Assembly: GCA_965206985.1 (NCBI GenBank)
Contig: CBDBLF010000011.1
Location: 271,730 to 335,729, forward strand
Direction: 5' to 3'
Source: Spirochaetota bacterium
Lineage (GTDB): Bacteria > Spirochaetota > Leptospiria > Turneriellales > CBDBES01
DNA: 64,000 bases
This document shows, in pieces, positions 1 through 64,000 of this stretch. The notes beneath the pieces are model-generated. The model saw nothing but the letters and a program-made list of their open reading frames with translations, did not search any database and was not told where the DNA came from. Within the stretch, counting starts at the first letter, position 1. Each line of letters opens with the position of its first letter. The position numbers were made by a program, and so were the translations under genes.

Positions 1-2674
1 TTCTACTCCCGAACACATCACCATGGAAACCGACATACCTTTTGTCAACATCACTAAATATATTGGGGTGCAACATAGAACGAAACAGGTAAGTATATAA
101 CCGCCTTTTATCGCTAGTTCTAACAGTATTGTCAGTACCCTCGCCCGTATGACTGTCTTTGACCTTGACCTTACTCAAAGCATTATTCCAATCTCTATCT
201 GCCTGAGCCTTGATCATGTTGAAGTCAAAACCAGTATTCTCACCCGATACACCATTTCCCCCTGCCATATTTTTTCTCGCTCCATCATAACTGACGTAAG
301 AGAGACCAAATTTAAAGAGAAGAGTTTTAGTAGATTGAGTGTTGAATTTAACCCTCACTTCATTTCCATCAGACTTTCTAACAGGGCTGGTGTAGGTACG
401 GTCAAATTCCCCTGAGAGAAATATCTCATACTTAAAATTACCCCCTTCACCGCAAAACGTTCCTGCACGAATCTTGCCTCGAAGACCTTTATTAGAGCCA
501 CCGACCTGTCTCTGATCAATAAAACTATTGCCATCATCATATCTATCGGTGCGGGTATACGCTGCTAGGTTAAAATAGCCAGTATTTGCATTTGAAGGAT
601 AGGTTATTTTCATAATCCCTGTTCTTTTTGTTGCGCTGATCTCAATCAAAATACCCGTTTTGGTTGTCACCCGGTAATAACCAGGCTCTGCCCATTCTTC
701 ATCTGCCGGGACATTATCTCGTTCTGCCTTGGTTCTTCTGGGAGTGTGCCTTCTTTTTATCTCATAATCATCATGAATATTACCGCCACTAGCCGAATGA
801 GAAAGCCACTTCCTGTTGTTCTGAGTGGTGGCAGCTGTTGTGGGCATCATCAGAAAATCATGAGCGAGGTTACAGCCAGGACCTTGAAAGCTGAATGCTG
901 AGAAGCCCTTAATTTCTCTGGAACCCCCCTGATAGGTTGGCAATATACGGCCAGAACTATTACCACCGTCATCTGGAGGATCCCAAAACCGACCAGAGTG
1001 AAAGGCATTCGCCACCGTAAACAAAACCATGCCGAAGGGAACAGAAGCGAGTGGGTACACTCTGCTCGGTTGGTAAGAATGACCATGTGTATATCGTGTT
1101 CCTATGAATACATCGACAAACTGAGTCACGTCTTTATCTTCTACCACAGGCGTCCTCACACTTTCTGTAGCAGCAGTGCCTTGCACGCCATCAACATTCA
1201 AACCCGAGATGATGGGTGTCAGTTCGTACGTATGCGACTGACCCTGACCCAGATTGTGGGTATCTGTGAAAGTATACTTTGAACCCATTTTCGTCAAACC
1301 AGCCTTCTCCATTTTAGTGAAAAGAGCATGGGTAGAACCTCCACTTGTTCTCTGTAGCGTATAATGTGTAGCTCTTCCTGTTGTACTCCAGCTTAAATCA
1401 GACTTTACATCGGTAACACCAGATACCATAAAATCACTCACGCTGGGCGCATCCGGCAAGATAGCAGGCACATCAATAGTGTTTTGACTATCTGATATAG
1501 GCGCAATACTTTGCCCCTGTCCAGACTGTGCAGTTACACGATACTGTCGAGCCGAACCATACGGTTGATCCACACTCTTCGTTGCTGACGGTGAAAGAGT
1601 TCTAATAGTAATAACAGGAACATTCGGTATAAGAGGATCTCCCGTTTCAGTCAAAGTCTCAATTTCATAGCCCGTGATCAGCACCGCACTAAGGCTAATG
1701 GGCTCTCTAATTGTTAAATTAATCCGTGCACCATCAGTCAAACTTCTCATAGCATTTACTGTGTGCGTTACCCTTACTTGCCGATCAGACAATGACCTCG
1801 GACGAGCCGAAGTGAGAGCAGAAGCGTCATTTAATGATTCTACGTTTGTTGCCTCAAGACCATCACCGTCAATAACCATCACCGCTATGACCTTATAATC
1901 GTAATTTGTATTATTCGTCAAACCTGTGTCTACATACATGCACTCCTGAGCAGAGCATTCTTCTTTAGTAACCGTTTCAATCACATCAAAGAAAGTATCA
2001 CTGCTAGCCTTCCTGTGGACGATATATTTAGTTGCTAAGCTATTAACATCCCAGGTCAAAGTCGCCTGAGTCGAATCAGGGCTTGCCGTCAGCCCACCAA
2101 GAGTACCCAAAGTTTTTGGTCTGGGCATTCCATAAGCCCTTTCGCTTATAGGCCCATCACCTTGAGAGTTTCTCGCCAATATCTGAAAAGCATACCTTAC
2201 ACCATTTTCCATAGCAACCCCCTCAAGCCCTTCGTCAAAACGCTGACTATAAGAGACCTTGCCCGGTTCTTGTTCAGGCATGGCAAGAAACTTGGAGTCT
2301 CCAAGGTCATCGTCCATGAATATTTTATATTCAGATGCTCCCTCTGTTGCGTTCCACGAAACAGCTATGAACTCATTACCACCAGTAACCTCAAAATTAC
2401 TCACCTTGTCGGGTAGTGATAATCTATCTACTCCTGCAAGATCATCTGATGTAGTAGCACAGTAGAGACCCACCGCAGCCACAAAGAGCGACAACAGAGA
2501 GTAAATAATGCCTCTCCGCAAAGAGATATTCGAACGCACTCCCCGCACTCTATCTGAAAAAAATCGCTTAGGAACTCCAGAAGAAATTACCCAATCAACC
2601 GCTTTCAAAAAGAACCTGTCCATAAACAGGCACGATTTAAGAATAACCCCTAAAAATTTTTGTAAAACAACCAT
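1..2674 (-). CDS. Large surface lipoprotein with fibronectin type III-like domains (3' end outside window)
   Basis: Absent from the ORF track because it has no stop in the window. AGGAGG RBS, then ATG at 2674. Reads ...LLSLFVAAVGLYC (spirochaetal lipobox-like) then PDKVSNFEVTGGNEFIAVSWNATEGASEYKI (FN3-like). Same frame still open at bases 1-58 (ends spot-checked only). Confidence 0.7.
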   Translation of the reverse strand, partial: MVVLQKFLGVILKSCLFMDRFFLKAVDWVISSGVPKRFFSDRVRGVRSNISLRRGIIYSLLSLFVAAVGLYCATTSDDLAGVDRLSLPDKVSNFEVTGGNEFIAVSWNATEGASEYKIFMDDDLGDSKFLAMPEQEPGKVSYSQRFDEGLEGVAMENGVRYAFQILARNSQGDGPISERAYGMPRPKTLGTLGGLTASPDSTQATLTWDVNSLATKYIVHRKASSDTFFDVIETVTKEECSAQECMYVDTGLTNNTNYDYKVIAVMVIDGDGLEATNVESLNDASALTSARPRSLSDRQVRVTHTVNAMRSLTDGARINLTIREPISLSAVLITGYEIETLTETGDPLIPNVPVITIRTLSPSATKSVDQPYGSARQYRVTAQSGQGQSIAPISDSQNTIDVPAILPDAPSVSDFMVSGVTDVKSDLSWSTTGRATHYTLQRTSGGSTHALFTKMEKAGLTKMGSKYTFTDTHNLGQGQSHTYELTPIISGLNVDGVQGTAATESVRTPVVEDKDVTQFVDVFIGTRYTHGHSYQPSRVYPLASVPFGMVLFTVANAFHSGRFWDPPDDGGNSSGRILPTYQGGSREIKGFSAFSFQGPGCNLAHDFLMMPTTAATTQNNRKWLSHSASGGNIHDDYEIKRRHTPRRTKAERDNVPADEEWAEPGYYRVTTKTGILIEISATKRTGIMKITYPSNANTGYFNLAAYTRTDRYDDGNSFIDQRQVGGSNKGLRGKIRAGTFCGEGGNFKYEIFLSGEFDRTYTSPVRKSDGNEVRVKFNTQSTKTLLFKFGLSYVSYDGARKNMAGGNGVSGENTGFDFNMIKAQADRDWNNALSKVKVKDSHTGEGTDNTVRTSDKRRLYTYLFRSMLHPNIFSDVDKRYVGFHGDVFGSR

Positions 2675-3310
2675 GAAAAACCTCCTTTTCAATTATTGGC
2701 ACTAGCCTTCCACATGGCGTATGAAATCTAATTGTCAACTACTTTTTATAAAAAAATGAAGTTTTTTGTGGCCTTTTTTCATAATTTGGGGAAGATCATG
2801 AAAAAACTAAAAATTGACGATAAGAATGAGCTAATTGCAAGTGTTCGAGATGGACATAGTGTCGAATTTTGAAAATATACATAATTCAAAAAAGATTTTA
2901 CTTAATCTGGCTGCCAACATTTTTTTTCGAGTATATTGCTCTGAAGACAAGAGAAAGAAAAGAGATATTGGTCATTTTGTTATTTTTCTACGAATTGCTT
3001 TACCAGTTCTTCAATTAAAAAAGCAGGGTGAGAAATTACTACTAACTGGCGTAAATAGGAATGTATGGCAGGCCATCGGCGCAGATAAACGGCGACTGGC
3101 AATCTGGCAATAGAAGCCCTGGAAGTTTATGGCGTACTGACAGCCAAAATTAGCTGCAATCCAGTTTTCCGGACTGTTTTCTCCAGTAACAGAGCCAAAT
3201 AGGTGCCTGTTGAGGAAAGCTGTACAGGGACTTTTCCTCGTCAACCTTGCCGCCGACACTGGTTGTAGCGGCTAAAGTTTCAGGTGCGATCCCGTTCTCA
3301 ACCCTTTATG

Positions 3311-3597
3311 CCTATAGTTTCTCCTGTCAATTGTCCTTGGGGAAGAAAGGCTAAAGAATTGTCTTGGCGACGATGAAACTTCCTGGCTGGATTACGATGC
3401 AGTCAATCTGGTCAGCCGTTCGGGTGTCAAATTACCGATGTTAATCAGTAAAGGATCTGCCGATGAGTTTCTGGCAAATTAATTGAAACCAGAACTGCTA
3501 TAACTATAAATAGACACTTGCAAAGAATTGGGCTACCTAGTGTAGTTCAGTTGGCGAAAAGCTTGTGACCATAGCTATTTTTTCATTGCTACACATA
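3311..3597 (+). pseudogene. Degraded S-formylglutathione hydrolase (FghA/FrmB-like) C-terminal remnant
   Basis: Across stops and frameshifts reads PIVSPVNCPWG...LGDDETSWLDYDA...LPMLISKGSADEFL..LKPELL...DHSYFFIA, matching the esterase-D/FghA C-terminus. Confidence 0.7.
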
Positions 3598-3660
3598 AAC
3601 TTTACTAGAATAATTCATATGCAGTTAACTCTTGACTAGAATTTACTTTTTTTTACGAAA

Positions 3661-3710
3661 AAGCTAGTCTTTAGGGCTTTTTTTAGGTTAAAGTGATACT
3701 AAAAGTATCG
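3661..3710. repeat. Dispersed ~50-bp intergenic repeat, copy 1
   Basis: AGCTAGTCTTTAGGGCTTTTTTTAGGTTAAAGTGATACTAAAAGTATCG is a near reverse complement of 53075-53125. Confidence 0.75.
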
Positions 3711-3920
3711 AATTATGCTACCTCCATTGGAGTAGAGAGAGGTGGAGTATCGTAAAGTGAGACTATTTTTGTATATCTGTGATTATTATAGGTTTTTAAG
3801 CTATGGGTTAAAAGCATTGACATGTTATTATGCGAGAGAACTTCATTCTTCCAATTTGCGTTCAGACGCAATAATGTGGTTTTGACGATTTTCTATTGCG
3901 GTCGCAAACAACATTCCAAA

Positions 3921-4385
3921 TTAAATATGCTTCTCGGTTCTTCGGGAAAGGATCGATTTTAGAGCTTCAATAATTGCTATCATTTCTTGCTTTGTGATCT
4001 GATTATAGGTTTTATCAAACATTCTTTGAGAGAGCTCTTCAATTCTGACTTTTTGTCTGCTTTGATTGATTTTTCTCTTAAGAGAGCTTACATAATTTTT
4101 CTGTTTTTGAGTGGGTCTGTATTTCTCCAGGTGTATTATATTTGTATTTTTGGCTGTTGTTTTCTGACTCCCTTTTCTTGCTTTGTCCTTTTTAGTTTTT
4201 TGGCTTAGCAAATGAAAAATAACTTTTTTGGCTTGCTCTTTTGTTAAAGAAGATATGGACTCTGAACCAGTGACTGAAAAAACGATACAGTAAAGGTACT
4301 CATCGGCGATTTTTAAATCTCTGGCCAAAGCCCATATATGCCTAAGTTGAGGCTTAGTTAGTTTTTCTTTAGTCATTTTTTTCAA
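3921..4385 (-). CDS. Mu GemA/gp16-like regulatory protein (DUF1018-like)
   Basis: QLRHIWALARDLKIADEYLY...TGSESISSLTKEQAKKVI motif; last gene of the early operon. Confidence 0.8.
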   Translation of the reverse strand: MKKMTKEKLTKPQLRHIWALARDLKIADEYLYCIVFSVTGSESISSLTKEQAKKVIFHLLSQKTKKDKARKGSQKTTAKNTNIIHLEKYRPTQKQKNYVSSLKRKINQSRQKVRIEELSQRMFDKTYNQITKQEMIAIIEALKSILSRRTEKHI

Positions 4386-4399
4386 CTAGTTACACCAAC

Positions 4400-4618
4400 T
4401 CAGCTCGGATTCAATTGAAATTGAGAAAAAGCGTCTGCCCACATGGCCGATGCTTTGCTACTTGATGAGTATTGAGAAATTTGATTGTGAATCAAAATTG
4501 CATTATTGAAAAAACTTGTCTGCAAAGTCACATCTCCCATTCTCGAAGCAGTATAGAAGTCTCTGACTGCTTGGTGTAGCAGTGACTCGTACGTTTCGAA
4601 GGATTGTCTCACAGTCAT
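4400..4618 (-). CDS. Phage hypothetical protein
   Basis: Tightly packed in the early operon. Confidence 0.6.
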   Translation of the reverse strand: MTVRQSFETYESLLHQAVRDFYTASRMGDVTLQTSFFNNAILIHNQISQYSSSSKASAMWADAFSQFQLNPS

Positions 4619-4620
4619 CT

Positions 4621-5130
4621 TTAACTTACTTGTTTAAGCAGCTCTTTGTTCATTTGGTCTTTGTTAATTTCGTAAAAAAAATGATCTTCTACTGTTTTGG
4701 CCGCGTCTACCTGAGCGAGGTCTTCGTCTTTCCACTCCTTTAGAAATTCGCGATCGACTTCTTCTTTGACTCGAACTCCTTTTGCAGGAAATACTTTTTT
4801 CAAAAGTTCTAAGGTTGTTTTTTTGGTCTTGAGTTTTGTTGATTTGCGAAATCCCATACTGCCCCACGACATTTCCTGAGTTTTTTTTTTATTGAAGAGC
4901 TTGAACTTGTTATATTGGGCAAAAATCGACAGGGCATCACCCAGCTCTTTTATACGATCTCTTGTTTCTTTGCCTTCTTGGACCGCTTGCTCTTTGATTT
5001 GACCAATTTTTTTGCTGTATTTATTGTCGATTCGATCAATTTCTATCTCAGCTACAGCCAGCTCCTTCAGTGTTGCATTAGCCTCGTCAAGAGATTCAAT
5101 GCTCGTTATATTTGGTTTTACTCTACTCAT
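4621..5130 (-). CDS. gam: Mu Gam-like DNA end-protecting host-nuclease inhibitor
   Basis: Coiled-coil N-terminus, KKKTQEMSWGSMGFRKS, VRVKEEVDRE, EDHFFYE; follows the ATPase gene. Confidence 0.85.
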   Translation of the reverse strand: MSRVKPNITSIESLDEANATLKELAVAEIEIDRIDNKYSKKIGQIKEQAVQEGKETRDRIKELGDALSIFAQYNKFKLFNKKKTQEMSWGSMGFRKSTKLKTKKTTLELLKKVFPAKGVRVKEEVDREFLKEWKDEDLAQVDAAKTVEDHFFYEINKDQMNKELLKQVS

Positions 5131-5176
5131 TTTTTCCTCCTGCTTATTTTTTATTAAGCCATATTAAATTTTATTT

Positions 5177-6148
5177 TTATGATATTGCTTTTTTCTCTTG
5201 CACAGAACCAGTTTCAATTTTCTCTTGAATTAATGAATAGGTGGCCTCATTCATTGCCTCATTGATTTTCTGCGTTGTTTTCTTATTATTAAGAAAATCA
5301 GAGACCCGCTTTTTAGCACTTTTAATTTCTGGGTTTTCGTCTTGAACTTTTTGGGCGATCATCGCTTGGGTGATGCCGTTGTTTTTGAGTAATATTTTTT
5401 TATCTGTCCCAAAATACTCTGCCAGAAATTCTTCGCCGATTATTCCATCAAACTCAGGAACAGCTTTTTTAAGCATGTTAATTAAGTGCTTAACATTCAG
5501 AGGGGTTCTGGTCTCTGGCAAATAGGTAAGCCAACGCTCTTTTGCCTTTTCATTTTGAAATTTGATTCCAAATCGTTTATTTGCAATTTCGACCGCCTCG
5601 TCCGGGCTGATGATATCCATGTGGGTTCGTTGAATGCGACAACCTAGTTCTTGATTAGTGAAAATCTTATCCCATTTTACAGAATTTTTCCCAAAAAGAA
5701 CAATAGAGAAAAGAGAATCAGAATATTCAGAGCCAAGCTCATGTATTTTTTTCATATCAAAGAATGTTTGATCGTTAAGGTCTTGAGCTTCATCAATCAT
5801 TAGAATTACCTTTTTACCAAGCTTATTGGCATTTTGTAAACATTGCTCCAGTAAGGTGTATTTATCTTCTGTGCACTGTGGAGGTGTGATGCCGGGAGAA
5901 AGGGCTTTGATCATATTTTTCATTATGTGTGATATCCGTGAGTACCTGCTGTTAAAGCCTTTCATACAATAGAGAGCGTATTTATCTGGGTTCATTTGCC
6001 AATGCCTCCATAGATAGTTGTACATCTGAGTTTTGCCGGAGCCTATAGTGGCTATGACAGTCAGAAACCCGTTATTTTTGAGTGTAAACCTTATTTCTTT
6101 TTTGACACGTTTTACATTTTTTGTTTCAATTAGTATGGGTAAGTCCAT
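5177..6148 (-). CDS. MuB-like transposition AAA+ ATPase with C-terminal HTH
   Basis: Walker A GSGKT, Walker B MIDEAQDL; directly downstream of the transposase. Confidence 0.85.
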   Translation of the reverse strand: MDLPILIETKNVKRVKKEIRFTLKNNGFLTVIATIGSGKTQMYNYLWRHWQMNPDKYALYCMKGFNSRYSRISHIMKNMIKALSPGITPPQCTEDKYTLLEQCLQNANKLGKKVILMIDEAQDLNDQTFFDMKKIHELGSEYSDSLFSIVLFGKNSVKWDKIFTNQELGCRIQRTHMDIISPDEAVEIANKRFGIKFQNEKAKERWLTYLPETRTPLNVKHLINMLKKAVPEFDGIIGEEFLAEYFGTDKKILLKNNGITQAMIAQKVQDENPEIKSAKKRVSDFLNNKKTTQKINEAMNEATYSLIQEKIETGSVQEKKAIS

Positions 6149-6160
6149 ATTCTATTCCTC

Positions 6161-7960
6161 CTACAAATTAGCTATCCCTAGCTGGTTGTTATTCTTTGCC
6201 TCATTTAGAATTTGGATAAAGCTCTCTATGAGTTTACCTGGTATGAAGCCATTATGCTCCAGTGCCAAAGCGAAGCCACTTTCAATGGTATTTATGGTTG
6301 ATTTGGGAATTTCTTCATCAAGAAGAATTTCAAGAAGGGCTGTCTTGTTGAGAATGTAGAGCCTAGCTGATTCTATCGTTTTGAATGTCTTTGGAACTGC
6401 CGGGCTTTCAGTTTTTAGGGGTTCCGCCAAACTGGGGAAACGAATAACATTCGTTTCATCTATATCATTTGGTAAAATGTCAGAAAAGGTAATACCATCA
6501 CCTCTCCGCAGTTTTTGTGCATGGCTTTCTGCTTCTTCATTCAAATAGTCTGCCTCTGTTTTTTTGAAAGATTTATATTGGCCAAAGACCGTCGTTCTAG
6601 GGCCGACTTGCTCTATCTGGTAGTGGCGTCCGTCTGTGTCTTCAGCACTTAATGGGGTCTTAGACATTGGAGTTTTATATACTTTAACTTTCTGGTTGAC
6701 CAGATTTTCATTTACGAAGTATTTAATATTATCAATTTGGAAGCAACCATAACTATCAATATCTCTATCGTAATGAGACACCATAGCATCTTGTATGTTC
6801 TCTTGGGTGACTGAACGAATGGGTGATATCAGGTTTCCTTTTTGCCAGGCATCTGAAAGACCCTTCTTGTGACATAGATGATGAGCCCAAGCCCCATAAA
6901 AAAAATTGACCTGCTCTATTGAGCTGACCGCGTGCCGATTCAAACTAACTTCGAAGTGTTTTTTTGATGCTCCGATTAGAGATTCTACTTTTCCTTTTGC
7001 TCGAGGATTCCCGGATAAATGGGTTTCGACTCTGATATCTAAACGCTTAAAAAAGTTGAGTATCAGTTTACTCTTTAGAGCAGATCCCTCATCGCAGTAG
7101 ATAATCTCTGGGGCTCCCTGAAACAAAGAGTGACGAAGGGGGTGATTTCTTCCGGCTAATGCGGGCAGGTTATTTTTTGGTAAAAAAGCAAAGCGAAGGA
7201 AGGTTAAAAAGTCATGAGAGTTTTCCCCACCTACTTTGCTTTTTTCTCCAATCGGCTCAGGTGCGAAGGCCATCGGCAACCAAAGTCCAGAATACATGTC
7301 TACAATATAATATACCCAGATTTTATACATGGCGTTTTTTCTCAGAATATCTTCTTTATGTGAGTCGCCTTGCGGGAAGTGTAGATATTGAATTCTGTTT
7401 TTACTTTTTTGTCGAGTACGAGCAGTTTCAGGTAGATGCATATAATATTGGTTCATTGGCGTTGCATCAAGAACAAAGACGTGTCCGGGATACTTGGCGG
7501 TGAGTTTGATAGATGCTTTAGGAATCTGGGAGGTTTTTCTATTTAGACCATACTTGCGAAGTAGCCTGTCCATGCCCCACCAGTTATATTTGCCCTGTGG
7601 GATTCGCTTCATCTTTTCGGCAATATGGATGGCATTTTCGGTTGGTATCCAGTAGCCTGCTTTTTCCCCTGGTTGTCTTTTGATGCCGGAGATTATTACA
7701 GCGTCTTTTTTTTCTTGCTCGACTTGACTGTCGGCTTTCCTGCCATTACGTGTGGTTTCGAGGGAAGCTATATCTCTGACATCGTAACCCCTCGAAACTG
7801 ATTTTTTAATTCGTGTGTAGACAGATTGTTTCGAAAGACCAACTGTGGCTGCGAACTCTGCGACGAGCTCTCCTCGACGAGGGCTTTGTACTGGGCAAGC
7901 GTTGAATTTGCCTAAAAATTCGGCTAGCAAGTAAGGGTCTATTTTTTTTCCTCTGGGCAT
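6161..7960 (-). CDS. MuA-like DDE transposase
   Basis: N-terminal HTH; catalytic motifs VLDATP, YCDEGS, NPRAKGKVES; 599 aa. Confidence 0.9.
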   Translation of the reverse strand: MPRGKKIDPYLLAEFLGKFNACPVQSPRRGELVAEFAATVGLSKQSVYTRIKKSVSRGYDVRDIASLETTRNGRKADSQVEQEKKDAVIISGIKRQPGEKAGYWIPTENAIHIAEKMKRIPQGKYNWWGMDRLLRKYGLNRKTSQIPKASIKLTAKYPGHVFVLDATPMNQYYMHLPETARTRQKSKNRIQYLHFPQGDSHKEDILRKNAMYKIWVYYIVDMYSGLWLPMAFAPEPIGEKSKVGGENSHDFLTFLRFAFLPKNNLPALAGRNHPLRHSLFQGAPEIIYCDEGSALKSKLILNFFKRLDIRVETHLSGNPRAKGKVESLIGASKKHFEVSLNRHAVSSIEQVNFFYGAWAHHLCHKKGLSDAWQKGNLISPIRSVTQENIQDAMVSHYDRDIDSYGCFQIDNIKYFVNENLVNQKVKVYKTPMSKTPLSAEDTDGRHYQIEQVGPRTTVFGQYKSFKKTEADYLNEEAESHAQKLRRGDGITFSDILPNDIDETNVIRFPSLAEPLKTESPAVPKTFKTIESARLYILNKTALLEILLDEEIPKSTINTIESGFALALEHNGFIPGKLIESFIQILNEAKNNNQLGIANL

Positions 7961-7975
7961 TTTTTTTGTTTCCCC

Positions 7976-8827
7976 TTAGGGAACGAGCTCTTGATCTTGT
8001 TCGTAGCTTGAGTCTGTCAAATCTGAGACCCAGTTCACTCGGATGTTTTCTGCTGCGTATTGAAGGTTGTTGCAAGCAGTCTCTACCATGCCGGTCATTT
8101 GTTCGTCTCTTAGTTTGTCAGGAATTTCAGAGATCAATGCTTGTAGATTATTGATCTCTTTTGTGATGAACATAATTTTTTCGATGGCTTCGTCTTTGTT
8201 TAGAATCGATTCATATTTTCGAGAGTCGATATTTTTGTCTCTTGCGATGGCATCCAAGACTCTTCTATTCTCTTCTTCTGATTTTCTAAAATCTGACTCT
8301 AGTTCTTGAATCGTTTGGCGGTGATTTTCTCTATGAGCTTTTTCTGAATTAAGTTTTTCGTTTAGTTGCTTATTCTTTTCTTTTAGACTATCAAGTTTTG
8401 TTTTGATCAGCAGTTGTATTTTTTCCTCATCTTCTTCGGTTTTGATTTCTTCGATGATTTTTCTGTCGCCTGCCTTTTTGATCTCTATGAGTTTACGAAT
8501 GCCGACGCTCTCTAGGGCTGTTATATTTTTTGAATCAGAAAAAGCATCACCAACAGAAACCAAAGATAGCACATACGAATAAGAATATAGACCGATTCCC
8601 TCCACATATTCTTTGAAGTTCTCACAGGCTCGCATCATATAGAGCTGATTGTCTTTGATTATTTTAAAGGCTAAAGCTAGCTCCAAAGTACTGATTTTGA
8701 TTCTGTGTTCTGCTAGAAGCAGAGTTCTTTGCTCTTCTTCACTAAAGACGATTGCCTCTCCTGTTTCTGGATTTGTGCCAGAGAGAACCAGCTTTTCTTC
8801 TTTATCTTTTATTTTGTTTTTTTTCAT
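7976..8827 (-). CDS. Early coiled-coil protein (DUF3102-like)
   Basis: LAFKIIKDNQLY...FKEYVE..G.SYSY N-terminus; sits upstream of the transposase as in transposable phages. Confidence 0.55.
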   Translation of the reverse strand: MKKNKIKDKEEKLVLSGTNPETGEAIVFSEEEQRTLLLAEHRIKISTLELALAFKIIKDNQLYMMRACENFKEYVEGIGLYSYSYVLSLVSVGDAFSDSKNITALESVGIRKLIEIKKAGDRKIIEEIKTEEDEEKIQLLIKTKLDSLKEKNKQLNEKLNSEKAHRENHRQTIQELESDFRKSEEENRRVLDAIARDKNIDSRKYESILNKDEAIEKIMFITKEINNLQALISEIPDKLRDEQMTGMVETACNNLQYAAENIRVNWVSDLTDSSYEQDQELVP

Positions 8828-9104
8828 AATCTCTTTTTCTCCTTTTTATGAGGTTGATTTGTTTTTGGTTTTCCTTTAGATTAAAAGCAGTTGACGGGTT
8901 CAATAGGTATGCAGTGTTGATTTTCGTGACCAGACTATAGTTGATTAGCTCGTTCAAAGCCCTATGAATGGCGGCCTTGGGTTTATTGAAAACAATGCCG
9001 AGCTCTTTAGCCGACCACTGTTCAACGGGGCGTCCTAAAAAATGTCTGATGAGTCGTAGTGGCAAGTTATCTCTCCTGTTTTTAATTTCGTTAAACGGGC
9101 ACAT
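8802..9104 (-). CDS. Small winged-helix DNA-binding protein
   Basis: WSAKELGIVFNKPKAAIHRALNELINYSLV HTH; ATG at 9104 overlaps the end of the upstream gene. Confidence 0.65.
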   Translation of the reverse strand: MCPFNEIKNRRDNLPLRLIRHFLGRPVEQWSAKELGIVFNKPKAAIHRALNELINYSLVTKINTAYLLNPSTAFNLKENQKQINLIKRRKRDYEKKQNKR

Positions 9105-9567
9105 TGTCGAAGCCGTGGCCTTTATATTTTTTTCCGTCAAAGCTGAGCACTTGGTCACGATTACGAGTCGTGTCTTTCAAGAAAGAAACGTGCACCCAAC
9201 CTGAATCAAGCCGATTGTCTTCTGGTCTCCAACACTCAAGAATCAATTGATCAAAAGTGAAGTTGCGAGCAATCAACTTTGCCATCTCGTAATTTCCGAT
9301 TGAAAAGCATTCGATGTCCGCCGCCTCACCTTTCATGTGCTGTGAGGTCTTTGAACCTCCAATTGCACGGTTGAGTTCTTCGCAACGATAACCCGAATTA
9401 ACAAATATAGGTTTGCCAATTTCTTTTCTGAGCGGCTCTAAAATGTAAGTTGCCAAAGCCTGCAGATTCTCCATGTGCTCTTCCTTGGGGGCGTTATCGA
9501 TACCCCTCCGTGCGGCAGTTTGGCTCTTTGTTAATTCGGCCAAAGTAAAGTGTTCAGTTAGTTTCAT
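9091..9567 (-). CDS. Peptidase M15A-family Zn peptidase (endolysin candidate)
   Basis: LTEHFTLAELTKS, NSGYRC..LNRAIGG..TSQHMKGEAADI, FDQLILE, WVHVSF. Confidence 0.9.
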   Translation of the reverse strand: MKLTEHFTLAELTKSQTAARRGIDNAPKEEHMENLQALATYILEPLRKEIGKPIFVNSGYRCEELNRAIGGSKTSQHMKGEAADIECFSIGNYEMAKLIARNFTFDQLILECWRPEDNRLDSGWVHVSFLKDTTRNRDQVLSFDGKKYKGHGFDNVPV

Positions 9568-9597
9568 TTTTTATTCTCCTTATTGTTTAATTGATTT

Positions 9598-9825
9598 TTA
9601 AGATTTTTTATTTTCCTTTTTCAGCCTTTCGATTCCGTCATTATTTCTGAGGTGTATAATTCCGTTTTTCATATTTTTTCTAAGAACGTTATTATAGAAT
9701 TTTGCCAACATCGCGTTGGAGTTTTGCCACTCTCCAAAGATGCCTTTTTGCTCTTCCTCTGAAAGCTTCAAAAACTCTGCTTCTTGGTCGGTCGTTGGCA
9801 ATTTGAGCAGTGTTTTAAAATTCAT
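9598..9825 (-). CDS. Phage hypothetical protein
   Basis: In operon; ATGA-coupled to the upstream small ORF. Confidence 0.6.
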   Translation of the reverse strand: MNFKTLLKLPTTDQEAEFLKLSEEEQKGIFGEWQNSNAMLAKFYNNVLRKNMKNGIIHLRNNDGIERLKKENKKS

Positions 9826-9962
9826 TTATTGTGCCTCTTCATTCTCTGACATTCAATATGTTGCCTAGAGGCCTTGATTTCTTCTTCTACATCGCATTTA
9901 GTCTTTTGGAGATAGTAGAAAATACCTCCTGCTATGAGTATTAAAGATAATTCAACGATCAC
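9822..9962 (-). CDS. 46-aa single-TM small protein (MIVELSLILIAGGIFYYLQKTKCDVEEEIKASRQHIECQRMKRHNK)
   Basis: Below the ORF-track cutoff. GTG overlaps the upstream stop (GTGA) and its own stop overlaps the next ATG (ATGA). Confidence 0.65.
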   Translation of the reverse strand: MIVELSLILIAGGIFYYLQKTKCDVEEEIKASRQHIECQRMKRHNK

Positions 9963-10282
9963 GCCACCCTCCTTTTGCTTGGCTTGGGCCACGTGCCGAG
10001 CAATGGCCAGAATTCTAAGACTTGCTCGTCTGTAAGATTCAGGTCTTTTTGCAGGGCTTGAATGATGTGATATGTATGTAACCGACCATGGATGGCATGA
10101 CTTAACCCAATATAATCTACTTGTATTGCTGTAGCAGCATTCGTTAAACTTTTATGTTTAAAGAGTAAGGCTCTCTTGATGTCTTCACGACATTTAACAG
10201 GTATCTGTTTAATTTGAGCCGCTAACGCCTTGAGTTGAGAGAGCTCTTCACCGATTTCTATAGCTTGACTAACTGTTTCCAT
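9959..10282 (-). CDS. Ner/Cro-like HTH regulator, first early gene
   Basis: EDIKRALLFKHKSLTNAATAIQVDYIGLSHAIHGR; divergent from the repressor. Confidence 0.7.
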   Translation of the reverse strand: METVSQAIEIGEELSQLKALAAQIKQIPVKCREDIKRALLFKHKSLTNAATAIQVDYIGLSHAIHGRLHTYHIIQALQKDLNLTDEQVLEFWPLLGTWPKPSKRRVA

Positions 10283-10320
10283 ATTTACCCCCTGACTGTT
10301 ATTATTGTAGTTGATTAGTA

Positions 10321-10371
10321 GTAGTAGTCATTGCATTATGAAATGTCAATAACTTTTTTTGCATAATGCAA
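10321..10371. promoter_or_regulatory. Lysis/lysogeny switch: leftward promoter and two palindromic operators
   Basis: TTGCATAATGCAA (10359-10371, perfect inverted repeat) and variant TTGCATTATGAAA (10331-10343). The variant lies between minus-strand TTGACA (10344-10349) and a -10-like TACTAC 17 bp away. Confidence 0.65.
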
Positions 10372-10391
10372 TTATTTTTTTGTTTTTTTAT

Positions 10392-11258
10392 ATGTTAGTT
10401 GAAAAAAGATTAGAATACATCATAAAACAGATTAATATCACCCAAAGCAACTTTGCCAATAGTATCGGTTCTACTGCTAGTACGATCAGCAGGCAATTAA
10501 ATGGTATAACTCAAATAGATAAACAAGTAGCTCTATCCATTCAAGCTGTCTATAACATCAACCCCGACTGGCTTCTCACAGGCGAAGGCGAAATGTTCCT
10601 CAGCTCTCCCCAAGGTGGCTATACTCCCCCCCCTGACCCAACGGCTCAGCTAAAGGGCAAAGATAAAGAGTCGGCTCGTGAGTATATAGACTACCTTAAA
10701 GACAAGCCCCAGTTTAAGGAATACATAGCAGATAAACAAGAGTTCAAAGAGTGGCTAGAAAAACAAAAGCAAGTAGAACCAGAGTTGCCACAAATACAAA
10801 AAATAGATATTAAAAAAATTGAAGAGGAGGTAAAATACCCACATGGTAGAATGGCAGAGCTGTATCATGTTGATGGCAGAGTGGCAGCGGGTACACCTTC
10901 AGAGATATTTGAAGAAGAACCCAGAGCACGATTTCAAGTTGATAGGTTATTGCTTAAAAACTCCCGCACCAAAGAGCTATTTAGCATAGAGGTAAAAGGC
11001 GACTCTATGGAAGGGGCAGGTATCTATGAAGATAACATCATTATTTTACAACCAGTTTATTCTGCTTCAGATATAAGACATAGAGACATCGTTCTTGCTC
11101 GCATTGAGGGAGCTCTTACTCTCAAACGAATCTTAAAAAAGAGAAAGCCTCATGTTCTTCATGCCGAAAACCCAGACTACAAAGATATAGAGCTAAATAG
11201 TGAAAAACATGTAATATTAGGTAGAGCAATTGGGCAGTATAGAAGTGATTTTAGGTAA
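10392..11258 (+). CDS. CI/LexA-like repressor (XRE HTH + S24 autopeptidase)
   Basis: HTH ITQSNFANSIG...INPDWLLTGEGEM; AG cleavage site VAAGTP; catalytic GDSM and TLKR. ATG 10392 preferred because the TTG start lies in the operator. Confidence 0.9.
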   Translation: MLVEKRLEYIIKQINITQSNFANSIGSTASTISRQLNGITQIDKQVALSIQAVYNINPDWLLTGEGEMFLSSPQGGYTPPPDPTAQLKGKDKESAREYIDYLKDKPQFKEYIADKQEFKEWLEKQKQVEPELPQIQKIDIKKIEEEVKYPHGRMAELYHVDGRVAAGTPSEIFEEEPRARFQVDRLLLKNSRTKELFSIEVKGDSMEGAGIYEDNIIILQPVYSASDIRHRDIVLARIEGALTLKRILKKRKPHVLHAENPDYKDIELNSEKHVILGRAIGQYRSDFR

Positions 11259-11318
11259 ATTGTTGTTGTCAGAATGTAAGCCAGTTTTTTATTTATAATA
11301 AAATTTACTTATTAGGGG
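11254..11318 (+). repeat. 65-bp leader repeat, copy 1 (ends in an RBS)
   Basis: 63/65 identical to 13337-13401. Confidence 0.9.
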
Positions 11319-11326
11319 AAAACAAT

Positions 11327-11839
11327 ATGAAACTTTATAATTCTATTTTATTTGCTTTGGTGATATCAATCAGCTTCTCTGCTGAAGCTAAGGAAGTCTG
11401 CTTTGACTCTACCCTGTCAGATAGCAAGGCTAAAACTAAGTCTGGTAAGAAGCGTTTTGCATTTATGGAAAAAGTAGATACAAAATTAAGATGTGCAAAA
11501 AAACCAATTAAAGATCAAGAGATTTTTGGTTGGTATGGTACGGGTTTTTTATATCTAAATTCAGAATGTAAAGAACACTTGGTTCTTGAATTAATCATAC
11601 CAAATTATGATGAAGATTCACCTTTAGTAAGCATGAAAGACGATAAAGCTACGATTAAAAAAATTAAGAAGCTTGGCTTTAAAGAGTTTCGTATAAGAAC
11701 TTTTTCAGAGATAGAACTTCCCGATAACACTCACAAAAATTATGATTATATTTTTCCCCTACATAGCAAAGACTGGTCTAAGGTAATCGAATCAAACTCG
11801 CCAAAGCGAGCTAACTATAAGCTTTATAAATGTGATTAG
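11327..11839 (+). CDS. Secreted accessory (moron) protein, Cys-containing
   Basis: Signal peptide ending AEA; paralog at 14106-14469. Confidence 0.75.
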   Translation: MKLYNSILFALVISISFSAEAKEVCFDSTLSDSKAKTKSGKKRFAFMEKVDTKLRCAKKPIKDQEIFGWYGTGFLYLNSECKEHLVLELIIPNYDEDSPLVSMKDDKATIKKIKKLGFKEFRIRTFSEIELPDNTHKNYDYIFPLHSKDWSKVIESNSPKRANYKLYKCD

Positions 11840-11851
11840 AAAATCTATAAA

Positions 11852-12034
11852 ATAAAAAATAAAGCCATTGTGCTTGCTTCCATCGACAGTGAATTGACGC
11901 TGAAGAGAATCATAAAAGACAAACAGCCTCATATCCTCAAAGCAGAAAATCCAAAGTATTCAGACATTGAACTAAACAACGACCAACACGCAATTTTGGC
12001 AAAATTCTTGTTGTTGATCAGCGAGAACAGATGA
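11852..12034 (+). pseudogene. Startless second copy of the repressor S24 C-terminus
   Basis: IKNKAIVLASIDSELTLKRIIKDKQPHILKAENPKYSDIELNNDQHAIL aligns to repressor IRHRDIVLARIEGALTLKRILKKRKPHVLHAENPDYKDIELNSEKHVIL. Confidence 0.85.
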
Positions 12035-12142
12035 GCGGTGGTGGAATAAGTGATTATTGTCATCACTTAGTCGTCGTCAATAATTACCGCAATATAGGGA
12101 GAGCTATATGTCAGGTGTAGAAATAATTTGGTCGTGTCATAT

Positions 12143-12907
12143 TTAATCAAAGTTTCTATTTGCGATGAATAATTCTTGTATAGACCACTTATGATTCGTC
12201 ATTTCTGTAGCCATTGCTGGGGTGATTTGAATTGGTTTTCCTCCCTCATACTCAGCTAGACTTGAATGTGGAAGGCAGAGATTGTAATAATTAGCAACAA
12301 AAGAATTATGCCCCTGCATATATTTGAATTTTTTTGAAAAACCCTGACTTTTACGCTCTATTCTATGATTGTGTTGGCGAAGAGTCAAATTATTCCTTTC
12401 TACAGCAAAGGTGTTCATCTGATGACTTACTGAAGAGTTTGCAATATATTCATCTAGTAGCTTTTGATCACCAAAGATTAGAGATTTGTCAACTTCCTTA
12501 CATCTCCCTTTTTCTATTCTCTTAATTATTTGCCCATAACATAGAGATTTGGGTGATTAAAGCTTTCTAGTCATTGAGTCAAATTTACCATAAACTGAAA
12601 GAATGGCATCACTATATCCCTCATATCCATCAGAGGTAATCAAGAATTTATCTTCCCTCTTTGGCTTACTTCTTGTTTTTACCTTGGTCAGTAACTTTCT
12701 AGCATTCACTGAGGTCCTCTTGCCTGTTATATGCGCTAAAATGAGCTTTTCTACAGGCAATACTGCAGTAAAAGTCCAGATATCCCCTATTTCATCACTT
12801 AATCGCTCAGTCTCTGATAGATTGTATTGTTTTTTAAAGACAAAACCCCAATGCTCGTCTAATTGAATTTCATTGAAAGACAGGTTTTTGTATATATTTT
12901 TTTTCAA
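12143..12907 (-). pseudogene. InsB-like DDE domain split by a nonsense codon
   Basis: QLDEHWGFV, TSDGY, VERNNLTLRQ. TAA at 12557-12559 where the copy at 36501-37265 has CAA. Confidence 0.85.
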
Positions 12908-13247
12908 CTTTTAGTGAATCTTCACCTGCTGCTTTAACCCAAGCAAGAACTGTATCCTTGCTGATACCAAAGACTCTTCCGGTAGCTCTAATGCCACAGC
13001 CCTCAACTGTGTTTTGTAATACCCGAGTAATGGTTTCTTTGCTTTTCTTGCGACGAAAAAAAATAGTGCCTTTATTCTCTGAAAAGCATCTACCACAAGC
13101 GGTGCACTTTAAATAGGCTATTTGTTTGTACTTACCAGACATATAAGCAAAGCGCACATTTCCTTCATTTACCTTATGATACTTATGGCAGTCTGTATTT
13201 TGACAGCTAAAACCACTTGTATCAAAGGTATATTTTCTTTTGTTCAT
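12870..13247 (-). CDS. InsA-like Zn-finger/HTH protein
   Basis: CQNTDC...CTACGRCF...EGCGIRATGRVFGISKDTV; A8 run in the overlap with insB (-1 frameshift site). Confidence 0.85.
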   Translation of the reverse strand: MNKRKYTFDTSGFSCQNTDCHKYHKVNEGNVRFAYMSGKYKQIAYLKCTACGRCFSENKGTIFFRRKKSKETITRVLQNTVEGCGIRATGRVFGISKDTVLAWVKAAGEDSLKVEKKYIQKPVFQ

Positions 13248-13336
13248 AATGAGACATAACCTTAATTTAAGGGAGATAAGTCAATTCCTTTTTTAATTGG
13301 AAACTTTGATTAAATATGACACGACCAATAATTTTG

Positions 13337-13401
13337 GGTAAATAGTTGTTGTCAGAATGTAAGCCAGTTTTTTATTTGTAATAAAATTTACTTATTAGGG
13401 G
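13337..13401 (+). repeat. 65-bp leader repeat, copy 2
   Basis: Near-identical to 11254-11318; precedes the gene at 13411. Confidence 0.9.
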
Positions 13402-13410
13402 GAAAGATGC

Positions 13411-14100
13411 ATGATTGATAAAATAAATACTATATTGAGGTGGTTTTTTGCCATATTCTTTGGAATGATGGGAATATCTATGATTAAGAGTGGTATACCA
13501 AGTATATTAGTTCTAATTTCAGCATTACTTCTTTTGCCATTTAGCGAAAAACTAATTAATAAAAAAATAAAAATACCTCGAATTAGATATATTCCGATGG
13601 TGGTAATTTTATTAGCTGTCAGCGTATTCTCTCTAATTGGAAAAAACAGTGGTAAAAAGGGCAACATTAATGAGGAGGTTGCTGTTAATTATATACCCGG
13701 AATGAAAGAATATGATTTGGCAGGTATTCTTATCGATAAGAATTATAAGTGTAAGTTTACCCCTGGTGAATCTCAAAACAAGCACGGGTGTATTCTAAAA
13801 GCAAGCGGTTATCAGGTAACGGTAGACATATTTGGTAAGTCTTCAAAAATAAAGACTGTTGATGCAATTGTTCAAAACTTTGGTGGGAGTCGCACTTCTA
13901 AACTTGCCAAAAATCATTTAGGTTTTATTAGTTCAATCCCCTATGAAGGTTCTACTCCCAAAGAAGCTAGGGGCTGGGTAGAGAGTAATATTAATAAAAA
14001 AAGAACAGAAAAGATATTTCGAAAGGTCAAGTTTAGTATTTATGGAAAGGGTCGTTCTAAATGGTTACGTATTTCAGCCATTCAGCCAGAAACAAAATAA
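13411..14100 (+). CDS. Accessory membrane protein (about 3 N-terminal TMs + soluble basic domain)
   Basis: Hydrophobic N-terminal segments; RBS supplied by the leader repeat. Confidence 0.75.
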   Translation: MIDKINTILRWFFAIFFGMMGISMIKSGIPSILVLISALLLLPFSEKLINKKIKIPRIRYIPMVVILLAVSVFSLIGKNSGKKGNINEEVAVNYIPGMKEYDLAGILIDKNYKCKFTPGESQNKHGCILKASGYQVTVDIFGKSSKIKTVDAIVQNFGGSRTSKLAKNHLGFISSIPYEGSTPKEARGWVESNINKKRTEKIFRKVKFSIYGKGRSKWLRISAIQPETK

Positions 14101-14105
14101 ACAAC

Positions 14106-14469
14106 ATGAAACTTGTTAGTTCTTCGTACGTTTTATTTACTTTAATGTTATTAACTAGTTTTTCCATTCAGGCTAAGAAGGTCTGCTTTGACTCTACTTT
14201 ACAAGATAATAAAGCAAAGACTAAGGCTGGTGAAAAAACGCTATAAGTTTGCACAAAAGATAGTTAACAATTTAAGGTGCACTAAAAATCCAAACAAAGA
14301 TATAGATACTTTTAGCTGGTACGGTACTGGCTTTTTCTATATAAATTTAAAGTGTAAAGAAAACTTGGTTTTAGAACTTGTTGTAAAAAACTCTTTACAA
14401 ACTGATATGCGAGTAAGAATCAAGTATATTTCTGGCAAATGGCATTTAGTTGACTGGCTTGGTGCTTAA
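14106..14469 (+). pseudogene. Frameshifted, C-terminally divergent paralog of 11327-11839
   Basis: KVCFDSTLQDNKAKTKAG / LRCTKNP..WYGTGFFYINLKCKENLVLEL; frame broken at the A6 run 14233-14238. Confidence 0.8.
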
Positions 14470-14534
14470 CTAAGCTTCATAAACCTAAAAAATCCTTCTT
14501 GACTTTCTGTCTTAAATAGTTTAGTTTATGTCCC

Positions 14535-14735
14535 ATGCCATTTTCTTTAGGGACGAATAAATTTTTGAGTCATCGTGAGGCCGCTAGACTACTGGGAGTT
14601 TCTGATAGAACGTTGACCCGTTATCGCCAAGAAGGCAAAATTAAAGCAGTTAAATACAGCTCCCGTAAATACATTTACCGAAGAGAAGACCTTGAAGCCT
14701 TCCTAGAGAATAACTATTCTATACAAGAAGTGTAA
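14535..14735 (+). CDS. Xis/MerR-type (HTH_17-like) DNA-binding protein, candidate late regulator
   Basis: FLSHREAARLLGVSDRTLTRYRQEGKIKA...YRREDLEAFL; upstream TTGACT-17-TAGTTT. Confidence 0.85.
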   Translation: MPFSLGTNKFLSHREAARLLGVSDRTLTRYRQEGKIKAVKYSSRKYIYRREDLEAFLENNYSIQEV

Positions 14736-14743
14736 ATAAAAAA

Positions 14744-14824
14744 CCGACAAATAAACACTTATCGGACAATTTGTAATTTAGCGGACAGTTCGACCTTGAC
14801 TTTTCTCTTGAGAGAGGCTATATT
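14744..14824 (+). promoter_or_regulatory. Candidate late promoter 1 with phased GACA boxes
   Basis: GACA at 14746, 14765, 14784; TTGACT (14796)-17-TATATT; repeated at 21106-21186. Confidence 0.75.
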
Positions 14825-14838
14825 CTCCCTTCAATTCA

Positions 14839-15039
14839 ATGAAAAACATTACTATAAAAGATATTATCCAAGTGGCAATTCTGATGGGCTCTTTACTTGT
14901 CTACTATATGACAACCATTAAAGACCATGAAATTCGTATATCAATTTTGGAGTCGGAATCTAGCTCCACGAAAGAAGACCTCAGAGAAATCAAAAAAGAC
15001 ATTAAAAAGCTACTGGCAATGATGGGTAAAAGCAGGTGA
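14839..15039 (+). CDS. Small TM + coiled-coil protein (holin/antiholin-like)
   Basis: One hydrophobic segment and a charged coiled tail; first late gene. Confidence 0.5.
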   Translation: MKNITIKDIIQVAILMGSLLVYYMTTIKDHEIRISILESESSSTKEDLREIKKDIKKLLAMMGKSR

Positions 15040-15254
15040 GTATTTTAAATAACTCTAAACACTCTGAGCAGATTATTTGGATTATTGTACTTGTTAGTAT
15101 TCTAATTGTGCTGTCTGATATTATTTTGCAAGTTTGTGGATATACCGTTCAAATGGGCTATATCTATGGTTATATGGGTACCTTGTCTGGTATGTTTACC
15201 GGTTTGCGTGGTTTCAACAAGAAAGAGGATACCAAAAGGGGGGCGAATAACTGA
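15036..15254 (+). CDS. Two-TM holin-like protein
   Basis: Two hydrophobic segments, basic C-terminal tail; GTGA coupling. Confidence 0.55.
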   Translation: MSILNNSKHSEQIIWIIVLVSILIVLSDIILQVCGYTVQMGYIYGYMGTLSGMFTGLRGFNKKEDTKRGANN

Positions 15255-15625
15255 TGCCAGCATTTTTTTTGCCAATCATTACTTTTTTTAAAAATAAGTT
15301 AACGGGGGTTTTAACAATGAGCATACTTTTAATTTTATTTTATGTATGGTTTTCTTTTGGGAACATGAATTGCAAATCACTTGACTTCAAGCGTTCAGGT
15401 TTGGAGGCACGGGAGGAGGCAAGTCTGTCAAGCTACGCACTCTGCATGCGGGTTATGGCCGATGGTAATTCTAATGTCGCGGGTAAGAATGTTAGTTTTT
15501 GTAATGATCTAAAAGAACAAAATCTAAAAGAAGAAGAACATAAAATCTGTGTCGATGCACTGAGAAGTAAAGCGAATTGCTACATAGAAATTTGGGAGAG
15601 AAAATCTCTTCAAAACAACCAATGA
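15254..15625 (+). CDS. Membrane-anchored Cys-rich protein (spanin-like candidate)
   Basis: N-terminal TM, several Cys; position in the lysis-like cluster. Confidence 0.4.
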   Translation: MPAFFLPIITFFKNKLTGVLTMSILLILFYVWFSFGNMNCKSLDFKRSGLEAREEASLSSYALCMRVMADGNSNVAGKNVSFCNDLKEQNLKEEEHKICVDALRSKANCYIEIWERKSLQNNQ

Positions 15626-15631
15626 AATGGT

Positions 15632-16180
15632 ATGGCTTATTCAGAAAAGGTTAAGCTTAGAGCATATAATTTTTATCTTCAAGGTCAAAATTATGAACAG
15701 ATCGCAGAAAAACTTTCTACTGCTTTTCACATTAATATAACACCTCAGACCATTCGGGGATGGGCTTTCCGCAAAGATAAAGACGGCTTTTGCTGGTCTG
15801 AGCAAAGGGAAGGCATTCGGGAGTCGGTTAGAAAAAACATGGAGTCTAACACCCATGATAAACTTTCTGAACTAGAGTCGAAAGCAGAAGCCCTCCAAAA
15901 TTCTTTATATTCACAGATGATTGATTCCTCGGCACCTAAGGTTGGCAGCTTTGAAGGGGGAGTTTACGCCTTTAAAGCTTTGGCTGATTTTCGTATGTCA
16001 CTCGATAAAAATGCGTCAGAGAAACACCCGTTAGTTTTGGTGCAGATACTTTTAGAAGTTTTGGAACAAAATCCACGTGTAAAGAAAGTCATTTCAGAAA
16101 ATTGGAATAAAATACAAAAACAGTTATCCGAAAAAATAGGCAAGAAAGAATTTGTGATTGGTGATGAACAAAAACAATGA
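15632..16180 (+). CDS. Terminase small subunit-like HTH protein
   Basis: AYSEKVKLRAYNFYLQG...TIRGW...W; precedes the large terminase. Confidence 0.7.
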   Translation: MAYSEKVKLRAYNFYLQGQNYEQIAEKLSTAFHINITPQTIRGWAFRKDKDGFCWSEQREGIRESVRKNMESNTHDKLSELESKAEALQNSLYSQMIDSSAPKVGSFEGGVYAFKALADFRMSLDKNASEKHPLVLVQILLEVLEQNPRVKKVISENWNKIQKQLSEKIGKKEFVIGDEQKQ

Positions 16181-17601
16181 CAGAAAATCCGAAAGAAACC
16201 AGTACTATTTTAGAAAATTTTCTAATTGAGGGTGAAAAACATTTTTCTAAAAGCAGAAGTCAAAATGTTTTCATCAAAGGCCGTTTAGATGGTGCTTCCT
16301 CTCTGGGGGCATTTGCAAGTTATATTGACCCTAGCTTTATTACGCCTCATCACATCCAACTTTTAATAGAGAAACTGGAAGCAATCGAAACAGGGGAAAT
16401 AAAGCGGTTGATTATCAACATGCCTCCGAGGCATGGAAAGAGCCAACTGGTCAGTCGTATTTTTCCTGTTTGGTGTTTGGGGAGAAAACTGAATCGTCAA
16501 ATCATACTCGCCAGCTATGCGGCCAGGCTCGCTCAACGACTTACTCGCTGGGGCAGAGACAAAGCTGAATCAAAGGAAGTGAAAGATATTTTTCCAAATT
16601 TGCAAATTAGAAAAGACGTTCGAGCGAGTTATGAATACCAAAATACTAAAGGTGGTCTTGTTTTGGGGGCGGGTGTAGATGGTCCGATTACAGGCTCTGG
16701 GGCTGATATTGCCATTATTGATGACCCATATAAAGATTACCACGAAGCCAAGTCAGAACTTATCTCTACGAATGTTTGGGATTGGTTTCGCTCGACACTA
16801 CTCACTAGGCTATCGCCAAAGGGAGTTGTGATCGTGGTGCATACCCGCTGGATGACCCACGACCTAACCGCACGCATACTAGAGCTAGAGCCAGAAAACT
16901 GGGAGGTGGTTAAACTACCTGCCATTAACCTAAAAGGCGAGGCACTCTGGCAAGAGAGGTTTCCTGTAAAAGAGCTCTTAAAAATTAGAAAGTCTTTAGG
17001 GGAGTCGCTTTTTCAAGCGATCTATCAACAAGAGCCGGTAGATATAACAGAGCGTCTTTTTGAGGAGCCTAGGTTTTGTGAGCCTCCTAAAGACTTAAAA
17101 ATCTTTGCCTACCTCGACCCAGCTTTTGGAGGTAAAGACTATTCGGCACTTACCATTGGTAGAGTAGGAAGAGAAGATAAAAATGAGTTTAGAATTTATA
17201 TCAAAGCAGGCTATATCTGGAATTCTCAAATCGATAAAACCTATAACCTAGTAGAGAAGTACTGCAAACAGGAAAATGTAACCACCTTGTATGTAGAAGC
17301 CAACCAAGCTCAAAGTGTTTTAAGCCATGAATTTAGAAAGCGTAACCTCTTTGTAAGAGATGTTAAAAATGTATCAAATAAACATCTACGAATTGTAAAC
17401 TATGTAAAGGTAAACTGGGATAAAATCTACTTTTCTAAGTCGGTTGACTCGGCTTATTTAAAACAGATTCTAAGTTATTCAGAGCATGCTTCTCATGACG
17501 ATGCACCCGACTCTTTGGCTGGCCTTATCCAAGCTTTAGGTAGAGGAGGTAGACCACTTTCGGCACGGTATTCTTTTCTCAGTCGGCTTCGTGGTTTTTA
17601 G
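16177..17601 (+). CDS. Terminase large subunit
   Basis: INMPPRHGKS, IIDDPYK, TRW, YLDPA, HDDAPDSL. Confidence 0.95.
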   Translation: MTENPKETSTILENFLIEGEKHFSKSRSQNVFIKGRLDGASSLGAFASYIDPSFITPHHIQLLIEKLEAIETGEIKRLIINMPPRHGKSQLVSRIFPVWCLGRKLNRQIILASYAARLAQRLTRWGRDKAESKEVKDIFPNLQIRKDVRASYEYQNTKGGLVLGAGVDGPITGSGADIAIIDDPYKDYHEAKSELISTNVWDWFRSTLLTRLSPKGVVIVVHTRWMTHDLTARILELEPENWEVVKLPAINLKGEALWQERFPVKELLKIRKSLGESLFQAIYQQEPVDITERLFEEPRFCEPPKDLKIFAYLDPAFGGKDYSALTIGRVGREDKNEFRIYIKAGYIWNSQIDKTYNLVEKYCKQENVTTLYVEANQAQSVLSHEFRKRNLFVRDVKNVSNKHLRIVNYVKVNWDKIYFSKSVDSAYLKQILSYSEHASHDDAPDSLAGLIQALGRGGRPLSARYSFLSRLRGF

Positions 17602-17602
17602 T

Positions 17603-19027
17603 ATGCTTGATTTAACAGGAGTCGCACAAAAAGGTAAAGAACAAAGAAAAAGAGTTGGTCGTTTTGATTCGCTCGCTTCACAAGTTCAAGGCAGGGGTAC
17701 CCGCAAAGACAAGCTACTGGGGCTTTCTCCATCTCACCATAGTATGCACCCCTCCGAAGCGAGGGCTTGGTTTTTTTCAAACGGTTTTGTTCAAAATATA
17801 ATTTCGGCACCGGCAGAAGACGCCACCAGAGAATGGATCACAATCACGACCAACAGAGACGACGACCTGAAAATAAATCGCCTCATAGAGAATCGTTTGG
17901 CGGAACTAGAAATTCAAAACAAACTAGAAGAGCTCATACGCTACATGAGAATATTTGAAGACGGGGGTTTTATGTATTTTGGTATTGATTCAAATCAGAT
18001 ACCCCATCGTGAAATCCTTAAAGAACCGATGCCTTCGAGAATACGTAAGATAGCATACATCAATGTTTTCTCTTCGGAACATGCAAGTCTGATACACCAA
18101 AATGGCTACGATCCATTAGCCAAAAACTACCATTCTTTCGATAGCTATATTTATGGAACACTGGTTCATGCAAGCCGTTTCTCGTGGATGGTGAATAACT
18201 ACTCTTTTGAGGAGCAAAGAGGTGTCTCTGTGATTGATACCATATTAGACGCTATAAAGGCACAAGATACCGCTCTCTGGTCGGTGACTTCTCTAATTAT
18301 GGAGATGTCGGTAAAGGTTTTCAAAAGTCCACAAACTAGAGATGATTCACCCGCTCAGTTGATGGAGTATTTAGAGCTTCTGCGAACCTCTCTTTCTACT
18401 CAATCGGTGGCAGCTCTAACCGAAGACGAATCTTTAGAGCGCCTCGAAATCAGTGGTTTGTCAGGTGGCGGCATCAAACCTCTTTTTGATTTTATCTTTG
18501 ATAATCTAGCCGGGCTTTCTCGCATACCCAAATCACGGCTGATGGGTCAGTCTCACGGGATCATTGGAGCTGGCCAATACGATTTGATTAGCTATTACGA
18601 TTCTATCGCAAAATTTCAGGAACTTAAAATGCGTCCTATTTTAGAAATTATCATTTCTCTGATTATCAAGGAAGAGCTGGGAGAAATTTACAAATGTTTA
18701 AATGGCGAAATTCATTCACTCGACTGGGAGTTTTGTTTTAAACCTCTTTGGCGACACACCGAAAAAGAACAGGCAGAGATAGAGCTTAGACAGGCTCAAG
18801 CAGATTCTTTATACGCTCAGAATGGAACGCTCTCTGGGCAAGATATCCGATCAAAAAGGTTTTCTGATTTAGAGGAGTTTAGCTCTTATGAGTCTGCTTC
18901 TGATTTGAGCAACACATCAGAGGCAGAAGAGAGGCTTGCAAAAGACTTATTTTTAGAAAAAGATAATTCATTTGAGGCAAACCAAGAAAACAAACACACA
19001 GGCTCTCTGACGGGTTTTGCAGTCTAA
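17603..19027 (+). CDS. Portal protein (DUF1073-like)
   Basis: PAEDATREW, IPKSRLMGQS..G...DLISYYDSI..FQE; follows terminase. Confidence 0.85.
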   Translation: MLDLTGVAQKGKEQRKRVGRFDSLASQVQGRGTRKDKLLGLSPSHHSMHPSEARAWFFSNGFVQNIISAPAEDATREWITITTNRDDDLKINRLIENRLAELEIQNKLEELIRYMRIFEDGGFMYFGIDSNQIPHREILKEPMPSRIRKIAYINVFSSEHASLIHQNGYDPLAKNYHSFDSYIYGTLVHASRFSWMVNNYSFEEQRGVSVIDTILDAIKAQDTALWSVTSLIMEMSVKVFKSPQTRDDSPAQLMEYLELLRTSLSTQSVAALTEDESLERLEISGLSGGGIKPLFDFIFDNLAGLSRIPKSRLMGQSHGIIGAGQYDLISYYDSIAKFQELKMRPILEIIISLIIKEELGEIYKCLNGEIHSLDWEFCFKPLWRHTEKEQAEIELRQAQADSLYAQNGTLSGQDIRSKRFSDLEEFSSYESASDLSNTSEAEERLAKDLFLEKDNSFEANQENKHTGSLTGFAV

Positions 19028-19136
19028 ACAGGGTAAATGTCCTACTTTATATTTTGGACAAATTGGACAGCACTTTGGACGCGGCTATGAGGGTCTTATG
19101 TATAAGGTTGGAAGTTTCCTAGCGATTTACTAAAAT

Positions 19137-20519
19137 ATGTATCCACTCGCCTTAGAACACGTTATTGAGCGTCTTCACGAAAGTGAATTTCTATTATTTG
19201 CGAAATCCTATCAGAAGCAAGTTTTAAACGCCGTTCAGCATTTCAAAGAAGAGACGGTGCAAAATGAAATAAAAAGTGTTCGAATCGATTCTGACCTTTT
19301 TCAAGTATTAGAAGGGCTGAAAGAGAAATCAAAAAGATATAAACCAAAAGCTCTTCTAACAAAACTCACGAACCAGTTTGGAGTGCTGGAGTCTTTTTCT
19401 CGTAGAATTTTAAAAACTGCTATAGGCAAAAATTCTGAGATGATAGAGCCGATTAATCTAAAACGCTCAAGTGCCATCACCAAAGAAATTTTAAAAGATG
19501 TCTCTCGGCAGAATGCAGAGTTGATTCAATCTCTCCAAGGCAAACATATCGATAAGTTGGCCAACATCGTTAGAGAAGGGGTTCTTCAAGGAAGATCAAA
19601 TGCCGAGCTTACCAAGAGCTTCAATAAGGCGTTGGGGGTAGATCGTCGCACGGCCAAGTTTTGGGGTCGTGATCAGGCTTCTAAGTTTTTTGGTCGTGTG
19701 AATTTTGTCAACCAAACATCAGCGGGATTTGAGGGCTATATTTGGCGGACGGTAAGAGATAACCGGCTAAGAGATACACATGCCGCCCTTGAGGGCACCT
19801 ACCATAAATGGTCGGAACCTCCAGAGATTCTTGTAAATGGCATAGTCAAGAGACTCCACACGGGGGAAGATTATAACTGCCGTTGTTTCCCAGAGCCTGC
19901 AGATTCTCCGGTTGAGGCTGAACGAAAATACATCCCTGCTCATTCTTTAGAAGCCATTCCAGAGATATCCAATACCGACATCAATACTTTTCTGGAGAAC
20001 CGTTTGGTAGACAATGTCTCTGACGAGGTGAGGCTTAGAAACCCATCTTTAGAATCAACGCATCTAAAAGCTATCTGGAATTATACAAACCCAAAAATTG
20101 CAAAAGAGTTAAATCGAGGCACCCGTGAAGGGAGTAGCACTTCTTTCAACAGAGCTTTCAAACGAGTGCTGGATGCCTCCCTTGCCAGACTACCCGACTA
20201 TGCAGGAGTTAGCTACCGTCATATCTTGGTAAAAGAGATGATTCTAGATTCATTTTTAAAAAAATATAAGAAAGATAAGGTTGTCACAGAGACGAGCTTT
20301 ATCTCTTCATCGAAAGGGGAACTCGACACCAAACACAAGCACCATAACATAAAACTGATCATAAAAGGCTTGACGGGTAAAGACATATCAGGTATGTCAA
20401 GAAAGCCAAAGGAGTTAGAGGTGCTGTTTCGAGCGAATACAAAATTTAGGGTGAGAAAAGTTCGTTCAGAAGAAACTCTAGCAAAGGTTTGGCTTGAAGA
20501 AGTAAATGCAGAAAATTAA
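19137..20519 (+). CDS. MuF/gp7 minor head protein fused to a C-terminal ADP-ribosyltransferase domain
   Basis: MuF: RDQASK..YIWRTVRDNRLRDTHAALEG..GEDYNCRC. ART: AIWNYT..LNR..YRH..FISSS..ELEVLF..TKFRV. Confidence 0.9.
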   Translation: MYPLALEHVIERLHESEFLLFAKSYQKQVLNAVQHFKEETVQNEIKSVRIDSDLFQVLEGLKEKSKRYKPKALLTKLTNQFGVLESFSRRILKTAIGKNSEMIEPINLKRSSAITKEILKDVSRQNAELIQSLQGKHIDKLANIVREGVLQGRSNAELTKSFNKALGVDRRTAKFWGRDQASKFFGRVNFVNQTSAGFEGYIWRTVRDNRLRDTHAALEGTYHKWSEPPEILVNGIVKRLHTGEDYNCRCFPEPADSPVEAERKYIPAHSLEAIPEISNTDINTFLENRLVDNVSDEVRLRNPSLESTHLKAIWNYTNPKIAKELNRGTREGSSTSFNRAFKRVLDASLARLPDYAGVSYRHILVKEMILDSFLKKYKKDKVVTETSFISSSKGELDTKHKHHNIKLIIKGLTGKDISGMSRKPKELEVLFRANTKFRVRKVRSEETLAKVWLEEVNAEN

Positions 20520-20525
20520 TCACAT

Positions 20526-20972
20526 ATGTTAGAAGTCACGAGCGAAGAAGACCTTGAGGCAGAAAGAGTCTTTGCTGAATCAGACGAGCATGAACGCATA
20601 GCCGAAGAGAAACGCGAGGCACATTTTGCTTCTTTGTCAGAAGAACAGCGACAAGAGATTTTAAAATTTGAGCGTCAAGGAGACTACGAACTCCATGACA
20701 GCATACGACAGAATTGGTTTAACTGGACACATCAACAACGTAAAGAAGAAATTTACAGCAGTCTTCAAACTAGCGATAAATTTCAAGATGGCTTTTATGA
20801 TTCTCGTCCTCCTCAAGCAGAGATTATTATGGCCAAGATGTTTCCAGAAGACAGGGTCTACTACATAAAAGAGTATAGAGATTATATAGAGGGTCTGAGA
20901 GATGTTGACCCCCACGACTGGTTAGCCAAAGATATGCAAAAGTTGCTGGACGATCTTCTAAAAGATGGGTGA
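20526..20972 (+). CDS. Acidic protein, candidate immunity protein for MuF-ART
   Basis: 6 bp after the toxin gene; D/E-rich; no recognisable structural family. Confidence 0.55.
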   Translation: MLEVTSEEDLEAERVFAESDEHERIAEEKREAHFASLSEEQRQEILKFERQGDYELHDSIRQNWFNWTHQQRKEEIYSSLQTSDKFQDGFYDSRPPQAEIIMAKMFPEDRVYYIKEYRDYIEGLRDVDPHDWLAKDMQKLLDDLLKDG

Positions 20973-21105
20973 CTTGTTGATCTCCTTACGTTAATATTCG
21001 TTAACTTAGGGTTAAATACCCTGTTCATGTCGTTTCTTATCTGTTTTTTTTGCAATCTAACAGCAGTTGTAAGTAAGCCAAATCATACTTTTTCTGAAAA
21101 AAAGT

Positions 21106-21186
21106 CAGACAAATTGACCATTATCGGACAGTTTGTAATTTATTGGACAGTTCGACCTTGACTATCCCATAAAAATACTCTATGGT
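21106..21186 (+). promoter_or_regulatory. Candidate late promoter 2 with phased GACA boxes
   Basis: GACA at 21108, 21127, 21146; TTGACT (21158)-17-TATGGT. Confidence 0.75.
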
Positions 21187-21211
21187 CTGGCTCAAACATA
21201 TGGGTCACAGA

Positions 21212-22408
21212 ATGCAAAGAGAATTACGCCGTGACATAGCGGTATTAGAGCCTGTCACAAAACATGTCGACGATGATGGTTTCTTACGAGCCAGACTCAA
21301 GATGGCAAAACCGGGAGTCTTTAATTATTTTCGTGGGAACGGCATTTCTCTTGAGGCCAAGCTCCCCGAAGAAATCCTTTCTATTTCTACCATGGATTCA
21401 GCAAAACGATCCCCCATTGCCGATGGGCATCCTCCAATTTCTGACTGCGATGGTCTAATTACTCCCGACAATTATTCTAAATATATCAAGGGTAGCCTAG
21501 GAGATTCAATTACAATTCAGAACGGTTATCTGGTTGGTGAAGAGACCGTTTTTGACAAGACACTTGCAGAAGATATTAAATCGGGTAAAAAAGCCGAAGT
21601 CTCTATTGGCTTCACGGCAGATATTGACCCTACGCCTGGGGAATATAATGGTGAACATTATGATGTTGCTCAACGGAATATTCGAATCAATCACATAGCC
21701 CACGTTGAAAAAGGGCGAGCAGGAAGCGACGTTAAGGCATTTTTTGACACATCGGAATCAGACGGTGTCCCCGTAACACGATTAGATAGCCGTGTAAGCG
21801 ACACGAATCAAATTAATCAAACTAAAAATAATGAAGGAGAGACTATGGATATGGATGAAAACTCACTCATAGAAAAAATTACAGCGGCGATTAAGTCGAT
21901 ATTTTCGGATAAAAAAAAAGGCAACTCAGAAACTTTGGATCAGCAAGAGGGTACAGCTGATTTTGAAAAAGAAAAGTTGCTTAAAGAAAACGAAGCCTTA
22001 AAGGCAAAGTTAGCAGAGAATGAAAAAAAAATGGAAGAAAGGCAAGACGCTCTTGAGCTTGACTCTAAAATTGAAGAGAGGCTTGAAATTATGAAAATGG
22101 CTCATTCTGTTTTAGATTCTTTTGACAGCAAATCTCTTTCAAATCAAGAAATCAAACTTAAGGTTATAGAGAAGGTATTACCTTTTTCAAATTCTGTAAG
22201 AATTGATTCACTGGATGATATGATGATCGATGCCCGATATGACGCAAGCTTTGAGCTTGCTAAAGAAAGGGCGATGCAATCAGAACATTTGCCTGCCAGC
22301 TCAGGTGGGGTTTACTTAGATGAAAATTTAATTTTAAAGAAGAGAGCTGAACGACTAAACTTGTTTGATCAAATTGAAGCAGAAGCCACAAAAGGAGGAA
22401 TATTATGA
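21212..22408 (+). CDS. DUF2213-like prohead protease/scaffold
   Basis: DDGFL..GVFNY, GHPP, EVSIGF, QRNIRINHIAHVEKGRAG; coiled-coil C-terminus. Start 21200 or 21212, since 21182 overlaps the -10. Confidence 0.85.
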   Translation: MQRELRRDIAVLEPVTKHVDDDGFLRARLKMAKPGVFNYFRGNGISLEAKLPEEILSISTMDSAKRSPIADGHPPISDCDGLITPDNYSKYIKGSLGDSITIQNGYLVGEETVFDKTLAEDIKSGKKAEVSIGFTADIDPTPGEYNGEHYDVAQRNIRINHIAHVEKGRAGSDVKAFFDTSESDGVPVTRLDSRVSDTNQINQTKNNEGETMDMDENSLIEKITAAIKSIFSDKKKGNSETLDQQEGTADFEKEKLLKENEALKAKLAENEKKMEERQDALELDSKIEERLEIMKMAHSVLDSFDSKSLSNQEIKLKVIEKVLPFSNSVRIDSLDDMMIDARYDASFELAKERAMQSEHLPASSGGVYLDENLILKKRAERLNLFDQIEAEATKGGIL

Positions 22409-22872
22409 TTCCAAAAACTCAACAAGGGATGGAACCGGGCAAAACAGCCATGCATCATCCAGCCGAATACATTCGAAGTAAGGTCGCCGAAGCAGAACTT
22501 GGCTTTGGTATGGCCCTAACGGATGGAACAGATAATGGCGAAGTCACTCTGCCTGATGCTGGAACAGATGACTTTATCGGTGTTTCTGCCTATTCCACAA
22601 GTGCCTCTAAGCTTGAAGAGGAGAAGTATTCGGTGAATGATCCTGTGGGGCTCTTAGAAACAGGAGTTATCGCGGTTCAGGTAACCGAGGACGTCGCAGA
22701 AGGCAATGATGTGCGTTACATCATTTCTGGGGATAACAAAGGAAAATTTTGTAAAACAGCCACTGCCAATACGACAGTTAAAATTACAAAAGGGGCTGAA
22801 TGGTCGGGTTCTAAGGTAGGTGAGACAGCCCCACTTTATTTGAAAGGACTGTTTGAAACAGATGATGACTAA
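22405..22872 (+). CDS. Head decoration/cement protein
   Basis: Between scaffold and capsid; beta-rich, FG.AL..G, G.IAV motifs. Confidence 0.65.
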   Translation: MIPKTQQGMEPGKTAMHHPAEYIRSKVAEAELGFGMALTDGTDNGEVTLPDAGTDDFIGVSAYSTSASKLEEEKYSVNDPVGLLETGVIAVQVTEDVAEGNDVRYIISGDNKGKFCKTATANTTVKITKGAEWSGSKVGETAPLYLKGLFETDDD

Positions 22873-22896
22873 AAAAAAGTAAAAGGAGATTAAATT

Positions 22897-23829
22897 ATGC
22901 CAGAAGTAAGACAAGACGCATTACTACGCAAAGAAGATTTGCTGTATATAGAAAACACTCTATATGAGACCAAAAAAGAAGAGTTAGCCGCACGACAAAT
23001 CGCTCGTGTCAACAGCAATTATCCGGCCTACGCCGAGGAGATAGGCTATCAATGGTATTCAAGAGAGGGATCTGCTAAAATATTAGCGGCAGGAGCCTCT
23101 GCTAAAGACGTGCCTTTTGTTGACGAAAACGGAGGGACAAACACTGCCAAGGTGTATACGATAGCCACCGGTCTCCGTTACAAAAAATCAGAACGCATGG
23201 CCTATCAGGCTAAGAATGCCCAAGGTAAAGGACCTTCAGTCAATATTGATACACTCAGGGTGGGTGTTGCCAGACGCTTTGTTGCTGAAAAGGAAAACGA
23301 TCTATTCTTTAATGGAGACAGTAAATACTCCATTAAAGGATTACTCAATCATACCGGAATCAACACGGCCGTTGTTACTGGTACTGATGCGAGCTCTAAA
23401 AAATGGGCAAATAAAACGGCTAAGCTCATTTTAGAAGATCTGCTTGCTGGAGTATCCAAAGTTGAAGAAGACGGTTGGTTTAAGGCAAAAATTTTAATCA
23501 TCTCCCCGCAGAGTATGAACACACTCAGGAAACCCTACTCCGACGAAAATCCAATGACTGTCCTAAAATGGCTCATGGAACAGGGCATGTACTTTGAGCG
23601 AATTGTAACCTCTCGCCGTATGCGCTCGGCCAATAATGCGTTAAAAAAAGAGTGCTTCGCCATTTTGGATAACAATCCAGAAGTTATTGAACTAGCCTTG
23701 CCACAGGACATTGAGCTGGGTCAGCCAGAATACGATATTCTGATGAACTCTGAACAGGCCATAACCGAACGAACAGCGGGGTGTATTATTCGGCATCCTT
23801 CGGCCATCTATGTTGGGACAGGTATTTGA
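22897..23829 (+). CDS. Major capsid protein (DUF2184-like HK97 fold)
   Basis: ENDLFFNGD....GLLN, ERTAGCIIRHPSAI...GI. Confidence 0.85.
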   Translation: MPEVRQDALLRKEDLLYIENTLYETKKEELAARQIARVNSNYPAYAEEIGYQWYSREGSAKILAAGASAKDVPFVDENGGTNTAKVYTIATGLRYKKSERMAYQAKNAQGKGPSVNIDTLRVGVARRFVAEKENDLFFNGDSKYSIKGLLNHTGINTAVVTGTDASSKKWANKTAKLILEDLLAGVSKVEEDGWFKAKILIISPQSMNTLRKPYSDENPMTVLKWLMEQGMYFERIVTSRRMRSANNALKKECFAILDNNPEVIELALPQDIELGQPEYDILMNSEQAITERTAGCIIRHPSAIYVGTGI

Positions 23830-23839
23830 ATTCTAAAAT

Positions 23840-24148
23840 ATGAAAGAAAAAATACGTGCTTTCTTGGGAGGTCTTAAAGGAGTCGGTGATGCTCAAATCA
23901 CAGAGGTCATTGATGTGTCAAAGATCAAACTTGAAAATGATGGTCTCCAAGAGAGTAACTCTCATTTTAATGTGGCCTTAGCTTTTTACGCGGGCCACTT
24001 GCTTGAGCAATCAGGAGTCACTGCAAGTCTTTCCTCCAAGAGCTTTGGTGATGTCAATGTTTCTTACGCCCAATCAAATATGAGTTGGCTTTCTAAATAC
24101 CGCATGGCTAAACAAGATGCGTTGGGAAGAAGAGGAAGACTTGCATGA
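23840..24148 (+). CDS. Head-tail adaptor (DUF4054-like)
   Basis: AFYAGHLL, SSKSFGDVNVSY. Confidence 0.7.
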   Translation: MKEKIRAFLGGLKGVGDAQITEVIDVSKIKLENDGLQESNSHFNVALAFYAGHLLEQSGVTASLSSKSFGDVNVSYAQSNMSWLSKYRMAKQDALGRRGRLA

Positions 24149-24174
24149 GATGCCTACTACTATTTTTTATATTG

Positions 24175-24804
24175 ATGCCGGCTAAATTACACTTAGAAGA
24201 GTTTATTGATTTAGAGAATACTCTAACTCAGCTCAAGAAACTGGAGGCGAAAAAACTGAAGGTAGGAGTTGTTGCCCAAGAAGGCTCGCAGCTCTCTGGA
24301 TACGCCACCGCAAATGAATTTGGAGCAACGATTCGACCGAAAAAAGGTAAGGCTCTGGCAATCCCCGTTAATTTAGACGCTAAAAATAGAAGCCCAAGGG
24401 AGTTCTCCAATTTAAAATTTATTCCATCAAGAAAAGGCGATCCTGAACATATAGGAACACTCTGTAGAGATCGAGGCGGTGTGCTTGAGGCACTCTTCAC
24501 CTTACGGCGAAGCGTTACGATACCAGAGCGTTCTTTTCTACGCTCATCAATGAAAGACAAAAAAGTATTACTGAAGGCAGAGAAACATTTTGCAGAGTCG
24601 GTTACAGGTGTCATCACGGGTAAATTTTCTTATACTCAGGCCATGGACAGACTCGGACTCATGCTAAGTGCAGAGGTCAAAAAGAATATCACATCAAATA
24701 TCTCTCCAGGCAATGCTCCACTTACACAAGCCTTAAAAAAAACAAATATCACACTGGTAGATGAGGGTAGATTGCTCGCCTCCATAGGACATGAGGTAAT
24801 ATGA
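24175..24804 (+). CDS. Neck/virion morphogenesis protein
   Basis: KVGV, ANEFGA, IPERSFLR, NAP.T..K...LVDEGRLLASI; start uncertain (24145 or 24175). Confidence 0.75.
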   Translation: MPAKLHLEEFIDLENTLTQLKKLEAKKLKVGVVAQEGSQLSGYATANEFGATIRPKKGKALAIPVNLDAKNRSPREFSNLKFIPSRKGDPEHIGTLCRDRGGVLEALFTLRRSVTIPERSFLRSSMKDKKVLLKAEKHFAESVTGVITGKFSYTQAMDRLGLMLSAEVKKNITSNISPGNAPLTQALKKTNITLVDEGRLLASIGHEVI

Positions 24805-25157
24805 TCTTAAGTCATTTTAGAGAATATCTCGAGGAGGTGGAGATAGAAACCTCTGGAGGCTCCGTAGAAGGGCAATACATAGACGGAGAATGGACAGCTT
24901 CTGCAAAAGAACCTATGCATGACACGCTTTATTCGATACCATTTTCAAAGTCAACCCTCAAGAATCTTCCCGATGGTAATTACTCGATGCAAGACAAACA
25001 ATTCTATGCATCAGGCGTTGCAGAATACAGTAAAAATGATGTAATTATTTTAAATAGTGAAAGATTTTTGATTAGAGATATCGATCAAAGAAAAACCCCC
25101 GACGAGGTTACGATTTATTATACCAAGAAAGAGATTGAGGAGAACCAAGGGATATGA
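24801..25157 (+). CDS. Head closure protein
   Basis: GQYIDGEW, LKNLPDG motifs; synteny. Confidence 0.6.
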   Translation: MILSHFREYLEEVEIETSGGSVEGQYIDGEWTASAKEPMHDTLYSIPFSKSTLKNLPDGNYSMQDKQFYASGVAEYSKNDVIILNSERFLIRDIDQRKTPDEVTIYYTKKEIEENQGI

Positions 25158-25666
25158 TCGCACTCGCCTCCATCATAGTGGCTGTTAAGCTGGTTGCTTC
25201 TACCGCCAACCTTCCTTTTATCAGAGCTTATCAGGGCGGCCGAAAACCTCCTTATCCTTATATTAGCTATTATCTTCTAAACCAAACACAAGAAAAAGAT
25301 GAAAACTCTATTGAGTTTAGAAGGTATAATGAGCCTCAAGATAATATTATAAAAACCAACCTCAAAAAAGAAGAGGCTATCATTAGCTTATCTTTTATTG
25401 GTGAAGACTCCAAAGACATTTGGGAGCCTGCATCACAATCTTTTTCTTTTGTTAATTCAGATAACGGAAGAGAGGAGATAGAGGAATCTTCATTTTTGTA
25501 TCCCAAGCTAATTTCTGATAATGTGCAAGACAGAAGTGCTTACCTTGAAACAGGTTGGGAGATAAAACTCGGCTTTGATATTATGCTTATAAGATATGCT
25601 AAAAATATAAAACAAATAGAAACTATAGAAAAAGTAGAAATTAAAGAGGTAGAAAATGTACATTAA
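25154..25666 (+). CDS. Tail terminator/neck completion protein
   Basis: QGG.KPPYPYISY; precedes the sheath. Confidence 0.6.
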   Translation: MIALASIIVAVKLVASTANLPFIRAYQGGRKPPYPYISYYLLNQTQEKDENSIEFRRYNEPQDNIIKTNLKKEEAIISLSFIGEDSKDIWEPASQSFSFVNSDNGREEIEESSFLYPKLISDNVQDRSAYLETGWEIKLGFDIMLIRYAKNIKQIETIEKVEIKEVENVH

Positions 25667-26690
25667 TGATCTAAATATTGCAATTAGCTTGCAGACCAGA
25701 GTGGTTGAAACCGCCAACTTTAACCTTGCCTTGGTACTAGGTTCACGCAGTGGAAATCACACCTTAAAAGGACATTATGGGATTTACTCTGATTTGGCTT
25801 CTTTAAAAGAGGCTGGATTTTTAGAGTCAGACCCAGAGTATAAAATACTCACAAAGTTATTCTCTCAAAATCCAAAACCCGCAGAGGTCATGGTATATGT
25901 CGGAGACTCTACCAAGTTAATTTCAGAGAGAGCAAATAATGCAACATCTCAAAATAACAATTGGTATATAATGCTTATAACCGAAAGAGATAAAGCCACG
26001 CTAAACGCAGCGGGCGACTATGCTCTTGCCAACGAAAAGCTCTTTATCGGAGGAGCAAGCTCGAAGACAGTTCTAACTTCTCGCAATAACATTAGAGAGG
26101 CTTACCTGATTCATAACCAAGCATCAGAGTTCCCAGAAGTTGCTTGGGTGGGAGATGTAATCACCAAACCTGTTGGCTCTTATACTTGGAAGTTTAGAAC
26201 GCCTGCAGGGGTAACGGCTAGTAATTTTTCTTTAACAGAGCTCAAAGAGATTCGTCAACTAAAAGCACAGACCCTATCTCTTAGGGCTGGTGTTGTGTAT
26301 TCAGATAATGGTATCACAACGGGGGGAGAACACATTGACATCATTCAATCTAGGGATTACATCAAAAGTAGACTTGAGGAAGAGCTTTTCTTACTCCTAA
26401 CTCGAAACGATAAAGTTTCTTTTGATGACCTAGGCATTGCAAAGGTAGAGTCTGTGATTCGCTCAGTGCTTAATGAAGCGGGAGACATAGGCATTATTGC
26501 AACAGCTTCTTCAGATGAAGACAGAAAAGCATCGGATGAAGGCAAGTATATCTACACGGTGAGTATCCCTACAAGAGCCGAAGTATCAGCTAATAAAAGA
26601 GCAGAGAGAGCATTGCCTAATGTTAGGTTTTCTCTAACCATTGCAGGTGCCATTCATTCGGTAGATATTTCAGGAGTAATTTCTGCGTAG
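25656..26690 (+). CDS. Tail sheath protein (DUF3383-like)
   Basis: FSQNPKP, GSYTWKF, GEHIDII..DYI, AGAIHSV.I.G. Confidence 0.85.
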   Translation: MYINDLNIAISLQTRVVETANFNLALVLGSRSGNHTLKGHYGIYSDLASLKEAGFLESDPEYKILTKLFSQNPKPAEVMVYVGDSTKLISERANNATSQNNNWYIMLITERDKATLNAAGDYALANEKLFIGGASSKTVLTSRNNIREAYLIHNQASEFPEVAWVGDVITKPVGSYTWKFRTPAGVTASNFSLTELKEIRQLKAQTLSLRAGVVYSDNGITTGGEHIDIIQSRDYIKSRLEEELFLLLTRNDKVSFDDLGIAKVESVIRSVLNEAGDIGIIATASSDEDRKASDEGKYIYTVSIPTRAEVSANKRAERALPNVRFSLTIAGAIHSVDISGVISA

Positions 26691-26716
26691 GCCGTTTGGA
26701 TTGCAGGAGGTGAAAA

Positions 26717-27136
26717 ATGGAAGATCTAAAAGTATATAGCCCAAAAGAAGCTAGGGTCATCATCAACGGTATTGATATTACTGGCTGGGCAGATGGTGAA
26801 AAAATAAAGGTAGAACCAGTCACTAAAGAGGTTTATAAATCGCATACGGGTACAGATGGAGATGTGACCTACACAGAAAACCACGACGAACGACATACCT
26901 TGACTATGATGGTTAAGCAAAGTTCTCCTTCTAATGTTTTGTTAGAAGGCTTTTTAAAAGAAAAAGCCTCCTTTACGGCTTCGATATCAAACGCTAGAAA
27001 TGGCAAGTTTATTGGAGGCGGTCTTCGTTGTCGTATCATGGAGCGACCTTCCTATATGTTTGGAATGGAAGAAAAGGCTCGTGAATGGAAAATAACCATC
27101 CCTAATTTTAGTGGGGCTACTTTACCAGAGAATTAA
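26717..27136 (+). CDS. Tail tube protein
   Basis: YSPKE..ING..ITGW, G.DG, QSSPSN..L, REW. Confidence 0.8.
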   Translation: MEDLKVYSPKEARVIINGIDITGWADGEKIKVEPVTKEVYKSHTGTDGDVTYTENHDERHTLTMMVKQSSPSNVLLEGFLKEKASFTASISNARNGKFIGGGLRCRIMERPSYMFGMEEKAREWKITIPNFSGATLPEN

Positions 27137-27162
27137 GTTTAAATCAAATGGAGGTATAAAAA

Positions 27163-27525
27163 ATGAATCCAAAAATAACTGATTACCAAGATAATGGTAA
27201 GATTGTAAGAGTAGAGTTCCCAGATGGTGGCAAGTTTAAACTGCAACACCCTGGGAACAGAGCTAAACTAGAGTTAGAGAGTAGGTATTTTAATCCTACC
27301 CAAGGGATTGATAGAGCGGTATTTTTGGACTACTGCTTTGAAAACTGTGTGATTGCAGAGAAAGGCGAACCACCTACAGTAGACAATGTAACACCTAAGA
27401 TATTGGAGGTATGGCAACGTTTGTTGCGCAGGTTTTTGGATGGGGACATCGAGCCACCAGTTTCCAAAAATAGAGAAAGAGCCAACCAAGAAAGAGATAA
27501 AAAAGGAACTCTACAAACAAGTTAA
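27163..27525 (+). CDS. Tail assembly chaperone
   Basis: Between tube and tape measure; LQHPGNR. Confidence 0.65.
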   Translation: MNPKITDYQDNGKIVRVEFPDGGKFKLQHPGNRAKLELESRYFNPTQGIDRAVFLDYCFENCVIAEKGEPPTVDNVTPKILEVWQRLLRRFLDGDIEPPVSKNRERANQERDKKGTLQTS

Positions 27526-27703
27526 TCAAGAGGCATCTTATTTTAAAGCTATACTTGAGGGGGTCGTTCACCTAAGCAAAAAAGACTGGGATGAGGCTTC
27601 TCCTTGGTTTGTAGAAAAGTTAAACTGTGTATTAAAAATGAAAGCAGAACAAGAAAAAGGAGAGGTTAGAAAGCTTAAAGAGTCTTATGGCGGTATTAGG
27701 TAA
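27440..27703 (+). CDS. Tail chaperone extension (gpT-like), possibly frameshift-expressed
   Basis: 86-nt overlap with the chaperone in the +1/-2 frame; ends inside the tape measure start. Confidence 0.55.
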   Translation: MGTSSHQFPKIEKEPTKKEIKKELYKQVNQEASYFKAILEGVVHLSKKDWDEASPWFVEKLNCVLKMKAEQEKGEVRKLKESYGGIR

Positions 27704-29273
27704 ACTTTCTTATGAAATCGATCTTTCTGGGGATGCTTCTTCAGAGCTTAAAAACTGGAATGATAAACTAAGAGAAATGACTGGCACAACAAAAGAAAGT
27801 GCAAGGAATGTAAATAATCTTGAAAAAGAATTTTCAGAAATGTCTAAAAAAACAGGCTTAGCTTCTAAAGAAGTAACCAACTTGACTTCAAAACAAGGCA
27901 AGTTAAGAGGTTTGTCGAAAAGTCTTGGTGGCTTTTCTAATATCTTAAAAGGAGCTGGGCTTGTGGCTGTTGGTTCTCAGATTGGTAGTTTTTTTACATC
28001 GGCGGCTCAGTCAGCCAATAAGTTTGAGACAACAAAGGTTTCTTTTGAAACAATGCTTGGTTCTGCCGAAAAAGCAAAGTCAGTACTTGATGATTTAGAC
28101 AAGTTTTCTTTAAAAACACCCTTTACGCCAGAGCAGGTTCAAAGTTCGGCGAAGAGTTTAATTGGTTTGGGCTTAGAATCGGACAAAATAGAGGAGAGCT
28201 TAAAGAGCATCGGAGACATCTCTTCAGGAACAGGCAAAGATTTTAACGAGCTGTCTTCAATTTATGGTAAGGCCATGTCATCAGGGGTTGTTCAGGGAGA
28301 AGCGCTGAATCAACTCTCTGAGGCCGGTGTTCCTATTATCAAAGAGTTTGCCAAACAGTTTGGAGTGTCTGAGCAAGAAATTCGTAAAATGGCTTCTAAC
28401 GGCCAAATCCAGTTTAAGCATCTAGACAAAGCCTTTAAGTCAATGAGTTCAGAGGGCGGTCAATTTGCCAATATGATGAAAAAACAATCTGAAACTGGAG
28501 TTGGTCTTTTATCCACGGCCACTGGTTTTATTCAAGAGATGCAAAAACAGTTTGGCTCTGCCATTATGGACATGGTTAAACCAGTTTTAAAATCACTCAT
28601 GCCAGCCTTAAAGTCTATTGTAGAGTTTATGAAGTCAGAGAGAGGTATGGCTATTATGAAGATAATGTTACCTGCCATCGCTTTTCTAGTTGGCACAGTC
28701 ATGGTTGCGGCTGTATATCAATTGGCCGTTTCCTTTGGTATTCTCAATATTGCTATGTTACCGATCACACTTAAGCTGTTGGTCATTATGGCTCTAGGAA
28801 CTCTGCTATACGCTTTCATTGATGATTTTCTAACATTCCTTGATGGGGGTGACTCTGCACTCTCTGGGTTTTTTGAGCTTTTCACACCAATTGTCGACGC
28901 AATCAAAGATGTATGGAATTTCTTTTTTGGGAATGATGCTGAAACCACAGTAACGGTCAAAAAACAAGAAGAAGAATCAAAACTACAAAAAAGGGCATTG
29001 GGTGGCCCTGTTGAGCAAGGTGGTAGTTATTTAGTTGGTGAAGAAGGCCCAGAGCTTTTTATTCCAGAGTCTAGGGGAGAGATTAGCCCCAATTCAAAAA
29101 CCAGCCAAACGATAAATAATGCCAACAGAAACAGCTCGGTATCGATTCAGCCTATTATAAATATCTATGGCAATCAGGGTGGAGGTACAAATAATATAAG
29201 AGAGCAAGTCATAGATGCCTTTGTAAGAATATTACCAGAGGTACGTATGGCAGTTGGTTTGAAAGAGGCTTAA
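27687..29273 (+). CDS. Tape measure protein
   Basis: FETMLGSAEKA, KTPF, LKSIGD, GEALNQL.EAGVPI, RALGGPV..YLVGEEGPELF. Confidence 0.9.
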   Translation: MAVLGKLSYEIDLSGDASSELKNWNDKLREMTGTTKESARNVNNLEKEFSEMSKKTGLASKEVTNLTSKQGKLRGLSKSLGGFSNILKGAGLVAVGSQIGSFFTSAAQSANKFETTKVSFETMLGSAEKAKSVLDDLDKFSLKTPFTPEQVQSSAKSLIGLGLESDKIEESLKSIGDISSGTGKDFNELSSIYGKAMSSGVVQGEALNQLSEAGVPIIKEFAKQFGVSEQEIRKMASNGQIQFKHLDKAFKSMSSEGGQFANMMKKQSETGVGLLSTATGFIQEMQKQFGSAIMDMVKPVLKSLMPALKSIVEFMKSERGMAIMKIMLPAIAFLVGTVMVAAVYQLAVSFGILNIAMLPITLKLLVIMALGTLLYAFIDDFLTFLDGGDSALSGFFELFTPIVDAIKDVWNFFFGNDAETTVTVKKQEEESKLQKRALGGPVEQGGSYLVGEEGPELFIPESRGEISPNSKTSQTINNANRNSSVSIQPIINIYGNQGGGTNNIREQVIDAFVRILPEVRMAVGLKEA

Positions 29274-29285
29274 AGAAAATAAAAA

Positions 29286-30002
29286 ATGGCAACGCTTCAA
29301 GAATTAAAAACAACCGCTCAAAGAGCTGGAATCATTAAAACCACTGCATCTCTAAAAAGTACCATTAGCGATGAGGTGTTAAATCTAAAAACAATTCTAA
29401 CAGAAGACATATCTACTTCAAGCTCTCTAGCTACCCATGCGGTTGAAGGTGGAGAGAGTATATCCGATCATATTTCTTATGAACCAGAACAAATATCTAT
29501 ACAAACTATCTTTTCAGACACTCCTCTAATAGGTGCCTTGGTTGGTGCTGGGGGTGGGGTTGCTGGAGTAATTAGTGGTGCACAAAAACAAAGCCTTTTA
29601 GCTGGGGCTGTAGCAGGGGCATCCTTAGCAGCAACCAACCTACCAAGCGAAGAAGACAGTGTAAAATTTAAAGTAAGCTTGCTTCAAAAATTTCACGAAG
29701 AAGGTCATCTACTAAACTATTCGGGTCCTGTATTTTCTAATATCTTTTCTAAAGCATGGGATACTTTTTTAACAGATATGGTAATTACTTCACTTAATAT
29801 TTCTCGCTCGGTAGATACAGGCTCTGGGGCTTCTATATCTATCACACTACAAAAAATAAGAATCGCACAAGCAAAGTTTGTAGATGTTAATGTACCAAAA
29901 ATACGAAAAAAACCAAAACGAAAAAATGCACAAAAGAAAAAAGAGCAAGTCTCTGAAAATAAGAATCGCTCTTTACTTCAAAGGATTTTTAATTTTAATT
30001 AA
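29286..30002 (+). CDS. Baseplate hub/tube initiator
   Basis: THAVEGG..ISDH..EP; follows the tape measure. Confidence 0.7.
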   Translation: MATLQELKTTAQRAGIIKTTASLKSTISDEVLNLKTILTEDISTSSSLATHAVEGGESISDHISYEPEQISIQTIFSDTPLIGALVGAGGGVAGVISGAQKQSLLAGAVAGASLAATNLPSEEDSVKFKVSLLQKFHEEGHLLNYSGPVFSNIFSKAWDTFLTDMVITSLNISRSVDTGSGASISITLQKIRIAQAKFVDVNVPKIRKKPKRKNAQKKKEQVSENKNRSLLQRIFNFN

Positions 30003-30322
30003 TGGCGGAACTAACTAAAATAGAGCTTATTCATGATGACCTACCATTAGAACTCGTTTTAGAGTTAGGTGCAGAGAGCCAAGAATATCTGTTTTCTTTT
30101 TCTTACAATGAATCTGCAAAATTTTATACTCTTGTGATTAGAGATATATTAACTAACAATATTTTATACTCAACCGTTTTACGTTACCTAAGAGATATGT
30201 TAAACTTCTTTTATCAGGTAAAAGACAAACTAATTCCAGTTAATTTAGATGAGCTAGACTCAATAGAAGAAATCCGACTAAATGAAAACAACCTAAATCA
30301 AACGGGGGTTTATATCTTATGA
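30002..30322 (+). CDS. Baseplate plug-like protein
   Basis: Y.F.F.YN....YTL.I.D pattern; synteny. Confidence 0.6.
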   Translation: MAELTKIELIHDDLPLELVLELGAESQEYLFSFSYNESAKFYTLVIRDILTNNILYSTVLRYLRDMLNFFYQVKDKLIPVNLDELDSIEEIRLNENNLNQTGVYIL

Positions 30323-31107
30323 GAGATTTACCTTTATTTTATCGAACTTGTAGAGTGAACCTAAACGGTAGGGTTCTAACCTATCCAAAGCTTACTATTG
30401 AATTTGAAACCCGCTTTGCAACTCGTGGGGTTCAAACTGGGACTCTTAAAATATATAATCCTTCAGAAGAAACGATTGCAGCTTGTGAAAAGCAAAGAGG
30501 TAAATCCAATCCTTTTGTTTTTATTGAAGCGGGCTACAGAGAAGATTCAGGCACTTGTTTTATTGGAGAGATGCAAAATTTTGAGCATAAAAAAGATAAA
30601 GAAGAAACCATCGAAATTAAAATATCAGATACCACTCGGCTCTGGACGACGGCTCGTATCAACCAGTCTTTTACAGGGCCCATCAATGCCAGTCAGGTAA
30701 TTCAATCTGTTTTAAGCTCTCTTGATCTAAAAGCATCTATTCATTTAAAAATAGATAAAGAGTATGAAAACGGCATTTCTTTTTCTAATACATCTCTTCA
30801 AAAAGCAATGGGAATGTTATCTCGTGATACTGAGTCTGACTTTTTCTTTCGCTCAGGTCGGGCAACCTTCCTACCACAATATCAAGGAGTAGGTCGAGCG
30901 ATTGTTTTAGATAAAAATACGGGTCTGATCAAAGCCAACAAAACGGGTAAACATTCTTACAAAATACGTTCTTTATTTTTGTATTATATAGACGCAGGAA
31001 GCTGGGTGTCTTTGTATAATGATATTCTTTTAAGAGTCCACTCTGGTAAAAAAGTATTCTCTTCTTTTTCAGACAGCTATATCGAGTTTGATGCGGTGAG
31101 GGTATAA
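30319..31107 (+). CDS. Baseplate hub protein
   Basis: KIYNPSEET, IEAGYRED.G..F.G, LDKNTGLI. Confidence 0.75.
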   Translation: MRDLPLFYRTCRVNLNGRVLTYPKLTIEFETRFATRGVQTGTLKIYNPSEETIAACEKQRGKSNPFVFIEAGYREDSGTCFIGEMQNFEHKKDKEETIEIKISDTTRLWTTARINQSFTGPINASQVIQSVLSSLDLKASIHLKIDKEYENGISFSNTSLQKAMGMLSRDTESDFFFRSGRATFLPQYQGVGRAIVLDKNTGLIKANKTGKHSYKIRSLFLYYIDAGSWVSLYNDILLRVHSGKKVFSSFSDSYIEFDAVRV

Positions 31108-31115
31108 AAGAGAAA

Positions 31116-31715
31116 ATGACACAGGAATTAGCACAGCTTTTAGATGATTATTTTGAAGATAGAATTTCTCAAATAATGATTGGTTGTATCGGACAAATTG
31201 AAAGTTTTGACTCTTCTAAAATGACTGGTACAGTATCTCCTTTACTTAGAGACAATACTCAGAAAAACTTCTCCCCTGTACCTAATGTAAAAGCACTATA
31301 TCTCTATGTAAATGGTTTTTATATAAAACCAGACTATAAAAAAGAAGACCTTGTTTGGCTTAGTTTTTCTACCTTTGACATTGACCGCTCTTTAAGAGGA
31401 GAACGTTCTGATGTTACGGGTAAGATATTTTCTATCGAAAACTGTGTGATTGTTTCCAGTCTAAACCAAACCAACCAAGCTTTGCCCGATTCATTCCAAG
31501 AAGATGGGCTTTTAATGGGCAAAGGCAAGAACTACCTCCAAGTAAAAGAAGACTCCTTTGTATTTCGATTCGGTGATCAAAAAACGATTATAGACTCTAG
31601 TGGAATACAAACCGAAGGCGAGGTTACAGCCATGAGCAAAACAACTCCTGTTAAATTATCAATTCACAAACAAGCTGGTCCTGCTGGTCCACCAGTACCG
31701 GAGGCTCCAGTTTAA
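31116..31715 (+). CDS. Baseplate central spike (gp138/gpV-like)
   Basis: OB-fold-like N-terminus, DLVWLSF...DID, C-terminal beta repeats and SIHKQ. Confidence 0.75.
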   Translation: MTQELAQLLDDYFEDRISQIMIGCIGQIESFDSSKMTGTVSPLLRDNTQKNFSPVPNVKALYLYVNGFYIKPDYKKEDLVWLSFSTFDIDRSLRGERSDVTGKIFSIENCVIVSSLNQTNQALPDSFQEDGLLMGKGKNYLQVKEDSFVFRFGDQKTIIDSSGIQTEGEVTAMSKTTPVKLSIHKQAGPAGPPVPEAPV

Positions 31716-31716
31716 T

Positions 31717-31932
31717 ATGGTACTTATAAAAGCCACATTAGAAGAACAACTCAAAACAGCTTTCCAGAATGAAGACTGGGATAAGGCAGCGGGTGCTATT
31801 GCATCAAGTATTGACTCTTATATAAAATCAGCTACAGTTACTATCCCTGCTGGTATTCCCGTATCTACAACAGGAAGTCCAGCAGCACAAACAGGAGCTA
31901 GTACCGCACCAGCTATAGGGAGTATTTCATGA
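31717..31932 (+). CDS. Small spike-associated protein
   Basis: AIASSIDSYIKSATV.IPAGIPVST.G.PAAQTG. Confidence 0.55.
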   Translation: MVLIKATLEEQLKTAFQNEDWDKAAGAIASSIDSYIKSATVTIPAGIPVSTTGSPAAQTGASTAPAIGSIS

Positions 31933-32273
31933 AAGCCTTTGCATTAAAAGATAAAGACATAGTTTTAGAAAATAATCGTATAAAACTCATAGAAGGTGAG
32001 GACGCATTACGACAAAGAATTTTAAATAAAGTTTCGATGTTTAAAGGAGAATGGTTTCTACTACCTGATGAAGGTATTGATTGGTTGGGTATTTTGGGGA
32101 GAAAGTTTGTAAACGATAGAGAAATGCAAATTGAGCTTGAGTCTGTTTTAAGTTCTGATGCAGAAGTAAACACCATCAATTACATAGATATTGCTTTTGA
32201 TAACGAAGCCCGTGAAGTTATTATATCTTTTTCATTAAACACAATCTATGGAGAGGTGAATCTAGCCGTATGA
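31929..32273 (+). CDS. Baseplate wedge protein (gp46/gp25-like)
   Basis: KGEWFL.PDEGIDW, TIYG. Confidence 0.8.
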   Translation: MKAFALKDKDIVLENNRIKLIEGEDALRQRILNKVSMFKGEWFLLPDEGIDWLGILGRKFVNDREMQIELESVLSSDAEVNTINYIDIAFDNEAREVIISFSLNTIYGEVNLAV

Positions 32274-33430
32274 GTTTTGGCGTTACCCCACAAGGGTTCA
32301 TTCGTAAAGATTTCTCTATTGTTTTGGGGGAGATGCAAAGAGAAGCCAGAGAACGCTTTGGCGAGTCTATCGATATATCTATATATTCCCCACTCGGTAT
32401 TCTTTTGGAACTACAGTCTTTTGAGCTATCTAAACAATGGGAAGAGTTAGAAAAACTATACTATAACTCCTTCTTAGATACCGCCGAGGGCATACAGCTT
32501 GATAGAATTGTAGCCCTCGGTTCTTTAGCTCGCCAAGAGCCTTTGGCTTCTGAAGTAGAAATAGAGTTTCAAGGAGATGCTGAAACCATCGTCACTCAAG
32601 GGACACAAGTGTCGAATGAATCAGATAGTATTTATTTTGAAACTACTGAAGAAGTTAATATAACTCAAGTTGGTTCTATCCAGGTTCGTTCTGTTTGTAC
32701 GCAATTTGGCACTATTGGCAATGTATTAGAGAACACCTTAACAAAGCTTGTAAACCCTATCTCTGGAGTAGACTCTATAAATAATCCTCTACCTGCCTTA
32801 GGAGGACGAAACAGAGAAACAGATAACGAATTAATATCGAGGCACAAAAATACAGGTTATTCTTCTGGTAACTCTTTATCCGGCATTCGATCTGAGGTAG
32901 GTTTAGTGGAAGGAGTGAGGAGCGTAGTCGTCTATGCCAACGAAACAAATGTGACCAACCAAGACTTAATCCCACCTCGCTCCATTCATGCAATTGTCGA
33001 TGGAGGAGATAATCTTGATATTGCAAATGCTATCTACCAAACTAAAACTAGCACCGTAGAAACTTATGGAGATATATCTGTAACCATTAAAGACATCGCT
33101 GGTGAAGACCAGATTATTTCTTTCTCAAGACCTAGCTTTGTTGCTGTAGAGATTAAATACCTACTTTCCATCAATGAACGATACGAAGCGTCCATTCAAA
33201 ACATATTAAGAGACCAAGCTTTAGAATATATTGAAGGTGTTGTGCCTGGAGAACCACTCCAAAAATGGAAGCTCATCGCAGCCCAAGATACTTTAAGAGG
33301 TTTAGATAATGTAGTTGTAGAAATTACTCGGCTGGATACCAACCAAAAAATAACAGAAAACAAACTACAAGTCAGACGCTCTGAAAAAGTAACCACAACT
33401 TTAAATAATATATTAGTGGAGGTTGTATGA
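32270..33430 (+). CDS. Baseplate J-like protein
   Basis: GVTPQGF, TAEGIQLD, GGRNRETDNEL, NETN...PPRSI..IVDGG. Confidence 0.9.
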   Translation: MSFGVTPQGFIRKDFSIVLGEMQREARERFGESIDISIYSPLGILLELQSFELSKQWEELEKLYYNSFLDTAEGIQLDRIVALGSLARQEPLASEVEIEFQGDAETIVTQGTQVSNESDSIYFETTEEVNITQVGSIQVRSVCTQFGTIGNVLENTLTKLVNPISGVDSINNPLPALGGRNRETDNELISRHKNTGYSSGNSLSGIRSEVGLVEGVRSVVVYANETNVTNQDLIPPRSIHAIVDGGDNLDIANAIYQTKTSTVETYGDISVTIKDIAGEDQIISFSRPSFVAVEIKYLLSINERYEASIQNILRDQALEYIEGVVPGEPLQKWKLIAAQDTLRGLDNVVVEITRLDTNQKITENKLQVRRSEKVTTTLNNILVEVV

Positions 33431-33987
33431 GTATATCTTTGATTCCAGAGTCTCTCTACGTAAAAAATGAAGATTCTAATATAGCTAAAGTATACTCCTT
33501 GTTTGATGAACAAATGAAAGAAGTAAATCAAGCAACTCAAAGCTTATTTTTGCTCTTTGATATACAAAATCAAGAAGGCACACAGCTCGATAAAATTGGA
33601 GAAAACTTAAACACCACCAGACAAAACCTACCAGACGAGAGATACCGTTCTTTACTCCTCTTAGCTTTTTATATCAACAGTGGCAGAAATACCAAAGACG
33701 ATATTATCTCTATCTTACAGTATATCTTTGATGAAAAGTTTATTGAGTTAAGAGAGTTACATCCTGCCTCTAAGGATGAACCTTGGTTTAACAACGAATA
33801 CAAAAGATACTTAGATGGCTCTATTTATTTGGATGGAGAACTCTTCCTATCTGAAGATATATTGGAGCCTCTTTACTTTGAGGTGATTGTAAAAGACCTT
33901 ACTCCTGCTGAGGTAAGTCTAATTAACTTTATTATAAACCGCATCAAACCAGCAGGGGTAAAATACAGACTCAAGGAGGTAGCCTAA
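33427..33987 (+). CDS. Baseplate wedge protein (DUF2612/gpI-like)
   Basis: GTQLDKIGE...R....DERYR, IKPAGV. Confidence 0.75.
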   Translation: MSISLIPESLYVKNEDSNIAKVYSLFDEQMKEVNQATQSLFLLFDIQNQEGTQLDKIGENLNTTRQNLPDERYRSLLLLAFYINSGRNTKDDIISILQYIFDEKFIELRELHPASKDEPWFNNEYKRYLDGSIYLDGELFLSEDILEPLYFEVIVKDLTPAEVSLINFIINRIKPAGVKYRLKEVA

Positions 33988-35144
33988 TGCGAATACCAAC
34001 ATTTAGTAAAAGCAAAACAAGAGAATGGAAGTCTGGAAATACTCCCGATACAGGCACATTGGCTCGTGGGAGCTACTTTGAAGATGAGTTTAACCAAGTC
34101 TATGATAATGCAAAGTATTTATTCGATAAGCTTCAAAACAACTTCAAAGACCTAGTAGGTCAAGCTGGTATCATAGGCGGAGGGGAGGTAACCTACGACT
34201 CTGACGAGTCGATAATATCTGTAACTGCCCTAACTGGTTACGACAGCGAGGGTAATCGTATAGAGTCACAGGGCGAGTCAAGAGAGCTCTCTAATGGAAG
34301 CTACAAACTAGCCATCAGGCATAAACTAGAAGAAAAGCAAGAATCGGGAGTTACCTATATAGCTGACTCTTACGAACTAGTAGAGAGAACAGGCGAACTC
34401 GAAGATGGGGATGTCTATTTAGCAGATGTAGATGCTACCGACACCCAAAACATAGCCATTAAAGATAAGCGATACATCATAAAAAGCTATGTAAAAGACT
34501 CTCCTGATATTGAAGATAAACATAGTGAATTTCAACGAAACATTCCACCCTCACGAATCCCCATGCCATTTTTACCGGGTTATTTTAATACAGGAAACTA
34601 TTCTATACCTGCGAATGTTACTTTTACTTTAGACTGGCCAGGTACTAATACAGTAGCTAGTATCAACACCTATCTGAAGACACAAGGCTACGAAAACTGG
34701 AGAGTTTGTGATGGTACAGCGCCCAATGACCCAGACAGCCCTTATTTTAACACGCCGAACAAATATCTTCCTGATTTGACCGATAGACGGTTCATTATGG
34801 GTTTGAGCGAGAGTGGTGAAATTGGTGGGCAAAATATTTCTAAAATAAATAAGCATTTTCATCATTTTGTTCTGTCGACTGAGGAGGGAGGGACTCATAG
34901 TCACCATTATAGTGATGTTTATAGAACCGGAGCAACTGGTGCTGATGACCATGATGATCACCCCGGTGGCTATGGTGTGAAAGCGCTAAAAACCACTCTC
35001 AACAAAACTACAGAAAATAGTGGTTATCATGTCCATCGTGTGACAGGAACTATTGGTTCAGGCGGACAAAGCGGTGATCGAGATTACACAATGGAAAATC
35101 GACCTAAATATCTTGCATGTTTTTATATTATGAGAATTAAATAA
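33987..35144 (+). CDS. Tail fibre with collar and His-rich tip
   Basis: WRVCDG..LPDLTD.RFIMG; HFH, HSH, HVH motifs; ENRPKYLACFYIMRIK end. Confidence 0.8.
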   Translation: MRIPTFSKSKTREWKSGNTPDTGTLARGSYFEDEFNQVYDNAKYLFDKLQNNFKDLVGQAGIIGGGEVTYDSDESIISVTALTGYDSEGNRIESQGESRELSNGSYKLAIRHKLEEKQESGVTYIADSYELVERTGELEDGDVYLADVDATDTQNIAIKDKRYIIKSYVKDSPDIEDKHSEFQRNIPPSRIPMPFLPGYFNTGNYSIPANVTFTLDWPGTNTVASINTYLKTQGYENWRVCDGTAPNDPDSPYFNTPNKYLPDLTDRRFIMGLSESGEIGGQNISKINKHFHHFVLSTEEGGTHSHHYSDVYRTGATGADDHDDHPGGYGVKALKTTLNKTTENSGYHVHRVTGTIGSGGQSGDRDYTMENRPKYLACFYIMRIK

Positions 35145-35167
35145 AAAGCCTATAGGAGGAACAGATT

Positions 35168-35605
35168 ATGTCATACACGAAAACACTTACAGGAGGCAAA
35201 AAAGAGATATATCGAATTAGATCGATACAAATCTCTTTAGCGGATAAACAAGTTCAAGGGGAGATCGACCATATTGACTATGATGATTCACAAAATCCTA
35301 GAGTAACCAGAATGACATTCAACATTCGAAACGATAATAATCAAATTATTGACCCTAGCTGGAGTGCACAAAGCACACCACCCAAACCAGAGAGCTTCGT
35401 CTATAGTAATCCCGACACATGGGATGACTTGACTGTTGATCAAGTCCCCTTTGTATCTGACCCGACTAAACAATATTTTGATAAGCTCATTGCAAAATCA
35501 GGAAGTACGGGAGCCACCATCTACGCAAAAATCAAAAATACGCTTTATGAGATACTAAAAGAAATGGGGAAAATCCCCGATGGTTCTGGCTGGACTGTGT
35601 CATGA
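35168..35605 (+). CDS. Hypothetical protein, possible fibre chaperone
   Basis: AGGAGG RBS; follows the fibre gene. Confidence 0.6.
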   Translation: MSYTKTLTGGKKEIYRIRSIQISLADKQVQGEIDHIDYDDSQNPRVTRMTFNIRNDNNQIIDPSWSAQSTPPKPESFVYSNPDTWDDLTVDQVPFVSDPTKQYFDKLIAKSGSTGATIYAKIKNTLYEILKEMGKIPDGSGWTVS

Positions 35606-35841
35606 CTTATTCTGTAAAATACAAAAAGGCAGGATCCTTATTTTGGAAAAAACTAAGAAAAGTCAAAGGTGATGGTATCATACCTGATGTCCGTTATCGC
35701 TATTTTACCTTGAGCGATGAAACAGTAATCGAGATTCCGATGAAAGATCATATTTTCGTTTTTGATTATTATCGATTTTTAAATATTAAACAGTCTATGG
35801 AACTAGAAGCAGGTCAAAATATACCAATCAAAAGTAGTTGA
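35602..35841 (+). CDS. Phage hypothetical protein (last prophage gene)
   Basis: ATGA-coupled to the upstream gene. Confidence 0.6.
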   Translation: MTYSVKYKKAGSLFWKKLRKVKGDGIIPDVRYRYFTLSDETVIEIPMKDHIFVFDYYRFLNIKQSMELEAGQNIPIKSS

Positions 35842-36009
35842 AGATAACATGCAGGTCGCCCAAATGTCTATACCAGTCGCATCTTACGCAGAATTTTTAT
35901 CGCAAAACCTCTGATCAATTCATTTGGACTATAAAATCAACACCATTTAGCCCAACTTGGATGACCTAATCAAGACTTAACTGCACATAGCACTTTCTAG
36001 TAAAGTTCA

Positions 36010-36478
36010 TCTAATTGAATTTCATTGAAAGACAGGTTTTTGTATATATTTTTTTTCAACTTTTAGTGAATCTTCACCTGCTGCTTTAACCCAAGCAAGA
36101 ACTGTATCCTTGCTGATACCAAAGACTCTTCCGGTAGCTCTAATGCCACAGCCCTCAACTGTGTTTTGTAATACCCGAGTAATGGTTTCTTTGCTTTTCT
36201 TGCGACGAAAAAAAATAGTGCCTTTATTCTCTGAAAAGCATCTACCACAAGCGGTGCACTTTAAATAGGCTATTTGTTTGTACTTACCAGACATATAAGC
36301 AAAGCGCACATTTCCTTCATTTACCTTATGATACTTATGGCAGTCTGTATTTTGACAGCTAAAACCACTTGTATCAAAGGTATATTTTCTTTTGTTCATA
36401 ATGAGACATAACCTTAATTTAAGAGAGATAAGTCAATTCCTTTTTTAATTGGAAACTTTGATTAAATATGACACGACC
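36010..36478 (-). mobile_element. Truncated IS1-family copy (insA at 36022-36399 and one TIR only)
   Basis: Matches the insA end of the other copies; homology stops near 36010. Confidence 0.9.
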
Positions 36479-36487
36479 CAAAGTCAA

Positions 36488-37684
36488 GGTCGTGTCATAT
36501 TTAATCAAAGTTTCTATTTGCGATGAATAATTCTTGTATAGACCACTTATGATTCGTCATTTCTGTAGCCATTGCTGGGGTGATTTGAATTGGTTTTCCT
36601 CCCTCATACTCAGCTAGACTTGAATGTGGAAGGCAGAAATTGTAATAATTAGCAACAAAAGAATTATGCCCCTGCATATATTTGAATTTTTTTGAAAAAC
36701 CCTGACTTTTACGCTCTATTCTATGATTGTGTTGGCGAAGAGTCAAATTATTCCTTTCTACAGCAAAGGTGTTCATCTGATGACTTACTGAAGAGTTTGC
36801 AATATATTCATCTAGTAGCTTTTGATCACCAAAGATTAGAGATTTGTCAACTTCCTTACATCTCCCTTTTTCTATTCTCTTAATTATTTGCCCATAACAT
36901 AGAGATTTGGGTGATTGAAGCTTTCTAGTCATTGAGTCAAATTTACCATAAACTGAAAGAATGGCATCACTATATCCCTCATATCCATCAGAGGTAATCA
37001 AGAATTTATCTTCCCTCTTTGGCTTACTTCTTGTTTTTACCTTGGTCAGTAACTTTCTAGCATTCACTGAGGTCCTCTTGCCTGTTATATGCGCTAAAAT
37101 GAGCTTTTCTACAGGCAATACTGCAGTAAAAGTCCAGATATCCCCTATTTCATCACTTAATCGCTCAGTCTCTGATAGATTGTATTGTTTTTTAAAGACA
37201 AAACCCCAATGCTCGTCTAATTGAATTTCATTGAAAGACAGGTTTTTGTATATATTTTTTTTCAACTTTTAGTGAATCTTCACCTGCTGCTTTAACCCAA
37301 GCAAGAACTGTATCCTTGCTGATACCAAAGACTCTTCCGGTAGCTCTAATGCCACAGCCCTCAACTGTGTTTTGTAATACCCGAGTAATGGTTTCTTTGC
37401 TTTTCTTGCGACGAAAAAAAATAGTGCCTTTATTCTCTGAAAAGCATCTACCACAAGCGGTGCACTTTAAATAGGCTATTTGTTTGTACTTACCAGACAT
37501 ATAAGCAAAGCGCACATTTCCTTCATTTACCTTATGATACTTATGGCAGTCTGTATTTTGACAGCTAAAACCACTTGTATCAAAGGTATATTTTCTTTTG
37601 TTCATAATGAGACATAACCTTAATTTAAGAGAGATAAGTCAATTCCTTTTTTAATTGGAAACTTTGATTAAATATGACACGACC
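36488..37684 (-). mobile_element. IS1-family element, intact copy (1197 bp)
   Basis: Same TIRs; 9-bp TSD CAAAGTCAA; insA 37228-37605 and open insB 36501-37265. Confidence 0.92.
36501..37605 (-). CDS. IS1-family transposase InsAB (via -1 frameshift at A8)
   Basis: Zn-finger/HTH ORF overlapping a DDE ORF in the -1 frame at GAAAAAAAAT. Confidence 0.85.
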
Positions 37685-37751
37685 CAAAGTCAATCCCTAA
37701 TAAATCTTGACAAATACTAGATACCAAATAGAGTGGTCGATGGGTTGAGTA

Positions 37752-40700
37752 GTGAGAGATCGTATTTCTAGTGATACGTTGTTGGTGCTTTGTTATCAGC
37801 ACTTCAAAAGCTGGCATAAGTCAAAATTGTTGACTCTGTGTCTACTTCTTTCATCGTCTTATCATTGTTCTCAGCCGATCGACCCTGATTTACAACCAGG
37901 TTCGCTTTCACGAGATGCGGTGGTTACTAAAGTTGAGTTGAGGAGATTACTTCAAGTAAATGATTCTCCTTACCCTTTGCCTATTGATGTTGAAGCCTCA
38001 CCTGATGCTGACAAGACTATTTTACTCGAAGTTCCCAAGCACGCCGACGATGCAAATATAAGCACATCCATTGTTGCTTTAAGACCCATACTTACGGGTA
38101 GTTATTCCTATGCTTCTGCAAAAATTAATGGAGAAGATAAGTTTTTTGGCAAAGATACCATTGATTTTTCTGCAGCCAACCCCATTGAGTTAGAGGTTTT
38201 TTCAGAAGCAGAAACAAAAGAAATCTACACGATCTCCGTTGAAAAAAAGGAGTTCCCTCAAGCGGCACCGGAAGCATTTAATATTAAGATTAAGACGCAG
38301 GTAGGTGATGAACCCACTAATGTTTTGCCCGGTCAAAAACTCAGGGTGTATCAGACTTTTGAGGGAAGTTATGAATATGCCGATGTAAATTTTGATGAAG
38401 AAGCAACGAGCACTTTTGAGTGGCTGAGAGGAGACTCACCTGACGGAATTTTCAAAAAAATAGAGGGAATGGAGTCAAACATTTACTCAACCAGAGAGCT
38501 AGACGGAGGGAAATACTTAAAATTTCAAGTCAATCCAGTGGCACAGAGTGGGGAGGGTGATACGCTAAGAGGCAAAACCTATTCTTCTCCAGTCATTGGC
38601 CCAATAGAGCAACTGACCGGTGTAGCATTGGCACAGTCTAAAATTAGAATTGCTGAAATTGGTAACAAATATGATGATGAAACAAACAATGATTATATTG
38701 TTCTGCATAATTCCTCTAGCAGTTCTGTAAGTTTGAACGGCCTGTATATTGGTGTTGATGCTAGTTGCTCAATAACTAGTGGCTTTTCAAATTATAAAGC
38801 ATTACCATCCGATGCTAACGTAGCTGCCAATGCATACTATTTAATTTCACGTATTGGAAATACTATTGGAGCTGACTCTACTGTTCTGGGTTCAATTGGA
38901 GAAGAGGCTTGTGTTGTCTTGGCCAACTCTTCGCAACAACCCACTTCTTCCACACATACTAGTGTAATTGATTTTGTAGCATTTGGTATGACAACGGTCA
39001 AAGGGGAAGGAGATGTGAATGCACAAGTTCTTTCCGAAAGCCATGCTTTACGTAGAATAGGAAGTTGTTCGGGTAATGATCAAGATACAGATAATAATGG
39101 TGATGATTTTGAATTATTTGACCCATTGGGTTACACTAAACAAGTGAGGAGTTCTAGCATTGGGAGTTGTGCAACCATGTTGCCGCCCAACCCACTAAGA
39201 ATCACTGAAATTGGTAACAAATATGATAGTGAAACAAACAATGATTATATTGTTCTGCATAATTCCTCTAGCAGTTCTGTAAGTTTGAACGGCCTGTATA
39301 TTGGTGTTGATGCTAGTTGCTCAATAACTAGTGGCTTTTCAAATTATAAAGCATTACCATCCGATGCTAACGTAGCTGCTAATGCATACTATTTAATTTC
39401 ACGTACTGGAAATACTATTGGAGCTGACTCTACTGTTCTAGGTTCAATTGGAGAAGACGCTTGTGTTGTCTTGGCCAACTCTTCGCAACAACCCACTTCT
39501 TCCACACATGCTAGTGTAATTGATTTTGTAGCATTTGGTATGACAACGGTCAAAGGGGAAGGAGATGTGAATGCACAAGTTCTTTCCGAAAGCCATGCTT
39601 TACGTAGAATAGGAAGTTGTTCGGGTAACGATCAAGATACAGATAATAATGGTGATGATTTTGAATTATTTGACCCATTGGGTTACACTAAACAAGTGAG
39701 GAGTTCTAGCATTGGGAGCTGTGCGACCATACTGCCGCCCAACCCACTAAGAATCGCTGAAATTGGTAACAAATATGATAATGTAACGAACAATGATTAT
39801 ATTGTTCTGCATAATTCTTCTAGCAGTTCTGTGAGTTTGAACGGTCTGTACATTGGCTTTGATCTTGGTTGCACAATAACTAGTGGCTTTTCTACTTCAA
39901 ATTATAAAGCATTACCATCCAATGCTAACATAGCTGCTAATGCATACTATTTAATTTCACGTACTGGAAATACTATTGGAGCTGACTCTACTGTTCTGGG
40001 TTCAATCACAGGAAACTATTGTGTTGTCTTGGCCAACTCTTCGCAACAACCCACTTCTTCCACACATGCTAGTGTAATTGATTTTGTAGCATTTGGTGCA
40101 ACAACGGTCAAGGAAGAGGGTGGGGACAATGCCCCTGTGTTAGATGACGGGTCTATTTTGCGCAGAAAGATGTGTGAGCAAAACGATCAAGACAATGACA
40201 CCAATAATAATTCCAATGATTTTGAACAGATTAGTGCAGTTCCCGACAATTATATGATTCGAAGTTCAATGAACAATAGTTGTACTTCGGTTACTATGAT
40301 GGGTGGAAACAACCCTGGAGGGGGAAGTACGACTCTTGTGATTGCAGAAGTGGGTAATAGAATTAATGATGTGAATGAGAATGATTATATTTTGCTATAC
40401 AATAAGACAAATAGCCCAATTGACCTATCCAGTTACTATATTGGTAGAGATGCTAGTTGTAATATCAGTAATGGTTGGACGGAGTATCAGGAGTTATCAG
40501 GTACTATTTCTGCTCATGGTTATTTTTTAATTAGCAGAGCTTCAAATAAGGTTAATGCTGATTTTACTTGGTCAGGGGGAGGTTCTTTGAATACTAATTA
40601 CTGTGTTACTTTATCGAATAGTGCTACACCACCAAATTCCCCGGTTGATTCTGGTGTTATCGATTTTGTTTCTTTCAAAACAGGTACAGGAGAAGGAAAT

Positions 40701-40862
40701 ACGCAAGCAGGTGTTTTATCTGACAAAAGATATTTGTTTAGAAACGGTACCTGTCTTCAAACTGATACGAATAATAATGCGAATGACTTTACACGAAGTG
40801 CAGCAATCAACTCTGGTTATAGCCCTCGGAATGGGCTCACTGCATCTTGCATCCCTATGTAA
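37752..40862 (+). CDS. Large surface lipoprotein with Ig-like region and four lamin-tail-domain-like repeats
   Basis: LLSSSYHC lipobox-like; repeats I.EIG....NDYI.L.N.....V.L.G...YYLI..IDFV.F..DTDNN..DF. Confidence 0.75.
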   Translation: MRDRISSDTLLVLCYQHFKSWHKSKLLTLCLLLSSSYHCSQPIDPDLQPGSLSRDAVVTKVELRRLLQVNDSPYPLPIDVEASPDADKTILLEVPKHADDANISTSIVALRPILTGSYSYASAKINGEDKFFGKDTIDFSAANPIELEVFSEAETKEIYTISVEKKEFPQAAPEAFNIKIKTQVGDEPTNVLPGQKLRVYQTFEGSYEYADVNFDEEATSTFEWLRGDSPDGIFKKIEGMESNIYSTRELDGGKYLKFQVNPVAQSGEGDTLRGKTYSSPVIGPIEQLTGVALAQSKIRIAEIGNKYDDETNNDYIVLHNSSSSSVSLNGLYIGVDASCSITSGFSNYKALPSDANVAANAYYLISRIGNTIGADSTVLGSIGEEACVVLANSSQQPTSSTHTSVIDFVAFGMTTVKGEGDVNAQVLSESHALRRIGSCSGNDQDTDNNGDDFELFDPLGYTKQVRSSSIGSCATMLPPNPLRITEIGNKYDSETNNDYIVLHNSSSSSVSLNGLYIGVDASCSITSGFSNYKALPSDANVAANAYYLISRTGNTIGADSTVLGSIGEDACVVLANSSQQPTSSTHASVIDFVAFGMTTVKGEGDVNAQVLSESHALRRIGSCSGNDQDTDNNGDDFELFDPLGYTKQVRSSSIGSCATILPPNPLRIAEIGNKYDNVTNNDYIVLHNSSSSSVSLNGLYIGFDLGCTITSGFSTSNYKALPSNANIAANAYYLISRTGNTIGADSTVLGSITGNYCVVLANSSQQPTSSTHASVIDFVAFGATTVKEEGGDNAPVLDDGSILRRKMCEQNDQDNDTNNNSNDFEQISAVPDNYMIRSSMNNSCTSVTMMGGNNPGGGSTTLVIAEVGNRINDVNENDYILLYNKTNSPIDLSSYYIGRDASCNISNGWTEYQELSGTISAHGYFLISRASNKVNADFTWSGGGSLNTNYCVTLSNSATPPNSPVDSGVIDFVSFKTGTGEGNTQAGVLSDKRYLFRNGTCLQTDTNNNANDFTRSAAINSGYSPRNGLTASCIPM
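38646..40110 (+). repeat. 552-bp intragenic tandem repeat (about 2.6 near-identical units)
   Basis: Units start at 38646, 39198 and 39750. Confidence 0.9.
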
Positions 40863-41011
40863 ACAAGGCCAGGGGGGCATTGGTATAAATAGGGTAAAAT
40901 TAGACTTCACGCCTTTTTTGTTTAACGGTTATCTGGTTTATCGCAAGAAAATAAAAGATTAGGTCTCTCATAGGGAGAATCAGTAAATTTATAATAAACG
41001 TTCTTGTAAGG

Positions 41012-41155
41012 TAGTCCTCAGTTAAGTCAAATATAACCAACCCCTTGGCGGGCTTCTCCACAAAATAGACCCTAGTTTTCCCAGCCCTAAGATTAGCCTC
41101 ACCATAGGGTGGTGGTTTTAAAGCATTGTACGCTCTTGATGCCGCTGAGGTATTA
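41012..41155 (-). ncRNA. Long hairpin RNA with central bubble, 6S RNA-like
   Basis: Minus strand: CCTCAG/CTGAGG closing stem, unpaired bubble, AACC/GGTT, GGTG.GGCT/AGCC.CGCC inner stems with G-U pairs. Confidence 0.45.
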
Positions 41156-41384
41156 GTAAAAAATGGTCTTTTATCTTACTTTTAGCTTTATTTCCTCCAA
41201 TCTCCTCTGTTTTCAACCGAACATTTTTTTTTAATTTTAGCATTTTGCTTCAATTAATTTGTGACCGCTAGTCATTTGAATTTGATATTGACCTCGAAAA
41301 CAATCAATATTTTTGGTTGAGTAGATTACAGTATGATTCAAAAAAACATGAATTTTTTATTTGCCTTAAAAGTAGAAATTTAAA

Positions 41385-42404
41385 ATGAACGAGAAATATA
41401 AGATTCTTCTTGTAGAGGATACAGAATCCACTTTGACTGCTTTTTCCGACCACCTCAGTAGCGATTTTGATGTTTCGTGTTCACAAAGTTTTTTATCTGC
41501 GAAAAAGACCATTGAAGAAAAAAAGAAAAATGGTCTTTTTTTTGATTTAGTCATTTCGCGGATGCATCTGCCCGATGGTAGTGCTTTTTCTCTTGCTGAC
41601 TATTGTAAGGAGCATTCATCAGAGACAACAATCATTTTGATTACTTCTTATGATGTTAATGACTACATTGAGTCAATTTACGACGCAGGCATCAGTCATA
41701 TTATTTCTAAACAATCAATCTTGAGTCTAAAATATATTCATACCATGTCAAAAAAGATACTTACCTCCGATATATTTGGCATACAAAAATATTTTTCTGA
41801 TATCAAAATATATTATCCCACAGAAAGCCCTACCAATCGATATCCAAAGAATAAAGAAGTTTTTAGTGTTGTGGTCCGTTCTCCCGAAGAAAGAGTTTAT
41901 TGGATCGATAAAATTGCGGATATCTTTGATGAGACCATGAATATTTCTAAATCATATAGTAAGTTAATTTTAGAAGAAATTACAATCAATGCATTAATAA
42001 AAGCACCTCGTCATGATGATCAGACGTATAAATTTCAGGAAAAGGTTGATGGCATCGATCGGCTTATACCCAAAGAAGATATAGAACTAGATGAAGAAGA
42101 TTATTTTATTGTACAATACGGATTCCATGAAGATTTTATGATACTTCTCTGTCAAGACAATTATGGTACGCTAAGAAAAAAAGAAGTGCTTTATCGCCTC
42201 AAGCGACACATCACTGTACATCCTCAAACGGGGTTACCTAGGGGGTTGTATGATTCTCATGGACGTGGCTTTTTCTTGCTAAGAGAAAAACTAACCCACC
42301 TTGTTATTAATATTAAACGTAATCATAAGACAGAAGTTATTTGTCTTTATAGTAAAAAATATGATACTGTTTATAAAAATATATCGATATACGAGATAAG
42401 TTGA
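41385..42404 (+). CDS. Receiver-like domain fused to an HATPase-like domain
   Basis: KILLVED..DLVISRMHLPDG..TS..K; EEITINA..D..G..HGRGFFLL. Confidence 0.7.
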   Translation: MNEKYKILLVEDTESTLTAFSDHLSSDFDVSCSQSFLSAKKTIEEKKKNGLFFDLVISRMHLPDGSAFSLADYCKEHSSETTIILITSYDVNDYIESIYDAGISHIISKQSILSLKYIHTMSKKILTSDIFGIQKYFSDIKIYYPTESPTNRYPKNKEVFSVVVRSPEERVYWIDKIADIFDETMNISKSYSKLILEEITINALIKAPRHDDQTYKFQEKVDGIDRLIPKEDIELDEEDYFIVQYGFHEDFMILLCQDNYGTLRKKEVLYRLKRHITVHPQTGLPRGLYDSHGRGFFLLREKLTHLVINIKRNHKTEVICLYSKKYDTVYKNISIYEIS

Positions 42405-43087
42405 AGAAAACTCATATTCGTTCTACAGGGAAGAACCCAATATTACTAAAATTGAAGGAAGTTTCCTTCTCTTATAAGCAAAGCAATATTCTGGAAAATG
42501 TGAATTTAACAATTGATCAAAAATCGTTCATTGTTCTTGCTGGGGAATCAGGAACAGGAAAAAGTACTTTACTCTACATTTTAGCGGGTTTGTTAAAGCC
42601 TGATTCTGGTGAATATCTCTTTAGCAATAGGCCCGTACATGAAATGGGCAAGTTTGCAACGGCTCAGTTTCGTAGAGAAAATATTGGTATATTATTTCAA
42701 GATTTCAGGTTGTTGCCGTTTTTAACCGCAGAACAGAATATTCGATTTCCTCTCTATTTTTTGTCCGAAAAGATGGACTCAAACAAAGTAAACCGTCTTT
42801 TAGACGAACTAAAAATTGATCACCGAAAAAAAGCTTACCCCAAGAACTTATCAGGAGGTGAGGCGCAAAGAACAGCAATTGCACGAAGTATGATTTTGCA
42901 ACCTCAGTTATTGCTCTTAGATGAACCAACAGGTAACCTTGATGCTAAAACAGAAAAGCTGATTGTTGATTCTCTTATGAAATTTCGCACAAAATATAAA
43001 CTCACGATATTTTGCGTAACCCATAGTAAATATATCATGAAACAGGCTGATAAGGTCTGGCATTTAGGCAACAAAGTCTTAGTATGA
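42401..43087 (+). CDS. ABC transporter ATP-binding protein (LolD/MacB-type)
   Basis: GESGTGKS, LSGGEAQR, LLLDEPTGNLD. Confidence 0.95.
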   Translation: MKKTHIRSTGKNPILLKLKEVSFSYKQSNILENVNLTIDQKSFIVLAGESGTGKSTLLYILAGLLKPDSGEYLFSNRPVHEMGKFATAQFRRENIGILFQDFRLLPFLTAEQNIRFPLYFLSEKMDSNKVNRLLDELKIDHRKKAYPKNLSGGEAQRTAIARSMILQPQLLLLDEPTGNLDAKTEKLIVDSLMKFRTKYKLTIFCVTHSKYIMKQADKVWHLGNKVLV

Positions 43088-44433
43088 GTTGGTTTTTTTT
43101 TATTCTTCACCGAGTTTATCTCATCTTGTTTCTATGGTATAAACATTTTTTTCGTATTGCGGCTTCTTCCATATCTCTTTTGGTAACTCTTACGATCGTC
43201 ATATTATTTTTGGGTGTGATGCATCCTATAAAAAACCTATTTACTCAAAAATTAGAAGGGAGCCTCCCAGGAGAAATAATTAAGTTGCGCCCCAAAAAAT
43301 TATTACTAAATGCGAATCTACTATCACTTTTTCAGGAAAAACCAGATACTCACTTTGGTGTTACGAAGAAAGAAATATTACGCTTCAAATCATGGAAGGA
43401 AATTCAAAGTATTGATTATACTCAAATGCTTCAAAGACCCATACTTACTTATCTCAAACATCCTCTTTTAACGAGCTTAGGAGGAGGGTTAAAATTTGAT
43501 ATTCTTATGCAAGGTCTGAACGCACGTTTAGTAAAGCCATACCTATTTTGCATGAAGAACTTTAAACCAAAAAAGAAAAAGATTTCAGAAACTGAGACTG
43601 TAACGGTCATACCTGTTGTCATACCTGATATTTATGTGAGCATTGCTCAAGTATGGCTAAGTGTCAACCGTTTGCCTACGATCGAAAGGGGTGCTTTGAA
43701 TGGTCTCAATTTAGATATGCGCGTTGGGAGTAGTCTTTTACAGGGTAGATCACAAACAAAAGGAACCAAAGTATTGGGTCAAATTTGTGGTTTTATTCCT
43801 GAAGGTATTGTTACAACAGTGGGAGCCCCTCTTTCATGGGTAACAAAGTACCATAGGTCTCAAAACATGAAACTTGCTTCTGACTCTTATGATCAAATAT
43901 TCATTCGTGTTAAAAATTCTAAAAATGTAAGCAAAATCAAGAAAAAGTTGAAGAAGTTTGGATTAATCAGTCATACTCAGTCTAAACAGTATAGTAAACT
44001 TTTTAAGTGGATCGCTAAAATTGATTATATTTTTTGGTTCACTGCCTCTATTTTAATTCTCCTTAGTGGAATTAGTTTGGTGAACTCCTTTTCTCTTCTT
44101 GCCACTGAAAAAAAATATGAGTTTGGTCTCTACTTGGTTTTGGGCTCTTCACCGATTTTCATCTGGGTCATGATGTTTTTTGAGGGTGTTATATGGGGCT
44201 GCATCCATTCTTTTTTAAGCCTAAAAATTGCTGACCTGCTGTTTGGTTATTTGAAAAATAACCTTAGTATCGTTAAGCTTTATCCCGAATGGGCAGGTAT
44301 TGATTTCAGTTTATCAAGCAAAGAGATATTTTTCTTAAGTCTTGGGGCCATTCTTTTTACGGGACTCTCATCAATGATTCCATCTATCCTCATGATGAAA
44401 AATAAAACAATCGATATGATTAAAAAGGACTAA
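43084..44433 (+). CDS. FtsX/MacB-type ABC permease
   Basis: 1+3 TM layout; EKKYEFGLYLVLGSS motif. Confidence 0.8.
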   Translation: MSWFFFILHRVYLILFLWYKHFFRIAASSISLLVTLTIVILFLGVMHPIKNLFTQKLEGSLPGEIIKLRPKKLLLNANLLSLFQEKPDTHFGVTKKEILRFKSWKEIQSIDYTQMLQRPILTYLKHPLLTSLGGGLKFDILMQGLNARLVKPYLFCMKNFKPKKKKISETETVTVIPVVIPDIYVSIAQVWLSVNRLPTIERGALNGLNLDMRVGSSLLQGRSQTKGTKVLGQICGFIPEGIVTTVGAPLSWVTKYHRSQNMKLASDSYDQIFIRVKNSKNVSKIKKKLKKFGLISHTQSKQYSKLFKWIAKIDYIFWFTASILILLSGISLVNSFSLLATEKKYEFGLYLVLGSSPIFIWVMMFFEGVIWGCIHSFLSLKIADLLFGYLKNNLSIVKLYPEWAGIDFSLSSKEIFFLSLGAILFTGLSSMIPSILMMKNKTIDMIKKD

Positions 44434-44439
44434 TCAAGA

Positions 44440-45765
44440 TTAGTTTAATAAAGCTGTAGGGCATAATGCCTTGATATCATTTTCCGTTTTTTCTGCATCA
44501 AGATCACCCAATGAGGTAAGTATGTATTCTTTTCCAGACCAGAGGGTCTGCACGTCTTCTAAAACTTGTTCAGGTTGAACAGCTTCAATTTTTCGAATGT
44601 GTTCTCGCCAATCGCGCAAGCCACCATGATACAGTAAAGATTTTGCATTATAACCCGCTCGACGAATAGGTAATTCCATTGATAATTCAATCAAACCAGA
44701 TAAGCCAGCTTTAGCTTCGGAAACTTCTTTCTCCGGAATCATTTTGGTAATTGACGCTTTCAGAACCTCAAGCATGAGTTTGATTGATTCAAGAAAAGAT
44801 TCTTTTGATGTTCCACAGTAAACTCCCCAAAGACCTTCATCATAGTATTGCGAATGAAAGGAACTCACAGAATAACACAAACCATTCTCTTCTCTAAGCT
44901 TACGAAAAAGACGAGAAGACATGGTACCTCCTATCAGGTGTGTGAAAACTTGAAACGCTACGTCATTTTCATCCATTTCAGATATTCCGGGTAGACCAAA
45001 TAAAAAGTGTACCTGCTCTAATTTTTTATTTTGGTGATGTACCAACCTTTTTTTTTCTTGTTTATCTTGGTTAGTCGATTCAAAGCTTGATTTTTCTTCC
45101 GAGATATGGCGATCACCAAAAAATTTTTGGATCATCGACTTCAATTTTCCTTTTTCGGTTTCGGAAGACCACAAACCGCCTGCGAGTGATAAAACAGAGT
45201 TTTGTGAGCTATAGCACTTGGTATAGTAAGAATATAACATCTCTCGTGTAGAACTTTCGATTGAATCCAATGTGCCTGGAATTGGTCTACCCAGAGGAGT
45301 ATCACCAAAAAAGTCTTGGTAAAAAATATCAAATAAATAGTCATCTGGGTTATCTTGCCCCATTTTAATCTCTTCTAAAATTACTTTTTTTTCAATAGTA
45401 AACTCAGCATCCGGAATTATTGATTCAAAAAACATATCAGAAAGAACATCCAGAGCAATTATTATAAATTTAGGGCTCAAGGTGATATAATAATTGGTTA
45501 CTTCTTTTGAAGTTGATGCATTCATATATCCGCCTAATCGGTCAATTTCTAACGATATTTGTTGATAATTGCGATTTTTTGTACCCTTGAATAACATATG
45601 CTCAGTGAAATGTGAATACCCCATTTCAGATGATAACTCACACCGCGAACCAATTGGAACCCAAACACCCACGGAAGCCGAGTTACGATAGGGAATATTT
45701 TCTAAAACGACTTTAAGTTCATTTCCTAAAGAAAACGTTTCGATTGAATGTGAGCTTTCTGTCAC
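44440..45765 (-). CDS. M16 family zinc peptidase
   Basis: HFTEHMLFKGT, MSSRLF..LRE..GLCYS. Confidence 0.92.
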   Translation of the reverse strand: MTESSHSIETFSLGNELKVVLENIPYRNSASVGVWVPIGSRCELSSEMGYSHFTEHMLFKGTKNRNYQQISLEIDRLGGYMNASTSKEVTNYYITLSPKFIIIALDVLSDMFFESIIPDAEFTIEKKVILEEIKMGQDNPDDYLFDIFYQDFFGDTPLGRPIPGTLDSIESSTREMLYSYYTKCYSSQNSVLSLAGGLWSSETEKGKLKSMIQKFFGDRHISEEKSSFESTNQDKQEKKRLVHHQNKKLEQVHFLFGLPGISEMDENDVAFQVFTHLIGGTMSSRLFRKLREENGLCYSVSSFHSQYYDEGLWGVYCGTSKESFLESIKLMLEVLKASITKMIPEKEVSEAKAGLSGLIELSMELPIRRAGYNAKSLLYHGGLRDWREHIRKIEAVQPEQVLEDVQTLWSGKEYILTSLGDLDAEKTENDIKALCPTALLN

Positions 45766-47861
45766 GAGGCATCTTTGATTGACAAGCTTAGGCGACCTTG
45801 TCGATCAACATCAAGAACTTTCACCTTTACTTTTTGTCCAACGGAAAGCACATCCTGAATATGATTAACTCTTTCACTAGAAACTTTTGAAATGTGACAA
45901 AGACCAGATTTACCGGGAAGTATTTCGACAAAGGCACCAAAATCTTTTAAAGTAACGACAGTACCCTCATAAATCTCATTCACCTTTGCCTCAGCAAATT
46001 GAGCATCAATCATACTCTTAGCCTCTTCTGCCGCCTCTTTTTTTCGCGAATATATACTCACAGTGCCGTCATCTTTGACAAGGATTTCAGCTCCTGTTCT
46101 CTCCGAAAGTGATCGTATATTGTTGCCTCCTGGGCCAATTAAACCACCAATATTTGACTTATCAATTTTTATCATAATAATTCCGGGAGCTTGCTTTGAA
46201 ACCTCCGAGCGAGGCTCACGAATTGCCTGATTCATTACTTCTAAAATCTCCAACCGACCTTTTTTAGCTTGCTTGAGTGCATTTTCAATAATTTCATCAC
46301 TAATTCCTTGTACTTTGGTATCGAGTTGAAAAGTAGTGATTCCCTTTTCGGTGCCAGCGATCTTGAAGTCCATATCGCCAAAATGATCTTCAAGACCCGC
46401 GATATCAGATAATATGGCGTACTGGTCACCCTCCATAATCAGACCCATGGCAATACCAGCAACACCCCCCTTTATTGGCACACCCGCATCCATCAAGGCA
46501 AGAGAACCAGAGCAAACCGTTGCCATAGAGGAGGAGCCATTTGATTCAAGTATTTCAGAAACGATACGGATTACATACGGGAAATCTTCTAAAGCAGCAA
46601 TTGATGTCCTGAGAGAATTTTCGGCAAGTTTTCCATGCCCAACCTCCCTTCTGCCTGGACCACCATAACGACGAACTTCACCGACACTAAAAGGTAAAAA
46701 ATTATAGTGGAGGTAGAAACGATCTTTAGCCTCTCCGTCAACATCATTTACAATTTGAGCATTTGCCTCAGAACCAAGGGTCACCACACCTAAAGATTGG
46801 GTTTCTCCTCGAGTGAAGACTGCTGAACCATGAGCACTAGGAAGCACACCAATCTCTACTTCAATTGGTCTAATCTCGTCAAGTTTACGTTTGTCTGCCC
46901 GAATATTTTCCTTAAAAATTTGATTGCGCACTATACCAATTTCAATCTTGCCTATGATTTTTTCAGCAATATCAAGATTTTCGGATATTGCATCTTCGCC
47001 AAGAGATTCTTTTTCAAATGTATTCTTCAGTGCTTCTAATGTTTCTTCACGAACGAGGTCAATATTTTTCTGACGGGTATGTTTGTCTTCTTGGTTGTTT
47101 GCTATCTTCATCTTCTCGTAGGCCAACTCATGTGTTTTTTCTTCTAAATCAGAATAGTCTTTTTCTTTTGGTGCTTGAAGAAAAGGGAGAGTAACAGTTT
47201 TTCTGAGCGGCTTTTGTGATTCACAAAGTCGTTTAATTTCTTTGTGACCAAAACGGACAGCATCGTGCATAACCTCTTCAGCAATTTCTGAGGCAGAGCC
47301 CTCAATCATAGTTACAGCTTTTTCGGTTCCAGCTAATATGACGTTTAAATCAGATTGTTTAATCTCCGTCTTAGAAGGAAAGAGTATTAACTTATCTTCA
47401 ATACGTCCGACACGAACTCCAGCTACTGGACCATCAAAAGGTATATTTGAAGCCATGAGCGATGCAGAAGCAACTGTGATTGCATGAACGTCAGCCAAAT
47501 GCTCTTGGTCAGCACTCAAAAGAGTAATAAATATTTGTAACTCGTTCAAAAATGTCTTGGAGAAGAGAGGTCGAATAGGACGATCGACAAGCCTACAGAT
47601 CAAAACTTCTTTATTAGACGGCCTACCTTCTCTTTTGTTGAAACCACCGACAAATTCGCCTGCGGCATAATACTTCTCTCGATAGTCAACAGTTAGAGGG
47701 AAAAAATCGACCCCTCCTTTGGCTTCTTTTTTTGACGTTGCATTTGACATGAGTACGATATTCTTCCACCTGAGAATAACTGAGCCGTTTGCCTGCTTTG
47801 CCCATTTGCCCGTCTCAAAACTATATTCACTATCTAATAACTGAGTTTTTTCTGTATGCAT
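45762..47861 (-). CDS. pnp: Polyribonucleotide nucleotidyltransferase
   Basis: DFFPLTVDY, FTRGETQ, ESNGSSSMA, GDMDFK, KH and S1 domains. Confidence 0.98.
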   Translation of the reverse strand: MHTEKTQLLDSEYSFETGKWAKQANGSVILRWKNIVLMSNATSKKEAKGGVDFFPLTVDYREKYYAAGEFVGGFNKREGRPSNKEVLICRLVDRPIRPLFSKTFLNELQIFITLLSADQEHLADVHAITVASASLMASNIPFDGPVAGVRVGRIEDKLILFPSKTEIKQSDLNVILAGTEKAVTMIEGSASEIAEEVMHDAVRFGHKEIKRLCESQKPLRKTVTLPFLQAPKEKDYSDLEEKTHELAYEKMKIANNQEDKHTRQKNIDLVREETLEALKNTFEKESLGEDAISENLDIAEKIIGKIEIGIVRNQIFKENIRADKRKLDEIRPIEVEIGVLPSAHGSAVFTRGETQSLGVVTLGSEANAQIVNDVDGEAKDRFYLHYNFLPFSVGEVRRYGGPGRREVGHGKLAENSLRTSIAALEDFPYVIRIVSEILESNGSSSMATVCSGSLALMDAGVPIKGGVAGIAMGLIMEGDQYAILSDIAGLEDHFGDMDFKIAGTEKGITTFQLDTKVQGISDEIIENALKQAKKGRLEILEVMNQAIREPRSEVSKQAPGIIMIKIDKSNIGGLIGPGGNNIRSLSERTGAEILVKDDGTVSIYSRKKEAAEEAKSMIDAQFAEAKVNEIYEGTVVTLKDFGAFVEILPGKSGLCHISKVSSERVNHIQDVLSVGQKVKVKVLDVDRQGRLSLSIKDAS

Positions 47862-47904
47862 CTTTTTTCTTTTTACTCTTTTCTTTTTTTATTTTGCAAG
47901 CTTT

Positions 47905-48162
47905 TTATTTTCGCAAGCTAAGACTACTAATTAAATTCGCGTAAGCATCTCTATCCGTACGCTTCAAGTAGCTCAATAAACGCCTTCTTTTCCCAACCAT
48001 TTTCAAAAGACCTAACCGCGAGTGGTGATCTTTTTTATGAGATTGAAAATGATTTTTCAAACCATCAATTCGATCAGTTAGGAGAGAAATTTGAACTTCA
48101 GGAGAACCCGTATCTTTGTCATGCCTACTATATTTATCAATAATTTCTTTCTTAGCCAACAT
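47905..48162 (-). CDS. rpsO: 30S ribosomal protein S15
   Basis: [30 protein letters not shown]. Confidence 0.98.
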
Positions 48163-49904
48163 TCTTAATGCAAATACTCTCTCTAAAACAATATCTTGCT
48201 GACAATCCTTTTTTTAGCGGTAAATCTTTATTTTTGGTAACCTAAGGAGCTTGTGCGGGAACTAGGATTTTTCTTGCTTTTCTGTGTTCTTCTTTGATTA
48301 TGTCTTATTATGAAACGATTTATGAAAAGTGATAGAGATCAAGTTATGCTTTTTTCGCATACTATAGCAGATAATTTAGAAGAAAATCACGAGGTTTATG
48401 CCTTTGCTGCCTTGTTAGATAAAATTCCTATGAAACCATTTCTTTCTAAGTACTCAAAAGAAGGGGGTCGGGCTTACCATCCGGTTATAATGCTGGGATG
48501 CCTTTTTTATGGCTTTCATCGTGGATGGAGAAGCAGCAGAGAATTACAAAAAGCCTGTGAAGAGAACGACGCCATGCGTTATTTAGTTGGTGGTCATAAA
48601 GTAAAGTTTCGGTCTATTGCTGAATTCCGTGTTAATTTTGGTAAAGAAATTGGCGAAGTTTTTAATTACTCTGTATCTTTGCTATCCCACAAAAAGAAAA
48701 ATATTGGTACTGATGTTTAAGGTAGATGGAACTAAAATCAAAGCCAGTGCTGCTGACGATCAAACATACAAAAAGTCAGATTTAGAGGAACGTAAAAGAG
48801 CTATACAGCAAGAGATCTTAGAGTATCTACGCTCAGGTAGAGAATTAGATATTGAGGAAGATAAACTATATGGTAAAGACAACAGTGGCTATGAGCTTAA
48901 TCCTGAAGAGGTAGATACGATCATTGAGGAGTTTATTCGCTTACAAAAAGCGAGTGAAAAGGCAAAGAGAGAGTCATTAAAAACAGCAGAAGGAAAGCAA
49001 AGTGAACCAGCCGAGTTTTCTACATCTGTTGAAAAAGATTCTTCAGAAACTATAGAAGGTACACAGGATATAGAAGCTCTAAAAACAGGAGAAAAAGAAG
49101 TTGAGGTCTTTTTAGAAGATACAACTAATTCTCATGCTAACGAGCCAGAATTATTGATAAATGAAGACCAGGCTGCAGAAGATAATGATTCTGTTATGCT
49201 TAGGAAAGCTCAAAAGTATGTTACGATCAGTAAAAGTCTGGAAGAGAATCAAGAGTCTGCTTCTGATTCTAAAATAAATCTTACTGATCCAGATGCTAAA
49301 TTCATGAAACGGAATGGTAAAATTTCTCAAAGCTACAACATTCAAGTTACCTCATCAGAAGGCTATATTTTGGCAGCTGACATTGCTGAAGCTAATTCAG
49401 AAAATGATTTAGAGCAATTAGCTCCTACCCTTTCTAAAGCTGAGTCAAACACAGGGACCAGTATACAGACAGCTTCTGCAGATTCGGGTTACTTTCATTC
49501 AAGTGGTTTGGAATACCTGGATTCAAAAGGGATCAATGGTTTTATACCTTCACCTGATCAGGTAGCCAAAGAAAGAAAAGGAGAAGAGGATTCAGGTTAT
49601 GAAGCTCATCAGTTTAAATATGACGAGGATGATGATTCTTGGGTTTGCCCCGAGGGTAAAACCTTAGAATTTCATAATGAATCTGTGAAAGATAAAAAGA
49701 AATATACTCATTATCATGGTAAACCTCCTGACTGTGTCATTTGCCCTGCCAGAGAACAATGTTGTACGAGCGAAGAAGAGTTACGCAGAGGTTATCGCAA
49801 ATTGTCAGTAGACTCTGGTTTTGCTTTAAAACATGAAATGATCAAGAAGATGAATTCAGAAGAAGCAAAGTGGTTTAACCCCCTAAAACTGGACAGTCTT
49901 TTTC

Positions 49905-50678
49905 TTATTCTTTTAGATATTTCTCCTCATATTTTTGAGGTGTCACCCATCCTAAAGCTGAATGTGGCTTCATCGTATTATAAAGATGGATAAACCTGAA
50001 GATACTTTTTTGAGCTTCTTCAAAGTTTTGATATTCTGATAAATTAATTTCTTTATATTTAATTGTTTTATTCAATGATTCGGCATGAGCGTTTTCATAC
50101 ACATTACCACGACACATGGAAATATTGATTCTACTTTCTTCTAATAGAGCGATATACTCATTTGAGCAATATCTGACGTCAGCATCAGTATGATGGTAGT
50201 AATTTTGTAAATCTCCTATTTCTCTTTTAAGCGAAAGAAAGGCTGCTATGACCAGTTGGGTGTTATTTTTATCAGAAATGGCCGCTCCTACGATACGGCG
50301 ACTCATAAGCCTCATGAGCAAAGCTAAATAGTGGTCTTTCGAATTAATATCAAAATAGGTTATATCGCCAACAATTACCTTGAAGGGATCAGCTTGCACA
50401 CTTTTAATCAAATTGGGATATTTTCTGAAATTATGCTTAGATTGGGTAGTTTTTGGCTTCAAAAACACCTTTTTAGTGCATAAAAGTCTATTTTCTTTCA
50501 TAATTCGGTAAACTCGCTTCTTATTTATTGTAAAGCCTCTATCTTTTAGAATTTGCGTCATCGAGATATAACCTACTTGGTTCAATTGATCACTAATTTC
50601 ATGGATAGATTTTAGAATCGTTGAATCATCTTTCTTCTCCTTCGACTTATAATAATAAGTTGACTTTTCTAGTTTCAT
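49905..50678 (-). CDS. IS3 OrfB (rve integrase domain)
   Basis: NKKRVYRIM, GDITY, HHTD, ENAHAESLNKTIK, YN..KPHSALG. Confidence 0.9.
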   Translation of the reverse strand: MKLEKSTYYYKSKEKKDDSTILKSIHEISDQLNQVGYISMTQILKDRGFTINKKRVYRIMKENRLLCTKKVFLKPKTTQSKHNFRKYPNLIKSVQADPFKVIVGDITYFDINSKDHYLALLMRLMSRRIVGAAISDKNNTQLVIAAFLSLKREIGDLQNYYHHTDADVRYCSNEYIALLEESRINISMCRGNVYENAHAESLNKTIKYKEINLSEYQNFEEAQKSIFRFIHLYNTMKPHSALGWVTPQKYEEKYLKE

Positions 50679-51025
50679 AACTCTGCAACTCCTTGTGATC
50701 CCAAATTCTGTGCTGAGGCTATTCTTGATAATTTCTCTTTTTGCCTGTATTCTTGAAGAAGTTTTTCCGTTTTTTTTAAAATCTGATTTTCTATCATTAA
50801 GTCAGATAAGGCCGATTCTAAATAGGAAATTTTTTTTCTCAATTCTAACTCAACCCCATTTTTATCTTCAAAGCCTTCGGAAACCAGCTGTCGCTTCCAT
50901 CTCGATAAAGTTGCGACTGAAATCATCTCTCTCTTAGATATTTCTGCCGTGCTAGTCTGACCTGAAATCATCTCCAAAGCCAATCTCTCTTTTGCTTCCT
51001 TACTGTATCTTTGTCTTTTAATCAT
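50675..51025 (-). CDS. IS3 OrfA (HTH)
   Basis: RQRYSKEAK..TLSRWK..ENQILKK; ATGA overlap with orfB; GGAGG RBS before 51025. Confidence 0.88.
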   Translation of the reverse strand: MIKRQRYSKEAKERLALEMISGQTSTAEISKREMISVATLSRWKRQLVSEGFEDKNGVELELRKKISYLESALSDLMIENQILKKTEKLLQEYRQKEKLSRIASAQNLGSQGVAEL

Positions 51026-51435
51026 AGTTTTACCTCCTAAATTTAACACAATAAAGTGTCCAGTTTTAGGGGGTTAAACCAAAGGTCTTTCTATAAAAAG
51101 CGAGGTTCTGAAATTGAACCCATTTTTGGAATTTTGAAACAAGCCAAAAAGTTCAGAGAATTCTTGCTCAGAGGCAGTAAAAAGGTTCAAATAGAGGTAA
51201 AAATCGCAGCTACAGCATTTAATTTTGGCAAAATGGTACGAGAACAACTTGCATAAACTATAAATTCCTTGACATATTTGAAAAATGAGACTGACGCAGC
51301 AAATATCTCATAAAATGCACTGAAAAATCCTAGTTCCTGCACAAGCTCCTCTATGCTATATGGTTTCTATAATGTTTTTATAAAACGAGATTGACATCTC
51401 GGAGTTATGCTACATCCTAGTCGTAGGGGAAATTT

Positions 51436-52179
51436 ATGGTTATTACCAAGGTGAATTCCTGTCATACTGCATTTCTAGTTTTATTTATTTTTTTCTCTAT
51501 TTTTTTTTGTTCTGACCCGCCTGCAGGTGCCACCGGTGAGTTAGCAGAAAAGCTTACTCTTAGACTTTATAAATCAACAAATATTGAATCATGGAGAGAG
51601 ACCGCAGCGATTTCTTTTTCGTGGATAGGTACTGGTGAGCGTCATTACCTATGGGATAAGAGTCGGAAATTGGTTGAAGTTCGCTGGGATGATCTTGTTG
51701 TTCAGTATGCACAAAGGCAACCTTATCAAGGAATTGTCTTCGTAAAAAAGAAGCAAGTTAAAGAGTTAAAAAAAGTGAAGGAGTATATCAATAAGGCACT
51801 CAAATATTTTGTTAACGATGCCTTTTGGTTGAACCCTGTTTTTCACATAGATTCTCCTGGCGCCCAAAAATATAGTGTATCGCATAATGAACTCCTAATC
51901 CATTTTAGTCGGGGCGGTGTCACTCCTGGCGACTCCTATCTCTTCAAATTAAGCAAAAATGGCCTAGTGAAAGAAATGAAAATGTGGGTTTCTATTCTAC
52001 CCATCAAGGGAATGTCTGTTCAATTTTTAAATTATATTACGTCAAAAACAGGTGTGACACTTGCATTGGATCACAAATTACTATTTTTTAACATCAAGAT
52101 TAAAAACATGGTGATGTATGATGAATACCCCCTTGAGAGTAGCGGTGATACATTTAACGCTTCCCTTTTGACATTCTAG
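51436..52179 (+). CDS. Hypothetical lipoprotein
   Basis: FSIFFC lipobox-like; FVNDAFWL, GGVTPGDSY. Confidence 0.7.
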   Translation: MVITKVNSCHTAFLVLFIFFSIFFCSDPPAGATGELAEKLTLRLYKSTNIESWRETAAISFSWIGTGERHYLWDKSRKLVEVRWDDLVVQYAQRQPYQGIVFVKKKQVKELKKVKEYINKALKYFVNDAFWLNPVFHIDSPGAQKYSVSHNELLIHFSRGGVTPGDSYLFKLSKNGLVKEMKMWVSILPIKGMSVQFLNYITSKTGVTLALDHKLLFFNIKIKNMVMYDEYPLESSGDTFNASLLTF

Positions 52180-52198
52180 CAGCCTTCCTGACCAATGT

Positions 52199-52918
52199 AT
52201 GAGTGAGCCAATCAAACCAGCAGAGCAAATAAAAGATAAAAAATGCATCTTTAACCGGAAGGGAAATTGGCAGAATCTTGGTTTATCAGTAGGTGGTCAC
52301 CCTATTATTTATAAACATTTACCATCAAACAGAAATGCTACTCGTGTTCTTTTATTAGGTGGAGTACACGGTAATGAAACGGAGGGCGTCCGGTTCATGC
52401 ATGATTTTTGTTTTGAGTTTATAGATGCCAATGTAACGTCTCCTTTTAATGAAGAGATTTTAGCGATACCTGTTGTCAACCCCGATGGCTTTCTAAATTA
52501 CGAAAGAAAAAATGCTAATGGTGTTGACCTCAACCGTAATATGCCAACAAAGGATTGGAGCAAAGAATACTCTGAAGAAAAATATTTTCCTGGTAAAAAG
52601 CCAAATAGTGAACCAGAAAGTCAGCAGGTCGTAAATATAATAGAGAAATATCAACCACGCTGCATTATTTCTTTTCACTCGTGGAAACCCATGATTAATT
52701 ATAATGGCCCAGCTCTTGACCATGCAGAAAAGATAGCGGCTGATTTAGATATGGTTATTACTGACGATATTGGTTATCCAACCCCTGGTTCGCTGGGTAC
52801 CTACGCAGGCCATGAGAGAAAAATACCAACCATTACTCTGGAGTTTGAAAGAGGAACTCCTCTTCAAGAAGTTTATCCTCTGGCAAAGAAGGGAGTTTTG
52901 AAATTATTTAATTTCTGA
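52199..52918 (+). CDS. M14 zinc carboxypeptidase (MpaA-like)
   Basis: GGVHGNE, NPDG, NANGVDLNRN, SFH, GYPTPGSLG. Confidence 0.88.
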   Translation: MSEPIKPAEQIKDKKCIFNRKGNWQNLGLSVGGHPIIYKHLPSNRNATRVLLLGGVHGNETEGVRFMHDFCFEFIDANVTSPFNEEILAIPVVNPDGFLNYERKNANGVDLNRNMPTKDWSKEYSEEKYFPGKKPNSEPESQQVVNIIEKYQPRCIISFHSWKPMINYNGPALDHAEKIAADLDMVITDDIGYPTPGSLGTYAGHERKIPTITLEFERGTPLQEVYPLAKKGVLKLFNF

Positions 52919-53074
52919 AAGTCTAGTTTTGATATAATTTTTTTTGGTAAAATGTTCTTCAAAAAATCAATTGAATAGACTTTCTTTAGTTAGATTTTTT
53001 TAGCAATGCTGAATAGTTCTGTTTCTATAAGGTTTGTTTGATTATCGCTTGACTCAAATAGAGACATCATAAGC

Positions 53075-53125
53075 CGATGCTTTTAGTATCACTTTAACCT
53101 AAAAAAACAACCCTAAAAACTAGCT
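53075..53125. repeat. Dispersed ~50-bp intergenic repeat, copy 2 (inverted)
   Basis: Near reverse complement of 3661-3710. Confidence 0.75.
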
Positions 53126-53246
53126 CTTTTGTTAAAGAGTTCATTCGAAGCACTGAAGAATACATTTGAAAAAGAATAAAAAGTCATTGACCTTTTATTC
53201 TTTTTATAGGGAGCATGTCGCTGTAGTTTGATTATGGCTTCAGGAG

Positions 53247-53711
53247 GTGTATATGATGATTAATAAAAAACTTAGAAAAGTAAAAAGTGGCTTTACTTTA
53301 ATTGAAATACTCATCGTCTTAGGTGTTATTGGTGTACTCATTGGCATACTGTTTGGATCTTTAGGTGAAAATAAGCGAACAATTGATGAAGATACAGTAA
53401 AAATCAAGATGCAATCTGCTCGTTTTCAAATTGAAGCTGCGATTCAGAGGTTTCAAAACCATTTTGGTCGTTTCCCCACCACGGATGAAGGCCTCTTTGT
53501 TTTACTAGAACCTTCTCCAGAAACTCAAGATAGATACCCAGACCGGCCTTTCGTGGGAAGTAAAAACTCTTTGCTTGATCCATGGAACCAGATATACCAA
53601 TATAAGCTTGATGAAGATACTGGGCAATATCAAGTTTTTACTTTCGGTTCCGATCGCAAAGAGGGGGGTGATGGGCCAGCGAGAGATCGCAATCTTGCAA
53701 ATATCAAATAA
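53247..53711 (+). CDS. gspG: Type II secretion major pseudopilin
   Basis: GFTLIE, FPTTDEGL, DPW..Y.Y, G.D..EGG.G. Confidence 0.88.
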   Translation: MYMMINKKLRKVKSGFTLIEILIVLGVIGVLIGILFGSLGENKRTIDEDTVKIKMQSARFQIEAAIQRFQNHFGRFPTTDEGLFVLLEPSPETQDRYPDRPFVGSKNSLLDPWNQIYQYKLDEDTGQYQVFTFGSDRKEGGDGPARDRNLANIK

Positions 53712-54339
53712 ATTCTTGAAAGGTTTTACCCTCATTGAGGTCATGATTGTTATGGTCTTGATAGGGGCTGGCATGACCACGTTATATCAGCTTTTAAAAG
53801 CCGTTTGGGCGAAGAACCTCGCCGGTGGCACGCCTCTACAGGTTGATCAATTTTTTCGATTTGGTAGAGAACGTGCTCTCCAAGAAGGCAGAATCGTCAC
53901 AATGGAAATTGATCTAGAAAAGAGACAGACAGGCCTCAGGTTATATAATCCTCTCTTGGAAGACGCTCAAGACCGGGGTATTGACTCATTAGCTCAGCAA
54001 AGTGCTTCAAACTCTTTTCGTCGCAGTCGAATTATCGAAAATACAGAAGAACGCGAAGAAGAGCTTGCTGAAGAAAAAGAAGCTCCAAAGGAAGAGTGGA
54101 TTCTACGACCAACCTCATTGCCGTCTGATTTGAAAAAAATATATTCCACTGGTGGTATCGAATTGGTTGGTCCTAAGATATTTATTCACTTCTACCCTAA
54201 TTCGACTTCAGATAGTCTAATCTTTCAATTCGACCGAAAAGAAAGAGCATACCTTTTTCTATCTCGCTACAATATACCTATAACTTTTTTGGATAACTTA
54301 GAAACAATTGATCACTATATTGAAGGGATTAAGAAATAA
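53695..54339 (+). CDS. Minor pseudopilin (GspH-like)
   Basis: GFTLIEV; TTG at 53695 is the likely start. Confidence 0.75.
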   Translation: MQISNKFLKGFTLIEVMIVMVLIGAGMTTLYQLLKAVWAKNLAGGTPLQVDQFFRFGRERALQEGRIVTMEIDLEKRQTGLRLYNPLLEDAQDRGIDSLAQQSASNSFRRSRIIENTEEREEELAEEKEAPKEEWILRPTSLPSDLKKIYSTGGIELVGPKIFIHFYPNSTSDSLIFQFDRKERAYLFLSRYNIPITFLDNLETIDHYIEGIKK

Positions 54340-54811
54340 ATTGAAATTTAGAAAAGAAGATGAAGGGTTCACTCTCATTGAAGTCATGATGGCAATGGGC
54401 TTGTTTGGAGTTATTTTTGGTAGCATTGGTTACCTATTAATTACAGCCATTGATGCCAGACGAGATGCTGTGATTCTGAATCAATCTGCTTTAATTGCCA
54501 GAAAATATATGGATAAGATACAACGGTTGTTGAAAGAAGAGTCAAAAGAAGGCGAAGTCGCAAACTTTCCTAATTATCGCTATCGTTATGAGATTGAAGA
54601 AGAAGAACAAGATATTTTTAAGAATGATCTGCTCCAAGATAATGACGAGCTTAAAGAAAAGATTGCTAACTCAATCTCTGGTAGCGACCCAAATGCTCAA
54701 AACAAAGATTCGGTAACGGCTGGTATTATTAATACGTTACATTATCAAGTGACGATTAGTCATAAATCTGGCATCGACTATAGTCTCGATTATTACCGAA
54801 TTCTTCAATGA
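54308..54811 (+). CDS. Minor pseudopilin (GspI-like)
   Basis: GFTLIEV; gene order. Confidence 0.75.
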   Translation: MITILKGLRNKLKFRKEDEGFTLIEVMMAMGLFGVIFGSIGYLLITAIDARRDAVILNQSALIARKYMDKIQRLLKEESKEGEVANFPNYRYRYEIEEEEQDIFKNDLLQDNDELKEKIANSISGSDPNAQNKDSVTAGIINTLHYQVTISHKSGIDYSLDYYRILQ

Positions 54812-55455
54812 AAATTATTGTAATTTCTAAAAGACGGGGTTTTACTCTTGTTGAAATCGCCATTGTAATGTCTTTGGTTGGTTTTTTATTTTTCATGATG
54901 TTTGGCACCTACGCTAGCATACAAAGCCTGATACGAAATCAAAGTAATTCAGCCCAAAAAAGCAACCAGGCACTCCACGTTATTGCTATGATTACAAATG
55001 ACCTAAGCAATCTATATTTTGAACCATGGAATATCAATAGTTATTTTGTTGGTTCTAACAATATTATTGCTGGAGGTGCTGAAATTGAAACACTTAGTTT
55101 TATATCAAAATCTGAATATGCTAATTCTTCTACAATGCAGACAAAAGTATTCGGCATAAAATATTTTGGGCAACATGATGAAAACACAGGTAAAACTTAT
55201 CTTATTCGCCAAGAAGATCCCTTTGCTAAGTCTGAGGATTCTAATGAGGGAATTCCCATACCTATACTAAGTAATGTCACATATTTACAATTTAGATATT
55301 CCAGAAACGGTAGGAATTGGAAGGATGACTGGAGTTCCAAAACTATTCGTCGAGCACCCAGCTTTATAGAAGCTCATCTAAAATGGATGGAAGGAGAAGG
55401 GGAGGTAGAAAGAGATGAGGTAATTTTAGTGCGCCCTTATTCTATTTACCGTTAG
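54808..55455 (+). CDS. Minor pseudopilin (GspJ-like)
   Basis: GFTLVEI, LIRQED, LQFRY....WKDDW. Confidence 0.8.
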   Translation: MKIIVISKRRGFTLVEIAIVMSLVGFLFFMMFGTYASIQSLIRNQSNSAQKSNQALHVIAMITNDLSNLYFEPWNINSYFVGSNNIIAGGAEIETLSFISKSEYANSSTMQTKVFGIKYFGQHDENTGKTYLIRQEDPFAKSEDSNEGIPIPILSNVTYLQFRYSRNGRNWKDDWSSKTIRRAPSFIEAHLKWMEGEGEVERDEVILVRPYSIYR

Positions 55456-55711
55456 TTTTTTAAGATAAGTTTACAGGTTGTTAGAAAATATTGATATCAG
55501 ACTTTCTTTTGATGAAGAGAATCTCAAAATTCAGTGGAGAGACGACCATAAATCAGTAGTCAATTTCACCTGTAGCATTGTAAATAAATTTTAAAATAGA
55601 TTGATTGTTTGATACAAGCTTTTAAAAGTGGCGAATTAGCGTTGTTTCGTTGGTATCCATTTGGTAGTCAATGAAAGTAATGCTTAATAAAAGATTAAGG
55701 AGTGGTGTTTA

Positions 55712-56188
55712 GTGATGAAAAAATATAAAAGTAAACTTTTTTTATTTTTGATGACTTTTTTCCTTGTTGTGTTTTCACCTGTTTTCGGGAAAAATCCAGA
55801 AATTAACAGAAACAAAGGAAAATATGCAATTAGTGGGTATGACCCAGTTGCTTACTTTACAAAGAAAAAGTCTCAATTAGGAAACAAAAAATATAAATAT
55901 AAATGGAAAAAAGCAAGCTGGCTTTTTGTTAGCAAAAATAATTTAGCTCTTTTTAAAAAGAACCCTAAAAAATATACTCCACAATATGGAGGCTATTGTG
56001 CGTTTGCAGTCAGCAGAGGTTTTTCGCAAGTCGTCTCTCCAAAAGATTCCTGGACAGTCTATAAAGGAAAGCTCTATCTAAACTATAATCGAAGAATTTA
56101 TAATAAGTGGACTTCACATAGAGATAATTACATAAAAAAAGCAAATAAAATTTGGCCCAGGTCACTTAAAAAAAATCCTCCTCACTAA
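55712..56188 (+). CDS. Secreted YHS-domain protein
   Basis: AISGYDPVAYF, PKKYTPQYGGYCAFAV, GKLYLNYN. Confidence 0.9.
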   Translation: MMKKYKSKLFLFLMTFFLVVFSPVFGKNPEINRNKGKYAISGYDPVAYFTKKKSQLGNKKYKYKWKKASWLFVSKNNLALFKKNPKKYTPQYGGYCAFAVSRGFSQVVSPKDSWTVYKGKLYLNYNRRIYNKWTSHRDNYIKKANKIWPRSLKKNPPH

Positions 56189-56230
56189 GCAAAGGGCTCA
56201 TCTCTGCATTTCTATTTGATAAGATAACTT

Positions 56231-56836
56231 GTGTTTACAGGTCTGGTTGAAGAGCTAGGAAAAGTTTTCCAGGTAGAGCCTAGAAACGAAGGCCTGGGTG
56301 TAATAGTGCAGGCATCTCTGAGTTTTTTGAGAGAGTTATCCGAGGGTGCCAGCGTTGCAATCAATGGTGCTTGCCAGACGGTTGAATGTATTGACAAAGA
56401 TACTTTTCAGGTGTTTTCTGTTCAAGAGACATTGAGGGTGACTAATTTTAACTGTATGCAAAAAGATGATTTTGTTAATCTCGAATTGCCTCTTAAATTA
56501 TCTGACCGCTTAGGAGGCCACATTGTTCAGGGCCACGTTGATACGGTGGCAGAGATAAGTCAAATATTAAAACAAACAAAATCATGGGATGTATCAATCG
56601 CTTACAAAGATCCAGGTATCCTCAAAAAATGCTCAATCGCTCTTGATGGCGTTAGTTTAACGGTGCATAAAATTACAAAATCAGGTTTCTCTGTTCAGAT
56701 TATACCAGAAACCTTAAAAAAAACAAATATAACCTCATGGAGAGAGGGCAAGAAAATAAATATAGAAATTGATTATCTTGTCAAAGCCGTTCAAAGTGCG
56801 TCGCAAAAGTTTAATTTTTGTCCTCACTTCCCATAA
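56231..56836 (+). CDS. ribE: Riboflavin synthase alpha chain
   Basis: MFTGLVEE, GGHIVQGHVD, DGVSLTV, IPET. Confidence 0.95.
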   Translation: MFTGLVEELGKVFQVEPRNEGLGVIVQASLSFLRELSEGASVAINGACQTVECIDKDTFQVFSVQETLRVTNFNCMQKDDFVNLELPLKLSDRLGGHIVQGHVDTVAEISQILKQTKSWDVSIAYKDPGILKKCSIALDGVSLTVHKITKSGFSVQIIPETLKKTNITSWREGKKINIEIDYLVKAVQSASQKFNFCPHFP

Positions 56837-56878
56837 GATGTATTATGTCTTTTTTAGATTAAAAATTCTTGATTTATC

Positions 56879-58474
56879 GTGAATTTATCCGAAAATCGCA
56901 GGTGGACAATAAATAATGAGAAAAAAATATTTGTCAGAGAGATAGATAGAAGTAAGAAAAAAGATAGAAGTAAGAAAAAAATGAAGCAGAAACAAATAGC
57001 TCAGCCAAGACTTGGGAATCATAAAGTCTTATTTATTACTGGATGGTTTTTCTTGGGAGTTTGCATCCTTTTTTCTTTGGCTTTTTTAAATAAAGGATTT
57101 TTCAAACAACCATTGCTAGAAAAAATTGATAACCTGAATCTATCCCAAGCCACAATTTTGACTTCTCAAGTCTTCCGTGATGACCCAAACCTATGTGTCA
57201 TCATCCTAGAAAATGATGAAGGACTAATTCGTGGCGGTATGTACAATGCCGCACGAATTAGCCACATAAAATATGATGAATTAATAGAACGCTACAAAAA
57301 AACGAAGAAAATTGTTGAAACGGATCATATAATTGTTTATGATACGCTGTTTCAAGAAAAGGCTTATCTTCACTTTAACGAATTAATAGGATTTTCCTCC
57401 TTTGCACATTTTGTGATAAATGCTGGTTGGGCGCATTGGTTCTCTTGGCTAATCTACTTGATCATAGGAATTTTTCTATCAGAAATTTTATTTAATAATT
57501 TTGGAGAAAATAAGAAAGAAAACCATCGGCTCATAATTAATAACGATTCAGACAAAATAAAGACAAACCTCTATGCCAAAGTAAGTAAACGAAATATTTG
57601 GAATATACAAAAAAATCATCCAAAAGGCGTTCAAATGTTTGAGGAAAAAATTAAACTTGTGTTAAACCAATTTTCTAAAATAGTGATTTGTCCAGAGATT
57701 ACTTTTTTCTTATATGAAGATGAGAATTGGCAACCTTATATCCAAAAACATGGCTCTATTTTTGTCAAAGGTAATTTTCCTATTCCAAAAATAATTAACT
57801 CGGCAGAAAAAAATGCGAACACCCTAGAAACTCACCCCTCTTCAATGATGCTAACTGTAGGCACTAAAAAAGATATCCTAGGTTTATTTTTCTTTGACTT
57901 CCATAAAAGCTATTTTTTAAGTGCTGAAGAAAAACATGCAACTCTGCAGTTAGTCTCAAGCTCGGCAAACTCCCTGTTGATACAACGAAACTTTGAGAAA
58001 TCCACAATAGATGAGGAGACATCTTTTTATGTATTGCCTTATTTTTTAATGGAACTAAATAATAAAATTAAGAATAGAGCCCCCTTCACAACACTGGTTT
58101 TTGAGGTGCTCAATTTGCATAATGTTACCGCAAATACTCTCAAGAGATGGGGACACGAAGTCATTTATAAAGTTCAAATTGAATTAGATAAGAACTCCCT
58201 TAAAAACAAAGAATTGATTGCTGCACGAATTAGTCAAGAACGATTTGCTTTCATTGTAGAAGCAGACAACAAGGTCCAGACCTTGCTGTCAAGAGTTGCT
58301 GAAGAAATTGAAATGTTTTCTAATCGTTCAGGAGAAAATATTATACAAGTATGTAGTTGTGTGGTACCAAGTATGCAGAGATTTAACAGTGCAGAAGGTT
58401 ATTTAAAAACTTTAGAGCAATTTATTTTGATTGCAAAGAAATCAAAGGAACAAAAAATTGGTCAGGTTGCTTGA
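56879..58474 (+). CDS. Membrane protein with GAF-like and degenerate GGDEF-like domains
   Basis: TM segments; IDEETSFY...ARISQERF in place of D.LTGL...RxGGDEF. Confidence 0.6.
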   Translation: MNLSENRRWTINNEKKIFVREIDRSKKKDRSKKKMKQKQIAQPRLGNHKVLFITGWFFLGVCILFSLAFLNKGFFKQPLLEKIDNLNLSQATILTSQVFRDDPNLCVIILENDEGLIRGGMYNAARISHIKYDELIERYKKTKKIVETDHIIVYDTLFQEKAYLHFNELIGFSSFAHFVINAGWAHWFSWLIYLIIGIFLSEILFNNFGENKKENHRLIINNDSDKIKTNLYAKVSKRNIWNIQKNHPKGVQMFEEKIKLVLNQFSKIVICPEITFFLYEDENWQPYIQKHGSIFVKGNFPIPKIINSAEKNANTLETHPSSMMLTVGTKKDILGLFFFDFHKSYFLSAEEKHATLQLVSSSANSLLIQRNFEKSTIDEETSFYVLPYFLMELNNKIKNRAPFTTLVFEVLNLHNVTANTLKRWGHEVIYKVQIELDKNSLKNKELIAARISQERFAFIVEADNKVQTLLSRVAEEIEMFSNRSGENIIQVCSCVVPSMQRFNSAEGYLKTLEQFILIAKKSKEQKIGQVA

Positions 58475-59433
58475 TGCGAACGATGGTTAAATACGGTATC
58501 CCATTTTTATTGTGCCTTTCTTTAATCTTTCAATTATCGTGCCAGACAATCAATAATCTAATTGACAATTGGTATACTGAAGATCTTATCCCTGAATCGT
58601 TCACCCTTCCTTTCGAACCAAATATTATCAGTCACGAAAAATCATCGTATTTTGGAAGGTTCCCCGCTCAAGAATCAATCGCAATCGAAATATCACAATT
58701 AGGTGTTCAACTCCACGCTGCTCGTTTTAAAAGTATTAAATTGGCGATTGCAGCATTTCTTGAAACAAAAGATGTGGGTTCTCAGCCTATGTCCCTGAAA
58801 AAAAATTATTGGGCATACATTGATAAGAATGAACAAGCAGCGAGTATGTGGCGGGACCGCTCAGTCTACCTGATAAAGAGCTCTACTTCTAAAGATAAAG
58901 AGTTTTACACTAAATTTTTTGAAAAAATTACCCACGAGCTACCGGCAAGAAATAAAAGACCGCCTCAATTTAGAATTTTTTTGCATCCCAAAACAGATAT
59001 TACAGGTTTGCGTTATTTTTGGAAAGAATCAACTTCAGATAATAAATCCATAAAACAAAACTCAATACTTACCCATTATTTTTATGCACCATGGAAATTA
59101 AGCACAGGATCGGCAACTTTGGGTATTCGTCCGTTTCCTACTTTATTGTCAGCAAAGCATTTTTTTTATCGCTTGGTAGCACCTGGGCATTTGCGTTTTC
59201 TTACTCAATGGAATACCCAAACTTCCGGAAATAAAGAATTTTCGATTGACTCAAAGCAAAAAGTCAAGGTTAGTGTAGAAAAAGATGTTTCATATCCTGT
59301 GGTTATTGGAAACCGAGGAATACATCACGACTATTTTATAATTTACAACAATAATGTTATTTTACTCACTGGTGAAGTGCCCGAAAAGGTGGCACGAGAA
59401 ATTATCAGTAATGTATTTAGCTACCTTGATTAA
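58471..59433 (+). CDS. Hypothetical lipoprotein
   Basis: LIFQLSC lipobox-like. Confidence 0.65.
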   Translation: MMRTMVKYGIPFLLCLSLIFQLSCQTINNLIDNWYTEDLIPESFTLPFEPNIISHEKSSYFGRFPAQESIAIEISQLGVQLHAARFKSIKLAIAAFLETKDVGSQPMSLKKNYWAYIDKNEQAASMWRDRSVYLIKSSTSKDKEFYTKFFEKITHELPARNKRPPQFRIFLHPKTDITGLRYFWKESTSDNKSIKQNSILTHYFYAPWKLSTGSATLGIRPFPTLLSAKHFFYRLVAPGHLRFLTQWNTQTSGNKEFSIDSKQKVKVSVEKDVSYPVVIGNRGIHHDYFIIYNNNVILLTGEVPEKVAREIISNVFSYLD

Positions 59434-59435
59434 TT

Positions 59436-59930
59436 GTGAATCCCCTGCTTGATGAAAAAATTATTTTGATTTCCTCGACCGTTGTGACTGAAACCTTTGG
59501 AGAAGATTTTAAGATCAGCTGTATGCGTGAAGCTTATGGACCAACTCTTAATGAAGGTCTTTGTTTTGAGGGTTGTTTTGAACTTAATTTTTCTGGAACC
59601 GCCAAAGGGTCATTTTATTTAGGAATAGACGGATATACTAGAATTCTTTTATTACCCTATCTTGGAAAAAAAATCCGATCAAAAGAGCACTTGAATGAAA
59701 TGCTCTTTATGAGTTTGTTTAAGAGAATCACTGAAATGCTGACTTTTGAGATGAGAGAGTTTGTCGATGAGTTTAGCGTGGATTCTATCGAAACAGTAAA
59801 TCACAAACTAATTTCTGTCAAAAGCACAGAATATAGAAAATATACGATCATCTTTTTCTTGAAAGATGAATCCCTCAAAAAGTATTTAGGCAGAGTCTAT
59901 ATTCTTGTGGCCATCAAAAAAGAGATATAA
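59436..59930 (+). CDS. CheX-like domain protein
   Basis: NPLLDE, LNFSGTAKGSFYLGID pattern. Confidence 0.5.
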   Translation: MNPLLDEKIILISSTVVTETFGEDFKISCMREAYGPTLNEGLCFEGCFELNFSGTAKGSFYLGIDGYTRILLLPYLGKKIRSKEHLNEMLFMSLFKRITEMLTFEMREFVDEFSVDSIETVNHKLISVKSTEYRKYTIIFFLKDESLKKYLGRVYILVAIKKEI

Positions 59931-59931
59931 G

Positions 59932-60390
59932 ATGGCAAAGAGAGCAAAAAAATATAGATTTATTAAATTCATTAAATTCATTAAAATCATTAAATTTGTT
60001 GGATTGATTCGACTTATTAAATTTATTAAATTCGTTGGATTTATTCGATTCATTAGAATCATTAGACTCATTCAATTTATTAGATCCATTCAATTCGTTG
60101 AATTTGTTAGACCCATTATTATTGCCATTATTTCCTTGATATTTTTTTACTCCTGCACCGAAAACACAGAGCTCGCAAAATGTGAACTTGGAAAAGGTAA
60201 ATTTATTGATGGACAACATTTTATATTGAGTGATATTATGAATGATGATAAGAAGATTGATTATCATAAATGGTACCGCCAGCTTAAAGATAGAATAAAC
60301 TTTCAACCATACTGCATTCCCATTGAAAAGAAAAGATCATTTGCAGAAAGATTGGATGATCTAACTGAAGTTGCTGACTTGAGTCGTTAA
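59932..60390 (+). CDS. Putative lipoprotein with N-terminal tripeptide repeat
   Basis: (F/I/L)-(I/V)-(K/R/G/Q/E) x17, then IIIAIISLIFFYSC. Confidence 0.55.
   Translation: MAKRAKKYRFIKFIKFIKIIKFVGLIRLIKFIKFVGFIRFIRIIRLIQFIRSIQFVEFVRPIIIAIISLIFFYSCTENTELAKCELGKGKFIDGQHFILSDIMNDDKKIDYHKWYRQLKDRINFQPYCIPIEKKRSFAERLDDLTEVADLSR
59959..60111 (+). repeat. 9-bp degenerate tandem repeat x17 (consensus TTYATTARA)
   Basis: 153 bp = 17 x 9, read directly from the sequence. Confidence 0.9.
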
Positions 60391-60403
60391 GTATAGAGTC
60401 ACA

Positions 60404-61216
60404 ATGTTAGGTTTTTTTTCTTACGCCTTACTATTGATGTATGCAGTTGTAAGTTCATTATATTTAGCTCTTTTTGTCCAAAAAACCGTTTTACTCAATA
60501 AAGTAACGGGAGTGAGCCTGCTTGCACTCGTAATTACCCATACCTTCGTTTTTATTTTACATTTCATTCATCGGGGATACATACCCGTATCTAATATATT
60601 TGAAGCGATTTCCTCAATTGCTCTGGCTGTTCTTGTGATTTATTTTTTGATCGAAAAATTGAGTCAGATAAAAACAACGGGCTTCATTTTTATTGCGGTT
60701 TCTTTTGCCTTACAACTTATCTATCAAATATTCAGCGACGAGAGTTTAAACAAACAGACTTTTTTTAAAAATCCCCTTTTTATGTGGCACACGGGCTTTG
60801 CTATCACCTCTTATGCCGCCTTTGTCATAGGAGCAGTGTATGGAATACTATACCTTTTTCTATTCAACAACATTAAAGCCAAAAAATTTGGTAGATTCTT
60901 CAAGAGAATGCCTTCACTTGAGGAACTTGATGAAATGGATATAAAAAGTAACACGATTGGTTTACTTCTTCTTATATTCGCTATTTCTTTTGGCTACCTG
61001 TGGAAGCAAAACTTATATGGTCAGTCTTTTCACCTTGATCCCAAGATACTCATTTCACTTCTATGCTGTTTGTTATACCTTTTTCAGGTCATTGCCTCGT
61101 TCAAATTCCGATGGTCTGGTAGAAAAAGAAGTTATCTCTCCATTTGCGGTCTTTTCCTTATACTGTTCTCAATGATTGTTGGTAACACCACAACAAATTT
61201 TCACAGATTTTTTTAA
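60404..61216 (+). CDS. CcsA/HemX-like cytochrome c assembly membrane protein
   Basis: About 8 TMs, PSLEELD, DPK, WSGRK; upstream of hemA. Confidence 0.85.
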   Translation: MLGFFSYALLLMYAVVSSLYLALFVQKTVLLNKVTGVSLLALVITHTFVFILHFIHRGYIPVSNIFEAISSIALAVLVIYFLIEKLSQIKTTGFIFIAVSFALQLIYQIFSDESLNKQTFFKNPLFMWHTGFAITSYAAFVIGAVYGILYLFLFNNIKAKKFGRFFKRMPSLEELDEMDIKSNTIGLLLLIFAISFGYLWKQNLYGQSFHLDPKILISLLCCLLYLFQVIASFKFRWSGRKRSYLSICGLFLILFSMIVGNTTTNFHRFF

Positions 61217-61219
61217 CCA

Positions 61220-62539
61220 ATGGAAAATAAAATCCTGCACCTATGGGGGTTGAATCACCATAGTACTCCTATTGACATCAGAGAAACGATCACTTTCAAC
61301 AAAAAAGAAGTGGTTTCCTCAATGAAGAAGCTGTTAAGAAAAAATATTTTTCAGGAGGCTATTCTCTTGAGCACCTGTAATCGTACAGAAGTTTACGTGA
61401 TTACGGGTCAAGAGAAAGATGTAAAAAATGTAATTGAAGACTTCATACGAACTCTAAAACCACAATGTCCCAAAAGTATTTCTGATTTTGCGTACTACCT
61501 TCAGAAAGGAAATGCGATTCGGCACCTTTTCCGGGTTGCTTCAGGTTTGGACTCCATGATCTTAGGTGAGTCTCAAATATTAGCTCAGGTCAAAGATGCC
61601 TATTACTTTGCCAAAGAAGCAAAATGCACAGGTATTTATCTCAATCGCCTCCTAAACGATACAATGCAAGTCGCAAAAAAAGTTAGAACCCAAACAACAA
61701 TTGGAGAAGGCTCTATGAGTGTGGCTTTTGCGGCAGTTGAGCTGGCACAAAAAATATTTAAAGATCTCAAAGAAAAAAAGGGACTTTTAATTGGTGCAGG
61801 CCAAATAGGCAAACTTACTGCCAAAAACTTGAGAGAACGCTCTATGGGTGAAATTTACCTAATCAACAGAACTTTTTCGAAAGCAATGCGCATTGCCGAT
61901 CAATTAAATGCAACTCCTCTATCGTGGGATCAGCTACCAAAAATATTACAGTCGGTTGACTTTATCATTAGCTCCACAAATCATAACCAATATATTATTG
62001 ACCATAGCATGGTTATTGAGGCGAAACTTCATGAAAGAATTCAACCGATTCTCATGATTGACATTGCTGTTCCACGTGATATTGACCCCAGTCTCAAAGA
62101 CCTTGAGAAAATTTTTCTTCACGACATTGATGACTTGAATCATATTGTCGAAGAAGGAAGTAATCACCGCAAAAAAGCCATCCCAGAGGCAATGAAATTA
62201 ATTGAGTCGGCGATTCACGAATTTTTTGAATGGAGTCAATATTTAAAAATTCGACCAACAATGGTTGCCTTGAAAGAAAAATTTCATGAATATATGGAGA
62301 CTGAGCTAAAGCAATCCAGAAAAGAAATCAGCGAATTGCAGATGCAACATTTAGAACGCATAATGAAGCGCTTTACCAAAAAACTACTCCGTAATCCAGC
62401 AAAAAGGTTAAAAGAATATTCAAATGGGTACCTAGACGGAGATGTCCGAATTGATGTTCTAAAAGAAATATTTGATTTAAAACAAAGAGTACAGGATAAG
62501 CACAACATACAAAAGAAGCAACACAATGAAGAAACGTGA
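61220..62539 (+). CDS. hemA: Glutamyl-tRNA reductase
   Basis: LSTCNRTE, SGLDSMILGESQIL, GAG..G, DIAVPRDI. Confidence 0.97.
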   Translation: MENKILHLWGLNHHSTPIDIRETITFNKKEVVSSMKKLLRKNIFQEAILLSTCNRTEVYVITGQEKDVKNVIEDFIRTLKPQCPKSISDFAYYLQKGNAIRHLFRVASGLDSMILGESQILAQVKDAYYFAKEAKCTGIYLNRLLNDTMQVAKKVRTQTTIGEGSMSVAFAAVELAQKIFKDLKEKKGLLIGAGQIGKLTAKNLRERSMGEIYLINRTFSKAMRIADQLNATPLSWDQLPKILQSVDFIISSTNHNQYIIDHSMVIEAKLHERIQPILMIDIAVPRDIDPSLKDLEKIFLHDIDDLNHIVEEGSNHRKKAIPEAMKLIESAIHEFFEWSQYLKIRPTMVALKEKFHEYMETELKQSRKEISELQMQHLERIMKRFTKKLLRNPAKRLKEYSNGYLDGDVRIDVLKEIFDLKQRVQDKHNIQKKQHNEET

Positions 62540-63446
62540 GGTTGTACGTGTAGGAACACGTGATAGCAAGCTTGCCTTGTGGCAAACAAACCACATAATC
62601 AATGTGCTATCACAACATAGGAACCTTTCCTTTAAGGTTGTCACGATAAAGTCAATGGGCGATCAAGTATCAGAAATTCCATTCGAAAAGTTAGAAGGGA
62701 AAGGTTTTTTTACCAAAGAATTAGATCAAGCATTGCTTACAAATACAATTGATATTGCTGTGCATAGTCTAAAAGACATTCCTACAGAGTTACCGAACAA
62801 GTTGAAAATTAGTGCTGTCACAAAAAGACATGAGCCAAGAGATGTTTTGATCGCTCGACACAAGTTGAGCGAACTCCCACAAAAAGCCACCCTTGCTACG
62901 GGGAGCCTGCGTAGAAAATCACAACTCTTAGTATACCGTCCTGATTTTAATGTCGTCGGTTTACGGGGTAACTTGCAAACACGATATAAAAAATTTAAAG
63001 ACTCAAACTGGGACGGTATCGTTTTAGCAGGAGCTGGAATGGACCGTTTGGAAATGTCCAATAAAATCAGCGAGAGAATTCACCCAAACCTAATGGTACC
63101 AGCAGTAGGTCAAGGGAGTTTAGGAGTGGTGAGTCGAAAAAATGATCATGAGATGAAACTTCTTTTAAAGCATATCGAAGATAAAGAGGCTAGAATCGCT
63201 TCCTCGGCCGAAAGATCATTTCTTTCTTTCTTGGGGGGTGGTTGCACCACCCCTATCGCTTGTTATTGTAAAGTCAACAATGGAGATATTCACTTAGATG
63301 CTTTTGTGGGTGATTTCACAGGGAAAAAATATCTTCGTAAAAAAATTATGGCTCAATCCAACAAAAGCATTGCAACAGGAAAAAAACTAGCTGAACAAAT
63401 GATTCAATTAGGGGCCGATCAAATCTTGAATCGAACAGTATCATGA
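62526..63446 (+). CDS. hemC: Hydroxymethylbilane synthase
   Basis: GTRDSKLALWQ, AVHSLKD, RGNLQTR, GGCTTPI. Confidence 0.97.
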   Translation: MKKREVVRVGTRDSKLALWQTNHIINVLSQHRNLSFKVVTIKSMGDQVSEIPFEKLEGKGFFTKELDQALLTNTIDIAVHSLKDIPTELPNKLKISAVTKRHEPRDVLIARHKLSELPQKATLATGSLRRKSQLLVYRPDFNVVGLRGNLQTRYKKFKDSNWDGIVLAGAGMDRLEMSNKISERIHPNLMVPAVGQGSLGVVSRKNDHEMKLLLKHIEDKEARIASSAERSFLSFLGGGCTTPIACYCKVNNGDIHLDAFVGDFTGKKYLRKKIMAQSNKSIATGKKLAEQMIQLGADQILNRTVS

Positions 63447-64000
63447 AAGGTATTTTACTCGGCAATCTCGGTACCCCCCTTAAACCCACCAGAAAAGAAG
63501 TAGGGAAATACCTAAGAGAATTTCTAATGGACCCACTCGTTATTGATATTCCTTGGCTGTTGCGTTGGCTTTTAGTAAACTTTGTTATCACACCTTTTCG
63601 TTCTAAGCATTCAGCGAAAGCATATCAAATCATTTGGATGCAGGAGGGCTCACCCCTACTCCATTACAGTAAAAAACAAAAAGAAGAGCTTGTCAAAATA
63701 CTTGACTTTCCTATTGCTTTGGGGATGAATTATGGTGAGCCTAATGTGCAAAGTGCATTGAGAGAACTTATAGACCAAGAAGTTAATGAGGTTTTATGCT
63801 TGCTTCTTTACCCTCATTATGCACTCTCGAGTTATGAGACCTTGCAAAGAAAAATAACTAAAGTTGCTTCAGAATGTTCTCTAAAAAGCTTACAGTTTGT
63901 TGCTCCCTTTTATGATCACCCTTCTTATATCCGTTCTTTGAGTGAAGTTATTGAAAAAAATTTACCTGATTCTTATGACCACCTTTTATTTAGTTATCAC
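63443..64000 (+). CDS. hemH: Ferrochelatase (3' end outside window)
   Basis: MKGILLGNLGTP..YLREFLMDP, GSPLL, GMNYGEP, LYPHYA, LFSYH; absent from the ORF track (no stop). Confidence 0.93.
   Translation, partial: MKGILLGNLGTPLKPTRKEVGKYLREFLMDPLVIDIPWLLRWLLVNFVITPFRSKHSAKAYQIIWMQEGSPLLHYSKKQKEELVKILDFPIALGMNYGEPNVQSALRELIDQEVNEVLCLLLYPHYALSSYETLQRKITKVASECSLKSLQFVAPFYDHPSYIRSLSEVIEKNLPDSYDHLLFSYH

Follow-up and report, generated by a model that had tools for sequence, protein, structure and literature searches.

The closest described counterpart of the locus analyzed here is Bxa, a MuF-type ADP-ribosyltransferase (MuF-ART) of a Bacteroides stercoris prophage which, according to the accessible part of the original study, is antibacterial and arginine-directed, is bound and blocked by Bsi, and is reversed in its effect by BAH (PMC11699363). 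MuF-ART fusions are described as common in the available text of PMC9503650, and the accessible portion of a survey of 191 MuF toxins reports that 14% are ARTs, that 89.4% have a small downstream ORF, and that a partner without a family is the usual case (PMC5576092). The same portion gives 1-2 portal-bound copies of Gp7 per SPP1 capsid, mentions the T4 ARTs as injected, and presents the injection of MuF toxins as a hypothesis. The roles of MuF toxins in infection are little settled, and few of them (Apk2, Bxa, and EFV) have been characterized. The novelty claimed when the present pair was first annotated was overstated, because Bxa-Bsi, in which a binding protein without enzymatic activity confers immunity to a MuF-ART, had already been characterized; MuF-ART toxins and family-less partners are already known, and the pair is a further example of a known toxin-antidote class, of which it leaves the general picture unchanged.

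The pair lies in a 64,000-nucleotide stretch of a spirochaete genome (the window, by which we mean the whole stretch of DNA analyzed). It has in common with Bxa-Bsi-BAH a MuF N-terminus, a C-terminal ART, a position among the head-morphogenesis genes of a temperate phage, and a small adjacent gene for a seemingly non-enzymatic product. On the other hand, the window protein has 460 aa and no ARH was found in its genome, whereas Bxa has 869 aa and is accompanied by the ARH eraser BAH (accessible part of PMC11699363). The initial annotation had placed the pair in the MuF polymorphic toxin class, and this holds: with MuF1-type toxins such as EFV, as presented in the available parts of PMC5576092 and PMC3482391, it shares PF04233, a post-portal gene, a C-terminal toxin that varies among relatives, and a small downstream ORF without a recognizable domain. 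It differs from them in residing in a spirochaete transposable phage, the nearest kin of which have a HExxH tail instead. A term search in the accessible text of PMC8705779, which deals with these spirochaete prophages, gave no occurrence of MuF, toxin, or ADP. In the mostly open-access literature searched, neither the 148-aa partner nor MuF toxins of spirochaete transposable phages came up as the subject of any paper; the supplements to PMC5576092 and PMC11699363 may list spirochaete MuF-ARTs.

The MuF-ART gene in its prophage

The Mu-like prophage occupies about 3.6-36 kb of the window and is nearly intact, with family matches for transposase, transposition ATPase, Gam, repressor, endolysin, terminase, capsid, sheath, tape measure, and baseplate; every head, tail, and transposition gene checked is open and family-matched. 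Among named records, the closest MuF proteins come from MAGs labelled Leptospiraceae. In the head module, all on the forward strand, the 460-aa MuF-ART gene (19137-20519) lies directly 3' of the portal gene (17591-19027; PF06381, E 6.6e-62), and the ORF calls leave a gap of 6 nt before the 148-aa acidic ORF (20526-20972), as annotated at the outset. The DUF2213 head maturation protease/scaffold gene (21182-22408, family match) comes next. The letters around the ART stop and the partner start showed no difference in contigs from two public runs (two samples of one study, possibly including the source sample), which rules out an assembly error at the junction. Contig depth, which does not equal copy number, was 55-59 for window-specific and 32-34 for paralog pieces in run X1, and 4.3 and 4.7, respectively, in run X3. 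The segment 15895-19100, with terminase and portal, has a 99.9% duplicate at G000:C11:225127-228332 that ends just before the MuF start, and the segment 34611-36009 recurs at the end of contig C19.

The MuF1 domain (PF04233, residues 140-250, 19554-19886; Pfam E 5.8e-14, TIGR01641 E 3.7e-14) ends at GEDYNCRC (19863-19886), just where it had been read by eye, and is followed by an ART domain (PF01129, residues 304-457, 20046-20507; E 9.2e-10), both scoring over the curated Pfam cut-offs. The full R-S-E triad that had been claimed is there, with R361 in YRH (20214-20222), S390-S392 in FISSS (20298-20312), and E426-x-E428 in ELE (20412-20420); R361, S390, and E428 do not vary across the 17 rows of an ART alignment, and E426 is present in the MuF-ART. 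The E-x-E motif is a marker of arginine specificity in ARTs. The best Foldseek match of the domain model (pLDDT 89.6) is the antibacterial arginine-directed toxin Tre1 of Serratia (6dre_B; TM 0.80, E 7.7e-13, 23% identity), and the sequence matches include the host-directed ARTs XopAI and Vis. The MuF tail is thereby predicted, from motif and model, to be an arginine-directed R-S-E ADP-ribosyltransferase. The domain is strongly basic (pI 10.0, net charge +14). Although the ART fold is shared with the Tre1-Tri1 pair (6dre, 6drh), the window ART is carried on a MuF protein and its partner has no ARH match, whereas Tre1 is an effector of type VI secretion and Tri1 belongs to the ARH family of enzymes. 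T4 Alt resembles the window toxin in concept only, as a capsid-delivered arginine-directed ART; it belongs to a virulent phage and has no MuF fusion, and we know of no cognate immunity gene for it.

The nearest ART domains, at 27-35% identity, lie in head proteins of unrelated phages, and the phages with the closest ART relatives have free-living bacteria as hosts; a word search and a single-sequence viral scan with the ART region gave no matches. These closest sequences come from Bradleyvirinae (Xoo-sp2, AAT-1, PaMx28, and Elanor) and from gut phage MT835752, which have the same order of portal, MuF-ART, and small ORF. Their MuF-ARTs are longer (about 1,130-1,200 aa, or 546 aa), and their downstream ORFs of 85-101 aa have no significant match to the 148-aa partner.

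The pair had been described as sitting just before a second late promoter. A 43-bp motif with exactly two occurrences, both on the forward strand (0 matches in 100 shuffles), does lie at that place (21121-21163, with GGACA repeats, ahead of the protease-capsid genes), and we infer its role as a promoter; this copy is a likely late promoter or activator site. The other copy (14759-14801), ahead of the holin-terminase-portal-MuF genes, likely drives the transcript that holds the pair. Just 5' of the MuF gene, three GGACA/GGACG repeats like those of the motif (19056-19081) are possibly a separate activator site for toxin and partner. Sigma-70-like sites for an internal MuF promoter numbered 19 against 14.1 +/- 3.3 expected, not clearly over chance.

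The 148-aa partner

The partner (20526-20972, forward strand) has a pI of 4.57 and a net charge of -18, opposite to that of the ART domain, and exceeds in length most of the ORFs observed next to ARTs (60-101 aa). Its single-sequence model is all-helical and of low confidence (pLDDT 59.3), and fold searches with this model returned generic three-helix or helical-bundle matches only (Z < 8). The statement that it looks like neither an ARH hydrolase nor a macrodomain agrees with the profile searches, since it matches neither PF03747, a model of 287 positions, nor PF01661. The genome is 93% complete, and a search of it for ARH and Macro genes found neither, so that no eraser candidate emerged. 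Nothing in Pfam exceeded its cut-off, including a match to MgtE_N (E 0.0034), and no Imm family appeared at E <= 0.1; PHROGs, NCBIfam, and PADLOC gave no matches and no Imm family. The Pfam copy searched presumably included Imm41. That family is listed for Tox-ART-RSE in the available part of PMC3482391.

A word search of 5.8 billion proteins returned two matches, both in the same genome, and no relative appeared in pattern scans of the genome, metagenome, and viral contigs, in the phage collection, in the ESM Atlas, or in 40 relatives. Among 189 other genomes of the class, two weak matches (E 0.002-0.004 per genome) lie within unrelated long ORFs and are taken as chance. The partner is thus provisionally without a relative outside its genome; these searches were word-based or narrow, and distant relatives may exist. 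Two candidate likenesses were rejected, one to the 85-aa partner of the gut-phage ART (BLASTP E 0.06, hhalign probability 1.4%, different register), and the other to the 60-71-aa ART-adjacent ORFs of other genomes of the class, despite a forward E of 0.006 in a small set. Profiles of the latter placed no partner copy among their top 14 of 4929 genome ORFs, and the resemblance does not go beyond a generic helix-capping pattern.

Two further copies occur in the same genome, on contigs C25 and C7, so that the partner follows an ART 3' end in three of three copies; it was not seen without an ART sequence, although the copies belong to one genome and are physically linked and are thus not independent tests. 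On C25, the MuF-ART has three lesions (a frame change, an IS, and a stop) and the 155-aa partner is open, whereas C7 retains only the last 46 ART codons and a partner interrupted by an IS. The copies are 68-72% identical to each other, with dN/dS values of 0.31, 0.37, and 0.22 for the three pairs, and in none of the pairs did pN/pS reach 1 in any of 2000 bootstraps. Because diverged copies retain such ratios, which speak of past selection and not of present use, the 148-aa ORF is a real gene under purifying selection. Survival of the C25 partner as orphan immunity is not supported, since an IS interrupts the C7 partner and, by a rough hand estimate, it would not be unlikely for a 465-bp gene to stay intact by chance.

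In the C25 and C7 copies, a GGAGGAGG ribosome site precedes the partner start, which itself overlaps the stop of the ART. The window copy is without a strong site of this type, and near the point where translation starts in the paralogs it has an out-of-frame ATG opening an 8-codon ORF (20507-20533) that overlaps the partner start. These two features make translation of the window partner uncertain, and it would depend on ribosomes re-initiating once past the ART stop. A divergent block (20439-20618, forward strand) spans the ART end and the first part of the partner; it is 48-72% identical to the two paralogs, as opposed to 80-98% for the blocks on either side, and in the gut-phage family the corresponding parts likewise diverge as one block. 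As contiguous DNA can change in a single recombination event, we do not read this joint change as co-evolution; one recombination tract may explain it.

Exchange of tails and small genes among related phages

The survey of MuF genes covered 77 loci, of which 18 rows, corresponding to 17 distinct contigs with several near-duplicates, have the closest head modules (portal identity of at least 40%). The ART tail and the 148-aa partner are absent from all 17. A HExxH tail followed by a 57-81-aa ORF is found in 14 of them, a third tail type followed by a 97-aa ORF in one, and a short MuF without a small ORF in two. The HExxH tails (loci L085, L086, L110, L114, L125, L152, L007, and kin) read as zincin-like, with a weak LPD1 match in four of four tested, one of which is over the cut-off. 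The usual MuF of spirochaete-type transposable phages carries this HExxH tail and precedes a 57-81-aa helical ORF without a Pfam family. In a tree of MuF N-termini (21 hand-chosen rows), the window sequence nests in the group with the closest head modules (support 100/97), and its sister, a MuF truncated by the contig, has a tail similar to the third type (support 96/92). This third type has no Pfam match over the cut-off, and at every occurrence seen a partner family of its own follows it (E 1e-10 to 1e-28 among four partners). Since relatives hold other pairs of tail and small ORF in the same slot, toxin and partner have likely been exchanged as one cassette, and the comparison of MuF C-termini strengthens the immunity reading. 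It also reveals polymorphic MuF toxins in transposable phages of Leptospira-like spirochaetes.

Remnants of a second MuF-type cassette lie about 840 bp from the C7 partner copy (G000:C7:20047-21521, reverse strand), as tandem toxin-tip-like pieces with acidic ORFs of about 110 aa and no Pfam family over the cut-off. In a relative (G002, locus L017), the C-terminus of a portal-MuF fusion and its partner share 56% and 47% identity, respectively, with these pieces and ORFs, which are also related to tail and partner at L150 and L015 and appear to represent an unnamed toxin-immunity family of these phages. Stand-alone ART genes, each followed by a 63-79-aa acidic ORF, occur elsewhere in the class (L162, L166, and L167, in G182, G189, and G185), with a tandem array of ART and partner pieces at L162.

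Readings of the pair

We consider it probable, from sequence, models, and analogy, that the pair is a MuF polymorphic toxin with an R-S-E ART and a binding immunity protein, like Bxa-Bsi. Both proteins would be made from the late head operon, where the acidic partner would bind the basic enzyme, block it, and shield the producing cell during virion assembly. The MuF-ART is likely packaged in the phage head and delivered with the DNA, and one or two molecules would enter the next cell without the partner and, at such a low dose, may modify proteins of the host and so slow it or its defences. Such low-dose modification is favored over a killing mechanism that discriminates between lysogens and non-lysogens. 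The killing of non-lysogens raised in the initial annotation would require the partner to be made from a silent prophage, yet its gene sits in the late head operon and no separate promoter rises over chance, so this reading is disfavored; the suggestion that the partner is a substrate mimic gained no support over plain active-site blocking.

The partner could instead have another function beside an active ART, as an assembly helper or as immunity to a different toxin, which we regard as unlikely. A small ORF also follows 21 of 52 short MuFs, and at the Bxa locus one of two non-enzymatic candidates, BACSTE_RS09440, lies beside the toxin without conferring protection (accessible part of PMC11699363). 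However, a small ORF adjoins each of the 24 complete long-tailed MuFs (redundant loci included in both counts), and a function unrelated to the ART fits poorly with a gene that is missing from all 17 closest head modules, where other tails have other small genes, that begins within the ART stop in two copies, and that belongs to a genome with no ARH or Macro gene found. At loci with the nearest ART domains, a small ORF follows the ART in seven of seven annotated and 14 of 15 metagenomic cases, none of them matching the 148-aa partner.

Bacteria restricted to a host typically carry many copies of one IS element. In this genome an IS1-like element is present in 102 near-full-length copies (147 hits, 144 kb), and the ART might be aimed mainly at a eukaryotic host of the bacterium, as Bxa is in gut cells, with the partner only preventing self-intoxication. 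The likeness to XopAI and Vis would fit such a target, as would the modification of epithelial myosin by Bxa (PMC11699363) and the toxicity in yeast of EFV, the MuF-ART of Enterococcus faecalis V583 (PMC5576092), each according to the accessible part of its source. We nevertheless hold it to be quite unlikely, given that no export route other than lysis is evident, that phages of free-living bacteria carry the closest ART relatives, in their head proteins, and that the best fold match, Tre1, is antibacterial. It is very unlikely, in our view, that the ART fold serves chiefly as an NAD glycohydrolase, or has nucleic acid and not protein arginines as its main substrate: the domain is indeed very basic and ART-fold NAD(P) glycohydrolase toxins exist (available text of PMC13285283), but the E-x-E motif is intact, the closest likeness is to Tre1, XopAI, and Vis, and Bxa itself is arginine-directed. 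That the pair is a relic drifting in a prophage past making virions is scarcely credible, because although IS insertions enter and flank the prophage (12118-13354 inside it, and a nested pair at 36009-37700 at its right end) and two paralogous cassettes are broken, the checked phage genes are open, the ART triad is intact, and the partner bears the mark of selection, albeit past.

We put at about one in three the likelihood that the partner combines both properties, being a true inhibitor and representing a new family. A wider proposal is possible but doubtful, namely that the 148-aa protein is the first of a family of helical, non-enzymatic R-S-E ART inhibitors unrelated to Bsi, acting as sole protection without an eraser, that spirochaete transposable phages swap at least three toxin-antidote cassettes in the head slot, and that the three alleles may be allele-specific, with the intact partner of the decayed prophage as orphan immunity. 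If the partner does bind, it would be a new scaffold among protein inhibitors of the R-S-E ART fold. With an enzyme of about 160 aa, a partner of 148 aa, and natural partner alleles that are 68-72% identical, the pair is compact, and immunity and specificity are therefore directly testable in E. coli. The Bradleyvirinae MuF-ART head proteins (L020-L026 and L048-L059) all precede one conserved family of ORFs of about 90 aa with no Pfam match, and as cultured phages exist, that pair is easier to test than the one in the window.
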